Source: an uncultured Verrucomicrobiae bacterium (GTDB lineage Bacteria; Verrucomicrobiota; Verrucomicrobiia; Limisphaerales; Palsa-1400). From it: 64,000 bases of DNA. Position 1 is the first letter of the stretch, and the number at the start of each line of letters is the position of its first letter. The notes under the pieces were generated by a model that made no database searches, was not told the DNA's origin, and was given only the letters and a program-made list of their open reading frames with translations. This document shows positions 1 through 64,000 of this stretch, piece by piece. The position numbers and the translations under genes are program-made. Location of the stretch: contig OY969763.1 of the NCBI GenBank assembly GCA_963702845.1, positions 960,001-1,024,000 of the forward strand. Direction: 5' to 3'.

Positions 1-2
1 TC

Positions 3-1301
3 CAGAAGAAGGGTGGAACAGTTGCATCCATGGAAGCCGTCTCGATGGCCAACCGTTGGCAAAACGCAATTGATTCCTATGGCGGCTACCTGGCCAAAAC
101 ATTTTATCCCGCAAACCTGTGCGCGTTTTATCCCTTCCCGGAGCACTGGCCCATTATCCCGGTTTTGCTGAGTCTCGGAGTTGTCTTGGTGATTTCTGTG
201 GCGGCGTTGCTTTTGCGTGGGAAGAGCCCATATCTACCCGTCGGCTGGTTTTGGTTTTTGGGCACGCTTGTACCGGTGATTGGATTGGTGCAAGTCGGGC
301 GTCAAGCGATAGCGGATCGGTACACTTATGTGCCTTCGATTGGATTGCTTATTCTGGTCGCCTGGGGCGTGTATCAGGTGACGCGCTCATGGTCCTCACA
401 GAAAATTATTTTGGGCGTGGCCGCATCGACCATCGTCCTGGCGTGCGCGGTCGCAACACGCCAACAGATTCCAACCTGGAAAAACGGCGACGCCCTTTTC
501 CAACGCGCAGCCGCAGTGACAAAAGAAAATTATTATACGGATTGGGTTTTGGGCACTTTGGCGATGGATAAAAGCGACGCGCCAAAGGCATTACAATTAC
601 TTGGGCGATCGGTGGAGCTTTGTCCCAGTTTTCCGGACGCGCATGAAAGTTACGGAATCGCGCTGAAAAATGCCGGACGCACTGATGAAGCGATCCCGCA
701 ATTGATTGAGGCATTGAGGTTGAAATCAAGTTTGCCGAGCGCGCACAAAAATCTGGGCCTGGCTTTGACTGCAAAAGGCCGGCAGAATGAAGCCATTGGC
801 GAATTTCAAGCGGCCTTGCAAGTCGATCCGTCCGATGCCATCTCACACAATGGCTGGGGCAACGCGCTGGATTCCCTCAGTCGCGTGGATGAGGCTATGG
901 AACATTATCGGTCCGCGATCAAGCTAAACCCGGACTATGTCAACGCGCATAAAAACATTGGCCGGGAACTATTCCGAAAGGGCCTCCTCGAGGAAGCCAG
1001 GATAGAATTTGAAACTGTCCTCCGCTTAAAAAGCGATGACGCCGAAGCTCACAATCAGCTCGGAAAAACCCTGGGTCGACTGGGACGAACGGACGAAGCA
1101 ATCAACCAATTCGAACAGGCAGCAAAACTGCGGCCGAATGATGCTGACGTCCGCGTTAACCTGGGCGTGGCATTCCAAAGCAAAGGAAAAATAGATGAAG
1201 CCATCAGCCAATTCCGCGAGGCGCTTAAACTGAGTCCAGATATGACGTTCGCCAAAAAAAACCTGGAAGCCGCCGTGAGCCTCAAAAGCACTCTTAAATG
1301 A
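3..1301 (+). CDS. TMTC-like membrane glycosyltransferase (GT-C) with C-terminal TPR repeats, 5'-partial
   Basis: Frame is open from position 3. Hydrophobic helices with ADRYTYVP and TWKN motifs typical of TMTC-like proteins, then about 7 TPR repeats (AHNQLG...EAI..F..A). Confidence 0.85.
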   Translation, partial: QKKGGTVASMEAVSMANRWQNAIDSYGGYLAKTFYPANLCAFYPFPEHWPIIPVLLSLGVVLVISVAALLLRGKSPYLPVGWFWFLGTLVPVIGLVQVGRQAIADRYTYVPSIGLLILVAWGVYQVTRSWSSQKIILGVAASTIVLACAVATRQQIPTWKNGDALFQRAAAVTKENYYTDWVLGTLAMDKSDAPKALQLLGRSVELCPSFPDAHESYGIALKNAGRTDEAIPQLIEALRLKSSLPSAHKNLGLALTAKGRQNEAIGEFQAALQVDPSDAISHNGWGNALDSLSRVDEAMEHYRSAIKLNPDYVNAHKNIGRELFRKGLLEEARIEFETVLRLKSDDAEAHNQLGKTLGRLGRTDEAINQFEQAAKLRPNDADVRVNLGVAFQSKGKIDEAISQFREALKLSPDMTFAKKNLEAAVSLKSTLK

Positions 1302-1440
1302 GGTGTGGAGAAGTCGATTCTCCACCATAAAAAAACCGCTAATCGCAACATTGTTAGGACTGCAACCTTTTTGCTGTAATCCGAACGTGCGATTGACGGG
1401 AAATTAAGGTGGCACAAAAATTGATCCATAATTTAATGAC

Positions 1441-2865
1441 ATGAATAGGCTTTTTATTCTCTCGGTTCTTTTGCTGGTGACCATCCGCGGTTCCAATCGT
1501 GTAAGTGCAGCTCCCACTACACCTCAGTCGCCCGGTTACAACGTCTTGTTCCTCATGTGTGATGAGCATACCCCGAAGGTCCTGGGGTGTTACGGCGATC
1601 CACTGGTGAAAACGCCGACGCTGGATTCACTGGCTGCCCAAGGGGTGCGTTTTACTGCGGCCTACTGCCAAAATCCAATTTGTGTCCCATCGCGGGTGTC
1701 ATTTGTCAGCGGGCGGATGCCATGCCATATGAATGCATTTGGTTTCCGCAACACGGATAACCAGGCCTATCACGGAATCACTACGTTGGCCGATGTATTC
1801 AACGAAGGCGGCTACAAAACAGCGTGGCTTGGGAAGACTCATTGGGGAAACCCGCGGTTCCAGGAGGTTTTGGACGTCAAAAATAAAAAAGGGGCCAGTG
1901 ACGACGGCGAAGGCCCTGAGCGTTTGCCGCAAGACGCGAAAATCGCAAGCTGGCCGGTCGAAAAAAACCCGGAGCATTTGACTGCCAATGAAGCGCTCAG
2001 CTTTCTCGACCGCAACAAGGGCAATAAATTCTTCCTGGGTATCTCCTTCGTCAGGCCGCATTTCCCGTTCATTATCCAGGACAAGTACTACAATCTTTAC
2101 AAGGGAAAGGTCACTCTGCCCCGAGAAACCCAGGATTTGATCCAGGAACTGCCTGCCGTTTCCAAGCAGGAACGGAAGCGGTATAAACACGCTCAGGCTA
2201 CGGAGGCAGATATCCTGCGCGCCAGGGCGATGTACTATGGGATGGTCACTTATGTAGACGAAGAGTTCGGACGCATTCTCAAAAAGCTGGACGAACTCGG
2301 CCTCCGCGAGAACACGATCATTATTTATACGTCCGACCACGGCGAAATGCTCGGCAATCGGGGCATCTGGTACAAGAACAGTTTTTACGATGGTTCGGCC
2401 AGCATTCCGTTTATCTGGTCTTTTCCTAAAGAGCTTCCCCATGGAAAAATCGTCACAACCGCCGCGATGAACATGGATATTTTCCCGACGCTCTGTGAGC
2501 TTTGCAAACTGCCCACACCCGCCGGGCTGGAGGGCAGTAGCCTGGTGCCGGTAATGAAAGGCACAGACGATGGAAGCGCACGTTATGCTTTGTCAGAAAA
2601 TTATCGGGACGGTTTTGCCGGACGCATGATTCGCACTGCCCAATGGAAATACTTCTTCTACAACAAAGGCGGAGAATACCTTTACGACATGCGGGCCGAC
2701 CCCGGTGAAGAAGTGAACCTCGCGAAGAAGCCCGAATTGCAACAACTCGTACAGGATTTAAAGGCGAAAGCCATCGTTGGTTGGAAAACATCGGGCAAGA
2801 CCACTGCTGTCGCGAGCGCAACGGGCGATTCGGCAAAGACCGGCGGCAAGAAAAGGAAACAGTAA
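1441..2865 (+). CDS. Secreted sulfatase (choline-sulfatase-like)
   Basis: Signal peptide, NVLFLMCDEH, formylglycine motif CVPSR, GKTHW, YTSDHG, YLYDMRADPGE. Confidence 0.9.
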   Translation: MNRLFILSVLLLVTIRGSNRVSAAPTTPQSPGYNVLFLMCDEHTPKVLGCYGDPLVKTPTLDSLAAQGVRFTAAYCQNPICVPSRVSFVSGRMPCHMNAFGFRNTDNQAYHGITTLADVFNEGGYKTAWLGKTHWGNPRFQEVLDVKNKKGASDDGEGPERLPQDAKIASWPVEKNPEHLTANEALSFLDRNKGNKFFLGISFVRPHFPFIIQDKYYNLYKGKVTLPRETQDLIQELPAVSKQERKRYKHAQATEADILRARAMYYGMVTYVDEEFGRILKKLDELGLRENTIIIYTSDHGEMLGNRGIWYKNSFYDGSASIPFIWSFPKELPHGKIVTTAAMNMDIFPTLCELCKLPTPAGLEGSSLVPVMKGTDDGSARYALSENYRDGFAGRMIRTAQWKYFFYNKGGEYLYDMRADPGEEVNLAKKPELQQLVQDLKAKAIVGWKTSGKTTAVASATGDSAKTGGKKRKQ

Positions 2866-2907
2866 CAAGAATTGCAGGATGTCGCTTCGCTGGTCGGCGA
2901 TGCCGGG

Positions 2908-4555
2908 TCAAAGCATCGTCTTTTGCTATGCAACCCGCTTGCCCCACTTGGTTCGGGAGGCGCTTGCGTCTCGATTTGCGGGGTGCCATTCCCGTCGAAA
3001 CAGCGCACCGTAAAAGTATGTTTGCCGGGCCGAAACGGCCAGTCGTAGCGCCAGATCACCCACGTCAAATCTGACAAAGGCGCTCGCAAGGCGGCAGATT
3101 TCCACGGTCCATTATCGACTCGCACCTCCACTTTTGAAATTCCACGGACGCCGGCGTGAGCGATGCCGCCGATCGGCACGCGTTTTTTCTGATCCGCCGC
3201 AACAATCGTCATGTCCACGGCGACCGTGTCGATCACCGAGGTTGCCTTCATCCGCGCCTCTTTATCCCAACCTCGCTTGACCCAGTAACCTGGTTCCCAG
3301 TGATCTGTAGCTTCTATCGACTCGATCCATTTCGGTTGCTTCATCCCATGCACATTGGGAATGTAAATGCGCAGTGGAAAACCGTGGTCCCGCGTCAAAG
3401 GCACACCGTCCCAATCGTAAGCCAGCATAATTCGCGGGTCGGCGCGAATCGCTTCCAGCGCGACCACTTCGTAAAAATCATCCGCGCTGCGAATTTTCAG
3501 ATGTGTGGCTGCGGGTTGGAGCTTCAGGTTCGGCAATATGCGGTTGAAGCTCACCCCGCTCCAACGCGTCGTGCCGATGAGATCGCCGCCAACTGGATTG
3601 GAGATGCATGAAAGAGTGATAAACTGGTGCAGCGGTTCATAACGGCGCAGTTCCTCCAGCGTCAACGACAGCGGTTTTTCAACCAGACCGTTGACTTTCA
3701 ACCGCCACGTCCGCTCCTCGACGGCGGGCGGAATCGTATTGATGTCGATTCGGTAATGCCCTTCCAACGGCGTAAATTCCCGGCGTGTTCCCGGTGCCGG
3801 TTGCACTGCGGCCTCGGCGTTCGGCAGCGCATGGGTTGCCGGACCAACGAACACTTGCGGCGCGGGCCGCCTTCATTGCCTCTTGTCGGTGCATCTCAGC
3901 CAATTGGCCGACAACCGTCCCCGCTACTGTGATCACCGCTGTGCTGCCACCCAATCGAACGAGAAACCTGCGCCGGTCCAGACGTTCTGCCGAAGCGACA
4001 CTCTCGTCTGCGCCAGCCTCAATCTCAACCGGAGGACGGGACTGCCAGCCGTTTTGCTGCCCAGCCGAGAACGATCGCCCAGGCCAAAAACGACAACAAC
4101 ACCCAGATTCCGCTCATCCACGGTCCCCAGCTTGACGTTCGACCCTGCATATTGCTGACCAGCATCGCTGGAACGCCCAGGAGAATTCCCCACGCGGTGC
4201 CGAGGATCCACGCCCGACGCCTGTTCGAGCTCCGGACAAGACAGAAGAGAATCGATCCGGCGACAACCCCGGCGACAAGGAACCCAATGACCGCCATGCT
4301 CTGTTCAGCCAATTTGGCCACCTCCGAAGTCGGCCCGATGTTGAGCGCGCGGATTACGGTCACCATTGAGCCGATGCCAAATCGGATGAAAGATCCCGGC
4401 AGCACCCGAGTCAGCGCGTCAAAGAAATCGAAAGGCACAAACGGCAATCCGATCACAGCCCATCCGAAATAGAGAACCGCAATCAATGCGACAGTGAGAA
4501 ATCCAACGACAAAAACGCCGGTAAAAATGGATTCCTTATCCCGTGAAGTTTTCAT
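2908..4555 (-). pseudogene. Membrane-anchored molybdopterin oxidoreductase (sulfite oxidase/MsrP family), frameshifted as written
   Basis: TM segment (4025-4555), then a DRRRFL helix in another frame, then the Moco domain (TLSCISNPVGG, HGFPLRI, KQPKW). Shifts near 4040, 3843 and 2920; corrected end HSKTML* at 2908. Probably sequence errors. Confidence 0.8.
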
Positions 4556-4681
4556 AAATCCTTCATTCACGTTCCTCCCAAAGCACCCTCATGCCAGTCG
4601 CTGACAGTCCGCAAGCCCGCTCCTCCGTACCGGTGTAAACCCGATTCGTCCACTAAGTCTCAAACAGTTACACTACACTTA

Positions 4682-4709
4682 TTGACATGCCGTTGCTATA
4701 CTTTATAAT
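4682..4709 (+). promoter_or_regulatory. Consensus sigma70 promoter, no protein gene downstream
   Basis: TTGACA (4682-4687), 16 nt spacer, TATAAT (4704-4709). Confidence 0.7.
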
Positions 4710-4715
4710 GTCTTC

Positions 4716-4875
4716 GGCCGCCAGTCCTTACCGGTATTCGGGAGACAGAAAACCGGATGCGCTCTTTGACAAAAGTAGAAACATTTCCTTCTACAAATCT
4801 TCTCCGCTTGGCAACTAATTGCCGGAAGTAGAAGAAGCAAAACATTCCGATGATTTTTTTGAGCGCCCCGCATCA
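4716..4875 (+). ncRNA. Putative structured non-coding transcript containing an rrn-type boxA
   Basis: Follows the consensus promoter. CCGGT..ACCGG hairpin, GCTCTTTGACAA (4761-4772), further stems GTAGAA/TTCTAC and GGCAA/TTGCC, long-range GATGCGCTC/GAGC..GCATC. Ends uncertain. Confidence 0.4.
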
Positions 4876-4906
4876 GTTACCAAAACGCCAGTTTCCAACC
4901 GGCAGC

Positions 4907-7510
4907 CTACAACCAGCTATTGCCCGGAAACTTCCGTTGCAACGTCGGTTTCAGTTTCGGATACGCGTTCGTTTTGAACGCCGGCCAGTTGAAGGTCGAT
5001 TCAATGCGTTTGCCGTCGGGCGAGCACAGCCAAAGTTTTATCGGAACCTGCCCTTCACAAATGTGCGGGTGTTCCTTCAGGGCGAAACATTCGGTGATTT
5101 TCACCTGCAACTCCGGTGAATTCGGCTCGCCATCTTCGTCGCGCGCCTGTTCGGGATAAAGTAGTTTCAATTTGCGCTCGTCCGGCCAGGTGATCGTCAG
5201 CGGCGCAAGTTCGTTGAGCCAATCCATCTTGTCTTTGCCGAACTGTTCAACGATCGCATTGCGCAACGGCGCAGCCTGCGCTTCTTTCACCAATGTCATC
5301 CCGGCAAACGCCTTCGCCAACGCGTCGCTGATTGCTTTCGCATCGAACGCCGGCAGGTCCAAATCAGGCATGGCCGCCGAGACCAGATTGACGCGCGAAA
5401 TGAACTGTTTGATCTCGTGATTCAACTGCGGCAGCTCGAAATATTGTTGTGCATACGCGTCCGCCAGGCACCGGCCGGAAGCAACGGGATCGATCTCCTT
5501 TTGGTGCTCGTGATGAATGACGAGGTCGTGGAACCGGATCAGTTTGATCGCCGTCACGCGCTTGTGCGTGCGGTCGAAAAGATGCTCGACGCGCGTTGTG
5601 ATTTGTTCGGCAAACATCTCCTCGATCCACTCGCGCTTCACCGCCGTCGCGAGCCCGAGCAAGGTCATGTTCCCGGTGCGTCCGGCGACTTCCCGAATAC
5701 TCGTCACGACGAACAACGGCGAATCTTGCACCACACTCTCGCGCATGAGCGTTCCAGAACGGCCTTCGGTTAATTCACAATCCAAGGTCCCTTGATCGCG
5801 CCGCTTGCAAAGTTGATCAATGAATCCAGCCATAATACAGCGCAGCAAAAGATCGTCCGCCGAAGGTTGATGTTCGACAGCGGAGTCTTGTTTCTGGCCA
5901 TCGTCCCTCGACCTTCGACCCTCGACCAGACTGCGCTCCGCCACCTGCAAAATCTGCTCAAACGTCTCATTAACCTGTCGGGCAATTTGCGCGTGAACGC
6001 CATATCGACGACAACGATCCAGGGTGAAGTGATTGGTCTTCGCAAACTGCCACGCGCGCATGAGCGTGTAAAAATCCGAATCCGCGCTCGCCTCAAAAAG
6101 CTCTCGCGCTTCGGCGATGTGTTTGTCATCGCGCCCAAGTCGCATCAACAAATCGCGCCCGCTCACGAGCGCCGCACACAACGCCGCAGTGGGAATGCAC
6201 TTGTGTTTCGCGGCCTCAACCAACATGCGCGAATAGCGCGGGTGCATAGGCAATCGCAGCATCTGCCGGCCGATCGCCGTTAAATCCGATAACGAGCTGG
6301 AGCTTGAAATCGACAGTGCGCCAAGAGTTCGAAGCAGGTTCTCCGCGCGCTCGACCGCTTGTGCATCGGGTTTGTCGAGCCAATCGAACTGCGCCGCGTT
6401 TTTGATGCCGAGTGAATGAAGCAGTAAAACCGTCTCGGCCAAATCACTGCGCTGGATTTCAGGCGTGTTGCGTTCCGGCCGATTCAAATGCCCGCTCTCC
6501 GTCCACAAACGGTGACACGTCCCCGGCGCAGTACGTCCCGCGCGACCCGCGCGTTGGTCAGCCGACGCCCGGCTGATCGGCTCCAGAAACAAAGTGCTGA
6601 TGCCTCGTTCAGCATCATACCGCGCAACGCGCGCCAGGCCGCTATCGACCACGTGTTGAATACCGTCGATGGTCACCGAAGTTTCGGCAACATTCGTTGA
6701 GACAATAACTTTGCGCAACGGATTTGGTGCGAACGCCAAATCCTGCTCGTCCGGTTGCAACTCGCCGTGAAGCGGAATCAAAGCCAGCTTTTCACTGCTT
6801 TTAATCGTGCGGCACGCCCCCATGGTCGCGTTGATTTCCGCCATGCCCGGCATGAAAACGAGGATGTCACCCACTTCGTTGGACTTGAGGATGCGTTCGA
6901 CTTCATCCGCCGCCTGCTCGGTGATCGGCCGCTCGTCAGGGATGTCCAGGTGCTCGATTTGCACCGGATACGAACGGCCTTCGGAAATCATGATGGGACA
7001 ACCATCCAAATACTTCGCCACCGGCTCAGCATCCAAAGTCGCGGACATCACGCCAATCTTTAGATCAGGCCGATGCGTTTTTTGAATCTGTTTGGCGAGT
7101 GCCAGAGCGACATCACTCAAAAGATTCCGTTCGTGAAATTCGTCGAAAAGTATAATGCCCACGTCACTGAGCGTGGGATCATCCTGCAGCCAACGGAGCA
7201 GAATGCCTTCGGTGACAAAACAGATACGAGTCCCGAGACTGGTGTGGTCGTCGAATCGAATTTGATAACCGACCTCTCCACCCAGTTTCACTTTCCGTTC
7301 CCAGGCGACGCGTGCTGCGACGGTTCGTGCCGCGACCCTGCGCGGCTGTAGAACGACGATGCGCTTGGTTCCGGCAAGGCCCGCATCCAGGAGCATTTGG
7401 GGGACCTGCGTCGTTTTACCCGATCCGGTCGGCGCGACCAGCACCAGCCGATTTTGCGTTCGGAGCGAGTCAACGATTTGCGAATGGATTTGCCAAATCG
7501 GAAGTGCCAT
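4907..7510 (-). CDS. hrpB: ATP-dependent RNA helicase HrpB (DEAH family)
   Basis: APTGSGKTT, QPRRVAA, DEFHER, MSATL, TNVAETSVTIDG, QRAGRAGR, and an HrpB-like C-terminus. Confidence 0.9.
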   Translation of the reverse strand: MALPIWQIHSQIVDSLRTQNRLVLVAPTGSGKTTQVPQMLLDAGLAGTKRIVVLQPRRVAARTVAARVAWERKVKLGGEVGYQIRFDDHTSLGTRICFVTEGILLRWLQDDPTLSDVGIILFDEFHERNLLSDVALALAKQIQKTHRPDLKIGVMSATLDAEPVAKYLDGCPIMISEGRSYPVQIEHLDIPDERPITEQAADEVERILKSNEVGDILVFMPGMAEINATMGACRTIKSSEKLALIPLHGELQPDEQDLAFAPNPLRKVIVSTNVAETSVTIDGIQHVVDSGLARVARYDAERGISTLFLEPISRASADQRAGRAGRTAPGTCHRLWTESGHLNRPERNTPEIQRSDLAETVLLLHSLGIKNAAQFDWLDKPDAQAVERAENLLRTLGALSISSSSSLSDLTAIGRQMLRLPMHPRYSRMLVEAAKHKCIPTAALCAALVSGRDLLMRLGRDDKHIAEARELFEASADSDFYTLMRAWQFAKTNHFTLDRCRRYGVHAQIARQVNETFEQILQVAERSLVEGRRSRDDGQKQDSAVEHQPSADDLLLRCIMAGFIDQLCKRRDQGTLDCELTEGRSGTLMRESVVQDSPLFVVTSIREVAGRTGNMTLLGLATAVKREWIEEMFAEQITTRVEHLFDRTHKRVTAIKLIRFHDLVIHHEHQKEIDPVASGRCLADAYAQQYFELPQLNHEIKQFISRVNLVSAAMPDLDLPAFDAKAISDALAKAFAGMTLVKEAQAAPLRNAIVEQFGKDKMDWLNELAPLTITWPDERKLKLLYPEQARDEDGEPNSPELQVKITECFALKEHPHICEGQVPIKLWLCSPDGKRIESTFNWPAFKTNAYPKLKPTLQRKFPGNSWL

Positions 7511-7551
7511 CGGACCAACCTATACTCAGAATGGAAACGTTGCAGTCCGTG

Positions 7552-7845
7552 CTACGACTTAGCCACGAACAGCAGAATGAGGACAACCAGCGATACGACC
7601 ATCATCATGCCAGCGGGCATGACCTTCTTGGTGCGGATGAACCGTGTGCCAAAAATGAGGAGGAGGAATCCGACAACAAGGTGGGCGACATACGGCTGTG
7701 TGATTTTCCCAAGCGCCACGAGTGCGAGGATCACCGCAAAGATTACGGAACTAATCAGCGAAATCCTGCTCTTCCCTTTGATGAATCCCATCAGGCCGCC
7801 GACGATGAGCAGCGCAACGTAAATCCAGATGACGTTAGTAAACAT
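7552..7845 (-). CDS. TMEM14/FAX-family small membrane protein
   Basis: 97 aa, 4 hydrophobic segments, motifs GGLMGFIKGKS.ISLI and RFIRTKKVMPAG. Confidence 0.8.
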   Translation of the reverse strand: MFTNVIWIYVALLIVGGLMGFIKGKSRISLISSVIFAVILALVALGKITQPYVAHLVVGFLLLIFGTRFIRTKKVMPAGMMMVVSLVVLILLFVAKS

Positions 7846-8040
7846 CCCAGTAACTTTCCCTAATCGTCGTTGCCAGCCAAGCACCGATTTGGAGCCAGTT
7901 TTACTTGCCCATGAGGATGGCTGTTGCATAATCGTTCTACGCAAGTGTTGAGCCTTGTTCGCGGTTGCGACGTGTTCGTGACGGGTGGACAAAGTGAGTC
8001 AGTTTGAATGCCTTAATGCTTGGTTTATAGTTTGTGCGCT

Positions 8041-8117
8041 GCGCGCGTAGCTCAATTGGATAGAGTAACGGCCTCCGAAGCCGCAGGTTGTGGGTTCAAC
8101 TCCCGCCGCGCGCACCA
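8041..8117 (+). tRNA. tRNA-Arg(CCG)
   Basis: Cloverleaf: GCGCGCG acceptor stem, D arm AGCTCAATTGGATAGAG, anticodon loop CTCCGAA, GGTTCAAC T-loop, encoded CCA. Confidence 0.97.
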
Positions 8118-8137
8118 TCTCAATATTTCCCTCCCAA

Positions 8138-8542
8138 ATGACAGATTTTTTCCCGAAACCCGGTGGTGGCCCTAAATCCGTCTTATTGCTCGAAGACGAA
8201 GGCGCTTTGACCGAAGTGCTCAAGGTCCATCTCGAGATGAACGCGTGGGAAGTCACCGCCGTCACCAACGGTGTGGATGGCCTGAAACACGTGCTGGAGC
8301 GGGATTTTGATATCATCGTCTGTGACATGATGATGGAGAAACTGGCCGGCGATATGTTTTACCTTGCGGTGGAGCGTTCCAAGCCACAATTGTGCAAGCG
8401 TTTCGTTTTCATGACCGGTTACAAAGGGAACCAGAAAATCGAAGATTTCATCCGCAAAGTTAATGGGTTGATGTTGTGGAAGCCATTCGAAGCCTACGAA
8501 CTGATTGACGCGATGAGGTCAGTTATGCAATCGAGGCGTTAA
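8138..8542 (+). CDS. Single-domain response regulator (receiver)
   Basis: VLLLEDE, DIIVCDMMM, FMTG, KPF. Confidence 0.9.
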   Translation: MTDFFPKPGGGPKSVLLLEDEGALTEVLKVHLEMNAWEVTAVTNGVDGLKHVLERDFDIIVCDMMMEKLAGDMFYLAVERSKPQLCKRFVFMTGYKGNQKIEDFIRKVNGLMLWKPFEAYELIDAMRSVMQSRR

Positions 8543-8575
8543 CCAATTGCACTCATGGTGCGTCTCATCGATTGC

Positions 8576-9301
8576 ATGACCAAATTTCTGCGCTGTTTTT
8601 TCGTCGCTTTAGCGTTCGTTTGTGTTCCGAGCCTTTTCGGCCAGGATAAATCCACTGCTGCGGTCGAACCGCCCAGAGTCGATCCCGGTCATATTGGTGG
8701 GCCGCCGTCCGATGCCATTGTTTTGTTCGACGGCAATGATCTTTCCAAATGGGTCAATGACACTAATGGGCCGGCTGATTGGGTCGTGAATGACGGCGTC
8801 GTCACTGTCCGCGGCACGAACCAGATGTTCACGAAGCAAGCGTTCGGCGATTGCCAATTACACGTCGAATGGGCGTCGCCCAACCCGCCTAAAGGCAAAG
8901 GGCAGGCGAGGGGAAATAGCGGCATCTATCTACAGAGCCGATATGAAGTGCAGGTCCTCGATTCGATCGACAACCCGACTTACTTCAATGGCCAAGCTGG
9001 TTCGATCTACAAACAATACGCGCCCCTGGTGAATGCCTGCCGCAAACCCGGTGAATGGCAGACCTACGATATCGTTTTCCATGCGCCACGTTTCGCCGAT
9101 GACGGCAAGTTGATCACTCCGGCGCGAGTTACGCTATTGCACAATGGAGTCCTCGTCCTCGACAACGTGGAGTTAAAAGGATTCACCCATAACGACAACG
9201 TCCCCAGCGTTTACCTACAGCACAATCTGAAGGAACCGTTACGCCTGCAAAATCATCACAGCGCAGTGCGTTTCAGAAATATTTGGATCCGGGAACTCTG
9301 A
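8576..9301 (+). CDS. DUF1080 / 3-keto-disaccharide hydrolase family protein
   Basis: Signal peptide, LFDGNDLSKW, GNSGIY, YEVQVLDS, LQNHH, FRNIWIREL. Confidence 0.9.
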   Translation: MTKFLRCFFVALAFVCVPSLFGQDKSTAAVEPPRVDPGHIGGPPSDAIVLFDGNDLSKWVNDTNGPADWVVNDGVVTVRGTNQMFTKQAFGDCQLHVEWASPNPPKGKGQARGNSGIYLQSRYEVQVLDSIDNPTYFNGQAGSIYKQYAPLVNACRKPGEWQTYDIVFHAPRFADDGKLITPARVTLLHNGVLVLDNVELKGFTHNDNVPSVYLQHNLKEPLRLQNHHSAVRFRNIWIREL

Positions 9302-9313
9302 TCTAAAGCGGAG

Positions 9314-10630
9314 TTACTGGGGATGCACGTTAACGGTATGGCCGTTGACGATGTCTTCGACGATGTAAGAAGCAAACTCTGCTCGGAAATGTGGCGGGAT
9401 TCGCGCTTTGAACCGCGCCGTTTCGCCGGCGTAATCGCGTTCCACTACCTGCGCGACTTCATGCAATCGAGCGACCACTGCCGAGCTTTCGTGCGGCACG
9501 CGCAGTTCAACGAACTCGCGAACGGGCCGCAGCTGCGTGCCGAGTTCCTCGACGAGAGTAGCGATGCCTTCACCTGTCATGGCGGAAACGCCCACGCCAT
9601 TGTGAAATAGTTCGGTGTATCTCTCCAGCAATCCGTTCCCGCCGAACTTATCCATTTTATTGAACACCATGATCGTCGGTTTGCCGTCGGCGCCGATTTC
9701 CTTCAACACGTTGTTCACCGCGAGAATCTGCTCATCGGCCTGTGGATGGCTTAGATCAACGACGTGCAACAGCAACTCGGCCTGCACGACTTCTTCGAGC
9801 GTTGCCTTAAAGGCTTCAACCAATCCGTGCGGCAGCTTGCGAATGAAACCTACCGTGTCGGTCAGAAAAACATTTTGATTGGTCGGCAAATGCAGACGTC
9901 GCGTCGTTGGGTCCAGCGTCGCGAATAATTTGTCCTCGGCTAAAACGGCCGCTCCAGTTAACGCATTGAGCAAAGTTGATTTGCCAGCGTTGGTGTAGCC
10001 GACAATCGATGCCAGAGGCCACTGAGCACGCTGCCGTCCACTGCGTTGGGTCGCGCGTTGGCGGCGCACCACCTCGAGTTCCTCGCGAATTTTGTCGATT
10101 CGCTCCTGAACACGACGGCGGTCAGATTCCAACTGCGATTCACCTTCACCACCGCGCATACCGATACCGCCGGATTGACGCGACAAGTGACCCCAGAACC
10201 GGGTCAGTCGCGGGAGCAAATGTTGAAGCTGTGCGAGTTCAACTTGCAGCTTACCTTCCCGGGTGCGTGCGCGTTGCGCGAAAATATCGAGAATCAGCGC
10301 TGTCCGGTCGAGGACCTTGCAGTTGAAAACTTTTTCCAGGTTGCGGCTTTGTGCAGGCGAAAGTTCGTCGTCGAAAATTACCGTATCGACGTCGTTGTTC
10401 CGGCAATACGCCGCGAATTCTTCCGCCTTGCCGCTGCCGATGAATGTGCCTGCAACCGGTGCTTCAAGTTTCTGCACGCCGTCGCCAATGATTTCGGCGC
10501 CTGCGGTAGCAGCCAATTCAGCTAGTTCGTCGAGGGATTCGCGGATAGCCCAAGAGGGCCCTGACTTGAGTTCCAGTCCGATAAGAAACGCCCGTTCTGT
10601 CCTACTATGGGTCGAGATGAGTGCTTTCAA
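9314..10630 (-). CDS. hflX: Ribosome-splitting GTPase HflX
   Basis: DRTALILDIFAQRA, GYTNAGKSTL, DKLFATLD, DTVGF, NKMD. Confidence 0.96.
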   Translation of the reverse strand: MKALISTHSRTERAFLIGLELKSGPSWAIRESLDELAELAATAGAEIIGDGVQKLEAPVAGTFIGSGKAEEFAAYCRNNDVDTVIFDDELSPAQSRNLEKVFNCKVLDRTALILDIFAQRARTREGKLQVELAQLQHLLPRLTRFWGHLSRQSGGIGMRGGEGESQLESDRRRVQERIDKIREELEVVRRQRATQRSGRQRAQWPLASIVGYTNAGKSTLLNALTGAAVLAEDKLFATLDPTTRRLHLPTNQNVFLTDTVGFIRKLPHGLVEAFKATLEEVVQAELLLHVVDLSHPQADEQILAVNNVLKEIGADGKPTIMVFNKMDKFGGNGLLERYTELFHNGVGVSAMTGEGIATLVEELGTQLRPVREFVELRVPHESSAVVARLHEVAQVVERDYAGETARFKARIPPHFRAEFASYIVEDIVNGHTVNVHPQ

Positions 10631-10634
10631 TGTT

Positions 10635-11120
10635 TCAACGCACTATAGCATTTTTCTGCGCGAGCGAAAGGCGGCTGCTGGAACTGTCTGGCGCAAGGTC
10701 GATATGTTCCTGCCTTTTAATTAAATCATCCAAAGTGGTTCGTGTCAGCACGTCCTTGAGCCCGTCCTGCGCTTGTTCGAACAATCCGCACAGCGCGCAA
10801 CCGCCGACGTGTTTGCAATCCGGTTTGTCCTGCTTGCAACGTTGAAAAACTATCTTGCCCTCGATCGACTCAACAATCTCAAGAACCGTAATTTCACTGG
10901 CAGACTTCGCCAAAACGAATCCGCCACCGGCGCCACGAACGGATTTGACCAACCCAGCACGAGCGAGGTTCTGGAAGATCTTTGCGAGAAAACTTTTCGG
11001 CACCTTTTCCGCGCGACTGACTTCGTCAATCATGGCGGTTTTGCGGCTGGCGCCGTTACCCCGGCGCGCTAAATACATCATTCCTAAAACGCCGTATTCG
11101 CCTGCGCGGGTGATTTGCAT
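10635..11120 (-). CDS. Rrf2 family transcriptional regulator with candidate Fe-S Cys ligands
   Basis: MQITRAGEYG, LVKSVRGAGGGFVLA, ITVLEIVESIEG, Cys cluster RCKQDKPDCKHVGGCALC. Confidence 0.92.
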   Translation of the reverse strand: MQITRAGEYGVLGMMYLARRGNGASRKTAMIDEVSRAEKVPKSFLAKIFQNLARAGLVKSVRGAGGGFVLAKSASEITVLEIVESIEGKIVFQRCKQDKPDCKHVGGCALCGLFEQAQDGLKDVLTRTTLDDLIKRQEHIDLAPDSSSSRLSLAQKNAIVR

Positions 11121-11128
11121 TATTAAAC

Positions 11129-11174
11129 AGGACTGATTCTGTCCTAAAATAAGGTCGCGCTGCCGGTAAGTCAA
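11129..11174 (-). promoter_or_regulatory. Promoter of Rrf2-hflX with adjacent palindromic operator
   Basis: Minus strand TTGACT-17-TATTTT, immediately followed by AGGAC-N7-GTCCT (11129-11145). Confidence 0.55.
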
Positions 11175-11477
11175 TGTTCAGTGGAGTTGGAACGAGCGTG
11201 GATTTGAAGTCCGCTTCGCAAGGGGAAATGCTAGCAAGTTTTCGATTCACTATTGGGTAATCACGCCGCTGCGAACTGAAGGCCGCACTCTTTACGACAC
11301 AAATGCCACCCTCCTGAATCATCGAATCCCCGATTGACCACACTTGATGTGTCAATAGCTTGCCTCGTGACAATTTGCGGCGGGCTTGACCGCGACACAG
11401 ATTCGGGCAAAGGTTTAGTCAATTGAATAGTGGTTGATTTGAGCCACAGTCGGTACAAAAAGATTTTCGCTGAAAAT

Positions 11478-12038
11478 ATGAGCGCGCATAAATGGTTATT
11501 CGTTAAGAACTTCATCAAGCACCCCGTCACTGTTAGTTCGATTATTCCAAGTTCGCGCTTCTTGATGAACCGGGTGTTGAACCGCATGGACTGGGAGCGG
11601 GCCAAAACCATTATCGAATTCGGCCCTGGTGTTGGCAACTTCACCAGGGAAATTTTAAAGCGCATGCGGCCCGATGCCCGGCTCGGCGTGATTGAATTGA
11701 ATTACGACTTTGTCCAGTCATTGCGCAAATCGATTCCCGACCCGCGCTTGCACGTTGCGCATCAGTCCGTTGAAGGTGTCGAAGATGTCATGCGCCAGAT
11801 GGGATGTTCGCAAGTGGATTACGTCATCTCGGGAATCCCGTTCAGTATCTTGCCGGAACCCGTTCGCGAAAAAGTCGTTCAGTCCACGCATTCTGTGCTC
11901 AGTCCCGACGGCAGCTTCATGGTCTACCAATTTTCCCGGGCCGTGTTGCCACATCTCGAGAAGGTGTTCCGCAAGGTGGAACAGGAATTCGAGCCGCTGA
12001 ATGTTTTGCCGGCGCGGTTGTTTTATTGCGCCAAATAA
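11478..12038 (+). CDS. SAM-dependent methyltransferase, phospholipid N-methyltransferase (PmtA-like)
   Basis: FIKHPVTVSSIIPSS, IIEFGPGVG, VISGIPF, YQFS, NVLPA. Confidence 0.8.
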   Translation: MSAHKWLFVKNFIKHPVTVSSIIPSSRFLMNRVLNRMDWERAKTIIEFGPGVGNFTREILKRMRPDARLGVIELNYDFVQSLRKSIPDPRLHVAHQSVEGVEDVMRQMGCSQVDYVISGIPFSILPEPVREKVVQSTHSVLSPDGSFMVYQFSRAVLPHLEKVFRKVEQEFEPLNVLPARLFYCAK

Positions 12039-12042
12039 TTGT

Positions 12043-12082
12043 GTGGCAGCCGACGTGAAAGGCTCTGATTTGGTCTGCTACG
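12043..12082. repeat. REP-like inverted pair between convergent genes
   Basis: GTGGCAGCCGACGTGAAAGGCT ... GGTCTGCTAC (reverse complement GTAGCAGACC). Confidence 0.45.
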
Positions 12083-12085
12083 AAA

Positions 12086-13267
12086 TCAGATTCCTTTATT
12101 CGCGCGCCACAGTAGCACTGCGCCGACTGCCTGGAAAATGAAGTTCGGCATCCACATGATTAGATACGGTGCGCGTTCCGGATGCGATTGCCACGACTGG
12201 CCTAAAATGATGAAGCTGTAATAAACGAGCAGCAGCACCAGCGCAATCGCGATGCCAGCACTGGTTTCACGTCGATGCGCCCGAATCGCGAGGGGAATCC
12301 CAACCAGCGTAAAGCCAATGCACGCGAACGAAAACGCCACCTCTCGATGAATTTGGACCAGCAGCGGCATGCTCAAGTCAGTGGTTAGCTCTTTGATTTT
12401 TGCGTCCGGCTTCGCGTCTGCAGTGGGCGATTTTGTTTTGTCGGTGCGGCGAGGGGCAGGCGCGGCGGTTCGAACCTGTTCAAGTTCGTTTAGCTTCGCC
12501 CATAGCTGGCTGAACGTCATATCGCTGAGTGGCACGTTCACACCCTGTGCATTTTGCGAACGCAGCGGAAATTCCATTACCGCATTGGTTGAACCGCCTT
12601 GATACGTCCAGCCGTCCTGCTCTTTGTAGAGAACGTATGGAAAATCCAACACCAATTGGATTCGGTTCGTCAGTGCTGTGATCGTGCCAGTCGGTGCCCG
12701 AATCACGCCATGCAGGTCGTGCTGATCGTCGTATTCGTAAAGAAGAACGTTTTCGACGTTGGTGCCGTTCTTGTGAACCTTCGAGACATACAACGTATAC
12801 TTTCCCAACTCGACAAATTGGTTCGCTTGCAGTGCTCGAGTGGGCTGCGCCATCCCTGCTTCATAGAGTAAGTTTTTGTAAGCAACGCGGCTGGCCGGGG
12901 CGACCTCCATGTTCAGCCACGCACACACGCCGCTCAGAACCAGGCTCAGAATTAAAATTGGTGTCGCTAGGCTTACGAGGCTCAAACCACCCGCGCGAGC
13001 TGCCGTCAGTTCCTGGTCGGCGCTGAATCGTCCGAACACGAGGAGCGCGGCGGTTAACATCCCGATCGGTAATGAAAACGCGAGGACGTAAGGAATCAAC
13101 AAGGCTAAAGCGCGGACGACCAGCCCGACCGTGGCCTGATGGTTGATGACCAAAGAAAGAATCTCTTTGAGCAAATTGCCGAGCAGCAGCACGAACGTAA
13201 ACACGAGCACGGTCATGACGAGAGTCGCCAAAACTTGTCGTGTTAAATAGAGGTGCAGCGTTTTCAA
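12086..13267 (-). CDS. lptF: LPS export permease, LptF/LptG family
   Basis: MKTLHLYL, FGRFSADQELTAARAGGLS, 3+3 TM helices around a periplasmic domain, WMPNF. Confidence 0.85.
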   Translation of the reverse strand: MKTLHLYLTRQVLATLVMTVLVFTFVLLLGNLLKEILSLVINHQATVGLVVRALALLIPYVLAFSLPIGMLTAALLVFGRFSADQELTAARAGGLSLVSLATPILILSLVLSGVCAWLNMEVAPASRVAYKNLLYEAGMAQPTRALQANQFVELGKYTLYVSKVHKNGTNVENVLLYEYDDQHDLHGVIRAPTGTITALTNRIQLVLDFPYVLYKEQDGWTYQGGSTNAVMEFPLRSQNAQGVNVPLSDMTFSQLWAKLNELEQVRTAAPAPRRTDKTKSPTADAKPDAKIKELTTDLSMPLLVQIHREVAFSFACIGFTLVGIPLAIRAHRRETSAGIAIALVLLLVYYSFIILGQSWQSHPERAPYLIMWMPNFIFQAVGAVLLWRANKGI

Positions 13268-13279
13268 GGCTCTGAATTA

Positions 13280-13304
13280 CCACAGAGGCACAGAGACACA
13301 GAGG
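13280..13304. repeat. Short intergenic tandem repeat (CACAGAG units)
   Basis: CCACAGAGGCACAGAGACACAGAGG. Confidence 0.7.
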
Positions 13305-13344
13305 AAAGCAAGATTTGTCTTTGCGCCGGCGCTTTCAAATCTCT

Positions 13345-15690
13345 TTAAGCCGCGGCTGTCGCTTGCGGCAATGTGCTTCGCGTTTGGGTGGTCGTGTCGG
13401 AATCCGTTTTCCAAGGAACTTCGTAGATTTTCACAGCAGTCCGAAAACCTTTCACTTCGTGTGGCGGCAATTCGATACACGTGGCGGCCAGTGTCGGTTC
13501 GTGCTGCTTTAAATCCAGGTATGTCGATTCACCGATGATGATGCGGCCATGGCCCGAAACGCCTTCGAGGCGCGACGCCAAATTTACCTCACGACCAAAC
13601 ACAGTGTAGTTCGTCTGCTCGACTGAACCCATTTCGCCAACGACGGCCTGGCCAGTGTTGATGCCGCTGCCCATCGAAAGCACTGGCAATAGAGACAGGG
13701 CAGGGAGGTTCATCGCTGTGCGCTGAATATTTTCTTCGGTGCGCCGGACGTTTTCGGCTTTGCGCTGCACGTTGATTGCCGCCAAGCCTCGTTGCGCGTC
13801 AATCGCCGCCATCACGCAATCGACGGCGTGACGCGGGTTGGAAACGGGTGCGCCCCAGAAAGCCATCACGCAATCTCCAATGTATTTATCAAACGTTCCA
13901 TTCCGCTGTTTGATGGTGTCAGCAATGATGCTGAGGTAGGTGCTGACGGTGTTCAGCGTTTCACGCGCCTGCTCAGATAAATACGTTTCCGCTTCTTCAG
14001 GCGAAAGTTTGTGATCGCGCAGGTAAGCATCCGCCTGTTGTTGCATCGTATCCGTCAACTCCGTAAACCCGCGCACATCTGCGAAATAAACCGTGATGCG
14101 CCGTCGCACGCCGTCCACGCGCAGACCTTCAGTTTTCAGAAGCTCATTGACGATTACTGGAGAAACGACCTTCGAGAAAACCGACTTGATGCGTTTGCGT
14201 TCGGTTTGTTCAACCAACACACGATAGGCGAGAGTAAACCCGGTCGTGACGAGGCCGGAGAAGACAACTGGCAAAATGATCGGCAGCCATAGCCGGAATT
14301 GGAGATGCAAGAGGAATGCGGCGGAGACGTAAGCTGTGGCCACGCAAACGAAGAAGATCAACCCGTAAAAGGGCCGAGCGACCCGCCAGGTGATGAAACC
14401 GGCCAGCGCGCCCATTAACACGATTAAGAGCAGCTTTAATGTGGTTGGCGTCGTTCTAACGAAATTGCCGGTGATCACCGAGTTGGCGACATTCCAATGT
14501 TTGCTGACTAGAAATGTGGAGCTGTCGAGTGAAGTCGAACCGCGGTCGCTCAGATCATTACCTGTTGCAGTGGAACCAATGATCACCAGTTTGTTTTGGA
14601 ATTTCTGGTCCCATTCCTTCGGTACGGTCTCGCCCCGTTCGCGTTTAACGCGGCAATCCAGAACGTCATCAAAAGACGCAAGTGTCAATCTTGGATCGTT
14701 TACCGGCAAACTCCATTCGATGTAATAGCTGCCATCTGCTTCGAGTGGTATAACGCGTGTAAAACCGTTCTTACCGTGCAATACGATGCGGCGTGGTTCT
14801 ATTGTCGCCTCATTCAAATCGATCTTCAGTTCCTGCGCGGCCATTACGACGCCCAGGCTCCAGGCACGGTACGTCGAATACGGTGCAAATTGGGCCGGCA
14901 ACCCGGGCGGCAGTGGGTTGACGAAGGTGGTTGTGTCGATCATTCCATCGTGATTGACAGGCACGATGACCGCCTCACGCTGTTTTTCACCGTTTGTTCC
15001 TATGTTGTAAGTCGCACGAAAGAACGTGATTTGGTTCGAGTCGAACTTTGTATCATTGAGAATGATGCCGTCTTTAGCTGCGAATTGTCTGATGAAGGGA
15101 TGCCAGTCGCGGTAATCCTTAAACGGTAGGTCACGGCGGAGTACGCCATCGCTGTCGCGTTCAACCGTGATGTTTGCGACAGCCAATGCATTTGTCGCAA
15201 AAAACGGATGTGGCATCACGTCACTGTCTGCCGAGATTATGGCAACGCCGGAGTTCCTGAGATCAGTTGCAAACAGCCAATCGGATGCGCCCCGATTTGT
15301 TTGCTTTGTGTCGGCATCAACCAGATCGACCATTTGATCGGACCGTTTCTCGGCAAAGATTACGTCAAAACCAACGGCCTTTGCATCGTCGAAGGCCAAT
15401 TCGCGGAGCGCGGCTCCATAGACGTGTCGCGGCCAATACAACCCGTAAGGTTTTCCCAGTAGCCCGGCATTTACCAAAGCGATGGTGTAATCGTTGATAT
15501 CCACGAACGAGAGGTTCGTGGCGACTGCCGAGGACCGGTCCAGTTGGTAGGTCAGTTTTACGCGTGCATCGTAGGTGCGAAACTCTAGTTCCTTAAAAAG
15601 TTTCAACCCAGAGAGTTCAACGGCGCAAGCCAGCACAATGACGCAGACGGCGATGAGGACCGGAGCGGAGGTGGCTCTCTTTAGTTGCAC
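13345..15690 (-). CDS. CHASE2-domain class III adenylate cyclase
   Basis: CHASE2 motifs (YWPR, VGFDVIF, DSDGVLRR), 3 TM helices, FADVRGFT, DKYIGD, GINTG, NYTVFGREVNLASRLE. GTG start at 15690 is inferred. Confidence 0.9.
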   Translation of the reverse strand: MQLKRATSAPVLIAVCVIVLACAVELSGLKLFKELEFRTYDARVKLTYQLDRSSAVATNLSFVDINDYTIALVNAGLLGKPYGLYWPRHVYGAALRELAFDDAKAVGFDVIFAEKRSDQMVDLVDADTKQTNRGASDWLFATDLRNSGVAIISADSDVMPHPFFATNALAVANITVERDSDGVLRRDLPFKDYRDWHPFIRQFAAKDGIILNDTKFDSNQITFFRATYNIGTNGEKQREAVIVPVNHDGMIDTTTFVNPLPPGLPAQFAPYSTYRAWSLGVVMAAQELKIDLNEATIEPRRIVLHGKNGFTRVIPLEADGSYYIEWSLPVNDPRLTLASFDDVLDCRVKRERGETVPKEWDQKFQNKLVIIGSTATGNDLSDRGSTSLDSSTFLVSKHWNVANSVITGNFVRTTPTTLKLLLIVLMGALAGFITWRVARPFYGLIFFVCVATAYVSAAFLLHLQFRLWLPIILPVVFSGLVTTGFTLAYRVLVEQTERKRIKSVFSKVVSPVIVNELLKTEGLRVDGVRRRITVYFADVRGFTELTDTMQQQADAYLRDHKLSPEEAETYLSEQARETLNTVSTYLSIIADTIKQRNGTFDKYIGDCVMAFWGAPVSNPRHAVDCVMAAIDAQRGLAAINVQRKAENVRRTEENIQRTAMNLPALSLLPVLSMGSGINTGQAVVGEMGSVEQTNYTVFGREVNLASRLEGVSGHGRIIIGESTYLDLKQHEPTLAATCIELPPHEVKGFRTAVKIYEVPWKTDSDTTTQTRSTLPQATAAA

Positions 15691-15705
15691 TGGTGTTAGA
15701 TAAAC

Positions 15706-15738
15706 AAAAAACCCGGAGCAACACAAGTTGCTCCGGGT
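15706..15738 (-). terminator. Intrinsic terminator after the FecR-domain gene
   Basis: 12-bp stem ACCCGGAGCAAC/GTTGCTCCGGGT with a 4-nt loop, followed by a U tract on the minus strand. Confidence 0.8.
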
Positions 15739-15753
15739 CCGAATTAAAGACTT

Positions 15754-16527
15754 TTATTGAGGATTGCTGCTCGGAACTGTGCCGGGCAATACAGGCGATA
15801 TCGGAATCTCGATTGGCGGCGCGCTGGGCGTGCCTGGCACAATCGTCGTTCCGTCACCACCCCTGAGTAAGTCAGCGATGGCTTGTTTGTAGAACTCCAG
15901 CAATTCAGGAACGGTCTTGTTTAGGGCGGCACCGGGCGTCCATGATTCGCCAGTGTTCAACACTTGCGTAATTGGCACATCGCCCTTGACGAGCGCGGCG
16001 GCGATCACTTCACCGGTAACACAGGTAAACGTCACGCGATAGGTTCCATCAGCGAGGGGTTCAACGGAAATGGCAAAGTCGGTTCCGCGAATACCAGCAA
16101 CGCCGTTCGGGGTGCGAATTTCGTAGTGGGAAGCGCGCGAAAGTTTTTCAACGCTGCCAACAATCGTTCCGGATTGCAGGTTCAACATCGTGTCGCTGTC
16201 GCCATCCGCGCCGCCGATGAAATTCAGATTTTCAATCTTCATCGAGGAGTTCGGCATGACGCGAACAGATGAGCTGTTGTGCGCAATCTTGAGGTTCACG
16301 ACCGCGTCAGGACCGGTAGTTTTAATGGTGGTTTGGCCATCAAACTCATCGCCGTTGTGAACCGCCATCCATGGACCGTCCGCAATGCGATACTGCACGT
16401 CACCGCGAACGCCATAAGCTTTCGCTTTGCTCTTCTTCATCGCAGCGGCATCTGCGCTGGCGGTCAGCACTACCAAAGCCAAGGTGCAGGCAATCAGGGC
16501 TTTGGAAAAGGAATACAATTTTGTCAT
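15754..16527 (-). CDS. Secreted FecR-domain protein
   Basis: Signal peptide, VRGDVQY, YEIRTPNGVAGIRGTDF, CVTGEV, Pro-rich tail. Confidence 0.85.
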   Translation of the reverse strand: MTKLYSFSKALIACTLALVVLTASADAAAMKKSKAKAYGVRGDVQYRIADGPWMAVHNGDEFDGQTTIKTTGPDAVVNLKIAHNSSSVRVMPNSSMKIENLNFIGGADGDSDTMLNLQSGTIVGSVEKLSRASHYEIRTPNGVAGIRGTDFAISVEPLADGTYRVTFTCVTGEVIAAALVKGDVPITQVLNTGESWTPGAALNKTVPELLEFYKQAIADLLRGGDGTTIVPGTPSAPPIEIPISPVLPGTVPSSNPQ

Positions 16528-16609
16528 AAATACCTCGTTGTCGGACTACCCGACATATTTGCCACCAGATTAACGAGACCACCCATAAAGTCAACGGTAT
16601 AAACGACCT

Positions 16610-19567
16610 TTATGGCTTGCTGGCGACTTTTTGTGATACAGCCTTCCACGGCAAAACGCCGGTAGCCGACGCCCAATTGGCATACTGCCCGGAAAGCGCC
16701 CGAACTCTATCGGGGAATTCACTTGAAACATCCTTGGATTCCGTCCGGTCGGCGCTCACATCGTATAATTCCCATGGCTTTTCGTTTTTCGCGACTAACT
16801 TCCAATTATGTTGTCGCACCGCGCGATTGCCTTCGTGCTCCCAAAAAATCGTGCGTTCGAACTGAGATGTCTGGCCTGTGATCGCCGGAATCAAACTCAT
16901 GCCAGCCCAAGTCAGGATTCTCTGACCTTCTTCGGGAAGGGGATACATCGCATGTCCAAGTTCCATGGCAGTCGGCATCAAATCGATGACATGCCCGATC
17001 GTTGGTGTGATTGCGCCTGGTTTTGAAATGTGTCTCGGCCACGAAACGATCATCGGTGTCGCGATGCCGCCTTCGTGCACCCAATGTTTGTAGAGGCGAA
17101 ACGGTGTATTGCTGACGTTCGCCCACGGTGCACCGTAGCTTTGCCAAACGTCGTCGGCGCCCGCCAAAACATCCTTTCGCGCATTTCCGATTCGCACTTC
17201 GCGCCCATCCCTCATGCGCGTCGGGACGTCATACCAATTTTTCTGCAAATTCTCCGCGCACCCACCGTTGTCCGACAGAAAAATGACAACCGTGTTTTTA
17301 TCGAGGCGCTGCTGTTTCAGTTGCGCCAAAATCTTTCCGACACCGCGATCCATTCGCTCGACCATGGCCGCATAAACCGCCATGCGATTTGCTTCCCAAT
17401 CTTTGTTCGGCGCATCTTCCCAACGCGGCACGGCTGGATCACGGGGTGACAACGGCCATCGTGAATCAATCAACCCAAGTTTGATCAACTTCTCCTGCCG
17501 CCGTTGCCGAATCTCATCCCAGCCGACCTTGTAAGTCTCGCGATACTTCGCCACATCTTCCGCTGGCGCTTGCAAGGGCCAATGCGGCGCCGTATATGCG
17601 ACATACAAAAAGAACGGGTTCGAGTTCGTAGCAAAATTCGAGATGAAGTCAGTCGCGTGGTCGGAAATCGCATCTGTATAATAAAAGTTTGTCGCTGGCG
17701 CGCGAACAGGCGTGTTCCCATCGACTAAACTAAATGGGTCGTAGTAACTGCAAACCCCGTGGATCGTGCCGAAATATTTTTCGAATCCGCGCTGCAACGG
17801 CCAGTCATGCTTGTCGTCCCAATACGGATCGTTGTTCTCGAAATTCAACTGCGGCTTACCAGTAAAATTGATATGGCAAACGTGCCATTTGCCAACCATG
17901 CCGGTCTGATAACCTGCTCCTCGCAAAACCTCGGCCATCGTTACACAATTTTTGTTCAACTCGCCGTGATAGCCATCGGCGTGCATGTCGTCCATCATGT
18001 GCCCAATCCCGGCCTGGTGCGGATACAAGCCCGTCAGCAACGACGCTCGTGTCGGGCAACATCGACTCGTGTTATAGAACTGTGAAAACCGCAGACCATG
18101 CGCCGCGAGCTTGTCGAGGTTCGGCGTCGAAATCTCGGAGCCATAGCAACCCAGGTCTGAAAACCCGAGGTCATCCGCGAGAATCAAAACGATATTCGGT
18201 CGCGAGGCTTTTGCTGACGCCTCAACGTTTTCTTCACCTTGTGTTTTGCGCCAATCAGCCAATTGCTTCCGCAACGATTTTAGAGTGGGTTCGTATTTGG
18301 GATCTGTCGCCAAATTGTGCAGTTCATCCGGATCAGCTTGCACATCGTAAAACTCTTCCGCTGGTCGATGCTGGTCCGCCTCAATGCGTTCCGCCGCGAA
18401 CGAGTTCGTCTTGGATGCCCGCACCCAACTATCCCAATACAACCGGCCATCTCGCGATTCCGCGCTTGTAATGTGGCTGGTGTAAGGATGATCGGGGTCG
18501 ACATTCAGGATGTATTTATATTGCGCAGTGCGGATAGATCGGCAGGGGAATTGATTCATTCGACCGTCCGCGGTGTGGGCCGCAAAAATCGTGTCGCGAT
18601 GTTGGTCTGTTTTTCCCGATAACAAGCGCAGAAAACTTTTGCCATCAATCCCGCTCGGAGCCTTGCCACCGGCCGCTTCGAGAAATGTCGGCATGACATC
18701 CGTGAGTTGCACCATCGCGCTCGATCGCCCGGGCTTCACATGCCCAGGCCATCGAATCATGAAAGGCACGGCAATACCTGCGTCATACAATGTCCATTTG
18801 GCGTGCGGCCATTGCGCACCTTGATCGCTCGTGTAGAGAAACAGGGCGTCGCCATAGCCAAACTTCTCCATTGAATCCATGCACGCTCCGAGCGCGCGAT
18901 CCATGTGCGACACGCCCGTATAATATCGCGTTCGCGCCTGCCGCGTCTCCGGCGTGTCCACGAAATACGGAGGCAGATCAACCTTCGCCAGACCATAACC
19001 TTCGTTCTCGGGCCAGTAGACGTGCGGGTTCCAATCGGCCACAATCAAACACAACGGCTTATCGTGCTTTGCGGCGTGCTCGCGTAGGATTCGATTCACC
19101 GCATTCGTATCCAACCTGGCTGTCAATGGCGGCGCTTTTGGATCGACCTTCGCAGGGAAATATTCAAAGGGAAAACTTTTGTCGGGTCGAATGTCCGTTT
19201 TGCCTGCAATAACCACGCGATATCCGAGCGCATGAAAATGATCCGGCCACGTCTTCAATCCATCGCGCACCTGGCTATGATTCGCGTGCGCCCCGTTCCG
19301 CATCGGATCGACGCCCGTGAACAGCGCGCATCGTGATGGGGTGCAAGAAGGGGAATTCGCAAACGCACGATCGAACACCAGACTATCTTTCGCTAATCGA
19401 TCAAGATTTGGTGTGCGAACGACGGTGTTGCCGTAAGGCCCGGAATCTTTTTGCGAGTGATCGTCGGAAATGTAGATGACGATGTCCGGTTTCGACGTCG
19501 ACGCAACGGCAGTTAAACAAAGCGCGTAGATCGTCAGTGTGCTAACCAGAAATCGCCGCCACTTCAT
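16610..19567 (-). CDS. Secreted protein with two tandem sulfatase domains
   Basis: Domain 1: PDIVIYISDD, CTPSR. Domain 2: PNIVLILADDLG, CCPTR, GKWH, SDNG. Confidence 0.92.
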   Translation of the reverse strand: MKWRRFLVSTLTIYALCLTAVASTSKPDIVIYISDDHSQKDSGPYGNTVVRTPNLDRLAKDSLVFDRAFANSPSCTPSRCALFTGVDPMRNGAHANHSQVRDGLKTWPDHFHALGYRVVIAGKTDIRPDKSFPFEYFPAKVDPKAPPLTARLDTNAVNRILREHAAKHDKPLCLIVADWNPHVYWPENEGYGLAKVDLPPYFVDTPETRQARTRYYTGVSHMDRALGACMDSMEKFGYGDALFLYTSDQGAQWPHAKWTLYDAGIAVPFMIRWPGHVKPGRSSAMVQLTDVMPTFLEAAGGKAPSGIDGKSFLRLLSGKTDQHRDTIFAAHTADGRMNQFPCRSIRTAQYKYILNVDPDHPYTSHITSAESRDGRLYWDSWVRASKTNSFAAERIEADQHRPAEEFYDVQADPDELHNLATDPKYEPTLKSLRKQLADWRKTQGEENVEASAKASRPNIVLILADDLGFSDLGCYGSEISTPNLDKLAAHGLRFSQFYNTSRCCPTRASLLTGLYPHQAGIGHMMDDMHADGYHGELNKNCVTMAEVLRGAGYQTGMVGKWHVCHINFTGKPQLNFENNDPYWDDKHDWPLQRGFEKYFGTIHGVCSYYDPFSLVDGNTPVRAPATNFYYTDAISDHATDFISNFATNSNPFFLYVAYTAPHWPLQAPAEDVAKYRETYKVGWDEIRQRRQEKLIKLGLIDSRWPLSPRDPAVPRWEDAPNKDWEANRMAVYAAMVERMDRGVGKILAQLKQQRLDKNTVVIFLSDNGGCAENLQKNWYDVPTRMRDGREVRIGNARKDVLAGADDVWQSYGAPWANVSNTPFRLYKHWVHEGGIATPMIVSWPRHISKPGAITPTIGHVIDLMPTAMELGHAMYPLPEEGQRILTWAGMSLIPAITGQTSQFERTIFWEHEGNRAVRQHNWKLVAKNEKPWELYDVSADRTESKDVSSEFPDRVRALSGQYANWASATGVLPWKAVSQKVASKP

Positions 19568-19573
19568 AAGCGC

Positions 19574-20569
19574 TTACGAAATCCGAAACATCTTCTTGGC
19601 GTTTTCGTAAAGCAGCTTTCGCTCAATTGCCTTGCTGTTCGAAAGTTTGCGAACCAACGAAATTGTCGACGCACCGGAGCATCCGGCCCCGCGACCAATG
19701 GTATCGGTGCAATCACTTCCAAAAACCAGCTTGTCCTGGTGCCGTTCCAAAAATCCACGCGTATGATCCGGATCGCGCTTCAACGCATTGTTGCCCGAGC
19801 CCGCCGACAAATCGCCGAACATGTTGGGATAATCGCTCAAGTAACGGTCGGTGATTCCGCCAGGCGTCACCTTGCCGCTCGGATAGAGATGATGCGGATC
19901 ATTGTCGCACTTCTTGTCGATGTTCGCCCAAAACGTTTGCGCGTGGCCGATGAACTTCGTCTTCGGATATTTTTCCAGCATCTTGTAGAAGCGGTCGAAA
20001 CCGTAGTTGTAACTTCCGACCTGCCAGTGCATCAAAATTGGCACATTGTAGGTCTCGGCCAGTTTATAAAGCTTCTGCATCGCCGCGGAGTCGCAATCGA
20101 CGCCGAACTTCTGCTCCGCGATCATAACCGCACCAAGTTTCAAAAACTTTTCAATCGTGACCGGCGCTTCGTCCAAGTCCGCGACTTCATTCGCCGCAAA
20201 CAAAAACTCGCCCGGATACATCTTCGCGATTGCCATGCACGCCTCGTTGCTCGTGCACGTGCTCTCCAAACCGTTCGAGCGCCCTTGATGCGTTGACTCG
20301 CGAAGGACCGGTTTGCCCGACGGCAACAGAATCGTGGTCGTTGCGCCCATGTTGCGCTGGTGCGCAATCATCTGGTCATCGCTGCGGGCCGGCTTGATCT
20401 GCTGCCACGTCTTCTGGTCGCGTTGCCCGCCGTAATTAGTGTGTTGATGAATATCGATGATCGGCTCCGCTTTGCTTGCGGGGGCTGCACTCAAAGAAAA
20501 ACTTGAACCTGTTGCGGCTAAAGTGGACGTAATTAGGAACTGACGACGGGAAAAAGAATGGGCGCTCAT
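19574..20569 (-). CDS. Tat-exported amidohydrolase family protein
   Basis: SRRQFL Tat motif, IDIHQH, LMHW, FIGHA, FGSD. Confidence 0.88.
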   Translation of the reverse strand: MSAHSFSRRQFLITSTLAATGSSFSLSAAPASKAEPIIDIHQHTNYGGQRDQKTWQQIKPARSDDQMIAHQRNMGATTTILLPSGKPVLRESTHQGRSNGLESTCTSNEACMAIAKMYPGEFLFAANEVADLDEAPVTIEKFLKLGAVMIAEQKFGVDCDSAAMQKLYKLAETYNVPILMHWQVGSYNYGFDRFYKMLEKYPKTKFIGHAQTFWANIDKKCDNDPHHLYPSGKVTPGGITDRYLSDYPNMFGDLSAGSGNNALKRDPDHTRGFLERHQDKLVFGSDCTDTIGRGAGCSGASTISLVRKLSNSKAIERKLLYENAKKMFRIS

Positions 20570-20628
20570 GCGAACTTCGATATTACGTGTACGTGCCTAT
20601 GCGGAAAGCGAAATTTTTTACAAATATC

Positions 20629-22065
20629 CTAATCAGCCGAATCGTCGGCATCGTCCATCCCAGGCCTCAGTCCAAACGCCGTCAACTTCTCCCGCATCGT
20701 CAATCGTGAAATGCCGAGCCACCGCGCCGCCTTGGCCTGGTTTCCGTGCGCCATTTGAATGGCTTGCGTGAACAACTCCCGTTCCATTCCTTCAAAGACC
20801 TTCGCGTAAACCCGATCCGACTCACCGCGCTTGGCCTTCGCCAGTAATTCGCCAATCCACGTGCCCATCGATCCATCAGTCTTGTCGGCGACGTGCGTCA
20901 CCTTCGACATTACTTGCCGAATGTGTTCGAGTGTGATTGTGTAACGCCGCGCCAGCAGCATCGCCTGGCGCACGACGTTCTCCAGTTCACGAATATTTCC
21001 CGGCCAAGGCTGTTCACGCAAAAACTCGAGCGCGTCCGGCTGAATCGATGTCTGCACGCCCAATTCGTTTCCGTATTTCTGCAGAAAATAACGCACCAGT
21101 GCCGGAATATCCTCCGCCCGTTGTCGCAAGGGCGGGAGTTGAACGCTCACTACGTTCAATCGATAAAACAAATCTTCACGGAACGTCTTCTCCGCAATCG
21201 CCGTCTCCAACTCCCGATGCGTCGCCGCGATTACACGCACGTTGATCGCGATGTTCTCCTTGCCGCCAAGCCGCTGGATGTAGCGCTCCTGCAATACTCG
21301 CAACAACTTCGCTTGCGTGCTCAAACTCATGTCGCCGATTTCATCCAAAAAAATTGTGCCGCGATCCGCCTGCTCGAAACGTCCAATGCGCCGTGTATCC
21401 GCTCCGGTAAATGCGCCGCGTTCATGCCCGAACAACTCACTCTCCAGTAACGTTTCCGGAATCGCTGCACAATTCACCGCCACGAACGCTTCGCCGATTC
21501 GATCGCTGTGCTGATAAATCGCGCGCGCAATCAACTCCTTGCCCGTGCCCGTCTCGCCGCGAATTAACACCGTCACCGGTTTTGCCGCGATACGCCCGAT
21601 CTCCTTATAAATCTGCTGCATGACGCGGCTGTTCCCGATGATCGCATTGCGCGCCGTCTCGGCGCCGCCAATCTCCACCGGTTCAGTCATCAACCGGCTG
21701 CTCTCGACCGCCTTGCCGACGAGATCAAGCATTTCCTCCATCTCGAACGGTTTCAGCAAATAATCATACGCACCAAGCTTGGTCGCCTCGATCGCCGTTT
21801 CCGTCGTTCCATGCGCCGTCATTAAAATGATCGGCAAACGGGGATTGAACGTGTGCAATTCCTTCACCAATTCGAGGCCGTTGATACCCGGAAGCTTGAA
21901 ATCGCTGATGACCAAATCGAACTTCCCCGCCTTTGCCTGCTGTAAACCCATATCCCCGCGGTCAGCCAACTCCACTGCATAACCCTCATCCACCAAAACC
22001 CGTTGTAACGCCGACAACGCACTCTGGTCATCTTCAATCAGTAAAATTTTTGGTCGAATCGGCAT
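20629..22065 (-). CDS. Sigma54-dependent response regulator (NtrC/AtoC family)
   Basis: Receiver domain, GETGTGKE, GAFTGA, FLDEIG, WPGNIREL, Fis-type HTH. Confidence 0.95.
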   Translation of the reverse strand: MPIRPKILLIEDDQSALSALQRVLVDEGYAVELADRGDMGLQQAKAGKFDLVISDFKLPGINGLELVKELHTFNPRLPIILMTAHGTTETAIEATKLGAYDYLLKPFEMEEMLDLVGKAVESSRLMTEPVEIGGAETARNAIIGNSRVMQQIYKEIGRIAAKPVTVLIRGETGTGKELIARAIYQHSDRIGEAFVAVNCAAIPETLLESELFGHERGAFTGADTRRIGRFEQADRGTIFLDEIGDMSLSTQAKLLRVLQERYIQRLGGKENIAINVRVIAATHRELETAIAEKTFREDLFYRLNVVSVQLPPLRQRAEDIPALVRYFLQKYGNELGVQTSIQPDALEFLREQPWPGNIRELENVVRQAMLLARRYTITLEHIRQVMSKVTHVADKTDGSMGTWIGELLAKAKRGESDRVYAKVFEGMERELFTQAIQMAHGNQAKAARWLGISRLTMREKLTAFGLRPGMDDADDSAD

Positions 22066-22169
22066 AAAAGTGCGCTGGGTAAGTTGACGGCATTTTGCTC
22101 CGTTTTTCAAGAACACCGCAACTCTCATAGTTTTTGACAGTCCGCCATCGAAACACGATTTTCAAGAAA

Positions 22170-22760
22170 ATGACACAGCCCGACGTCGCCAAAATTGCCG
22201 AACACTACCGCGCCATCCTCAAAGAAATCGGGGCCGATCTCGAAGCGGAAGGCATTCGCGAAACCCCCATGCGCGCCGCCAAAGCCCTCATTGAAATGAC
22301 CGAAGGCTCCCGCATGGGCACCGACCAACTCACAAAAATGTTTCAGGCCGAGTGCAACGTTGCTGTCTGTCACGATATGGTCATCGTCGAAGGCATTCGC
22401 GAAGTCGGTCTGTGTGAACATCATTTGTTGCCGATCTTAATGAACATCACGATCGCCTACGTGCCTGACAAAAAGATCCTAGGCCTCTCAAAACTATCAC
22501 GCATCGCCGGCTACTTCGCGCGCCGCCTTCAAAACCAGGAACGCACCGCCCATTCGATCGCGATATTCATCGAACAAATCGTAGAACCCTTGGGCGTCGC
22601 TGTATTAATCAATGGCAAACACATGTGCGCCATGGCCCGAGGGGTGCGCGATTCCCATTCCGTCATGAAAGTAAACGTCATGCACGGCTCGTTCCAAAAA
22701 GATCAAAATCTCCGCAACGAATTCCTCTCGCGCCTTTCGTCGGATAGTTCCGGTTTGTGA
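22170..22760 (+). CDS. folE: GTP cyclohydrolase I
   Basis: ETPMRAAKA, LCEHHLLP, GLSKLSR, RLQNQER, HMCAMARGV. Confidence 0.93.
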   Translation: MTQPDVAKIAEHYRAILKEIGADLEAEGIRETPMRAAKALIEMTEGSRMGTDQLTKMFQAECNVAVCHDMVIVEGIREVGLCEHHLLPILMNITIAYVPDKKILGLSKLSRIAGYFARRLQNQERTAHSIAIFIEQIVEPLGVAVLINGKHMCAMARGVRDSHSVMKVNVMHGSFQKDQNLRNEFLSRLSSDSSGL

Positions 22761-22870
22761 TCCCAAAACTGATTGCGCACAACGCAGCAGCGTTTTATGT
22801 CTCGCCCCATTGCTTTAGACAAAGCCTCGATTCGAAAGGATAGTTAAATAGGCATTAGGATCGAGGGTCT

Positions 22871-23596
22871 ATGGAATTACGGCTTCAAAACACGCGCGAG
22901 GAAACCGCCGATACAATATCTTTTCTGTTCGAACCGCCTGCGTCATTAAATTGGCAGGCTGGGCAATATCTCAAATATACTTTGCCTCATCCCAATCCGG
23001 ACGACCGCGGTCAGGAGCGATATTTCTCAATCGCCTCAGCCCCTCATGAGCAGACCGTCATCATCACGACTCGGTTTGCGACCCAAGGCAGTTCGTTCAA
23101 ACGTGCTTTACGCAGCCTGAAACCGGGCGATGCAATTACCGCCGACGCACTCGGCGGCGATTTTGTGCTGACCGATCTTCTTCACAACCACATCTTCGTT
23201 GCCGGGGGAATTGGCATCACCCCATTTCGCGCCATGCTTCTCGACCTGGATCATCGCGATGAACCGATTAACGTCACTCTCCTTTACGCCAACCGAACCG
23301 ATGAGTTTCCATACAAAGCCGAACTCGAGCGCCTGCGCGAAAAGCACGCCAGTTTTAATATCCACTACTTCGTTCGGCCGCGCCGGATTGACGAAAGTGT
23401 CATGCGCGATTTCTGTGATAAGTTGAAAAATCCATTCATCTACGTTTCAGGTCCTGAGCCAATGGTTGAAGCGTTCGACTCCATGCTGGCGCAAATGGGA
23501 ATCCCAGAATCAAACATCAAGAACGACTTCTTCCCCGGTTACGACTGGCCCGGTGACGAATTAACTACGCATCCAACGATGGCCGGAAAAGCTTGA
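22871..23596 (+). CDS. FAD/NAD(P)-binding ferredoxin-reductase-like oxidoreductase
   Basis: AGQY, RYFSIAS, AGGIGITPF, YVSGP, FPGY. Confidence 0.9.
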   Translation: MELRLQNTREETADTISFLFEPPASLNWQAGQYLKYTLPHPNPDDRGQERYFSIASAPHEQTVIITTRFATQGSSFKRALRSLKPGDAITADALGGDFVLTDLLHNHIFVAGGIGITPFRAMLLDLDHRDEPINVTLLYANRTDEFPYKAELERLREKHASFNIHYFVRPRRIDESVMRDFCDKLKNPFIYVSGPEPMVEAFDSMLAQMGIPESNIKNDFFPGYDWPGDELTTHPTMAGKA

Positions 23597-23703
23597 ACAA
23601 TGGTAGCTCTGCTCGGCGTCGCCGCCGGCAAAATCAGAAAAATCGATATCCCTCTTCAATTTTTCGATTACCGCTTTGTGCCGCGACCACGTCAGAGTGC
23701 GGC

Positions 23704-25476
23704 ATGCAAATCGAGCTATCAACCAAACGAACGGTTAACAGTTTTCGGAGCTTGCCCTTTCAGGCAGTTCCAACGAAACGCCGCATCACTATTTCTGTCG
23801 CGACCACAGAGCAGCGTGAGCGCATCTACCAAATCCGCCACGACGTTTTCGCCGACGAACTCCATCAACACGCGCCCAACGTCATAGGCAAACTCACCGA
23901 CCAACTCGACGCCTTCAACACCTACATCGTGGCCGAAATAGGTTCCGAACTCGTCGGCTTCGTCAGCATCACGCCACCGGGCCGAAACTATTCGATCGAC
24001 AAATACATCGAACGCGATGATTTGCCTTTTCTCGTGGACGAAGGTGTCTACGAGGTGCGCCTTTTGACGGTGCTGAAACCATTTCGCCGATCCGAAGTCG
24101 CCATGCAGTTGATGTATGCCGCCTTTCGTTCGATTGAATCGCACGGTGGCACGCGCATCGTTGGCATCGGACGCCGCGAGATCATGCCGATGTATCTCAA
24201 AGTCGGCCTCCAACCTATCGGCGTCACTGTTCACTCCGGCGACGTGACTTACGACGTGTTACACGCAACTGTGGGCGAGTTGCGCGGCACCGTGCAACGA
24301 TTCTCAGTCCTGTTCGACAAACTGGAAAAACAAACCGAGTGGCGCCTCGATTTTCTGTATCACAAACCCGCCGCCTGCTTTCACGGTGGCGCATTCTTTG
24401 ACGCCATTGGTGAAAAGTTCCAAACCCTCGACCGCCGCCACGATATCATCAACGCCGACGTCCTCGACGCATGGTTCCCGCCTTCGCCGAAAGTCACTGC
24501 AGTCTTGGAACAACACCTCCCCTGGCTCCTGCGCGCGTCACCTCCGACCGGTTGTGATGGTCTAATCGAAGCAATTGCCGAAGCCCGCGGGGTGGACCGT
24601 CGTTCGATCCTGCCAGGTGCCGGCTCCTCTGACCTCATCTTTCTCGCGCTGCGTCAGTGGCTCAAACCGACCTCCCGTGTTTTGATACTCGACCCGACCT
24701 ACGGTGAATACGCTCACGTCCTCGAGCGCGTCGTCTGCTGTCGTGTCGACCGATACACGCTCAATCGCGCTAACGGTTATCAAGTCGATCTCAACACGCT
24801 GCAAGGCCGTCTCGCGGCTCACGATTACGACTTGTTAGTCCTCGTGAATCCAAACAGCCCGACCGGCCGCCACATCGGCAAAACAGAACTACAAACATTC
24901 CTGCAGCGCATCCCGTCACGCACCAAAGTTTGGATTGACGAAACCTACATCGAATACACCGGCCCGAACCAATCTCTCGAATCATTCGCCGCACAATCCG
25001 AGAACGTCGTCGTCTGCAAATCCATGTCAAAAGTCTACGCTTTGAGCGGAGCCCGGGCCGCCTACCTCTGCGCGCCGCCGCATCTGCTCGAAGAACTGCG
25101 CTCCATCACCCCGCCGTGGGCCGTCAGCCTGCTCGGCCAGGTTGCCGCCGTGAACGCGTTGAACGATCCCGAATACTACACCAATCGCTACGCAGAAACC
25201 CATCGTCTACGCGAAGGTCTCGCAAATGAGTTGGAGTCGATGGGATTCGAAGTAATCCCCGGCGTCGCCAATTACTTACTCTGCCATCTACCTGACGATG
25301 CCCCAATTGCCGCCGACATCGTCCAACGCTGTCGCAAACAAAATGTGTTTCTGCGCGACGCATCGCCCATGGGCACCCAACTCGGCGACCGCGCCCTACG
25401 CATCGCAGTGAAAGACGCCGCCACCAACGCGAAAATCCTCGCTGCGTTGAAAAGATGTTCGAGCGTCGTCGGATAG
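23704..25476 (+). CDS. Fusion of a GNAT/FeeM-like acyltransferase and a class I/II PLP enzyme (CobD/HisC-like)
   Basis: N-terminal IYQIRHDVF, LVGFVSI, EVRLLTVLKPFR, MYLKVG. C-terminal FHGG, GAGSSDLI, PTYGEY, NPNSPTG, IDETY, SMSKVYALSGAR. Confidence 0.85.
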   Translation: MQIELSTKRTVNSFRSLPFQAVPTKRRITISVATTEQRERIYQIRHDVFADELHQHAPNVIGKLTDQLDAFNTYIVAEIGSELVGFVSITPPGRNYSIDKYIERDDLPFLVDEGVYEVRLLTVLKPFRRSEVAMQLMYAAFRSIESHGGTRIVGIGRREIMPMYLKVGLQPIGVTVHSGDVTYDVLHATVGELRGTVQRFSVLFDKLEKQTEWRLDFLYHKPAACFHGGAFFDAIGEKFQTLDRRHDIINADVLDAWFPPSPKVTAVLEQHLPWLLRASPPTGCDGLIEAIAEARGVDRRSILPGAGSSDLIFLALRQWLKPTSRVLILDPTYGEYAHVLERVVCCRVDRYTLNRANGYQVDLNTLQGRLAAHDYDLLVLVNPNSPTGRHIGKTELQTFLQRIPSRTKVWIDETYIEYTGPNQSLESFAAQSENVVVCKSMSKVYALSGARAAYLCAPPHLLEELRSITPPWAVSLLGQVAAVNALNDPEYYTNRYAETHRLREGLANELESMGFEVIPGVANYLLCHLPDDAPIAADIVQRCRKQNVFLRDASPMGTQLGDRALRIAVKDAATNAKILAALKRCSSVVG

Positions 25477-25495
25477 AACCCTTTCTTCTTCGAAA

Positions 25496-25526
25496 ATCCG
25501 TGTTTCATCGGTGTTTCATCCGTGGC
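25496..25526. repeat. Short tandem 11-mer repeat after a stop codon
   Basis: ATCCGTGTTTC ATCGGTGTTTC ATCCGTGGC. Confidence 0.7.
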
Positions 25527-25669
25527 TAAAACAGTCTTCGCATCCCCTAGGCCTTGGATCGGTTCCGCCGCTCAGTATTCAACCCTGCGCCTTGTCATGG
25601 GTTCACCTGATTTACAGTTGACTTCTTTCTCTTGAACAATTGGCCTATGCCTCTAAGGTGGAAAAACAA

Positions 25670-28072
25670 ATGAGCGTCCCGGACACAGAATTCATCAGTA
25701 TCCTCGGAGCGACTGGCTCGCCGGAAGGCAGTTCGGAAACTAAAACCTGGTCAAAAGCGCTTCCCGACACCCTGCCGATCCTCGGCCTGTCCGACATCGT
25801 CATTTTCCCGGGCACCGTCACGCCGCTTCTTGTTGAGACAGCGCAAAGTATCCGGCTGATCGACGACGTTGTTGCCGGTGACCGCTTCCTTGGCCTCGTC
25901 CTCCAACGCAGTCCGGAGATCGAGAATCCGTCGCCATCGGACCTATATACATATGGTTGCGCCGGGCGCGTCATGAAGATGCTCAAGTTTCCCGACGGCA
26001 CCGTACGCATCCTCGTGGAAGGCCTGCGCCGGTTCCGCGTCAAAGAATTTGGCGCACAATCGCCTTATCTAACGGCCAAGATCGAAATATTGAACGACCT
26101 TGTGGACGATTCGCTCGAACTCGCCGCCTTGATGCGCAATGCTGAACGCGAATTTCAGGAAATCGTCAAACTGTCCCCAACGCTCAGCGAACAAATCAAG
26201 ATCGCCGCGCTCAATACGGAAGACTCCGGCAAACTCGCCGACCTTATCGCCGCAAACCTGAACCTCAGTCTCGAAGAGCGCCAACACCTGCTCGAAATTC
26301 CGTCCGTTAAAGAGCGCCTCACCCGTTTGTTGCCTTTGCTCAGCCGCGAACTTGAAGTTCTCAAACTCGGTTCCAAGATTCAAAACGAGGTCGTCAGCTC
26401 GATGTCCAAGAACCAGCGCGACTTCTTTCTGCGTGAGCAAATCCGCGCCATCCAGCGCGAGTTGGGTGAAGTCGAACCCGGCGCCGCTGAAGCAAAAGAT
26501 CTGCGCGACCAAATCGAGGCGAACAATCTTCCCGAAGAAGCCAAAAAAGTTGCGCTGAAAGAACTCGAACGCCTGCAGCAAATGCCGCCGGCCGTCGCCG
26601 AGTATACGATGACCCGCAATTACCTTGATTGGATCATCAATCTTCCGTGGTCAAAATTCACCGAGGACAAACTCGACCTCGATCAAGCGGGCCGCATTTT
26701 GGACGAACAGCATTACGGCCTACAAAAAGTTAAAGACCGCCTCCTTGAGTTTCTGGCAGTCATTAAACTGAAACAACAAATCAAAGGCCCGATCCTGTGC
26801 CTCGTTGGACCTCCCGGCGTCGGTAAAACGTCGCTCGGTAAAAGTGTCGCTGACGCGCTCGGGCGAAAATTTGCCCGCATCGCCTTGGGTGGCATGCGCG
26901 ACGAAGCCGAAATTCGCGGACATCGGCGCACCTATGTCGGCGCGTTGCCCGGGCGTATTATTCAAACGTTGCGCAGGGTCGAATCCGGCAATCCAGTCAT
27001 CCTGTTCGACGAACTCGACAAAGTCGGCTCAGACTTCCGGGGCGACCCGGCCTCGGCTTTGCTCGAAGTTTTGGATCCGGCGCAGAATAACACCTTCACC
27101 GATCACTATCTCGATATTCCATTCGACCTGTCGCGCGTGCTGTTCATCACAACGGCCAACTGGCTCGATCCAGTTCACGCTGCTTTGCGCGACCGCCTGG
27201 AAGTGATCGAACTGCCCAGCTACACCGCCTCGGAAAAATTGCAGATTGCGCGTCGCCATCTCGTGCCGCGCCAGCTCGACGAACACGGCTTGAAGAAGAA
27301 GCTGGTCAAATTTCCCGACGCCACGCTGAAAATTTTAATTCAGGACTACACGCGCGAAGCGGGTGTTCGCCAACTCGATCGCGAAATCGCGGCGCTCACA
27401 CGCAAAGCCGCGCGCAAAATAGTCTCGCGCAAATCAATGAATGGCCCGCTGACGATCAAGCCTGAGGAGGTCAAAGACTATCTGGGACCGGCGGCGTTTA
27501 CTTCGGAAATTGCCGAACGGATCACTGATTGTGGCATCGCCATCGGACTGGCCTGGACACCAGTCGGCGGCGAAATTCTGTTCATCGAAGCCACTCGCAT
27601 GGCTGGCCGCGGCAGCCTGATTCTTACTGGCTCGCTTGGTGACGTGATGAAGGAAAGTGCCCACACCGCGCTCAGTTTCCTGCGCAGCCACGCCAAGGAA
27701 CTGAATATCGATTTCACCACCTATCACAAGAACGACATTCACATTCACGTCCCCGCTGGCGCAACGCCAAAAGACGGCCCTAGCGCCGGCGTGACTCTGG
27801 TCGCTGCGTTGGCGTCGTTGCTGACAAAACGTATGATCCGCTCCGACATCTGTATGACTGGCGAAATCAGCCTGCGCGGACGTGTCCTCCGCGTCGGTGG
27901 CGTCAAAGAAAAAGTTCTCGCTGCATCGCGCTCGGGGTTGAAACACGTCATCCTTCCCGATCAAAACAGAAATGATTGGGATGAAGTTCCCGTCGAAGTC
28001 CGCGACAAAATGAAAGTACACTTCGTCAAAAACATCACCGAAGTGATCCCAATTGCGTTGCGTCCGAAGTAG
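25670..28072 (+). CDS. lon: ATP-dependent protease La
   Basis: Lon N-domain, GPPGVGKTS, RGHRRTYVGA, PKDGPSAG (catalytic Ser), GGVKEK (catalytic Lys). Confidence 0.97.
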   Translation: MSVPDTEFISILGATGSPEGSSETKTWSKALPDTLPILGLSDIVIFPGTVTPLLVETAQSIRLIDDVVAGDRFLGLVLQRSPEIENPSPSDLYTYGCAGRVMKMLKFPDGTVRILVEGLRRFRVKEFGAQSPYLTAKIEILNDLVDDSLELAALMRNAEREFQEIVKLSPTLSEQIKIAALNTEDSGKLADLIAANLNLSLEERQHLLEIPSVKERLTRLLPLLSRELEVLKLGSKIQNEVVSSMSKNQRDFFLREQIRAIQRELGEVEPGAAEAKDLRDQIEANNLPEEAKKVALKELERLQQMPPAVAEYTMTRNYLDWIINLPWSKFTEDKLDLDQAGRILDEQHYGLQKVKDRLLEFLAVIKLKQQIKGPILCLVGPPGVGKTSLGKSVADALGRKFARIALGGMRDEAEIRGHRRTYVGALPGRIIQTLRRVESGNPVILFDELDKVGSDFRGDPASALLEVLDPAQNNTFTDHYLDIPFDLSRVLFITTANWLDPVHAALRDRLEVIELPSYTASEKLQIARRHLVPRQLDEHGLKKKLVKFPDATLKILIQDYTREAGVRQLDREIAALTRKAARKIVSRKSMNGPLTIKPEEVKDYLGPAAFTSEIAERITDCGIAIGLAWTPVGGEILFIEATRMAGRGSLILTGSLGDVMKESAHTALSFLRSHAKELNIDFTTYHKNDIHIHVPAGATPKDGPSAGVTLVAALASLLTKRMIRSDICMTGEISLRGRVLRVGGVKEKVLAASRSGLKHVILPDQNRNDWDEVPVEVRDKMKVHFVKNITEVIPIALRPK

Positions 28073-28179
28073 TGGGTCGCCTCGCTCCGGCTTGGTCAGT
28101 TTCCGCCTGAGCCGCCGGTACGCGAAACACTGAATTTGGTAGACAATTGCCTGCGTTTTGGGGCATATCATCCACGTCG

Positions 28180-28653
28180 ATGATCACTCCGGAAGAATTT
28201 CAGCGATTGATCCCGCTAGCCTGCCGTTGGGCCGAGACGCAGGAGCGTTTGATTCTCGAAAACGGACGCTCTCTGACCAGCATCGAGTTGGACCTTGCCC
28301 GCTCCATGGGCATCATGCGCGCTGAACGAATCCGTGTGCTGACCGTTGATGCCGTGCCCTCTCCTGAACAGCCGCTACTACGCCTGGCCGCCCAACAAGT
28401 CGGCCTGTTCAGTTCCGCAACCGCTGGCATGACTTTGCGCTACGGCATCTTCATCCAGAAGAACGGCGCCAACGACTCGCGCCTCGTGGCCCACGAACTC
28501 GGCCACGTACGGCAATACGAACGCATGGGAGGCTTTCGCGCTTTCATGGAACGATACCTGTTCGAATGTATGATGATGGGTTATCCCAACACCCCGATGG
28601 AACAGGAAGCCGACGAAATCGCCGCCAGTTTCAACAACCTGCGCGCCGCGTAG
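28180..28653 (+). CDS. Hypothetical HExxH protein (DUF4157-like putative metallopeptidase)
   Basis: AGMTLRYGIF, AHELGHVRQY, PMEQEA. Confidence 0.7.
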   Translation: MITPEEFQRLIPLACRWAETQERLILENGRSLTSIELDLARSMGIMRAERIRVLTVDAVPSPEQPLLRLAAQQVGLFSSATAGMTLRYGIFIQKNGANDSRLVAHELGHVRQYERMGGFRAFMERYLFECMMMGYPNTPMEQEADEIAASFNNLRAA

Positions 28654-28658
28654 GTTGG

Positions 28659-29900
28659 CTAAAATTCAAAGCGCACGTCACTGAGCCGCTTCGCGATTTC
28701 CTGCAGCACGCGTTTCTCATCCGCTTCATCCTTCGCCACAAACGTCACGCTAAACCGGAGATTCGCCCCGGCATCATCCCACGGCACCGTCGAAATTAAC
28801 TTCTCCGCGATGAGCCACTGCGAAACATCTTCCGCGTTTTTGAACTCAACTCGCGTTTTTCCGGTAACTGCCTTCGGCGCTTTGACGTAAAGGAAGAACG
28901 AACCTTTCGGTTTTGTTGCCGCAAACCCTGCCGTTTTCAAAACATCGACTAACGCGTTCATTCGTCGCGAATACTTCGCGGCAATTTTTTCGGTTATCTC
29001 AGGATGTTCGTAGCAATAGGCAGAAGCGTGCTGAATGGCGAGGAACTGTCCGGAGTCTGTGTTGTCTTTGACATCACCGTAGGCTTTGACGAGCAGTTCG
29101 TTTCCAGCAACGAAACCGCAGCGCCAACCGGTCATGTTGAACGACTTGCTGGTCGAGTGCAGTTCGATGCCGACTTCCTTCGCGCCGGGCGTCGCTAGAA
29201 AACTCAGTGGCTTGCCTTCGAACACCAACGCCGCGTAGGCCGCATCGTGAATGACCACAATGTTATTCTTTTTCGCGAAGTCCACGACCTTGCGAAAGAA
29301 CTCAGGTGTCGCACTCGCGCCCGTGGGATTGTTCGGATAATTGATGACCAGACCCTTCGCTCGTTTCAAAACGTCGGCGGGAATCGAATCGAGATCCGGC
29401 AGAAAGTTGTTCTGCCTCGTCAGTGGCAAATTGTGCACGAGCCCGCCGTAGTATTTGGAGTGTGTTCCAAAAACCGGATAACCAGGCGTGGTCATCAACA
29501 CGTAATCGCCTGGATTAATCAAGGCGGCCGGCAAAATGGATAGAGCGGCTTTGCTGCCGATCGAGTGGATGACTTCCGTTTCTGGATTAATTCCCAGCAC
29601 ACCACAGACCTTGTCGAGATAACGCGCCGCGGCTTGTTTCAGAGCATCGTCGCCATTGTCGGAATAGCCGCGATTCTCCGACTTGCGTGCGGCGGTGTTC
29701 AACCTATCGAGAACTTCAGGAAACGCCATTTCGTCCGGTTCACCGATACCCATGTCGATAATTTCGGCACCGGGATTAGCGGCCAGCGCAGCGCGTTTGG
29801 TCCGTTTGATCCGTTCGAACTTATAAATGGCGGTGGACTTGCCGTAGTTTTTTCCGCCAATGCGCTCGGCAAACAAATTCTGAATGTAGGGTTCCGTCAT
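28659..29900 (-). CDS. dapL: LL-diaminopimelate aminotransferase
   Basis: LFAERIGG, DMGIGEPD, NYPNNPTGA, HDAAY, SKSFNMTGWR. Confidence 0.85.
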   Translation of the reverse strand: MTEPYIQNLFAERIGGKNYGKSTAIYKFERIKRTKRAALAANPGAEIIDMGIGEPDEMAFPEVLDRLNTAARKSENRGYSDNGDDALKQAAARYLDKVCGVLGINPETEVIHSIGSKAALSILPAALINPGDYVLMTTPGYPVFGTHSKYYGGLVHNLPLTRQNNFLPDLDSIPADVLKRAKGLVINYPNNPTGASATPEFFRKVVDFAKKNNIVVIHDAAYAALVFEGKPLSFLATPGAKEVGIELHSTSKSFNMTGWRCGFVAGNELLVKAYGDVKDNTDSGQFLAIQHASAYCYEHPEITEKIAAKYSRRMNALVDVLKTAGFAATKPKGSFFLYVKAPKAVTGKTRVEFKNAEDVSQWLIAEKLISTVPWDDAGANLRFSVTFVAKDEADEKRVLQEIAKRLSDVRFEF

Positions 29901-29940
29901 GCAAAGGCCGGAAGATAAAGGAACCAGCGGATGGATGCAA

Positions 29941-31131
29941 CTAGACGCGCAGGCCGATGACTCGTCGCGCCTGCCCGGTCTGTCGCTGTTGCAATTCGTA
30001 AATGGCTTCCAGCATCCTGGGCATATTCACTTCGTGAACTTCAATTCCCTGGCCGATGCCTTTCAGCAGCGTGATCGTCAGTTCACCGCCGAGATGTTCA
30101 CGAAATTCTTCAAGCCCTTTCAGGACGAGAATCTGGTTGTCGGCATCAATATTGAGCAGTTCGTTGGCGAACAATTCGTAGCCGAGTTTTTCCAGCAACG
30201 TAAGAACCCGATTACACGATGGCGTATCGAGCAATCCGATGTTGCGCGAGTAAATGACGTCAAGCGCGATGCCAATGGCAACGGCTTCCCCGTGCCGGAT
30301 GTTGTATTCGGAAAGCTGCTCCAGTTTGTGCGCGGCCCAATGTCCGAAATCGAGCGGGCGCGCCGAGCCCATTTCAAATGGGTCGCCAGAAGTGGCGATG
30401 TGGTTCAAATGCAATTCCGCGCAGCGGACGATCAATTGCTGCATTGCTTCGGGAACAAACTTCGCGAGCGACTCGGCATCGCGTTCCAGTTTTTCGAAGA
30501 ACTCGCGGTCCCGAATGAGCGCGACCTTTACCGCTTCAACGTAACCTGCGCGTTTGTCGCGTTCGGGAAGTGACTCGAGAAAAGTGGCATCATTGATCAC
30601 GGCGAACGGAGGAGCAAAAGTGCCGATGAAATTCTTTTTTCCAAACGCGTTGATGCCGTTTTTCACGCCAACGCCAGAGTCGGCCTGGCTTAACGTTGTG
30701 GTTGGGATACGCACATGGCGCACGCCGCGATGAGCGGTTGCTGCGGCGAGTCCCGCCATGTCGAGGAGCGCTCCACCGCCGACGGCAATGACATAGGAAT
30801 GGCGGTCAATGTGGAAGCGATCGATCTGGGAATGAATTTCGGAAACGTGGAAATATGAATTCTTCGTCCGTTCCCCACCTTCAATCGTAAGGGGAGGGGA
30901 AACAAGTTGCAGGCAACTGCTCCAGGCGGTGAAATACTGTTCAATTAGTTTCGCGAGTTCCGGTTGTGCAATGGAAAGTGCTTGGTCGAGAACAACGAGA
31001 GCTTTGACGCGATGGCCCGCTTCCGGCGCGAGCACGTTTTTCAACAGAGAATTATCCGGCGCAAACACGTGGTGCGTAAAATGCACGCGGTGCTCGAAAC
31101 TGACTTTGATTGTGCGCTGGATCGACGACAC
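29941..31131 (-). CDS. 3-dehydroquinate synthase-family sugar-phosphate cyclase (EboD-like)
   Basis: GGERTKN, IDRHSYVIAVGGGALLD, PTTTLSQADSGVGVKN, RPLDFGHWAAHKLE, RHGEAV. Confidence 0.85.
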   Translation of the reverse strand: MSSIQRTIKVSFEHRVHFTHHVFAPDNSLLKNVLAPEAGHRVKALVVLDQALSIAQPELAKLIEQYFTAWSSCLQLVSPPLTIEGGERTKNSYFHVSEIHSQIDRFHIDRHSYVIAVGGGALLDMAGLAAATAHRGVRHVRIPTTTLSQADSGVGVKNGINAFGKKNFIGTFAPPFAVINDATFLESLPERDKRAGYVEAVKVALIRDREFFEKLERDAESLAKFVPEAMQQLIVRCAELHLNHIATSGDPFEMGSARPLDFGHWAAHKLEQLSEYNIRHGEAVAIGIALDVIYSRNIGLLDTPSCNRVLTLLEKLGYELFANELLNIDADNQILVLKGLEEFREHLGGELTITLLKGIGQGIEVHEVNMPRMLEAIYELQQRQTGQARRVIGLRV

Positions 31132-31268
31132 GGTTAATTAGCCTGCTTTCTTAGACGTTGGTTGACGAGGTTTTATTGAATTCAGTTGGTACATTTTTGC
31201 GTCGAACACCTTTTTCAATGCATTTGCGCTTGCCAGAATCCCGCGCCGCATTGGATTCTATTTGTCTT

Positions 31269-32132
31269 ATGCCGAAAACGCCCCTGTTCGTGCTCCTGTG
31301 TCTTTGCGCGTCCATGTTCATCGCCTCGGCTGAAACGAAACCGTACATCGTCTTCGTAACTGGCGACCACGAGTATAGCTCGGAGCGCTCGATGCCCGCA
31401 TTGGCGCAATCACTGGAAAAGCAGTTCGGCTTTCGCACGAAGGTCCTTTATGCAACGCAACCTAATGGAAAACGGGATGAGAACTACGAGCAGAATATTC
31501 CCAGCCTTGAAGAGCTGAAAAAAGCGGATCTCGCGATCTTTTTCCTGCGCTGGCGTTTGCTTCCCAAAGAGCAAATCGCTTTGATCGATGATTATTTGAA
31601 ATCCGGCAAACCGCTGATGGGGTTCCGCACGACATCGCATTCGTTTCATTATCCCGCCGGTGACCCATTGGAAAAATGGAATGCGTTTGGAGAATTTGCA
31701 TTCGGCACACCGCCCGGTTGGGGCGCGTCAGGGCATACGCATTATGGTCACAAGTCGACGACCTATGTTTCCATTATCGAGAGTGAAAAAGATCACCCGT
31801 TGCTGAAAGGTATCGCTCCAAATTTCCACGTGGCGTCGTGGCTTTATCATGTTTTGCCAAAATACCCTGCGGCTGGATCTACGTCTCTGTTGATGGGAAC
31901 GTCAGTAAATCCCGACAAGCCGGCAATTCCAAATCCTGTGGCGTGGACTTTCAAAACGCAGTGGGGCGCGCGTTCGTTTTATACTTCAATGGGTCATCCC
32001 GAAGATTTTTCTGTCGAACCGTTTCAGCGTTTGGTCGTAAACGCGGTGTTTTGGTCGCTGGGCAAAACGCCTCCTGAAAAATGGCCGGGCAAACTCGATA
32101 TCAACCTCTCTTACGAAAAGTCAAAAAAATGA
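31269..32132 (+). CDS. Secreted ThuA-like domain protein
   Basis: Signal peptide, VFVTGDHEY, GFRTTSH, PVAWT, RSFYTSMGHPEDF. Confidence 0.85.
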   Translation: MPKTPLFVLLCLCASMFIASAETKPYIVFVTGDHEYSSERSMPALAQSLEKQFGFRTKVLYATQPNGKRDENYEQNIPSLEELKKADLAIFFLRWRLLPKEQIALIDDYLKSGKPLMGFRTTSHSFHYPAGDPLEKWNAFGEFAFGTPPGWGASGHTHYGHKSTTYVSIIESEKDHPLLKGIAPNFHVASWLYHVLPKYPAAGSTSLLMGTSVNPDKPAIPNPVAWTFKTQWGARSFYTSMGHPEDFSVEPFQRLVVNAVFWSLGKTPPEKWPGKLDINLSYEKSKK

Positions 32133-35100
32133 AATCTGTCCGTCGTCTGTTCGCCCTGTTGCTTCTGCCACTATCAGTTTTCGCCCACGAGAAGTTTGAA
32201 CTCAAAGACAACGACATCGTTGCCTTTGTCGGCGGCACGTTCATGGAACGCGAGCAGGAGTATGGGGGCATCGAGCTCATGCTTACGCGTCATGCCATGG
32301 ATAAAAACGTGACGTTCCGAAATCTCGGCTGGAGCGGCGATGTTGTCAGCAGCCACCTGAAAGGTTCCAGCGCACCTGAGCCGCGACAGAAATATGTGCC
32401 CGACCTGTTCAGCTACGTGGGGAAAATCAAACCTACAGTAGTATTCGTCAGCTACGGCATGATGGAATCATTCGATGGGTCAAAGGGACTTGCGCAGTTT
32501 ATCAAAGATTACAATACGGTGCTCGACAGATTGTCTGCTACTACGTCGCGAATCTATATAGTTTCGCCGATTCGCCACGAGGCACTTGGCGGCGCATGGC
32601 CGAACCCTACAACACACAACGAAAACTTGCGTTTATATGTGGAAGCTTTGAAAACGCTAGCGGCTCTACGTGGTCTACCGTTTATCGATCTTTTCGACGG
32701 CATGAAAGGTTCAGCGCTGACGAGCAATGGAGTTCATCTAAATTCAAAGGGCTACGTTGCTGCAGCAAATGCGATAGAAAAGCAACTCGACCTTAGTCGC
32801 GGTGTCAGGCTTTCCCATGATTCCGAAGAACAACTTCGTTCGGCGATCAAGACGAAGAACAAGCAATTCTGGTACTTCTATCGTCCGATGAATTCCGAAT
32901 ACGTCTACTCCGGCGGAACGCGTTTTCAGGACAAACTTGGTCCAGTGCAACATCCCATGAACGTGGAGTTGGATCAATTTTACGCACTCGCGCAAAAAGA
33001 CGATCAAGGCATCGACCAAATGAAGCGGGACATTGCTGCAGGAAAAAAACTCGCGCTCCCGCAACTCAAGAATGATCCCGAATCGGCCGGCAAAACTCGC
33101 CCTGTGCAACGTGATCCCTCCGCGCCTGACCCGGAGGAAGAACGGGCTTCATTCAAAGTTGCCGACGGATTGAAGGTCGAATTGTTTGCCGCCGACCCGC
33201 TGATTGCGAAACCCATTCAGATGGCGTTCGATGCACGTGGCCGGTTGTGGGTCGCGACGACCACGCGCTATCCACAAATCAAGCCGGGCGAAACGCAGGA
33301 CGACAAAGTCGTTATTCTGGAAGACAAAGATGGCGACGGGAAGGCCGATACCGCCACAGTGTTTGCCGACAATCTTTTGATTCCAACGGGAATGCTTCCG
33401 TCGCGTGACGGCTGTTACACAGCCGATGACACAAAAATTTGGTTTTTAAAAGACCCGAACAAAGTTGGTCACGTCACCGATCCTGAAATTGTGTTGTCCG
33501 GTTTCGGCACGGAAGATTCGCATCACAAAGCGCACGTGTTCCGCTGGGGACCCGGCGGAAATATCTATTTCAATCAAGGTGTGTTCCTGCATTCAGTTTT
33601 CGAAACCGCCTATGGAATCCGTCATCTCGCCGGCAACTGGAATCCTGGCATTTGGGAATACGATCCAGCCGATGGCCGCCTGGAAATTTACCTGGCGAAC
33701 AGCGTGCCGCCGAATCCGTGGGGACATTATTGGAATCGTTGGGGTTTCGATTTCCACATCGATTCATCGGGGCAGGGCGGGAGCTACTTGATTTTACCAA
33801 CGGCTGGCCGCGCCTCGACGGCAGTCGATGTCAGAGGTGGTGAAGGTAAACTGGCTGGCGCGGAACTCATCAGCGGGGATCATATTCCACCGGAGTGGCA
33901 AGGGACACTCATCAGCAATCCTTTCAAAGAAAATCGCGTTCACCACTGGGCCTTTCGCGAAGAAGGCGCCGGTTACGCCCTGAAACAACTGGAACCGCTT
34001 ATCATCTCGACGAACAACTCGTTTCGTCCTGTTGAGATCCGCATGGGCCCTGATGGAGCCATTTATATTGCTGACTGGTACAACCCGCTCATCGGCCACA
34101 TGCAATATCACTTCCGCGATCCGGGTCGTGATTTCATCCACGGTCGCATTTGGCGAATCACGTTCAAAGATCGTCCGCTGGCTAAACGTCCGGAGTTTCG
34201 CACGATCGCCGAGACTCTTAATCACCTGAAAGACACCGCGGATTACAATCGCATGCAAGCGCGGCGCGTTTTGACCGAGTCGAATCCGAAAGAAGTTTTG
34301 CCGGCGCTGGCAAAGTGGGTGAACGAACTCGACCCTAACGATACCAACTACGACCACCACCGCCTCGAAGCGCTTTGGGTGTATCAAAGCTGCAAGTCGG
34401 TGCAGCCGGAGCTCCTGAAGATCCTCCTGCGCACCAAAGAACCGAATGCCCGCGCCGCCGCAACGATCGTGTTGCGTTACTGGCGCGATCAAATCAGCGA
34501 CACGTTCGATCTCCTACGCACGCAAGTTGCCGATGAGCATCCCCGCGTTCGTTTGGAATCCGTGATCGCGCTCAGCTATATCAACGACGCACGCGCCGCT
34601 GAATTGGCGACCAAAGTCCTTGATCAACCAATGGACCGTTTTCTCGACCAAGCGCTCAAGAACACCATGCAGGCGCTCAAGCCGTATTGGCAAAGCGCGC
34701 TCCAAGCCGGCCAGCTTAGTTTCGATGGCAGTGCTCAGCGTCAGCAATATATGGTGCACCAGGCGGGTGGAACTGCGGCGAAATTCCCGAAGCACGTTCA
34801 GGACGCGCAATTCCTCAAAACACTCACACAGTCCAACGGCAATATAAAACCGCTCACGCAAGCCGAAATGGCCGAACTCATTTCGCAGGTTCGAACCAAA
34901 GGAGACCCCGTGCGCGGCGAAATTATTTTTCACCGCCAAAGCCTCAGTTGCATGCAATGCCATGCTATCAACGGCGCTGGCGGCCTGGTTGGACCTGACC
35001 TGGGCGGAATTGGGACCGGATCGACTGTGGACTACCTGATCGATTCCGTCCTCTTCCCGAGCAAGATCATCAAAGACAGCTTCGAAACACAGCAAGTTAC

Positions 35101-35725
35101 TACCAAAGATGGCGAAGACGTCATCGGCATCGAAGTCCGCGAGAACAAGGACGAACTGGTCCTCAAAGACAATACGCACCCGGAAATCGTCATTCCCACG
35201 GCGACGATCGAAAAGCGCGAGCATCGTCCGTTTTCTATGATGCCATCGGGTTTGGCCAGCACCCTGACGCATGCAGAATTTATCGACCTGATCCGATTCC
35301 TTTCCGAACTGGGCAAGCCTGGTCCTTACGCGAACAATTCCGCTCCGGTCGCACGGCGCTGGCAAATAGCTGCGCCGGTCCATTCAGATGTCGTTCCGAC
35401 AACTACCTCCGGCTTAAAATGGACACCGGCCTACAGCCATGTCTCCGGCCTTTTGCCCGTGGATGAGCTCGCAAAAACTCCGGCGCTGGCCCGTTGCGAG
35501 GTGGAAGTGACGAGCCCCGGCAAAGTTCAGTTACAATTGAATTCTGTTGAAGGTCTAAAACTTTGGGTCGACAACGAAAGCAAACCGCTCAAAAGCGCGA
35601 CAATTCTGGATCTGCAAAACGGAACCCATGCCTTCACGTTTTTTGTCGATGGCCAGCGCCACGAAGGTTTGCGCGCGCAGTTCGATGAAGTTTCCGAATC
35701 ATCGGCACATTTTCATATAAAATAG
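32129..35725 (+). CDS. PVC-type heme-binding CxxCH protein (SGNH-like, beta-propeller dehydrogenase-like, HEAT, cytochrome c)
   Basis: FRNLGWSGD, FAADPLIAKPIQMAFDARGRLWV, GPDGAIYIADWY, HEAT repeats, CMQCH, GPDL, SMMPSGL. Confidence 0.92.
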   Translation: MKSVRRLFALLLLPLSVFAHEKFELKDNDIVAFVGGTFMEREQEYGGIELMLTRHAMDKNVTFRNLGWSGDVVSSHLKGSSAPEPRQKYVPDLFSYVGKIKPTVVFVSYGMMESFDGSKGLAQFIKDYNTVLDRLSATTSRIYIVSPIRHEALGGAWPNPTTHNENLRLYVEALKTLAALRGLPFIDLFDGMKGSALTSNGVHLNSKGYVAAANAIEKQLDLSRGVRLSHDSEEQLRSAIKTKNKQFWYFYRPMNSEYVYSGGTRFQDKLGPVQHPMNVELDQFYALAQKDDQGIDQMKRDIAAGKKLALPQLKNDPESAGKTRPVQRDPSAPDPEEERASFKVADGLKVELFAADPLIAKPIQMAFDARGRLWVATTTRYPQIKPGETQDDKVVILEDKDGDGKADTATVFADNLLIPTGMLPSRDGCYTADDTKIWFLKDPNKVGHVTDPEIVLSGFGTEDSHHKAHVFRWGPGGNIYFNQGVFLHSVFETAYGIRHLAGNWNPGIWEYDPADGRLEIYLANSVPPNPWGHYWNRWGFDFHIDSSGQGGSYLILPTAGRASTAVDVRGGEGKLAGAELISGDHIPPEWQGTLISNPFKENRVHHWAFREEGAGYALKQLEPLIISTNNSFRPVEIRMGPDGAIYIADWYNPLIGHMQYHFRDPGRDFIHGRIWRITFKDRPLAKRPEFRTIAETLNHLKDTADYNRMQARRVLTESNPKEVLPALAKWVNELDPNDTNYDHHRLEALWVYQSCKSVQPELLKILLRTKEPNARAAATIVLRYWRDQISDTFDLLRTQVADEHPRVRLESVIALSYINDARAAELATKVLDQPMDRFLDQALKNTMQALKPYWQSALQAGQLSFDGSAQRQQYMVHQAGGTAAKFPKHVQDAQFLKTLTQSNGNIKPLTQAEMAELISQVRTKGDPVRGEIIFHRQSLSCMQCHAINGAGGLVGPDLGGIGTGSTVDYLIDSVLFPSKIIKDSFETQQVTTKDGEDVIGIEVRENKDELVLKDNTHPEIVIPTATIEKREHRPFSMMPSGLASTLTHAEFIDLIRFLSELGKPGPYANNSAPVARRWQIAAPVHSDVVPTTTSGLKWTPAYSHVSGLLPVDELAKTPALARCEVEVTSPGKVQLQLNSVEGLKLWVDNESKPLKSATILDLQNGTHAFTFFVDGQRHEGLRAQFDEVSESSAHFHIK

Positions 35726-35815
35726 CGAGACTGGAGCGCGGTATTCATGCGCTTCAATGCATTAAATGACTCGTTGCCCTTGTCAGTGGCGCGCATGTCT
35801 CGTATTCTTTGCAAC

Positions 35816-36808
35816 ATGCTAAAATACTGTCTTTCCGCGCTCCTCTTTTTGGCGGTTGCGGCTTCAGCGGCAACGGTGCAATTGCGGGACAAAGCCAGCG
35901 TTACCGGGACGATTCTCGCCGAAAAACACGATCAGGTTATCGTCGATCTCGGCTATACCGTCCTTTCAATTCCGCGCACTCAGGTCATGAAAATTTTGTC
36001 GGAAGATGTCGCGCCGGAGAAAAGTTCTTCAAAGACTTCGAAATCTTCCCCGAAAGCGCCCGTCACAACCGAGAAAGGGTTCAAAACAATTTTCACCACC
36101 TCGGCGACCCCGCCCAGAGAACGCAGCGTTCGTGAACTCGTCACCGTGCTTGGTGAATCCGTCGTGCAAGTGCGCACGCCCGGTGGACTTGGCTCCGGCT
36201 TTTTCATTAACGAAGACGGTTATCTCATTACGAACTTCCACGTGACCGAAGGCGAGACCCAGATTTCCATCGAAGTGTATCATACAAAAAATGGCGAACT
36301 GGAACGCAAGATTTACAAACAGATCCGTATCGTTGCGCTGAACAAATTCGCCGACCTTGCGTTGCTGAAAGTCGAAGACAAGGACGCAGGTAAATTTGTG
36401 CCGGTCGCATTGGGTGATTCGGAACAACTGGCGGTGGGCGAACGCGTATTCGCAATTGGCAGTCCGCTCGGCCTGGAACGCACTGTGACCGAGGGCATCA
36501 TCAGCACCAAGACGCGTCAGTTCCAAGGCGACCTTTATCTGCAAACGACCGCGCAGATCAACCCGGGTAACAGCGGTGGCCCGCTTTTCAATATGCGCGG
36601 CGAAGTCGTCGGCGTGACGAATATGAAAATCACGTTTGGCGAGGGATTGGGCTTTGCCATCCCCATCGAGGCCGTCAAATTTTTCCTCATTCACCGCGAC
36701 TCGTTTTCCTACGACAACGACAATCCGAGCAACGCCTACCGTTACCTCGAACCGCCGAGTCGCGCCCGTAAGGCCCTGACGGACCAGGCGAGCGGCACGC
36801 ACGACTGA
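35816..36808 (+). CDS. Secreted trypsin-like (S1C/HtrA-type) serine protease without PDZ
   Basis: GSGFF, TNFHV, DLALLK, AIGSPLG, INPGNSGGPL. Confidence 0.9.
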   Translation: MLKYCLSALLFLAVAASAATVQLRDKASVTGTILAEKHDQVIVDLGYTVLSIPRTQVMKILSEDVAPEKSSSKTSKSSPKAPVTTEKGFKTIFTTSATPPRERSVRELVTVLGESVVQVRTPGGLGSGFFINEDGYLITNFHVTEGETQISIEVYHTKNGELERKIYKQIRIVALNKFADLALLKVEDKDAGKFVPVALGDSEQLAVGERVFAIGSPLGLERTVTEGIISTKTRQFQGDLYLQTTAQINPGNSGGPLFNMRGEVVGVTNMKITFGEGLGFAIPIEAVKFFLIHRDSFSYDNDNPSNAYRYLEPPSRARKALTDQASGTHD

Positions 36809-37029
36809 TGCCACATCAGCTCCGATGCTGAGGCAGATAAGTCATCTGGCTTGACCTTAAAGTTCGACGTCGAAGCGGCTCGGAAGGCACGCTCCGAGGA
36901 CAATTCTGTTCGATTTCTGGACACAACTTCGGGTAAAAATACCACCTGAAAACTTTCTTAACCTTAATTGCGAAAGGTTTGTTCCTTCTTTCCTTTTTGG
37001 CGCGGCGTTTGCTAAATAAGCGCCCGAAC

Positions 37030-37779
37030 GTGAAGAATTTAAGAAAGTTTTTTCGCCTCATTTCGAGCAATGAACCGGCGATCCAACCAGAAACTATCGA
37101 AATTCACTCCCATCGCATGCCTATCGTCTTCCGGCGGCATGCGCGCGCGCGCAACTACGTGTTGCGTCTTCACTGGAACAAAACGGTAGTCGTCACGATG
37201 CCGAAAAGCGGGTCCAGAAAATTCGCTGAGCAATTTGTGAACAGCCGCAAAGCGTGGCTGGAGCGGCAGTGGAAAGTGCTCGAATCGCGCAACATCCCGC
37301 CGCACGTCCTTAAACCCGGCATGGAAGTTCTTTTCCGTGGTCGTCCCGTGACGCTCGACGTGGCCAAGCAGGGCGCAGAGTGGCAGGTCAGTTATGGCAC
37401 CCAAGGGTTTTCGATTCCCGCGCCGCCGCAGAATTTACGGCCGTTCATTGAAGCGCACATGTTCGAGTTGGCGCAGCAGGAACTGGTGCAGCGCGTCGAG
37501 ACTTTGGCGCGAGAACATGGCGCGCGTGTCGCTCGTGTGGTGGTGCGCAATCAGAAAAGCCGCTGGGGTTCTTGCTCGTATAACGGAACAATTTCTTTGA
37601 ACTGGCGGTTGATCCAGTTGCCCGCTCCGGTGCGCGATTACATTATCGTCCACGAACTGATGCACCTTCGTGAGTTGAACCATTCCCAACGTTTCTGGAA
37701 CCACGTTGAACGCGCCTGCCCGAATTATCAAGGTGCGGAAGATTGGCTTAAGCAGAACTCCGGCCTGGTCGGCTTCTAA
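37030..37779 (+). CDS. M48/DUF45 (YgjP-like) metal-dependent hydrolase
   Basis: QKSRWGSCS, LNWRL, YIIVHELMHLRELNHS. Confidence 0.9.
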   Translation: MKNLRKFFRLISSNEPAIQPETIEIHSHRMPIVFRRHARARNYVLRLHWNKTVVVTMPKSGSRKFAEQFVNSRKAWLERQWKVLESRNIPPHVLKPGMEVLFRGRPVTLDVAKQGAEWQVSYGTQGFSIPAPPQNLRPFIEAHMFELAQQELVQRVETLAREHGARVARVVVRNQKSRWGSCSYNGTISLNWRLIQLPAPVRDYIIVHELMHLRELNHSQRFWNHVERACPNYQGAEDWLKQNSGLVGF

Positions 37780-38769
37780 CTACAAAACAATCCGCGGTCC
37801 CTCATCGGTCCACTCGAGTTTCGCCAAGTGGAATTGCCGCGCTTTCATGTCGGCGTCCCACGCGTGGAAGGCGACATATTCGGTTTTGTTATCCGGCCCG
37901 ATAACAATTGAAATGTGCCCCGGGCCAATAAGTTCCGGACTCGTCCTCATGACACGCGGACCGTTCTCGCTTCCAGCGCCGTCATAAGGCCCGAGCACGT
38001 TATCCGCGACCCCATAATCAACTCCGTAGGTGTCATTCTCGTAGCAACCGCCACTGTAAAAACAATAGTAGCGTCCATCATGCTTGCGAACGCACGGCCC
38101 TTCCAACGTGTGCCAGTCGAACGTGCCACCATACATTGGCATGTATCGGTTGCCTTTGAATAGTTGCCAATCGCAACGCGAACGCATCACCACACGTTCT
38201 TCACCGGCCAGCTTTGTCATGTTGATTATCCGGTCAACCACCAGTCCGGTGCCGGCGCGAAAACTGTTGTCAGTGCCCAGAAAATCGCGCGCGTAAAACA
38301 GATACCACTGCCCGTTGTCGTCACGGAACGCGTGAGAGTCGATCGCGAACGGGCATTGTTCCGGATGCTCCATCAGATATCCGACGTCATCGTAAGGGCC
38401 GCCAGGATTTTTGCTGCGCGCAGCTCGCAGCCGATGTTTCAACGCAGCACCCTCAGTATTGACCGAATAATACAAATAGAAGAACTGCCCGTCGTAGGCC
38501 GTTTCTGGTGCCCAGAACTCGCCGCCTTTCAGCGAATCGGGAACGCGCAGTGCGCCACCAATTGATTTCCAGTCCCAAAAGTTTTGTGAGCGTAAAATGG
38601 GAAAGGCCAATTCCTGCCCATTAATTTTTGCGCTCGTCATGTCCTCAGCATCGGCGTGATCGCTTGGAATCACCGGCCCAGTGCCCACCGCGTAGTATTC
38701 TCGATTGAACTTCCAGGCAAATGGATCGGCGAAATAGTTCCCGTAAACAGCTTGGCGTAATGTGAGCAT
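37780..38769 (-). CDS. Glycoside hydrolase family 43
   Basis: FADPF, FWAPE, AIDSH, TLEGP, GPGH, FHAW. No signal peptide. Confidence 0.9.
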   Translation of the reverse strand: MLTLRQAVYGNYFADPFAWKFNREYYAVGTGPVIPSDHADAEDMTSAKINGQELAFPILRSQNFWDWKSIGGALRVPDSLKGGEFWAPETAYDGQFFYLYYSVNTEGAALKHRLRAARSKNPGGPYDDVGYLMEHPEQCPFAIDSHAFRDDNGQWYLFYARDFLGTDNSFRAGTGLVVDRIINMTKLAGEERVVMRSRCDWQLFKGNRYMPMYGGTFDWHTLEGPCVRKHDGRYYCFYSGGCYENDTYGVDYGVADNVLGPYDGAGSENGPRVMRTSPELIGPGHISIVIGPDNKTEYVAFHAWDADMKARQFHLAKLEWTDEGPRIVL

Positions 38770-38848
38770 CCCGTTTGTAATCTACTCAGGAAGCGCCGAT
38801 TGCCAAATGCGTTCGCTTGACGGCGTCGGGGCAGGGGACTACGGTTGC

Positions 38849-38949
38849 GACGTGCGGGGAGCCTTGCCTTTTGGCGCTGGCTGAGAGTCTTCTACAAGAA
38901 GAGACCCGTTGAACCTGATCCAGGTAATGCTGGCGAAGGGATGCACGTC
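38849..38949 (+). ncRNA. TPP riboswitch, probably translational
   Basis: P1 GACGTGC/GCACGTC, GGGGAGC..GCTGAGA, CCCGTTGAACCTGATCCAGGTAATGCTGGCGAAGGGA. Downstream CCCTTTCGCC can pair either with the aptamer or with the AAAGG Shine-Dalgarno of thiC. Confidence 0.96.
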
Positions 38950-38980
38950 CTCGTTCACCCTTTCGCCGCCAAAGGAAACT

Positions 38981-42153
<3,173 letters not shown>

Positions 42154-42236
42154 ACCAACCGGCAGTAATTCCCTTACATTCACAGTTTATTATACACCGC
42201 GCCCGCCTTCGCGCAAAATCACCGCGTGGCAACTCC

Positions 42237-43213
42237 TTAATGCATTGCAGGTTCTTCGTCAGCGCAGCAGCGTTGCACCTCGATGCTGACGTGCACGAGT
42301 TCCTCGTGTTCTGCGAGCATTCTTTGTAGGCCTCGACCGTTTTTGGCTCGTGTGCGACGACGGAAATAATGGCAGCGAATTTGTGCACGCCCAATTGCCA
42401 GATGTGGAGGTCGGCAATGCGGCTGTCGCCATCGCCTTCGATGGCTTTGTGAATTTCTTCATTGAGATCGCTGTCGTGCGGTTCTTTATCGAGCAAGAAT
42501 GATGTTTGTTTGACGAACAAGGCTGTAGGCCCATTGCGCAATGACGACCGCGCCGACAATACCCATAGTTGGATCAAGCCACATCCAGCCAAAAAATTTT
42601 CCACCGGTCAACGCAACGATGGCGAGCAGCGACGTGATTGCGTCGGCGATGACGTGCACGTAGGCGGCGCGTAAGTTGAGGTCGTGATGATGTCCATGCC
42701 CGTGACGTGATGACCATGGTCGTGGTCGTGACCGTGGTGATGTGACCAGGCCATGGCTGTGCGCATCGCTGAGCATCCAGGCGCTGACGACGTTGACGGC
42801 AAGACCGACACACGCGACGACGATGGCTTCATTAAAATGAATCTCGAGCGGGATGGAGCAGTCGATCGACCGATTCAATCACCATGAATATGCCAATGAT
42901 GACGAGCACAATCGCACTGGTGAATGCGCCAAGCACAGCGACTTTGCCGGTGCCGAAACTGAACTGCGGGATCGTTGGCATGACGGCGCGTGAAGAAATA
43001 CGCGCCTGCGGCAATCAAAAATGCAGCCACGTGCGTGCCCATGTGGCAGCCGTCAGCGAAGAGCGCCATCGAATGCAGTTTCAGGCCGCCGACGATCTCC
43101 GCGATCATCATGACGATCGTCAGCATCAGCACGCGACGAGTGCTTTTTTCAGCAAGTTCAAATTCACCAATGTAGTTGTGGTGATGCTTCCATTTGGAGA
43201 TGTCCGAATGCAT
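42237..43213 (-). pseudogene. dmeF: CDF-family Co/Ni efflux transporter (DmeF-like), multiple frameshifts
   Basis: SMALFADGCHMGTH, FSFGTGK, His-rich loop, DLNLRAAYVHVIADA, DLHIWQ, HVSIEV, spread over several frames. Confidence 0.82.
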
Positions 43214-43219
43214 GAGCGA

Positions 43220-43996
43220 TTATTTGAGAGCGAGGTGCAGAATGAATGTGAGCGCGGCGATCAATCCGATGCCTCCAAAGAAATTCATCAGAACCAGTCC
43301 TTTGTGATGTCTAACAATCTCGCCGAGAATGGCGTGTGCCGCCAGATAGATGAAACCGCCGCCAGCATTGGCCAACGCAAAGGCGACCCAGAAGCTCGAT
43401 GCGTTCACAAGAAAAATTGCTCCGATCACGCCTCCAAGGATGGTGGTGGATTCAACGGCGGTGACACGCACAAGTGCTACTCCCGGTTTCAAGCCCGCGC
43501 CGAGGAGCAACGAACCGAGCGCCAGGCCTTCGGGGATTTTATGAACACAAATCGCAAGCACGATCGAGATGCTGACAATGCGCGCCTGCTGGGCATCACC
43601 ATTGGATTGGTGTCCTGCTGCGATGGCCAGACCGTCCATCGCACAGTGGATCGCCAGCGCGACGGTCATGGCGAGCGCGATTTCGCTGAACCGATGCGTG
43701 GTTGCTTCGTCAAAGTGACTTGCCGCGCAAGCAGGGCAGACGTGGAATACGTATTTTGTGACGATGAAAAACAACGCGTAACCGGAAACCAGGGCGACAA
43801 TCAACATGCCCCAGTTCAACGCCTGAACTGTTTCCGGCAAAATGTCGAAGAGGGTGACTCCAAGCAGCGTGCCGGCCCCGAGGCTGATCAGCGCGCACAA
43901 CCGGCGATGCGACCGTCCCATAAGCGTGCCGATGAGGCCGCCCACGATGGACAGTGCAAATGCAATGAATGTTTCCGCGATTGTAATTGCCGACAT
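43220..43996 (-). CDS. ZIP family metal transporter
   Basis: 8 TM helices, HVCPACAASH loop, IHCAMDG, VHKIPEG, AGGGFIY. Confidence 0.88.
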   Translation of the reverse strand: MSAITIAETFIAFALSIVGGLIGTLMGRSHRRLCALISLGAGTLLGVTLFDILPETVQALNWGMLIVALVSGYALFFIVTKYVFHVCPACAASHFDEATTHRFSEIALAMTVALAIHCAMDGLAIAAGHQSNGDAQQARIVSISIVLAICVHKIPEGLALGSLLLGAGLKPGVALVRVTAVESTTILGGVIGAIFLVNASSFWVAFALANAGGGFIYLAAHAILGEIVRHHKGLVLMNFFGGIGLIAALTFILHLALK

Positions 43997-44885
43997 ATTT
44001 TAGTGCCGCCGGTTCGCCGTCGTTTCCTTGTGTCGCAGCGGGCATCGGTTCCGTTTCGTTTTTCGGGCCGCTGCGGCGCAGTCCTGCGATTATCATAGTG
44101 ACGAGCAAACACGCGCCCAGCACACAAACAATGGCGGCCCCTGTCGGCAAGTCGAACCTGTACGACGAATAAAGACCGACGACACTGCCCAGTGTAGCAA
44201 TGCTCCAGCCAATCGCCAGCAGGATGCCGAGGCGGCGGGCGAGGAAGTTGGCGCAGACCGCGGGAATGATCAAATACGAAAATACCAACAGAACGCCGCC
44301 GATTTGAACGAAGCTGGTCACGGCCCAACCGAAGATTGCGTAGAACAGGAAGTCCCACCAATGAATTGACATGCCACTGGCGGCCGCACGATCGGGTTCG
44401 AATGAAATGGCAAAGAATTTTTTGCGGAAAATAAAATGCACAATCGCCAGCGCGACGTAGAGACCGAAGGTGCGGAGGATCTGGTTCGGTGAAACAAGGA
44501 GAACATCGCCGATGAGTGAACGGCGCAGTTCTTCATTTCCCTCGGCGTTATTGCTGAGGAGCAGGATACCGGCGGCTGCCGCGACGACGTAGACAATTCC
44601 GATGAGCGCTTCCTGCGGCACACGATGGCTTTGCGTGCGCGTGAGTGTAAAAATCGCCGCGCCGACGAGAGTGAATCCAAGCGAGAGACAATAGTTCTGC
44701 CATGATAATGGCTCGAAGTGCTGGAGAATACCCAGCGCACTGCCGAGTGCGGCTACTTGCGCGAGCGCGAGATCGACGAAAATAATTTCGCGACGGACGA
44801 TGTGCAGGCCGAGATACACCAACAGCCCCGGCAGGAGCAGGCAGGCGATGATCGGCCACTTCATTACTTCGAGGGCTTCGTTCAT
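43710..44885 (-). CDS. Metal ABC transporter permease (ZnuB/MntB, ABC-3); true end probably near 44000
   Basis: YLGLHIVRREIIFVDLALAQ, PQEALIG, GVLLVFSYLIIPA, DLPTGAAIV. As written it overlaps the ZIP gene by about 290 nt, suggesting an indel near the end. Confidence 0.85.
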   Translation of the reverse strand: MNEALEVMKWPIIACLLLPGLLVYLGLHIVRREIIFVDLALAQVAALGSALGILQHFEPLSWQNYCLSLGFTLVGAAIFTLTRTQSHRVPQEALIGIVYVVAAAAGILLLSNNAEGNEELRRSLIGDVLLVSPNQILRTFGLYVALAIVHFIFRKKFFAISFEPDRAAASGMSIHWWDFLFYAIFGWAVTSFVQIGGVLLVFSYLIIPAVCANFLARRLGILLAIGWSIATLGSVVGLYSSYRFDLPTGAAIVCVLGACLLVTMIIAGLRRSGPKNETEPMPAATQGNDGEPAALKYVGNYNRGNIHCICTVHRGRPHRHAYGTVASPVVRADQPRGRHAAWSHPLRHFAGNSSGVELGHVDCRPGFRLRVVFHRHKIRIPRLPCLRGKSL

Positions 44886-44919
44886 TTGAAAGTTTTCTAG
44901 TTTCAGTTTTCAGAGCCGA

Positions 44920-45816
44920 CTACTTCGTTGCGGCGAACGCTTTGGCGAGGGAGTTAACCAAGCCATCGATCCAAGTGGTGTAGCTTTCGTCGTTGGTGGG
45001 GAAAGTTGGGAAATCGACTACTGTTGCGTCGGTGTGATGGGCAACGGTTTCTGCCGTCTTCCGGTTTTGATATGGCTGTACCACGATGACCTTGACGCTA
45101 TCCTCTTTCATCCGGGTAATGACTTCGGCGAGGTGCGCGGGCGTGGGCGGGATGCCGGGTTTGGGTTCGAGGAACAGGTCCATTTTCAATCCGAACCGTT
45201 GCGCGAAGTAAGGCCACATATTGTGGTAGCTCACGACTTCTTTGCCTTTATAAGGAGCAAGAGTTTTCTCCCACCCGACGAGTTTTGCATCCAGCTCAGC
45301 ATTGAATTTCTTCAGGTTTGCGCGGAACTCATTGCATGACTTGGGATCCAGTTGGCAGAACGAATTGGCGATGTGCTCGGCGACGATTTTTCCATTAGCC
45401 GGATCGCTCATGTAATGGGGATTGCCGGAGGCGTGAACGTCGCCGCGCGAGCGGTCAAGTGTCGTTGGCACTTCGAGCAGGCTGATGCCTTCCGCGCCCA
45501 TGATGTGGCCCGGTTTGCCAGTTTCGAGTTTCGAATTGCGCGAACCTTCGACAAGAGGAGGCAGCCAGCCGAGTTCCAGTTCCGCGCCGCCTTCGATGAC
45601 TACGTCGGCACGATTTAATTTCACGATCAGACTCGGTTTGGCGTCCACGAAATGCGGATCTTCCGTAGGCTTTGCGAGAACGGTGACAGTCACAGCGTCT
45701 CCGCCGATGGCTCGTGCGATTGCGCCAAAATCGCCGGTGGCGGCAACGACGTTCAATTTCGCCTGTGAAGCGAAGGCCAGGCTGGCCAGACAGATTGTGG
45801 TAAAAAGTTTTTTCAT
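44920..45816 (-). CDS. Metal ABC substrate-binding protein (ZnuA/TroA family)
   Basis: EDPHFVDAKP, GDVHASGNPHY, YHNMWPYF, EPKPGIPPT. Confidence 0.92.
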   Translation of the reverse strand: MKKLFTTICLASLAFASQAKLNVVAATGDFGAIARAIGGDAVTVTVLAKPTEDPHFVDAKPSLIVKLNRADVVIEGGAELELGWLPPLVEGSRNSKLETGKPGHIMGAEGISLLEVPTTLDRSRGDVHASGNPHYMSDPANGKIVAEHIANSFCQLDPKSCNEFRANLKKFNAELDAKLVGWEKTLAPYKGKEVVSYHNMWPYFAQRFGLKMDLFLEPKPGIPPTPAHLAEVITRMKEDSVKVIVVQPYQNRKTAETVAHHTDATVVDFPTFPTNDESYTTWIDGLVNSLAKAFAATK

Positions 45817-45834
45817 ATTCGTTTGTTCTCCTTG

Positions 45835-47373
45835 TTAAAATTTATGCGCGCCGTGTGCCCCTAATAAGAATTCGACCTGCATCCAGACGGAATTCTGAGC
45901 TCCAATAAATTCGCCGTGATCGTAGTTGTATTGCAGCCGAATTTTTGAGAACTCGCTTGGATACCAGGTTACGACAGGTGAAACACGGTAACGTTCACCA
46001 CGGAACGGATCCAATGGATCATATGCGCTGCTGTTGCCGGTGGCGTATTCGCCGCGGCCGCCGACGACCCAATGCGGCTTCACGCCCCACAATACTTGCG
46101 AGTAGAAACCGTAATCGCGCAAATTCTGGGCGGCCAATGGGCCAACGGGCGTGACTGGGTTCGCGTTTGCGCCGAAGCGTTGGTAGAGACCTTCGGTTTG
46201 CCACGAGACAAAGGGGAAACCTTCCTGGGCGTTCGGTGATTTCCATTTCCAAAAGAGATCAACGCCATAAATTTCCGTGCTGGTGTGCTCACCAGTTTCA
46301 TTGGGGCCAAACGCGGCAGAGGCGCCGGCCACGATCACTTGCTCATCGGACAAATCAAAAGACGACGCCAAACGCGGCACGTAAACGAGGTCTTGCGGAC
46401 CCTCCAGGATGCGGTCGAAGGTTGCGCGTCCGTGAATGGTATTTATGCCCATTGAATTCGTGTCTCCAGGATTGCGGAAACTAAATGCAGTGCCGCCCTG
46501 ACCATCCAACACGTCGATGAACGCTTCGGTGTAAAACTTCGTCGGAAGCAAATACGAAAGTTGCGCGCCGATGCTGCGCAAGCCCTCGGGGCCGAACGCG
46601 CGCGTCAATATGATTGGTGCATCGACGAACGCCCAAGTGTGCGGGTGCATCGGGTTTTGTCGTCCAAATGCGGCGAAGAACTGACCCGCTTTGAGTTGCA
46701 GATTTGCCGGTAAGCTCGTGGTTTGCAGGAACGCTTCTTCCAACTCGAGCTCGGTCTCGTTGTTTTTATCCAGCTTGAAAACGATATTGCCGAAGCCTTT
46801 GAAATAAGGATCCACCGCGCCGTCCACCGCAATTTCGGCGTTGCGCAGTGAAAAGCCGCGTTTTATCGGGTCGTGGTCGCCCAGTTCCAACTGGGTGGAA
46901 GGATTAGGCGCACTAGAAAACCCGGCATCCATCAGCACGTCGAAACTGATGTTCATATAAGCCTGGCCGGCGCGCATAGTGGGGATGGGTTGGGAAGGCG
47001 TCCAACTGCTCTTTTCCATCGCGGCCGGGGCAGGGGCGTTGGTTTGCGGTCCCAATTCCGCAGCGAGCTCCTGCTCAAGTTTCTTTTTCTCTTCTGCTTT
47101 TTCTGGAGGAGTCTCCGCCGGTTTCGCGGCCGGAGTCTCTTTGGCCGTTGCTGCTACTGGCGCATTTGTTGCGGGTGATTGGTGTGCCAATTCGTCCAAT
47201 TTTTTGGTTAGCGCATCGATTTGCTGGCGCTGTTCGCGTTGAACGCGTTCGAAGTTCTCCTGCATTTGGCGCATCTGCGCCTTTAACTGCTCAATATCAT
47301 TCTGTTCTGCGTGGACCCGACAAATCGAAATACTCAATACAATCGCAAGGCCTAATAATTTATAATTCTTCAT
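45835..47373 (-). CDS. Outer-membrane beta-barrel (porin-like) protein of a metal-uptake operon
   Basis: Signal peptide, coiled coil, GAVDPYF, EEAF, FGRQNPMHPHTW, SEFSKIRLQY, C-terminal GAHGAHKF. Confidence 0.85.
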   Translation of the reverse strand: MKNYKLLGLAIVLSISICRVHAEQNDIEQLKAQMRQMQENFERVQREQRQQIDALTKKLDELAHQSPATNAPVAATAKETPAAKPAETPPEKAEEKKKLEQELAAELGPQTNAPAPAAMEKSSWTPSQPIPTMRAGQAYMNISFDVLMDAGFSSAPNPSTQLELGDHDPIKRGFSLRNAEIAVDGAVDPYFKGFGNIVFKLDKNNETELELEEAFLQTTSLPANLQLKAGQFFAAFGRQNPMHPHTWAFVDAPIILTRAFGPEGLRSIGAQLSYLLPTKFYTEAFIDVLDGQGGTAFSFRNPGDTNSMGINTIHGRATFDRILEGPQDLVYVPRLASSFDLSDEQVIVAGASAAFGPNETGEHTSTEIYGVDLFWKWKSPNAQEGFPFVSWQTEGLYQRFGANANPVTPVGPLAAQNLRDYGFYSQVLWGVKPHWVVGGRGEYATGNSSAYDPLDPFRGERYRVSPVVTWYPSEFSKIRLQYNYDHGEFIGAQNSVWMQVEFLLGAHGAHKF

Positions 47374-47418
47374 AGTCTAGGGGACAAAGTTTCGCGCAAT
47401 GGGATGCGCATATGAAAT

Positions 47419-47439
47419 CGGCACACGACAGGTGTGCCG
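47419..47439 (-). promoter_or_regulatory. Stem-loop between the leader ORF and the porin gene
   Basis: CGGCACAC-CTGTC-GTGTGCCG: 8-bp stem starting 9 nt after the leader stop, no U tract. Confidence 0.55.
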
Positions 47440-47447
47440 CCAAAGGA

Positions 47448-47773
47448 CTACAGAAGAACGACGGGAGGGCCGCGGCTCGACGCCAGTGAATAATCAGCCT
47501 GGGAAACAGCAATGTGGTTGAATCGAGATGAGGATAGAAGGAAATCGTTTCGGCACATGCAGTCAACAATGGCGCGGGAGCATCGCCGCAGACCTGCTGT
47601 TTTTGCATGAGGGTGACAACGCATTCGTGCGACGCCTGATTTGCATCCTGATGGAGCAGTTGATGGAGCGACGGGCTGACGGCCATCAGCGCGGAAAACA
47701 AAACGACTGCGGAAAGCAGTGCCGACATAAACGCAGCGGCTAGGCCGTCGCGTGATGTCAGTTTTTGTTTCAT
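47448..47773 (-). CDS. DUF2946-like His-rich leader protein ending in RGPP (one-base indel as written)
   Basis: TM helix, then SPSLHQLLHQDA..SHEC. The -1 frame reads DYSLASSRGPPVVLL* with TAG at 47448-47450. Confidence 0.7.
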
Positions 47774-47844
47774 AGCTAGGTATTAAATGTCTACAGTGAA
47801 AAAGGCAAGATTGTTTTGTCGGTGAGCCATTTGTGTTGCGCTAA

Positions 47845-49104
47845 CTAGGGCGATTGTTGTGATGCCAAATAGTCGGCAATGTGCATCGGTTTGATTTTAC
47901 TGCCGGCTTTTTCGAGGCCGGCGCGGATTTGTAACAGGCAACCGGGGTTGGTCGTGACGACCACGTCGGCCCCGGTTTTGATGATGTTTTGGATTTTGCG
48001 GTTTTGCAGGCGTTCGGCCATTTCGGGTTCGGTCAAATTGTAGGTGCCAGCGCTGCCGCAGCAGACGTCGGATTCGGCGAGCTCGACGTAGTTTTTTCCG
48101 GCGACGGCTTTGATGAGGTCGCGCGGTTGTTTGGTGATGCGCTGCGGGTGGGCGAGGTGGCAGGCGTCGTGGTAAGTGACGCGCTGGGGCGATGAGGGTT
48201 GAGGGTTGAGAGTTGAGGGATTTGCGCAGAGGAACTCGGTGATGTCTTTGACGCCGGCGCTGAAATCTTTGCCGCGTTTTTCCCAATCCGTTTCGCCGTG
48301 CAGGAGTTCGCCGTATTCTTTGAGAGTCGAACCGCAGCCGGCGGCGTTGATGATGATGGCGTCGAGATTTTGGCCGCTGAAGGCGGTGATGTTGTCGCGC
48401 GCGCAGTCGCGGGCGCGGGGCAGGTTGCCACTGTGGGCAAACAGCGCGCCGCAGCAGCCTTGTTGGTCCGGGATGACCACGTCGTATCCGGCGGCGTTCA
48501 GGAGTTTGACGGTGTTCGTGTTCGTCTCCGAAAACATGACGTCCATGACGCAACCGCGAATGAAACCGACGCGACCTTTCCGTGTGCCGGTGGCAGGCGA
48601 GAATTGGGGCAACGGTTCGGCCTTGCCGTTCATTGGAATGAGTGACAACGCGTCTTTGGCGAACTTCGGTAAAATTTTGTCGAGCTTCAGCGCTTTCGCG
48701 ACGCGCGCGGGGACGATGGCTAATTCCATCCGTTCGCGGTGCGGAAAAATTTTCTCGATGACGAAACGGCGCAAAAATTGTTGGAAAGGCGAACGCGAGT
48801 AGGTGCGTTCGAGGTGGTCGCGAGTGTGTTCGAGCAAATGTCCGTACTGCACGCCGCTGGGGCAAACGGCTTCACAGGCGCGGCAGCCGAGGCAGAGATC
48901 GATGTGTTTTACGGTCGTGTCATCCAGAGGCAAGCGTCCGTCCTGCACTGCGCGCATGAGATAAATTCGGCCGCGCGGGGAATCGTTTTCGTTGCCGGTT
49001 TCCAAATAAGTCGGGCACGAGGAGAGACACAAACCACAATGAATGCAGGCCAACGACTTGTCGTAGTCGAGGAAGCGTTCTGGTGCTGTCGGGGTGGTGC
49101 TCAT
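47845..49104 (-). CDS. glcF: Glycolate oxidase iron-sulfur subunit-like protein
   Basis: CIHCGLCLSSCPTY, SPRGRI, CLGCRACEAVCP, two CCG domains, YHDACHL. Confidence 0.88.
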   Translation of the reverse strand: MSTTPTAPERFLDYDKSLACIHCGLCLSSCPTYLETGNENDSPRGRIYLMRAVQDGRLPLDDTTVKHIDLCLGCRACEAVCPSGVQYGHLLEHTRDHLERTYSRSPFQQFLRRFVIEKIFPHRERMELAIVPARVAKALKLDKILPKFAKDALSLIPMNGKAEPLPQFSPATGTRKGRVGFIRGCVMDVMFSETNTNTVKLLNAAGYDVVIPDQQGCCGALFAHSGNLPRARDCARDNITAFSGQNLDAIIINAAGCGSTLKEYGELLHGETDWEKRGKDFSAGVKDITEFLCANPSTLNPQPSSPQRVTYHDACHLAHPQRITKQPRDLIKAVAGKNYVELAESDVCCGSAGTYNLTEPEMAERLQNRKIQNIIKTGADVVVTTNPGCLLQIRAGLEKAGSKIKPMHIADYLASQQSP

Positions 49105-50024
49105 CAAAGCTCGGGGAAAATGTGGTTTGGGTCGAATGTGTCTTTGACGCGCTGTTGCAGGTGTTTGGGAATCGGGGCGGTCGACCACGAGATTTCGTTG
49201 CCGCTGTAATAAATCACGCCATTGCCAGCCCGCGCGACGAAGGGTGCTTTGCCAATCGCGCTGATCGCCTCGGCGAGTTTGGACGGGAGAACCGAAAGCT
49301 TTTTAACGGCGGGTTGTTGTTGGAATGCTTTGTCGTAATCGAGGGTGGCGGGCTCGGTGAAGCCAAAATCGGCGGCTCGCGCGATTTGCCATTCGACTTC
49401 ATCCCGCGCGCCATCGAGACCGAGCACGACGGTCAGGCCTGCCGAATTGTGCAGATCGAGAACCGTGGGCGTGATTGGAGAATTGAGAACACCATCGATC
49501 AGCTTTTGTGCCTCAGCAACGGAACCGCAGTGCTGTTGCACGAAGTGTTCTGCTTCGGGAATCGGGCCGGAGTTTGAAAGTGACTTCGACGATGATGCCG
49601 AGTGTGCCTTGGTCGCCGATGAACAGTTTCATCAGATCGTAACCGGCAACGTTTTTGACCACTTTACCGCCGGAATGAATCAAGCGCCCGTCGGCAAGGA
49701 CGATGGCCATGCCGATGACATAATCGCGAACCGTGCCGTAACTAAAACGACGTGGCCCGCTGGCATTGCTTGCCAGGAGTTGTTGAATCGTGACTGCCCG
49801 TGTTTGGCGGATCGATCGGCAACCATTGGCCGCGCTTTCTCACCTCCGTTTGCAAATGTTGCCAAAGTTGCGCCGCCTTGAACGGTGACAGTCATGTCCT
49901 CGGGGGCGTGTTCAAGGACACGGTTCAACGCCGAGAGGTCGACCGATTCCATGCGCGACTTTGCGGCGTTCGCTTTTGCGAGCGATTGCTGCAAATCGTC
50001 AATATTGGAGGGGGTTAACCTCAT
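49104..50024 (-). pseudogene. glcE: Glycolate oxidase FAD-binding subunit-like protein, frameshifted as written
   Basis: DLSALNRVLEHAPEDMTVTVQGG, GGKVVKNVAGYDLMKL, FDPNHIF in three frames. TGATG coupling to glcF. Confidence 0.8.
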
Positions 50025-50112
50025 AGCGTGGCCTCAGCGTAAGGAATCGGTGTGGCATGCTTCAATCAAAATGGAAGCGATGCCCGCATTACACGCGGCG
50101 GTCTGCGGTCGG

Positions 50113-50245
50113 AAATTTTCGTTAAAGGTGTATCTAGGTGTATTTAACCTTCCGTGGAGGTGTTTTTGGGACGGTGTTGTAAGTGGTTGAGGTGCATGGG
50201 CGGGTGAATTGAATGTCGATCGGTAAAGAAACGGTAAAGTTTTTT
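50113..50245. repeat. 10-11-bp periodic repeats next to A/T tracts
   Basis: AAATTTTC GTTAAAGGTG TATCTAGGTG TATTTAACC; CGGTAAAG twice at 11-nt spacing before TTTTTT. Confidence 0.5.
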
Positions 50246-50271
50246 GAGTCGAGGTGATGTTGGCGCATGAT

Positions 50272-50296
50272 GGCTCGGCGGGAGCCTCGCCCTACC
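50272..50296 (-). repeat. GTAG-type REP element
   Basis: Minus strand GGTAGGGCGAGGCTCCCGCCGAGCC: GTAG tetranucleotide plus hairpin. Confidence 0.75.
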
Positions 50297-50340
50297 AAGA
50301 AGGTCTTTATTTTCATATTGGTGACTAACGTAGCAAGGTC

Positions 50341-50363
50341 ACTTGGACAAAGGCTGTCCAAGT
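50341..50363. promoter_or_regulatory. Perfect inverted repeat (candidate operator) in the divergent glcE/MFS spacer
   Basis: ACTTGGACA-AAGGC-TGTCCAAGT. Confidence 0.55.
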
Positions 50364-50442
50364 AGAAAAATAGATTTGGGGATTATTCGAAATCGGAAAA
50401 AGTCTTTGGCGAGGGGAGGGTGTTCGTGCTTAAATCAGGCGC

Positions 50443-51840
50443 ATGATTTCCTCAGGACAGAATAAGCGCGAAAAGATTGCCGTGCCAGCAGGCGGCGGTG
50501 ACGCAAACCGCCCTTGGTATGCCGGCGTGACCGGCTATCAATGGCTCATCCTAATTATCGCGTCAGCAGGATGGATTTTCGACGTTTACGAAGGACAGAT
50601 TTTCAATATCACGCGCGGTCAGTTGTTGCACACCGTGCTAGGCCCGGCGGGCACGCCGGCAGTGATCAGTAAATGGGGGGACATCTTTCTTGGCGTGTTC
50701 CTGCTCGGGGGCACGGCGGGCGGTTTGTTGTTTGGGTCGATGGCGGATCGTTTAGGGCGCAAGCCGACGATGGTGCTGACGATTCTGATGTATTCGATTT
50801 TTTCGGGCCTGACTTTTTTTGCCACAACGCTTTGGCAAGTCGCCGCGTTGCGGTTTTTAGTGGCGATGGGAGTGGGTGGTGAATGGGCGGTGGCAGCGAG
50901 CCTGGTCGCGGAAGTTTTCCCCGCGAACGCACGAACGCACGCATCTGGAATTTTTCACGCGACCAGCGTTGTCGGAACGTGGGCTGCGACAGGAGCGGGT
51001 ATTGCCGTGGCGAGCTTGTGGTTTAGCGAAAGCATCGCACACAATTTACCTTCGGCGTTCACAAACATCGGGCATGCAGCTCCATGGCGATACGCGTATC
51101 TGGTCGGAATCATCCCGGCGCTGTTGGTTGTTGTGGTGATGGCTGCGGTGAAGGAGCCCGAAAGTTGGAAGCGAACGAAATCAGCAGCGTCGCTGGGCGG
51201 CACCAAAGGCGGGAGCATCAAAGAACTTTTGTCTGACCCAAGATGGGGCAAGCGCGCGCTGCTGGGAATGTTGCTCGCGGCGGTTGGGCTTGGGACTTTC
51301 TGGGCCGTCTGCGTCGCCGGACAGGACCTGGCGAAGTTCTTTTTGCTGCGAGATGGCGTGGCGGAAAAGGAAGCTGTTGCGACGTCGCAGAGCGCGTATG
51401 GATTTATTCAAACGATCGGCGGTGGCCTGGGCTTGCTGTCGTTTGGGCCGCTTTGTGCAAAGTTTGGACGTAAACGCAGCTTTGTGGCGATTCAGATCGC
51501 AGCATTTATAATTGTGCCGATTACCTGTTATTTGCCCCAAAACTATGGACAACTGAAAATCATATTGCCGATATTTGGGTTTCTGACTTTGGGAATGCAC
51601 GCTGGATACGCGATTTATTTCCCGGAGTTATTTCCAACGCACCTTCGAGCAACGGGCGCGGGTTTTTGTTTTAACGTGGGTCGGACGGTGGCGGCGTCGA
51701 TGTTGTTTTTCTCCGGTTGGCTGAAGCAACAAATACCGGATATCAGGCTGGCGTTAACGTTGCTTAGTTTTCTGTTTCTACTTGGCGTGGTGGTGATTCA
51801 CTATTTGCCGGAGACGAAGGATCAGCCTCTCCCAGAATAA
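50443..51840 (+). CDS. MFS transporter (sugar/organic-acid type)
   Basis: GWIFDVYE, GSMADRLGRK, GVGGEW, PELFPTHLRATG, PETK; about 12 TM helices. Confidence 0.93.
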   Translation: MISSGQNKREKIAVPAGGGDANRPWYAGVTGYQWLILIIASAGWIFDVYEGQIFNITRGQLLHTVLGPAGTPAVISKWGDIFLGVFLLGGTAGGLLFGSMADRLGRKPTMVLTILMYSIFSGLTFFATTLWQVAALRFLVAMGVGGEWAVAASLVAEVFPANARTHASGIFHATSVVGTWAATGAGIAVASLWFSESIAHNLPSAFTNIGHAAPWRYAYLVGIIPALLVVVVMAAVKEPESWKRTKSAASLGGTKGGSIKELLSDPRWGKRALLGMLLAAVGLGTFWAVCVAGQDLAKFFLLRDGVAEKEAVATSQSAYGFIQTIGGGLGLLSFGPLCAKFGRKRSFVAIQIAAFIIVPITCYLPQNYGQLKIILPIFGFLTLGMHAGYAIYFPELFPTHLRATGAGFCFNVGRTVAASMLFFSGWLKQQIPDIRLALTLLSFLFLLGVVVIHYLPETKDQPLPE

Positions 51841-51866
51841 ATTCGAAGCACGAAATTCGAAATCCG
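51839..51866. repeat. Heptamer tandem repeat between convergent genes
   Basis: AAATTCG AAGCACG AAATTCG AAATCCG. Confidence 0.65.
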
Positions 51867-51874
51867 AAAGGAAG

Positions 51875-52585
51875 TCACCAGGCGCGGGCGCGTTTGAAGA
51901 TGTTGTGGGGGCGGAAGGCTTCGGCGGCGTCGACGCTGGATTGGGCGCCACGAGCGAGGGCCTGAAGACGCATCAGTTCGCTTAAAGGAGAGAAATCGCC
52001 GTCTTTGCCGCGGGCCAATTGTGTCTTGTGGCATTGGAGCATGCGCTGTTTCAAGGGTAGGAACGGCGTGACGTCGATGTAGATGCTGGGTTCGAAACCG
52101 CTCATGTTGACTGTGTCCATGAACCACAACGCAGGTGGGGTTTGGACTGGAGCGGATTTGGTTTTTTGACCGCGCGAGGCGCAGAACCAACTGGCGGCTT
52201 CAGCTAACGCGGACGCGGCGCGGTGATCGGCATGGTAATCGTTCGGTGAGTGAGCCAGGACGAGGGTTGGTTTAAACTGCCGGAAAATTTCAACCAGCTT
52301 GCCACGTGACTCAGTTGTGTCCTCCAAGGCTCCGTCGCTGAATTCACCGAAGAAGATTTGTGCGGCGAGGAGTTTTCCGGAATCGAGCATCTCCGCACGG
52401 CGTTTGGCGGCGAGATTTTTAATCGGCGTTTGTGGCTGGCCTTTGTCGCCCTGGCACATGACACAGATTGCGACTTCGGCGCCGTCTTGTTTCGCGCGCG
52501 CGAGTGTGCCGGCGCAGAGGAGTTCGGCGTCGTCAGGATGGGCGACGATGGCGAGAACGCGGTCGGGTTTGAAACTGATGGTCAC
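51875..52585 (-). CDS. PIG-L/LmbE family deacetylase
   Basis: AHPDDAE, GDKG, DYHADH, HKTQ, AEAF. Confidence 0.92.
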   Translation of the reverse strand: MTISFKPDRVLAIVAHPDDAELLCAGTLARAKQDGAEVAICVMCQGDKGQPQTPIKNLAAKRRAEMLDSGKLLAAQIFFGEFSDGALEDTTESRGKLVEIFRQFKPTLVLAHSPNDYHADHRAASALAEAASWFCASRGQKTKSAPVQTPPALWFMDTVNMSGFEPSIYIDVTPFLPLKQRMLQCHKTQLARGKDGDFSPLSELMRLQALARGAQSSVDAAEAFRPHNIFKRARAW

Positions 52586-52631
52586 GGGTCAATGCTTGCC
52601 CTAATTGCCTTTTTGACAAGCGGAAACGCCA

Positions 52632-52660
52632 GCGGCGCGCGCGGAGCGCCGCGCCCTACC
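52632..52660 (-). repeat. GTAG-type REP element overlapping a stop codon
   Basis: Minus strand GGTAGGGCGCGGCGCTCCGCGCGCGCCGC; its TAG is the stop codon of the 1502-aa gene. Confidence 0.7.
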
Positions 52661-55600
52661 AATTAGGGGAATTCGTCCACACTGGCGAAATGCTGTTGGT
52701 GTATTTGCGGATGATGACGGCGTTGCCGGGCTGGAAGATCAGGTTTGTGCCAACGTCGGCGGAGCCGGCGCCGACCTGACGCCATGCGCTGTTCCAATAG
52801 TAGTAATCGGCACTGGCGGATTTATTATGACCGATGGAGGCGTTGTTGAAGATTAACAACTCGTCCGTTCGGCTGCCAGGAAGCGGGCTGATGCTGAATG
52901 CGCCGCTGCTGACGAGGCCGGAATCGTCGAGTGACACCGCCACGGGACGGGCAAGGCCGATGTAGTTATCCTGCGAAACTGTGGATTGCACGCGCAGGGT
53001 GATGGCGAGCTTTGCCGTAATCACCGCACCAAGCGTCATCGCTGTGGTGTTGGTAGGCACGTTATGGCGAACAATGAAATGGATGTTTGGTTGAAGGACG
53101 TCGTCGTTGTGATTGTTCGCACCGTCGGAGACCTGTTTCCAAATGCCAGCGTTGAAGAAGTAGACTTTAGCGGCACTCAAGTTGATGCCGGAGTCAGTCG
53201 TGTTTGGAATGAGAACTTCGGTGTAACGGTTGCCCGCTAGCGGCGAAGCGATCACGCCCGCGCCATTCGGGAAGGCGGTATTGAGTGTCCAGTAGGGTTC
53301 AATGGAAATGACATCACCAACGGCAACGGACGAAAGGGTGTCGGAACCGAGGGATAATGTGAGGGCGTTCGCGGTGTTGGCGGTGACTTGATAAATGCGG
53401 CCTTCCGTGGTGCCGGAAGCGAAGCGCGCGTAGTAGGTATTGGATTGCGTGCCGGACGCGTAGACGAATTGGTTCGGAGTCCAGTTGGGCGAGCCATCGG
53501 CAGTGACGACGTTTCCGGAAACGGAGTTGACGATGATTCGCGTGCCGCCAGCGCGTGCGAACGGTAGCGAGACAAAGGTGTCAGAGTTGCCGGGCAACGA
53601 AAGCTTGATGAAGCCGACGGGATCACTGACGCGTTGTGATGAGAACAATTGATAGAAGCGCTGGATGCTTGCGGCAGGCGCGTCGGTAACGGTGAGAGTC
53701 GACGAGGACGCAACGTAACTGCCGAGCGTGTTCCAGGTGAGATCGGTGTGGTTGTCTTTATATTGCAATGTGTAACCGGTGCTGTCGTCAGATTGCCAGG
53801 TCATGGAAACGGTGCCGTCCACGTTTGAAACCATGCTGACGAACGGAATCACGTTGGAAACGATGGTGAGCGTTGCGGATGAACTGGTGACGGTCGCGGT
53901 GGTGATGTTGGAGACGATGACGCTGTAGGATGCTACGTCACTTGGACCGGCTGAACGGATGGTCAGAGCTGAGGTGCTTGAGCCACTGATGTTGCTGCTG
54001 TCGGTGAGGTTCGCCGCATTTTTCCGCCATCGATAGTTCAAAGGTGCGGTGCCGGTGGCGACAACGACAAAAAAGACGGACTGACCTTGCAGAGACGTGT
54101 CGCTTTGCGGCTGTGAAGTAATTGCCGGCGGATCATAAACTGTCAGTGTGGCTGCAGAACTGGTTGCGGTTCCAAGGACGTTGCTCGCGACGGCGGTGTA
54201 TGTGCCGGCGTTGGATTGTGACGCGTTGAAGATGGTGAGTGAATGGGTCGTCGCACCGATGATGTTGCCGCCATTCGACAGAGGCGATGAGTTCTTGAAC
54301 CACGTCCAGGAGAGGGATTCACCGGAAGCCGCGGCGCTGAAGGTGGCGGATTGAGTTGCGTTGATGGCCAGGCTTTGCGGTTGATTGGTGATCGCGGGCG
54401 CGTTTTGGATTGCCGAATAAGTCCATTTGATGGCGTCGGCTATGACGACTTTTCCGGAAACGAGGGCGTTGTTACCCAATTGAACGTAATCGTTTGTTCC
54501 GCTGGCGAATTGTTTTGCGGACGTGAGCAGGACCCAATTGCTGCCATTGGCGTTCGCGCCGTTAACCGACTGGTCGAAGGTGATGGTTTCATTGACGCCG
54601 TTATGCTGGAGTGTGTAAGGCGCGTTGGTGCTGCGGTTGCTGCCCGAGGTGAAATAGAGATAAAGATCGTAGCGACCGGCGGCAAAGATGGTAGGTCGGA
54701 ACGTTGCAGTGGCCGTCGTCGAACCGATTGAAGTGCTGGCGACGGAGTAATTGGCGGCGTAAAAGGGCGGGGTCGTTGTGCTTGAAGTCCAACCGCCGAC
54801 GAGGACGGTTCCCGGGTCAGCGTTGTCGACGATGAGGTCGGTTGCGGCATCGGAGAACACCGCGATGACACTCTTGTTGGCGTTCATGGTGACGCCAAGC
54901 GGATTGGTGGAGCCGGTCGCATCGCCCGCCCAGTTCAAGAATGTTTTGCCGGCGCTCGGTGTGGCGGTGACGGTGACGAGTGTGTTGGAGGCGTAAGTGG
55001 GCTGGCTTGGACTGACTCCAACGCTACCGCTGCCCATACCGCTAATAGAAAGAGTATAAACGACGGTGAGACTCGCATTGCCGCTGGTGACGGAACCGGC
55101 GACGTTGGTAATGACCACAGAATAACTGCCGGCATTCGTGGGTTGCACAGGGTTTAGTGACAAGGTGGACAGTGTCGCCCCTGCAACAGGCGTGCCGTTC
55201 AAACGCCATTGATAGGACAGACCGGCGCCGGTTGCGGTGACGGTGAATTGCGCGCTTTGACCGGTTGTCGCTGTCACAGATTGTGGCTGGCCGGTGATGC
55301 CGGGAGGATTGACGACGGTGAGCGTCGCGACGCTGCTCGTTGCGCTGCCGCCCGAATTGCTGACAACGACCGTATAGCTCGCGGCGTCGGCTGTTGTCGG
55401 GCTCGTGATCGTCAGATTTGCTGCTGCGGCTCCCGAAATGTTGCCGGTATTGCTGAGGTTGACCGTGTTCTTTTTCCATTGGTAACTCAGACCCGATCCA
55501 GAAGCGCCGACCGAGAATATTACGTTGGTTCCAGCGCCGACGGTTTGGCTTGAAGGCTGCGAAGTAATTGAAGGGCCGGACGGCGCAGAGTTGAGCGTAA

Positions 55601-57164
55601 GATCGTAACGCATTACATCGCCCGCGACGGCGGTGGCAATTGCGTTCGTTGCTGAAACCATGCCGGTTTTGCTGGCAACGAGTTGATGAACGGTCCCCGC
55701 GGCTGTTGCGGAAACCTGGGCGGCGATGTAGTAGCCGTTGCCATCGGTCGTCACTGTAGAACCTCCCGTGACAGTCACGGTCACATTGTCCACGTTGGTG
55801 CCAGTGATTTGATCTTTGACCTGACCCCACATAATTCCTTCTGTCGCGGTGGCGGAATTACGCCATGGCATTGTGGGAGTCGAAACGACATTGGTATAGA
55901 GATTGACGGTGATGAAATTCCACCAGGAAGTAGGTGTGGCGGTGTTATTCGGCACGCCGTACGAGTAGGTGGCTGTCCCAGTGAGGCCAATGCTGTAAGC
56001 GTATTTGAGCATGTTCAGATTGCTCTGGTCGGTGTTGAGGTATGCGCCCAGCCCGGGGAAAATGGCCCTGTTGTATTGCCAGCACGAACTACACTTGTCG
56101 GCCCAATTAGTGAATGTGCTGAGGCTATACGTTTGTGGAATCGCCGTGTCTATCCAGCCGTTTTGGAGCATGCCGGCCCAATCGATCCAGTCAGCGTAGG
56201 GCTTGGTATTGCTGAAAGTGCAATTGAGAGGCGTTGGGCTGTAGGCTTCTGCAGCAGTTGAGTGACGAAGCGGTTGGCGTGGATTGGTTTTGATCGATTG
56301 GATTTCAGCCTGGCAACGTGCCATCAGTTCGTTGCGGAAACGGCGACGATAGTTGCTCCAGGTGGCATCTGTTGTCAGCGGAGTTCCGCTTGTGCCAGTG
56401 ATTGCGCGATAACGCGCGAGGCCAGATCTGACATAGGTTAATGTGCTGTAAGCCGGGTAGCCGTAACCTTGAGAAAATCCAGTTCCGTTGATTTCGTCGT
56501 CCCAGTTGATGCCGTCGATGGGATAGTTTGTGACCAGCTCTCGAACGATACTGACAATGTAATCTTGTGCGTCTGGGGAGCCCATATCCAAGAGGTAGCT
56601 ACTGTCTAAGGGATTGCTCGCGTTGGCTTCGCTGTTTGTATACGGGACCATGAACCACTCCGGGTGTGCGGTTAACGTCGTGTTGCCCGCAGGAGGCCAT
56701 GCTGCAGAAGCCGCGGAAACACGGTACGGTCCGCCGCCGCTGCCACCGAGCCATGCGTGAACTTCGATTCCTTTTGAATGCGCGTAGGTGCAAAGAGACG
56801 CCAGCGGATCGAAACCGGCACTGACTCGGCTCGACCACGGCAGGATCGAAGATTTGTATTGCGCGCCGTGTGAGGTGGAGCCCGATGGGTGATCCATATA
56901 CGCGACTGTTTGAAAAATGATCGCGTTGTAATGTGCATTGGCCAGAGTATTGACCATGTTGGTCACGTCTGTGCCGTTTGCTATGGCGGAATTAAATACG
57001 TCGGCCCAAGCGGCGCGGAATTGCTGCTGCGCGTGGAGCGGGGTGGCAAGCGCGATTAAAAGCGCGATGACAAGCCGGGTTTGGGTGAAATTTATCAATT
57101 TTCGCCGGAGCGAATTAAATTGATAGACAGAATACGTGCGTTGGGTCCGTTGGGTTTCGGGCAC
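52656..57164 (-). CDS. Large secreted modular protein: GHL10-like glycoside hydrolase, Ig repeats, golvesin-like module, C-terminal TIGR02597-like domain
   Basis: FRAAW, FDPLA, GIEVHAW, HPEWF, YPIDGINWDD. Four ITxQPQS...YxW Ig repeats. LIVDNAD..GRYDLY..IADAIKW. SDPVGFIKLSLPGNSDTFVSLPF to the end. Confidence 0.82.
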   Translation of the reverse strand: MPETQRTQRTYSVYQFNSLRRKLINFTQTRLVIALLIALATPLHAQQQFRAAWADVFNSAIANGTDVTNMVNTLANAHYNAIIFQTVAYMDHPSGSTSHGAQYKSSILPWSSRVSAGFDPLASLCTYAHSKGIEVHAWLGGSGGGPYRVSAASAAWPPAGNTTLTAHPEWFMVPYTNSEANASNPLDSSYLLDMGSPDAQDYIVSIVRELVTNYPIDGINWDDEINGTGFSQGYGYPAYSTLTYVRSGLARYRAITGTSGTPLTTDATWSNYRRRFRNELMARCQAEIQSIKTNPRQPLRHSTAAEAYSPTPLNCTFSNTKPYADWIDWAGMLQNGWIDTAIPQTYSLSTFTNWADKCSSCWQYNRAIFPGLGAYLNTDQSNLNMLKYAYSIGLTGTATYSYGVPNNTATPTSWWNFITVNLYTNVVSTPTMPWRNSATATEGIMWGQVKDQITGTNVDNVTVTVTGGSTVTTDGNGYYIAAQVSATAAGTVHQLVASKTGMVSATNAIATAVAGDVMRYDLTLNSAPSGPSITSQPSSQTVGAGTNVIFSVGASGSGLSYQWKKNTVNLSNTGNISGAAAANLTITSPTTADAASYTVVVSNSGGSATSSVATLTVVNPPGITGQPQSVTATTGQSAQFTVTATGAGLSYQWRLNGTPVAGATLSTLSLNPVQPTNAGSYSVVITNVAGSVTSGNASLTVVYTLSISGMGSGSVGVSPSQPTYASNTLVTVTATPSAGKTFLNWAGDATGSTNPLGVTMNANKSVIAVFSDAATDLIVDNADPGTVLVGGWTSSTTTPPFYAANYSVASTSIGSTTATATFRPTIFAAGRYDLYLYFTSGSNRSTNAPYTLQHNGVNETITFDQSVNGANANGSNWVLLTSAKQFASGTNDYVQLGNNALVSGKVVIADAIKWTYSAIQNAPAITNQPQSLAINATQSATFSAAASGESLSWTWFKNSSPLSNGGNIIGATTHSLTIFNASQSNAGTYTAVASNVLGTATSSAATLTVYDPPAITSQPQSDTSLQGQSVFFVVVATGTAPLNYRWRKNAANLTDSSNISGSSTSALTIRSAGPSDVASYSVIVSNITTATVTSSSATLTIVSNVIPFVSMVSNVDGTVSMTWQSDDSTGYTLQYKDNHTDLTWNTLGSYVASSSTLTVTDAPAASIQRFYQLFSSQRVSDPVGFIKLSLPGNSDTFVSLPFARAGGTRIIVNSVSGNVVTADGSPNWTPNQFVYASGTQSNTYYARFASGTTEGRIYQVTANTANALTLSLGSDTLSSVAVGDVISIEPYWTLNTAFPNGAGVIASPLAGNRYTEVLIPNTTDSGINLSAAKVYFFNAGIWKQVSDGANNHNDDVLQPNIHFIVRHNVPTNTTAMTLGAVITAKLAITLRVQSTVSQDNYIGLARPVAVSLDDSGLVSSGAFSISPLPGSRTDELLIFNNASIGHNKSASADYYYWNSAWRQVGAGSADVGTNLIFQPGNAVIIRKYTNSISPVWTNSPNW

Positions 57165-57251
57165 GATGACAGGTAATCATATCCATAAGGCGCTGTCAAG
57201 ATGAACGAGGCTCAACTGCGATGCAGAAGTCACTGATTATGATACAGGCGG

Positions 57252-60193
57252 CTACTTAGAATCGCGTTGTAAGTAGGAGAATAGGTCCATGAGTTCTTTT
57301 GGCTGGAGCGACTCAAGGAGGCCTTCGGGCATGAGGGACAGTTGCGATTCGCGCATGGCGCGGAGATTGTCGCGCGGGATGGTGTGCTTCTGGTTGTTTC
57401 GGTCCAGGACCGTGACTGAAGCCGGGGAGGAATCGACGACGAGGCCGCTGAGGTTTTGGTCGTCTTTGGTTTCGACGTCGAAGTTGACGTATTCGGGGCG
57501 GATGTAGGCGCTTGGGTTAACGATGTTGAGCAATAGGACGTCGAGGTTTTTGCGATCGATGCCGGTGAGGTCGGGGCCGATTTTGTTGCCTTCGCCGAAG
57601 AGGGTGTGGCAGACGGCGCAGGTTTTCTGGAAGGTTTTTTTGCCTTCGGTTGGATTGCCGGTGGCATCACGGCCGGCTGCGCCGCTGGGGTGAATGACCA
57701 ATTTAAGACGGTTGATGATGTTTTGTTTTTCGGCGGGGGAGCTGGTTTGGATTTTGCCCCAGAGTTTTTCGATGCGCGGGAGAAGATCTTTGAAGGTTGC
57801 GATTTGACGAACCTGGTCGAGAGATATGTCCCTGGGTGTGAGATTCTTTGCTTCGACGGTTGCGATGAGTGTTGAGGCCCACGTGGGGCGAGAGCAAAGG
57901 GCGTTGACGATTTGCGTGCGGTTGGCTGGAGGGACATGCGGATAAAGATCGATCAACTCGGAGGCTATCTGTGGATCGGAATATCGTTCGACGGCGGAGA
58001 GGGCAGCGTTGCGGATTGAATCCGATTTGGTTTCGCGGAGCAGGGTGGTTAAGAGAGGGAGGAAGCGAGGGTTGCCGTTTTGGGCGAGTGAGTCGATCAG
58101 TGAAATGCGATCAGGTTTCGGCACTGTTTCATCGATGATTAATCGCTGCGCGGTTGTTTCGGAAGGCGCGTGCTGCATGCGGACGCCGAGCCGAATCAAA
58201 CGAACATCATTTTGGGATTTTGTGGGCAATGACGTTATCCATGCGCCGAACGAATCGGGAACGCGGGTTGATTTTGCCAGACCTGCGTCCATGCCTTTAA
58301 GGATCGGCCCGATGCGATTTGCCTGTGACCCAGCAGCGCGCAAAAGAGTCATGCAAGCGTCGAGATCGTATTCAGAGGCGTAGCGGCGGGCGACTTTTTC
58401 GAGGATTGCGTTTGTGGCGAGGCGATCGTCTGAAAACATTTTCACAACGACATCTCGATTTGAGATTGTTTTATTTTCGAGAGCCCACCAATCCAGAAGC
58501 GGAATGCAAGGGTCATTGGCATCTTCGATGCGCAGGAGCAGTTCGTGAATGATTGGCAGGGCGTCGTCGCCGGGAAGTCTCTTGGCCGAGCACGCTAACT
58601 GCGCACGAACTGGTGCGCTTTGCTCATTGTGCGCTAGCTCGACGAGCGCTTCGCGAATTGAGTTGGAGACGTTGTGTGAGTCGGCCAACAACCGAACGGT
58701 CCATTTGCGAATATTCGCGTTGCTGTGGTGTAGGAGTTTCGCCGCCGTGGCTTCGTTGAAACCGCCGCTCACGTAAAGAGCCCACAACGACTCGAGTTGA
58801 AGGTGTGCGTTGGTGGAAGAAAGAACAGTGTTTAGCAGTTGTGGGACGATGGAAGTATCGCGTCGCTCCGCCAAAATGCGGCGAGCTTCGCGGGCGAACC
58901 ATTCGTTTTTGTCATTCAGAAATTGGAGAAGTTCTGTGCTGGTTTTTGTTTCGAACGATGGAAGCGCGACGTTGGTATCTGCCTGTGCGTATTGCACGCG
59001 ATAGACGCGGCCGTTGCTGCGGTCCCAAGTATCGAGAGGATCGACATGGGTGACGCGTTTGTCGCACCAGTCGGCGATATAGACTGCGCCGTCGGGACCG
59101 ACGCTGCAGTTAACGGGTCGGAACAGGTTATCGTCTGTTTTCAATATCTCGCCGCCGAAGGTGGACTGGAACGTGGAGCCGTGCGGCTTGAGCGTGGACC
59201 AATAAACGGAAGTGTCGAGCGGGTGGCCGGAGATGTAGGCGTGATTGAACTCAGTCGGGAACGCGCCGCCGTTGTAGATGATGCCGCCGGTGGAAAGGTG
59301 ATGGCCGCGATTGCCGTGTGTGCGGGACGTGTTCGAAATAGCCGTAAGTGTATGGGTTGTGGAGCGCGCCGTGTTTGCCGAAGTTCTTTACGTAATACGC
59401 GCCTTGCAGCGCGTGGAGCATTTGTTCGCTCGCATTTGTGCCGCAGAAAATTTCGCCGTCGTCGTCGAAATCGAGGCCCCAAAGATTTCCGCCGCCTTCG
59501 GCGAATAATTCGAACTGGTGCGTGACAGGGTGATAGCGCCACACGCCTTGTTGAAATTCGATGCCGCGAACGTGCGCCGTCACGGTGCTGCCTTGCACAC
59601 CATAAAGCCAGCCGTCTGGCCCCCATGTCAGGGAGTTTGCGAACGCGTGCGCGTCTTCCATGCCGAAGCCGGTGAGCAAAATTTCAGGATCACTGTCGGG
59701 AACGTCATCGCGGTTTTTGTCGGGATAGAAGAGCAGGTAAGGGGACTGCATCACGAAGACGCCGCCGTGACCGATGGCAAAACCGGTGCAGAGATTTAAG
59801 CCAGTGATGAAATTTTTGTAGCGGCGCGCGTGACCGTTGGCGTCGAAGTCGTCGCAAATCGTGATCTTATCGGCACCCTTCGGACCGCGTGGGGGCGGTT
59901 CGGGAACGCGATCGTAAGTGGTGCGCAGATATTGATCGACCTTTGTGGGTTTCAGTCCCGCAGGGGTGGGATATTGGATGTATTGCAGCACCCAAAGGCG
60001 GCCACGGTCGTCGAAATTGAGACAGAGTGGCTGGCGGATTTCGGGTTCGTTCGCGACCAGTTGAACGACGAAGCCCGGAGGGACGGTCATTTTATCAAGC
60101 GATTGTTGAGGAGGAAGGCCGTGTGCCGTGAATGCAACAAAAACGGTGCGCAAGCCACACGCACTCCAAACGCTTCGCGAGGATTCGAGCCAT
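57252..60193 (-). pseudogene. PVC-type heme-binding CxxCH protein, frameshifted as written
   Basis: LVANEPEIRQPL, FDDRGRLWV, WGPDGWLYG, GPDGAVYIADW, HEAT repeats, CAVCH, SLMPEGL. Shifts near 60149, about 59310 and about 59150. Confidence 0.85.
60139..60180. repeat. TGGAG-type REP-like element inside the signal-peptide coding region
   Basis: AAAACGGTG(C)GCAAGCCACACGCACTCCAAACGCTTCGCG. Confidence 0.6.
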
Positions 60194-60203
60194 GGGGTGT
60201 CTT

Positions 60204-61604
60204 CTACTTCGAAATTGGAACTTCGTCTTCGATACGAGCGGTGGCCAGTTGCGCGGATGACAGTTTGGATTCGGATTCTGGTAATCGTTCGTTCAAAACG
60301 TCTTTGGCGCGTTTGAGGTCGAGTTCGTTTTCCCATCGAGCGATGACGATCGTGGCGGTGGCGTTGCCGATGAGGTTGGTCATCGAGCGAGCCTGGGCCA
60401 TGAACCAATCGACACCGAGAATCAGGACCATTCCTTCGACGGGAATGGTTTTCATCGAGGAAAGCGTCGCAGCTAAAGTGATGAACGCGCTGCCGACGAC
60501 GGTGGCTGCGCCTTTCGATGTGAGTAGGCAGACAATGAGGACGGCGAATTCCTGCGCGAAGGTCAGGTGAGTATTGGTCGCTTGTGCGATAAATAGCGCG
60601 CCCATGGTGAGGTAGACGGATGTGCCGTCGAGATTGAACGAGTAGCCGGCCGGAAGAACCAGGCCGACGAGCGGCTTGGAGCAGCCGAGGTTTTCGAGCT
60701 TGGCGAACATGCGTGGCAGGACTGATTCCGACGAAGCCGTGCCGAAGACGATGAACAGCTCGTCACGGAAATATTTCAACAGCTTGAGAACGTTGAGATT
60801 GTTGTAACGCAGCAACGCGCCGAGGCAGATGAGGATAAAGCTGAGGCACGTGAGATAAATGCAGGCCATCATCTTGCCGAGTGGCACGAGCGATTTGAGC
60901 CCGAATTTCGAAATGGTGAAACTCATCGCACCGAACACAGCGAACGGCGCGAGTTTGATAATCATGGCTATCATTCCCATGAGCGCGCGCGCGACTTGTT
61001 CGAGCGCAAGAATCACCGGCCGGTTGGATTCGCCGAGCGCGGACATCGCCATGCCGAACAACACCGAAATAAAGAGCACCGGCAAAATATCTCCGCGGGC
61101 AAAGGCGCCAACAATCGTATCGGGAATGATGTTCAGCAGCATGTCCACAAAACCGTGGTGCTCGGGAATATTTGTAAGTTTGGATTGCAGGTCGGCAATG
61201 CTGAGACTGGCCACCGCAACGTTCATCCCTTCACCGGGCTTGACGGTTTTCGCCACCAGCCAGCCGATGACGAGGGCGAGCGTGGTCATGATTTCGAAGT
61301 AAATAAACGCTTTGGCGCCGATGCGGCCGATGCGTTTGAGATTTCCCATGCCCGCCATTCCAACGACAACGGTCGTGAAGATGATCGGCGCGATCACCAT
61401 GCGGATGAGTTTGATGAAGCCGTCGCTCAGCGGTTTGAAGACGACTCCGGAAAATTCCCGGACGACCATGTTCGGCGGCCCAATGAAGGTCGACGGTTCT
61501 TTTTGGAGGACTTTTTCCGGGAGAAGGATTCCGGTTGCTATACCGATCAAGGTTCCAATAAGCACCCAGAAATAAAGATGATGATAAAAACGTTTGCGCT
61601 GCAT
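60204..61604 (-). CDS. dctA: C4-dicarboxylate:cation symporter (DAACS family)
   Basis: LYFWVLIG, FIKLIRMVIAPIIF, GTASSES, GYSFNLDGT, LTSKGAA, NLIGNA. Confidence 0.92.
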   Translation of the reverse strand: MQRKRFYHHLYFWVLIGTLIGIATGILLPEKVLQKEPSTFIGPPNMVVREFSGVVFKPLSDGFIKLIRMVIAPIIFTTVVVGMAGMGNLKRIGRIGAKAFIYFEIMTTLALVIGWLVAKTVKPGEGMNVAVASLSIADLQSKLTNIPEHHGFVDMLLNIIPDTIVGAFARGDILPVLFISVLFGMAMSALGESNRPVILALEQVARALMGMIAMIIKLAPFAVFGAMSFTISKFGLKSLVPLGKMMACIYLTCLSFILICLGALLRYNNLNVLKLLKYFRDELFIVFGTASSESVLPRMFAKLENLGCSKPLVGLVLPAGYSFNLDGTSVYLTMGALFIAQATNTHLTFAQEFAVLIVCLLTSKGAATVVGSAFITLAATLSSMKTIPVEGMVLILGVDWFMAQARSMTNLIGNATATIVIARWENELDLKRAKDVLNERLPESESKLSSAQLATARIEDEVPISK

Positions 61605-61703
61605 GGGTGCTATGTCGGCGATGTTCTTAGCCGTAAACGCGCGCGCAAACAAGGAAAGTATTTTCCAGAACGCTAACGTCGTCTAAATCTTGAATTCTAA
61701 AAT

Positions 61704-62705
61704 TTATCCGAGCCACTTGGGATTATGCGCAGTGCCGTCGTAGTTGGAGGTGGTTTTAAATTTTTCAAACTTGCCGGTTGCGGCGGCTTCGGCGGTGCGG
61801 GCCAGGAGTTGTTTAACGGCGCTGGCGGAAAGCGGTTTGAAGGTGCGGGCAGCCTGAAGAGCTTGTTGCAGGTTTTCCATGCTTTCCATTCCAGTGATGA
61901 CGACGGACGTGGGAAGGTTCATCGCATAGTGCAACGCTTCAATCGCTGAAACGGTGTTGGTTTTGAGCAAATTGCCAGCGGCCAATGGCTTCATTCCGAG
62001 AATGCCCATGTTCTTTTTCACCGCGACTGGCACGACCTTGTGCTCGAAACTGCGAAAGTGTGCGTCGAGAACGTTTAGTGGCATTTGCACGGTGTCGAAG
62101 GTGAACCCGTGTTGCTCGGCGATTTCAATACAGCGCAGATGAATTTGCGGATCTTTGTGGCCGGTGAAACCTATGTGACGGATTTTGCCGGCCTGTTTGG
62201 CTTCAGCTAATGCTTCCATCGCGCCGCCGGGTGCAAAAATCACATCCGGATCCTCGAAGCGAATGATCTCGTGCATTTGCAACAAATCGAGGTGGTCGGT
62301 TTGCAAACGCTGCAGGGATTCGTCGATCTGTTTGGCGGCAGCTTGTTTGTTGCGGCCGTCGATCTTCGTCATCAAGAACGCCTTTTCACGATAGCCATCG
62401 CGGAGTGCTTTGCCCATGCGCACTTCGCTGTCGCCGTCGTGATAGTCCCAACAGTTGTCCATGAAGTTGATGCCCGAATCGAGCGCGGTGCGAATGATCT
62501 TGATGCCTTCTTCTTCGCTTGGATTGCCGATGTGAAAACCGCCGAGGCCAATGCAGGAAACTTTCTCACCAGTGCGGCCAAGTGTCCGGTAGGGGACATC
62601 GCCCCGTTTTTCGGCGGCGAGTGCCGACGCGCTCGTGCTCACAGCGAGACCGGTTGCGACGGTCAGTTTGACAAAGTCACGGCGAGTGTATGCATTGGTG
62701 TCCAT
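61704..62705 (-). CDS. Tat-exported aldo/keto reductase
   Basis: TRRDFVK, YRTLGRTGEKVS, GINFMDNCWDY, SLQRLQTDHLDL, GFTGH, GMKPL. Confidence 0.92.
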   Translation of the reverse strand: MDTNAYTRRDFVKLTVATGLAVSTSASALAAEKRGDVPYRTLGRTGEKVSCIGLGGFHIGNPSEEEGIKIIRTALDSGINFMDNCWDYHDGDSEVRMGKALRDGYREKAFLMTKIDGRNKQAAAKQIDESLQRLQTDHLDLLQMHEIIRFEDPDVIFAPGGAMEALAEAKQAGKIRHIGFTGHKDPQIHLRCIEIAEQHGFTFDTVQMPLNVLDAHFRSFEHKVVPVAVKKNMGILGMKPLAAGNLLKTNTVSAIEALHYAMNLPTSVVITGMESMENLQQALQAARTFKPLSASAVKQLLARTAEAAATGKFEKFKTTSNYDGTAHNPKWLG

Positions 62706-62810
62706 AAACTAAAACATGGCTCCGGCGAGCCCGGCGTTCAACCGGAATTTCGAGGGGCTCGGCTATCAATGTCGAACAACATCCTATTAGCGGTAACATC
62801 TTTTTGTTTT

Positions 62811-62850
62811 GGTGAGAAAAAGTTGGAAAAGGTGAGAAAAGATTGGAAAA
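62811..62850. repeat. Decamer array A
   Basis: GGTGAGAAAA AGTTGGAAAA GGTGAGAAAA GATTGGAAAA. Confidence 0.85.
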
Positions 62851-62907
62851 CCTGCAATGCAACTGAACTGACTGACCCTGACCATCGCACCGCTCAAAAT
62901 AATTTTA

Positions 62908-62954
62908 GGTTCGGAATGGTTCGGTTTACCTCGGTTTGGTTCGGTTTGGTTCGG
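62908..62954. repeat. Decamer array B
   Basis: GGTTCGGAAT GGTTCGGTTT ACCTCGGTTT GGTTCGGTTT GGTTCGG. Confidence 0.9.
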
Positions 62955-63135
62955 GATCAATCGAATATTGTCCCCCCTTACCCCCCTCTGGACCCGTCAC
63001 GCCGTCCCAAGGCACGTAAACATTGATGGTGGCGGTTCCCCCACGAGCCTGACCAATTCAACCTCGGACGGTTCCGCAGGGGGAGTCATTAATAACAAGG
63101 ACCCTTTGATGCCAAAAATAAAATTTTAATTTTTT

Positions 63136-63185
63136 GGCGTTATGAGCCGTTATGAAGCGTTACAAGCCGTGATGACGCGTCATGC
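63136..63185. repeat. Decamer array C
   Basis: GGCGTTATGA GCCGTTATGA AGCGTTACAA GCCGTGATGA CGCGTCATGC. Confidence 0.85.
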
Positions 63186-63223
63186 CAAAACGGGGCGAGC
63201 GCCACTTTGGCGCAGTTTTGTGA

Positions 63224-63308
63224 TTTCAAAGAACATTCGCCTTCGCAGGCGTCCGGCATGCACCGCCGGCTGCTGCAAGGTTTAACATGAAGTTGCGACA
63301 TATGTCAA
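63224..63308 (-). promoter_or_regulatory. Sigma70-like promoter followed by a GNRA hairpin and rrn-type boxA
   Basis: Minus strand TTGACA-18-TAAACC with extended TG, CGCCT-GCGA-AGGCG (63238-63251), TGTTCTTTGAAA (63224-63235). Confidence 0.6.
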
Positions 63309-63690
63309 GCGTTGCAAGTTAAACCGATTTCGCGCGAAGGCTTCGAACCGCCGACTGGTAATCGGGGCTCGCTCCGCTCGGGGAGCAAAGAACGCGACGA
63401 TGGTCACTACGGACCTTAACAAGGGAGTGGCGGCTAACTTTATCGGCGGCGAATCTGGGAGCGTTCTGTTTTCTTGTTCGAGGACGGCAAAGCCTTTCTC
63501 TGATGCCGCCGTAAGATGATGTCTTCTGCTGACAACCGTTTTCGTCTGATGGTTTGAAACGCCTCGGTGGTGAACTCTGGGCCTCAGTGTTTTCCCCAAC
63601 AGACAAACCATGTTTATCGCTGCCGCACCATCCGTGCGAGCTAAGCGGTTCTTGGGAAACAAAACACAAACAATAGAAACTAAAACACCT

Positions 63691-64000
63691 ATGAAGCTAA
63701 AACACATAGCAATCTGTCTGATTGCGGCGGCCATGTCCGCATTGACAGCAAGAGCGCACATTCTGGTCACCGTTCTTTGTCCCGAAAGCGGCAAATCGGC
63801 GGCGGGCATTCACGTGTGCGCAACAAAGGCCAACAATCCTGAAAACCAACTTTGTGGCGAAACCGATGAAAACGGCTTTGTAAACTTCGTCCCGAATGCT
63901 GGGGGCATTTACCACGTCTGCGTCGATACTACCACCCTGCCGGCCGGGGCGATCCTCGCTAACCCTTGCCAGGACATTGATTTCGAAGGCGTCGACATCG
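63691..64000 (+). CDS. Secreted Cys-containing hypothetical protein, 3'-partial
   Basis: Not in the ORF track because it has no stop. Reads MKLKHIAICLIAAAMSALTARA-HILVTVLCP...GETDENG...YHVCVD; A/C-rich leader upstream. Confidence 0.75.
   Translation, partial: MKLKHIAICLIAAAMSALTARAHILVTVLCPESGKSAAGIHVCATKANNPENQLCGETDENGFVNFVPNAGGIYHVCVDTTTLPAGAILANPCQDIDFEGVDI

Follow-up and report, generated by a model that had tools for sequence, protein, structure and literature searches.

A short intergenic element at positions 4671 to 4860 (+ strand) of the window, the whole stretch of 64,000 nucleotides that was analysed, was found to be one copy of a family of gene-less cassettes dispersed over the genome. 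In this genome (G000), a single contig (C1) of 6.03 Mb, blastn and nhmmer revealed 24 close copies of the promoter-leader, and a looser model revealed at least 58 promoter-boxA units (four with a variant boxA were added by hand and two pattern matches were dropped as spurious); a few more were found afterwards. The element, earlier described as an orphan, is thus not unique. In each unit a sigma70 promoter is followed by a pair of hairpins, a boxA (G.TCTTTGA.A) and at least one array of 10-nt repeats, and an ORF is absent. A literature search, incomplete in subscription papers, did not find a description of this family of boxA-headed, gene-less decamer cassettes. With somewhat less than even confidence, the cassettes are regarded as gene-less derivatives of terminase control/pac regions, with Nus-antiterminated transcription and with arrays that would bind TerS-like proteins on DNA.

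Within the close subfamily, the window cassette belongs to the short form. Homology to its paralogs extends from a CTACA to a T-run, with 72-89% identity to 10 aligned paralogs. It measures 187 bp (a unit of ~190 bp) where most short copies measure 197-201 bp, because 12 nt, about one decamer, are missing. As stated in the preliminary description, a TTGACA-16-TATAAT promoter is situated on the + strand between two minus-strand genes (4682-4709; 12/12 matches to a predicted sigma70-type promoter, activity inferred); it is the single promoter-like site between 4400 and 5400. Its spacer holds a family motif, GYNGCWAC-like, that resembles the decamer core of module B. The predicted transcription start lies near 4716 and is followed by leader hairpin 1 (4720..4735; 89.4% of cells paired in 11 copies, 2 pairs with two-sided changes), which is damaged by an A-C mismatch in the window copy, and by leader hairpin 2 (4737..4757; 90.7% of cells paired in 11 copies, no two-sided changes). 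The hairpin and boxA noted earlier about 45 nt past this start were recovered as hairpin 2 and the motif GCTCTTTGACAA (4761-4772), a putative Nus loading site recognized from the logo of 54 units and the rrn spacer boxA. Module B (4773..4860) consists of direct and inverted ~10-nt repeats with the core GTWGMAAC and ends 3' in ACATTCC and the T-run; no family ORF was found behind it in the window cassette. The mutually exclusive GTAGAA/TTCTAC/GTAGAAG pairings reported earlier do exist, because direct and inverted copies of one B decamer are present, but each alternative is conserved in part only (81.8% and 83.6% of cells paired in 11 copies), and a structured RNA with a conformational switch is not supported. 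Folding of the window copy was equalled by 34 of 200 shuffles (z -1.10). At 4766-4782 the 3' half of boxA and the first decamer together look like another -35 hexamer with the promoter-spacer motif behind it, but a -10 hexamer at the proper spacing is absent.

The convergent neighbour of the cassette is the hrpB helicase gene (4907..7510, - strand; PF08482, E 3e-17), of which a terminator-like hairpin (4886..4904, - strand) lies just beyond the cassette and outside the family. The divergent neighbour is a membrane-type ORF (4025..4555, - strand) without Pfam match, which was not found in 5 relatives with the query used, and it precedes a molybdopterin oxidoreductase ORF (2682-3854). The only Rfam matches in the window are a TPP riboswitch (38845-38960, +) and a tRNA-Arg (8041-8114, +), both ordinary, with nothing credible at the cassette.

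The close subfamily occurs in two forms, the short one of ~200 bp and a long one of 336-360 bp that has an extra module and a second boxA-like site. A second, diverged cassette is found in the window at 62800..63316 on the - strand, with its promoter from 63308, hairpins, and a boxA near 63224-63234 followed by three other decamer modules (CATAACG, CCGAAC and TTTTCTCACC types). The earlier suggestion that this 63.3 kb unit has the same layout and belongs to an element family was correct. The family holds most of the perfect sigma70 promoters of the genome: 19 of 21 fit it, and 14 of 21 have a boxA-like motif 20-130 nt downstream. Among 147 promoter-like sites with up to 2 mismatches, 30 have such a motif downstream; a mirror window on the upstream side contained it at 1 of 147, and random windows contained it in 1.0% of cases. 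Promoter+boxA pairs are indeed far more frequent than expected by chance. The looser promoter model was seeded mostly with boxA units, which makes its boxA fraction partly circular, so that the count of 30/147 versus 1/147 is the fair test. The 58 units show no replichore bias (27 on the leading strand). In 22 copies no terminal inverted repeats were found, as inverted matches between the ends, and no target-site duplication (longest shared flank word 5.18, versus 5.10 in mismatched pairs); a 7-mer flanking the window copy on both sides is not repeated in other copies. The same REP-like repeat directly precedes five close copies (G000:C1:742501, 1825357, 2410891, 2988784 and 4243184), and the repeat and these copies look copied together.

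The two leader hairpins between start site and boxA were found in most of 54 units, despite differing sequences. Leader folding in these units was better in the sense orientation (mean z -1.82) than in the antisense orientation (-1.39), with the sense strand better in 34 of 54 (p 0.006). In 11 aligned short copies 89.5% of cells of the named structure were paired and 4 of 26 pairs showed two-sided changes, which among related copies can arise without selection; the G-U versus A-C count in hairpin 1, 10 versus 8, is uninformative. The boxA itself is mostly unpaired (mean pairing probability 0.37, versus 0.59 for the leader, 54 units). Its logo has G at -2 in 54/54 units and A at +8 in 52/54, positions that were not in the search pattern. 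The family boxA has the same form as the rrn spacer boxA of the genome and fits the consensus GYTCTTTRANA on the transcribed strand; position 8 has G in place of the E. coli A, as has one rrn spacer boxA of the genome. According to the respective sources, the gammaproteobacterial consensus is GYTCTTTAANA (10.1101/091223) and that of B. subtilis, located behind a 5' hairpin, is AUGAUCUUUGAAA (PMC13753749), to which the close-subfamily boxA, ATGATCTTTGACA, is near. The sequence evidence supports a true boxA-type motif with a predicted Nus function. NusB and Rho families are encoded, with two matches each to PF01029 and PF07497; the NusB family matches are located at G000:C1:5110923 and 3888377, and the Rho RNA-binding family matches at 4238664 and 2028759.

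The arrays have a period of 10 nt. Their 4-mer autocorrelation was 0.046 versus 0.007 in 1112 control spacers, with echoes at 20, 30 and 40, and 154 intergenic arrays were found at lag 10, compared to 9 and 4 at lags 9 and 12, respectively. Of 161 arrays, 68 have a family promoter at most 900 nt upstream (expected 4.8%); 93 of the 161, in 59 clusters, have no family promoter upstream, and an oriented boxA is present in 5 of these 59 clusters. Examples of these clusters on G000:C1 are 812624-813540, 1556487-1557650, 2353632-2354175 and 3530919-3531372; several of the promoterless arrays make up a recurring multi-module unit of their own, which has a different head. Modules after boxA consist of 2-5 imperfect repeats and then an A/T tract; by a crude score, this tract was located 3' in 52 of the 67 arrays scored downstream of family promoters. 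At least 15 module types, labelled by our own naming, occur in mixed combinations across units, and module B was present in 29 of 57 units scored. Module B was found in this genus alone (2 of 31 genomes searched). A GTDB-wide scan for its core gave 36 scattered matches in unrelated taxa, approximately at chance level (estimate near 70), and a strict scan of viral contigs, which shows little, gave no match. With a strict pattern, a metagenome scan yielded a single locus; it belongs to the family and carries the same types of module.

Several observations connect these modules to terminase genes. The genome harbours 14 TerS-like loci. The TerS-like genes match phrog_426 (4 of 4 tested), the best one scoring just under the PF11985 cut-off, and are directly followed by TerL (5 of 5 tested). 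The proteins have a helical N-terminal domain of the TerS type, a class known for DNA binding. A fold search with a model of the protein (pLDDT 66) gave no PDB match at E 0.001, and in a viral fold library the matches were to an unnamed protein (E 4e-4), to a DUF3486 protein (E 0.02) and, at weak scores, to TerS entries. Arrays are adjacent to 36 of 80 TerS-like genes, compared to 25 of 1500 random genes. Five module types of boxA units are the same as sequences immediately upstream of a TerS or TerL ATG; they include the A/T tract but no longer have the start codon: the CCGAAC type precedes the TerS at C1:4753204, the TTGCGG type that at C1:3108455 and the TTCGACC type a TerS-like gene of G002 (C433), and the CATAACG and AAAAAGATGTT types precede TerL. 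Family-type promoters without boxA lead into TerS-like genes or their first codons. Back-to-back boxA units were found at 9 of 80 TerS-like genes, in G000, G002, G012 and G013 (three genera), and carry module B in G000 and G002; a divergent boxA is missing at the other 71, and a boxA on the gene's own strand was found at none of the 80. Module B was never found before a terminase ORF (26 pattern matches examined), so that its link to TerS rests on the back-to-back units and the spacer motif. After removal of the overall similarity between the proteins, array similarity did not follow the predicted recognition helix (partial rho 0.06, p 0.20, 38 arrays). TerS relatives were not found in viral contigs with one query, in a strict scan that shows little.

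Other arrangements of these genes were encountered as well. Promoter-leader-array cassettes without boxA are located at G000:C1:428405, 790924, 1483538, 2409493, 2976067, 3447464, 4247648 and 4389626, and several of them hold at their 3' end only the first dozen TerS-like codons. Broken TerS copies and start-codon stubs are present. In a head-only island (L213, G000:C1:5239830-5251132), protease and major capsid genes stand behind a family promoter and are followed by adaptor, portal, a split TerL and a TerS remnant. One TerS subfamily has in common another upstream control sequence, which includes a long palindrome, and has its array at the TerS-TerL junction (G000:C1 274146, 2131472, 2185139, 2302052 and 2760855, and also in G001 and G002, loci L089, L172 and L177). 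At four loci (L100-L103, in G017, G021, G041 and G046) tandem TerS-like genes or remnants have a decamer array between them.

It is proposed that the family originated from the control and packaging-signal region of Mu-gp27-like terminase cassettes. RNA polymerase would make a short non-coding RNA from the cassette promoter, and NusB-S10, loading at boxA, would shield this RNA from Rho and so allow transcription through the arrays. On DNA, the arrays may form multivalent, helically phased pac-like or operator-like sites for ring-forming TerS-like proteins. Module B, of which the core is found again in the promoter spacer, would link the cassette to the protein that controls the promoter. Recombination between copies may account for their dispersal and for the exchange of modules, probably aided by terminase-directed packaging of cassette-bearing DNA. 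Counter to the proposal stand the array similarity that does not follow the recognition helix, the absence of module B before terminase ORFs and the 71 of 80 TerS-like genes at which a divergent boxA is missing. A more far-reaching version, possible but rather doubtful, is a DNA-packaging address system embedded in the host, in which TerS-like paralogs would read 10-bp phased barcodes and some 60 Nus-protected cassettes would display mixes of these, either as packaging starts, through which the chromosome could be transduced from many points, or as decoy RNAs for switching the expression of terminase.

Binding of the decamers could also take place on RNA. TerS-like rings would then block terminase translation at the same repeats in the 5' UTRs, and abundant boxA-protected RNAs would titrate the rings, each module mix addressing several paralogs in the way of CsrB/RsmZ with a different protein. 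We consider this unlikely, though worth weighing. The fit of 19 of the 21 perfect sigma70 promoters to the family is in agreement with it, and it is kept alive by the strict retention of boxA, an RNA signal, by the one polarity of the modules with their 3' A/T tract, and by the arrays directly before TerS and TerL start codons. The DNA model alone gives no account of boxA retention. On the other hand, the array period equals that of the DNA helix, and the downstream arrays fold equally well on both strands (z -1.61 and -1.62); together with the many arrays predicted to be untranscribed, of which few clusters have an oriented boxA, these properties favour binding on DNA. The DNA-binding class of the N-terminal domain argues in the same direction, and hairpin 1, being uninformative, gives the RNA model no help.

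Comparison with relatives showed where such units occur and how they turn over. TerS-like genes were found in 29 of 30 genomes of the bacterial family, most of which have more than one, and in 4 of 30 other genomes. The promoter-boxA pattern is enriched in the family and hardly so elsewhere: it gave 125 matches versus 32 in the control in the 30 family genomes, and 42 versus 33 in the 30 others. G002 has the same module library as G000, and G006 and G024 have the same layout with another operator and other decamers. Blastn of the element itself in 40 relatives gave only short, chance-level matches, and two DNA sequencing runs gave only short pieces from relatives and left the element uncovered. 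For 14 units of G001 and G002, a G000 unit lies beside the same downstream gene in 7 cases and none in 6, with 1 unplaceable; the upstream gene often maps elsewhere. In the 7 shared-site units the leader or module set differs from that of the G000 unit. Presence and absence of units together with replaced content fit gain, loss and recombination between copies.

The same turnover has been considered as a sign that the cassettes are selfish or relic repeats, remnants of satellite-like terminase elements whose number has grown through recombination and gene conversion, of no use to the host and with promoter and boxA kept through recent copying only. Presence/absence between congeners, the broken TerS copies and start-codon stubs, and the damaged hairpin and deletion of the window copy would agree with this. 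It is nevertheless judged improbable: boxA and the two-hairpin layout survive in unrelated leaders, in other genera and with other operators, which is hard to square with mere debris, the length of the short form is held at ~200 bp, and sites are common to species while their content is replaced.

A cis-acting, antiterminated promoter for the adjacent gene, here producing a long antisense RNA to hrpB, is very improbable. No intrinsic terminator was found on the + strand downstream of the window cassette, and boxA would favour read-through. However, the genes flanking and downstream of the 58 units are unrelated and lie in the same orientation in 32 and in the opposite orientation in 26 cases (gene calls by a crude script), and no unit was found behind hrpB in 5 of 5 relatives, which have other genes there. 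The dedicated antisense transcript to hrpB that had been suggested is therefore not supported: flanking genes face either way, which makes the antisense position incidental, and read-through into hrpB may be a side effect at most. A known RNA (6S, SRP or a leader) or a stranded rrn leader is hardly credible, despite the promoter-hairpin-boxA order that it would have in common with the rrn leaders of PMC13753749, since no Rfam model reached its gathering score (best E 2.9, opposite strand) and the single rrn operon, at C1:3.83 Mb, is not among the blastn matches listed. With no ORF and no Rfam match, the cassette is, as first described, an unannotated, gene-less predicted transcription unit.

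BoxA antitermination is known from rRNA, lambdoid phages, suhB-type leaders and CRISPR arrays. In this genome boxA heads some 60 gene-less units holding most perfect sigma70 promoters, and their content is a shuffled repeat library that terminase genes also have, a pairing that is found family-wide. Should the arrays be packaging signals, the chromosome would carry its own many-site addressing for gene transfer; should they act as RNA, they would represent a sponge of a new type, directed at a phage-derived protein. It has long been an open question whether small terminases recognize repeats or the bending of DNA, and the natural collection of TerS paralogs and arrays offers a way to test this.

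Compared to known systems, the family fits none of the rrn leaders, Rfam families, MITEs, CRISPR arrays and CsrB-type RNAs. CRISPR arrays were considered and rejected: the decamers are imperfect, head-to-tail and without spacers, instead of identical repeats with unique spacers. Sponge RNAs such as CsrB and RsmZ also repeat a motif in a non-coding RNA that occurs before start codons; the motifs of the family, in contrast, differ between modules and are not GGA loops, and the genome, rated 89.8% complete, has 0 PF02599 matches for a CsrA/RsmA partner. Like MITEs, REP, BOX and Correia repeats, the units are short, multi-copy, intergenic, found in either orientation, polymorphic between species and modular, but they have no terminal inverted repeats or target duplication and do have a promoter, a boxA and 10-nt phased modules that also occur at terminase genes. 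SaPI/PICI phage satellites redirect packaging with a TerS of their own. Stand-alone TerS genes beside putative packaging signals, and one head-only island with the same promoter type, are reminiscent of these satellites; the 190-bp units, however, are singly scattered and have no integrase, replication or capsid gene.

With the rrn antitermination leader (hairpin and boxA, with NusB-S10, NusG and NusA) the family has the sigma70 promoter, 5' hairpin and boxA in common, and boxA leaders are also found ahead of suhB and CRISPR arrays, as described in PMC13753749 and 10.1101/091223. No rRNA follows the cassette; some 60 dispersed copies are followed by decamer arrays instead of rRNA, CRISPR repeats or a gene. 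In content the family resembles the SPP1/SF6 pac and the Mu gp27 family (PF11985/phrog_426), with direct repeats over the TerS promoter and start, the TerS-TerL order and the helical N-terminal domain. PMC4737164 describes direct repeats of SPP1 pac that span promoters and the TerS start, and a DNA-binding domain of SF6 TerS that shows little specificity for the repeats of pac; according to PMC9611059, most systems show weak binding of TerS to pac. Both of these binding properties speak against the proposed role of the arrays on DNA. An adjacent array, to be compared with the repeats of an SPP1-type pac module, is present at 36 of the 80 TerS-like genes, and the window copy is without a gene. 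Unlike SPP1, the chromosome harbours at least a dozen divergent TerS paralogs, mostly without prophage, and the arrays are detached from these genes, multiplied, mixed and placed behind a Nus boxA, which differs from the SPP1 'boxA' repeat.

Follow-up and report, generated by a model that had tools for sequence, protein, structure and literature searches.

The non-coding element on the minus strand of the window (the whole stretch of 64,000 nucleotides that was analysed) appears, from its sequence, to be a gene-less, non-autonomous member of a dispersed family of terminase cassettes, whose modules have been shuffled among at least 145 loci of the genome (G000; 6.03 Mb in a single contig, ~90% complete). 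Its three array modules are very probably the start regions of small (TerS) and large (TerL) terminase genes from which the gene has been deleted. We consider it probable that TerS binds the arrays, and we read the element as a modular pac-like cassette that may be used to start the packaging of chromosomal DNA, a role to which we would give close to, though not quite, an even chance.

The element consists of a promoter, of a type that also stands ahead of TerS genes, followed by three modules of terminase-start type (Table 1). Three arrays were detected in it at a lag of 10 and none at lags 5-9 or 11-15; of 2000 dinucleotide shuffles of the element, one had a single lag-10 array and none had two or more. 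The initial annotation had described a promoter, hairpins, boxA, stems, three arrays and their tracts, and each of these was found at its position on the minus strand. For the promoter, the -35 box is present, but the -10 box is weak (TTAAAC/TAAACC) and a sigma-70 consensus scan of window positions 62600-63700 returned no promoter, so that the promoter and the transcription of this copy are deduced from paralogues with TATAAT. As the annotation had it, the element is non-coding: in the ORF list, which carries no homology test, the only overlapping ORFs are short or antisense. No terminator was found between the element and the 5' region of the next gene. The flanks are host genes, and the element does not lie within a phage or satellite genome. 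One soil-metagenome contig is identical across 62686-62836 and a second spans 62960-63110 with two substitutions and two gaps; either may come from the source sample. Since these contigs carry parts of the element almost unchanged, the assembly artefact that had been considered is unlikely.

Table 1. Features of the element, its downstream gene and its sister elements in the window
Feature	Position	Strand	Remark
Type-1 family promoter, -35 TTGACA at 63308-63303, weak -10	63279..63308	-	pattern match
Promoter spacer motif GTCGCAACTTCA	63299-63288	-	conserved in type-1 promoters
Leader hairpin 1	63270-63251	-	sequence
Leader hairpin 2, GNRA loop, boxB-like	63251-63238	-	ends 2 nt before boxA
boxA-like NusB/NusE site TGTTCTTTGAAA	63235-63224	-	sequence; putative function
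Lead-in resembling last TerS codons	63199..63223	-	overlaps small stem 63213-63199
Array C, 5 x 10 bp	63184-63136	-	A/T tract continues to 63113
TCCCCC...GGGGGA stem	63084-63037	-	sequence
G6 module, two G6 runs, 9-nt period	ends at 62972	-	with stem spans 62972..63084
Array B, 5 x 10 bp	62954-62907	-	with tract 62895..62954
Array A, 4 x 10 bp	62847-62811	-	with tract 62792..62847
Aldo/keto reductase, downstream host gene, outside the element	61704..62705	-	Pfam PF00248
Sister element: type-1 promoter, boxA-like word, degenerate array	4682..4860	+	below array threshold
Sister element: type-2 palindromic head, short dead ORF, degenerate arrays	50120..50362	-	below array threshold

That the modules derive from terminase genes is shown by local alignments scored against shuffles. 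For array C with its tract, the matching stretches are two TerS/TerL junctions in G000, one at 2302591-2302725 (z 22.5) and the other at 2131040 (z 18.5); a regular expression found ten copies of this array. Array B with its tract aligns to the DNA before the ATG of TerS at 4753165 (z 18). Array A with its tract matches the stretch that leads up to the start of TerL at 2760257 (z 12), as well as a stub at 2130815 (z 22). Given this homology to DNA before terminase start codons, the A/T tracts are translation-start regions. This link to a gene, and the company that arrays keep with small-terminase genes across the class, had escaped the initial annotation. The ATG is altered or lost in all three window modules and reads TTG in that of array C. 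The lead-in has a 15-nt exact match to the 3' end of TerS at 273580, which is suggestive only. Intermediates occur at 273580 and 2131089, where TerS is followed by an array, a TerL stub and a second array module. Among the window arrays, array B is closest to the class-wide unit AATC[CA][GA]ACC.

Arrays of this type are widespread in G000. An autocorrelation scan gave 160 arrays at lag 10, as against 18, 43, 21 and 42 at lags 8, 9, 11 and 12; the 127 arrays at lag 7 are a separate heptamer class. At a slightly lower threshold there are at least 217 lag-10 arrays at the at least 145 loci, and both numbers are lower bounds because the two sister elements of the window escape the threshold. These sisters, at 4.7 and 50.1 kb, had already been taken as signs of a dispersed family, and both exist; heads near-identical to that of the first occur at G000 433595, 5524223 and 1640869. 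The arrays fall into at least 29 sequence families and 31 singletons among those listed; one of these families is a palindrome-type CACGGAC repeat that we take to be the one found in GxxExxY neighbourhoods, and that presumably belongs to another class. All modules of the window element also occur singly and in other orders, and its promoter-hairpin-boxA head has three paralogues with 89-92% identity, two of which precede other arrays. When the 66 of 217 arrays that meet the rule of an in-register A-run end were superimposed, their unlike units had one common phase, W-rich at -10..-7 and S-rich at -3,-2, which fits the earlier suggestion of DNA sites phased beside bendable tracts. Only 11 of the 66 have an ATG after the tract.

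The ORFs that adjoin arrays in G000 are small terminases of the Mu gp27 type (PF11985, phrog_426) and large terminases (PHROGs). As is proper to small terminases, the former match the family (three of four tested matched phrog_426, E 8e-10 to 2e-7), the TerS model (pLDDT 84.6) has an HTH and long helices, and TerL adjoins TerS in seven loci. Superposition of the model on G20c TerS (4xvn) gave Z 5.6 and rmsd 8.1 over 95 aligned residues, values that unrelated helical proteins equal; the best match in BFVD was DUF3486 (E 0.17), and Foldseek with the shallow model returned nothing from the PDB at E < 0.001. A single protein query of viral contigs confirmed no TerS relatives. There are 14 mostly solitary TerS loci in G000, eight of which have an array within 400 bp, compared with 118 of 2486 control genes (4.7%). 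At two solitary loci with an unrelated type of TerS-TerL pair (phrog_6299), arrays lie immediately downstream of TerL. Capsid and portal genes are present in separate islands, and in five head-only islands no array lies within ~8 kb of TerL. According to the inspected translations, the neighbours of the element and of the solitary TerS genes are host genes, with no integrase, replication module or island ends of a PICI or satellite.

At G000 2301953-2308390 (L028), TerS, TerL and portal lie ahead of an ORF of 842 aa, which has no PHROG match and reaches the host genes; no capsid was seen in this locus. At 5240000-5252000 (L036), a type-1 promoter precedes a cluster of head genes (capsid, adaptor, portal, a broken TerL and a TerS fragment) among which a gene for the H protein of glycine cleavage is interspersed.

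The association of arrays with TerS extends to related genomes. A profile of ten G000 TerS proteins finds matches in 29 of 30 family genomes (1-14 copies each), in 4 of 30 from other families and in 19 of another 150 from the class, as well as in 3453 clusters of a metagenomic library. A lag-10 array was found within 400 bp at 18/29 and 10/26 of the relatives' TerS loci returned (28/55 together); lags other than 10 scored 0-6. Solitary TerS genes with enough flank had arrays at 17/23 and 7/20, and prophage-like loci in which TerL follows TerS at only 1/5. A polarity matrix built from 60 G000 arrays away from terminase genes placed 27 of 30 arrays at relatives' TerS loci in the sense of the gene. 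Similarity of the TerS HTH tracks that of the units (Mantel rho 0.41, p 0.001, n 25, with kin not independent) for 25 of 33 loci, seven having been dropped for want of an anchor motif and one for want of an array; shared descent explains this correlation as well as co-evolution does.

How such sites might work is suggested by known packaging systems. In SPP1, the direct repeats of pac cover promoters, the ribosome-binding site and the TerS start; their AT runs and GC pairs lend themselves to wrapping round a ring in which neighbouring HTH domains lie one turn from each other (PMC4737164, PMC6316719). The same reports provide the likeness to our arrays, namely direct repeats round the terminase start, AT runs with GC pairs and a TerS with N-terminal HTH; SPP1 and SF6, in contrast, have one site per phage genome, where G000 has at least 145 chromosomal loci and ~29 unit families, with strict 10-bp tandem arrays that are mostly gene-less and have no phage around. 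SaPI TerS redirects the helper TerL to chromosomal pseudo-pac sites, and a TerS outside the helper phage could likewise direct packaging from sites across the chromosome (PMC6687093). Unlike in SaPIs and PICIs, there is no integrase, primase or island here and TerS is solitary and multiplied; the sites bear promoters and are homologous to the cis region of the gene itself, and so are no chance look-alikes. Phage P1 pac also has short repeats clustered at the small-terminase gene, but these are seven hexamers inside the pacA coding sequence, Dam-controlled and in single copy (PMC10028697).

The phased arrays, the parallels with SPP1 pac and SaPI redirection and the capsid genes together lead us to read the element as a gene-less pac-like cassette. 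We argue that a ring of solitary Mu-gp27-type TerS, with HTHs one DNA turn apart, could wrap the phased W/S repeats beside the A tract and recruit a large terminase, its own or a helper's. Chromosomal DNA would then be cut and packaged from the arrays into the heads of resident head-only islands or of infecting phages. Delivered DNA with an end inside a module might recombine with resident modules, which would result in stacking and swapping, and the boxB/boxA leader could be an inherited antitermination leader that lets RNA polymerase traverse the untranslated stack. As most TerL-linked TerS genes of the relatives and all five head-only islands of G000 have no array close by, the arrays are not the ordinary pac sites that a parent phage would have had.

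In favour of this reading, besides the homology to terminase starts, the association of arrays with TerS genes, their sense polarity and their common phase, are the arrays downstream of type-1 promoters and their presence at a second, unrelated TerS-TerL type. Counted against it are the six of 14 TerS loci of G000 without an array at threshold, the mere 11 of 66 A-ended arrays with an ATG after the tract, the lack of a terminase neighbour for most array families, a period of 10.0 and not 10.5, and the restriction of the A-end rule to 66 of the 217 arrays. No baseplate-J or tape-measure gene (Baseplate_J, PhageMin_Tail) was found in G000 (90% complete), the tails of TerS genes also gather unrelated heptamer and REP-like repeats, and no fixed ends, target duplication or mobilising enzyme were identified for the element family. 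SF6 TerS, moreover, is described as binding its own repeats with little or no sequence specificity (PMC4737164), and the wrapping model is contested (PMC10370121).

A wider form of this reading, conceivable although we doubt it, is a distributed packaging system in Verrucomicrobia of this family without a phage genome of its own, in which solitary, diversified TerS and more than 100 amplified, gene-less pac cassettes at fixed chromosomal slots, co-regulated through shared promoters (one set apparently WYL-regulated), would route chromosomal DNA into borrowed capsids. If so, it would represent either a minimal satellite made of TerS and a cis site or a gene-transfer agent of decentralised kind, and a code that pairs each TerS helix with a 10-bp unit would be built into it. 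If the arrays are TerS sites, a bacterial lineage would have turned a phage packaging signal into a chromosome-wide modular repeat family, and with it gained a new way to carry out programmed lateral transduction or to jam phage packaging. Dozens of natural pairs of TerS and repeat, all phased strictly at 10 bp, would then also allow a direct test of the long-debated wrapping model (PMC4737164, PMC10370121).

Strong DNA-level matches to the element were found in only two congeners among 60 relatives, with weak ones in five others. The layout of gene-less head and array C is kept in two species with 78-80% identity. In G001, the orthologue of the downstream reductase has a like 5' region with no element upstream. 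Among 18 distinct heads of G001 and G002 with mappable flank, eight have an element at the orthologous G000 site, against a background of 300/4031 genes (7.4%); one case matched through a repeat only (L148) was left out. All seven orthologous sites inspected have partly or wholly different heads and arrays. Slots persist while their content is replaced between sister species. In random samples of 64-200 kb from six genomes, arrays numbered about two in 200 kb of G016, one in 200 kb of G012 and one in 94 kb of G043, with none of element type in G034, G059 and G009; arrays being this rare, the large gene-less expansion seems particular to one genus.

The arrays could also serve to organise the chromosome, with a domesticated TerS binding them as a nucleoid protein. 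In agreement with this, the 145 loci occur all along the chromosome (9-16 in every 500 kb), the W/S phase is nucleosome-like and most copies of TerS stand without TerL. A chromosome-organising site had been proposed in the initial annotation, but regular spacing and replichore polarity were not seen in G000: the spacing is near random (CV 0.9) and there is no leading-strand bias (26:40). Ten of the 18 sites are not conserved between species and the family's other genera have far fewer arrays per length of sequence, and we regard this explanation as very improbable.

It is fairly unlikely, in our view, that the family is a neutral or selfish mosaic repeat, a REP/BIME-like class born at terminase gene ends that has lost any packaging role and that gene conversion and slippage now spread and shuffle between intergenic hot spots, with an inert copy in the window. 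Such a history would account for the dead start codons of all three modules, loci crowded with other small repeats, the fast turnover at orthologous sites with no element upstream of the G001 orthologue, an expansion apparently limited to one genus, and copy numbers that vary as by slippage, up to the 12 units at G000 2302591. It is harder to reconcile with a unit grammar, phase and polarity common to ~29 sequence families and across the class, with the head and array C conserved in two species, and with the 23 near-invariant type-2 operators described below. BIME, neisserial NIME and streptococcal BOX are likewise intergenic, modular, shuffled non-coding elements in hundreds of copies; here, unlike in those families, the modules are direct 10-bp arrays from terminase gene ends with their own promoter. 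Membership of REP/BIME was rejected since the units are not palindromic inverted pairs: no long inverted matches between arrays were found, and the best arms reach 17 nt at 76-82%.

Two kinds of promoter head are associated with the cassettes. The type-1 pattern occurs 42 times in G000 (control 6) and 19 times in G002 (control 4), and at chance level in other genera. Relaxed matching gave 53 sites, of which 24 are accompanied by a boxA-like word and four by a TerS gene, while arrays lie downstream of 23 and upstream of one; in G001 and G002, arrays lie downstream of 14/22 type-1 promoters and upstream of one. The contrast is moderate, as 19/121 other TTGAC promoters also have arrays downstream. 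The type-2 head is a near-invariant 21-bp palindrome with 23 copies in G000, 17 in G002 and eight in G022. It precedes five TerS genes, three HTH-WYL-WCX genes and the 50.3-kb sister (window 50342-50362, minus), and this set is possibly a WYL regulon that includes terminases.

These heads are relevant to a decoy or regulatory sink, in which the stacks would titrate the cell's own TerS/TerL as a check on nuclease, or a phage's so as to spoil its packaging, and transcription from the boxA leader would tune occupancy. Many different arrays stacked at one locus would suit a multi-specific sink, the TerS profile matches nearly all family genomes, often in several copies, and the type-1 promoter spacer equals the unit of one array family. 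The type-2 operator is common to genes of a regulator family, HTH-WYL-WCX, that has been linked to phage defence (PMC9122601). Yet the elements sit among housekeeping genes outside defence islands, and autoregulation of the SPP1 type needs only a site at the gene; a decoy is, we think, unlikely.

The leader raises the question of whether the element works as RNA. Across seven copies, 92% of the cells of the leader hairpins are paired, with wobble changes only and no compensatory changes; the loop of hairpin 2 is GNRA in six (four different) and GAGAA in one. This pattern lends weak support to a transcribed boxB/boxA leader. The GNRA-boxA head that had been annotated is present, and NusB is encoded: G000 has two NusB-domain matches (3888377 and 5110923), one of which may be the N-terminus of RsmB. 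The structured scaffold RNA that had also been proposed found no support, as the predicted fold of the whole element does not surpass that of shuffled sequences (z 0.54) and compensatory pairs are absent. The Rfam search called for earlier was run at the gathering threshold and gave no match in the element, and a known ncRNA family was thereby rejected. The only matches in the window are an ordinary TPP riboswitch (38845-38960) and tRNA-Arg(CCG) (8041-8117).

An antitermination-protected non-coding transcript whose arrays sponge or scaffold proteins, perhaps TerS at its own translation start, would gain from strong promoters, from boxA in 24/53 heads with arrays almost always downstream, from GNRA loops kept while their letters vary, and from arrays that abut ribosome-binding regions. 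It is improbable, however, in view of the fold score, the missing compensatory pairs and Rfam family, a 10-bp W/S phasing that is a signature of duplex DNA, and a window copy with a weak -10 and no terminator.

In rrn leaders, a boxB-boxA antitermination site has this same order, and the head resembles them in having a hairpin and then boxA soon after a sigma-70-type promoter. Unlike in rrn leaders, no rRNA or tRNA follows the element, and the rrn operon of G000 has other boxA words and another context. A decayed rrn leader, the relic considered in the initial annotation, was excluded since the sole rrn operon lies elsewhere (16S G000 3834257-3835827) and has no blastn match to the element. 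MraZ boxes were rejected as G000 has only one MraZ, and tandem repeats made by reverse transcriptase as no RVT_1 match was found in this genome (90% complete). The element resembles a pac site, in that homologous modules abut TerS/TerL starts (the window copy itself being gene-less) and the repeats are phased in AT and GC, and it belongs to none of phages, PICIs, rrn leaders, Rfam families or REP/BIME. No published description of these arrays was found in a search of main texts with poor coverage of subscription journals.

The module of TCCCCC/GGGGGA stem and G6 runs is the right half of a GGGACG/GTGACG doublet-spacer-doublet repeat, with 17 nhmmer matches in G000 and further ones in G001 and G002; such modules resemble the iteron pairs at phage replication origins. 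A remnant of a primase/helicase origin was rejected, as no such gene lies beside any of the 17 G000 matches, where no link to a terminase gene was found either; viral contigs gave 0 matches. G6-type modules are intergenic at window 62972-63029 and at G000 4505048, 4462413, 5102789 and others.

Just past the window end, 1.5 kb from the element and separated from it by a 300-aa ORF, a second array stack (G000 1024806-1025159) has a module of array-A type. A repeated unit of ~1 kb with four to five arrays in fixed order has at least five copies in G000 (812388-813597, 1163644-1164550, 1556474-1557649, 2353627-2354415 and 3332707-3333300). In another genome, G225, at least six near-identical solitary TerS-like genes with long tails were seen (L043, L054, L057, L059, L061, L063), several of which have a boxA-like word 3' of the stop codon.
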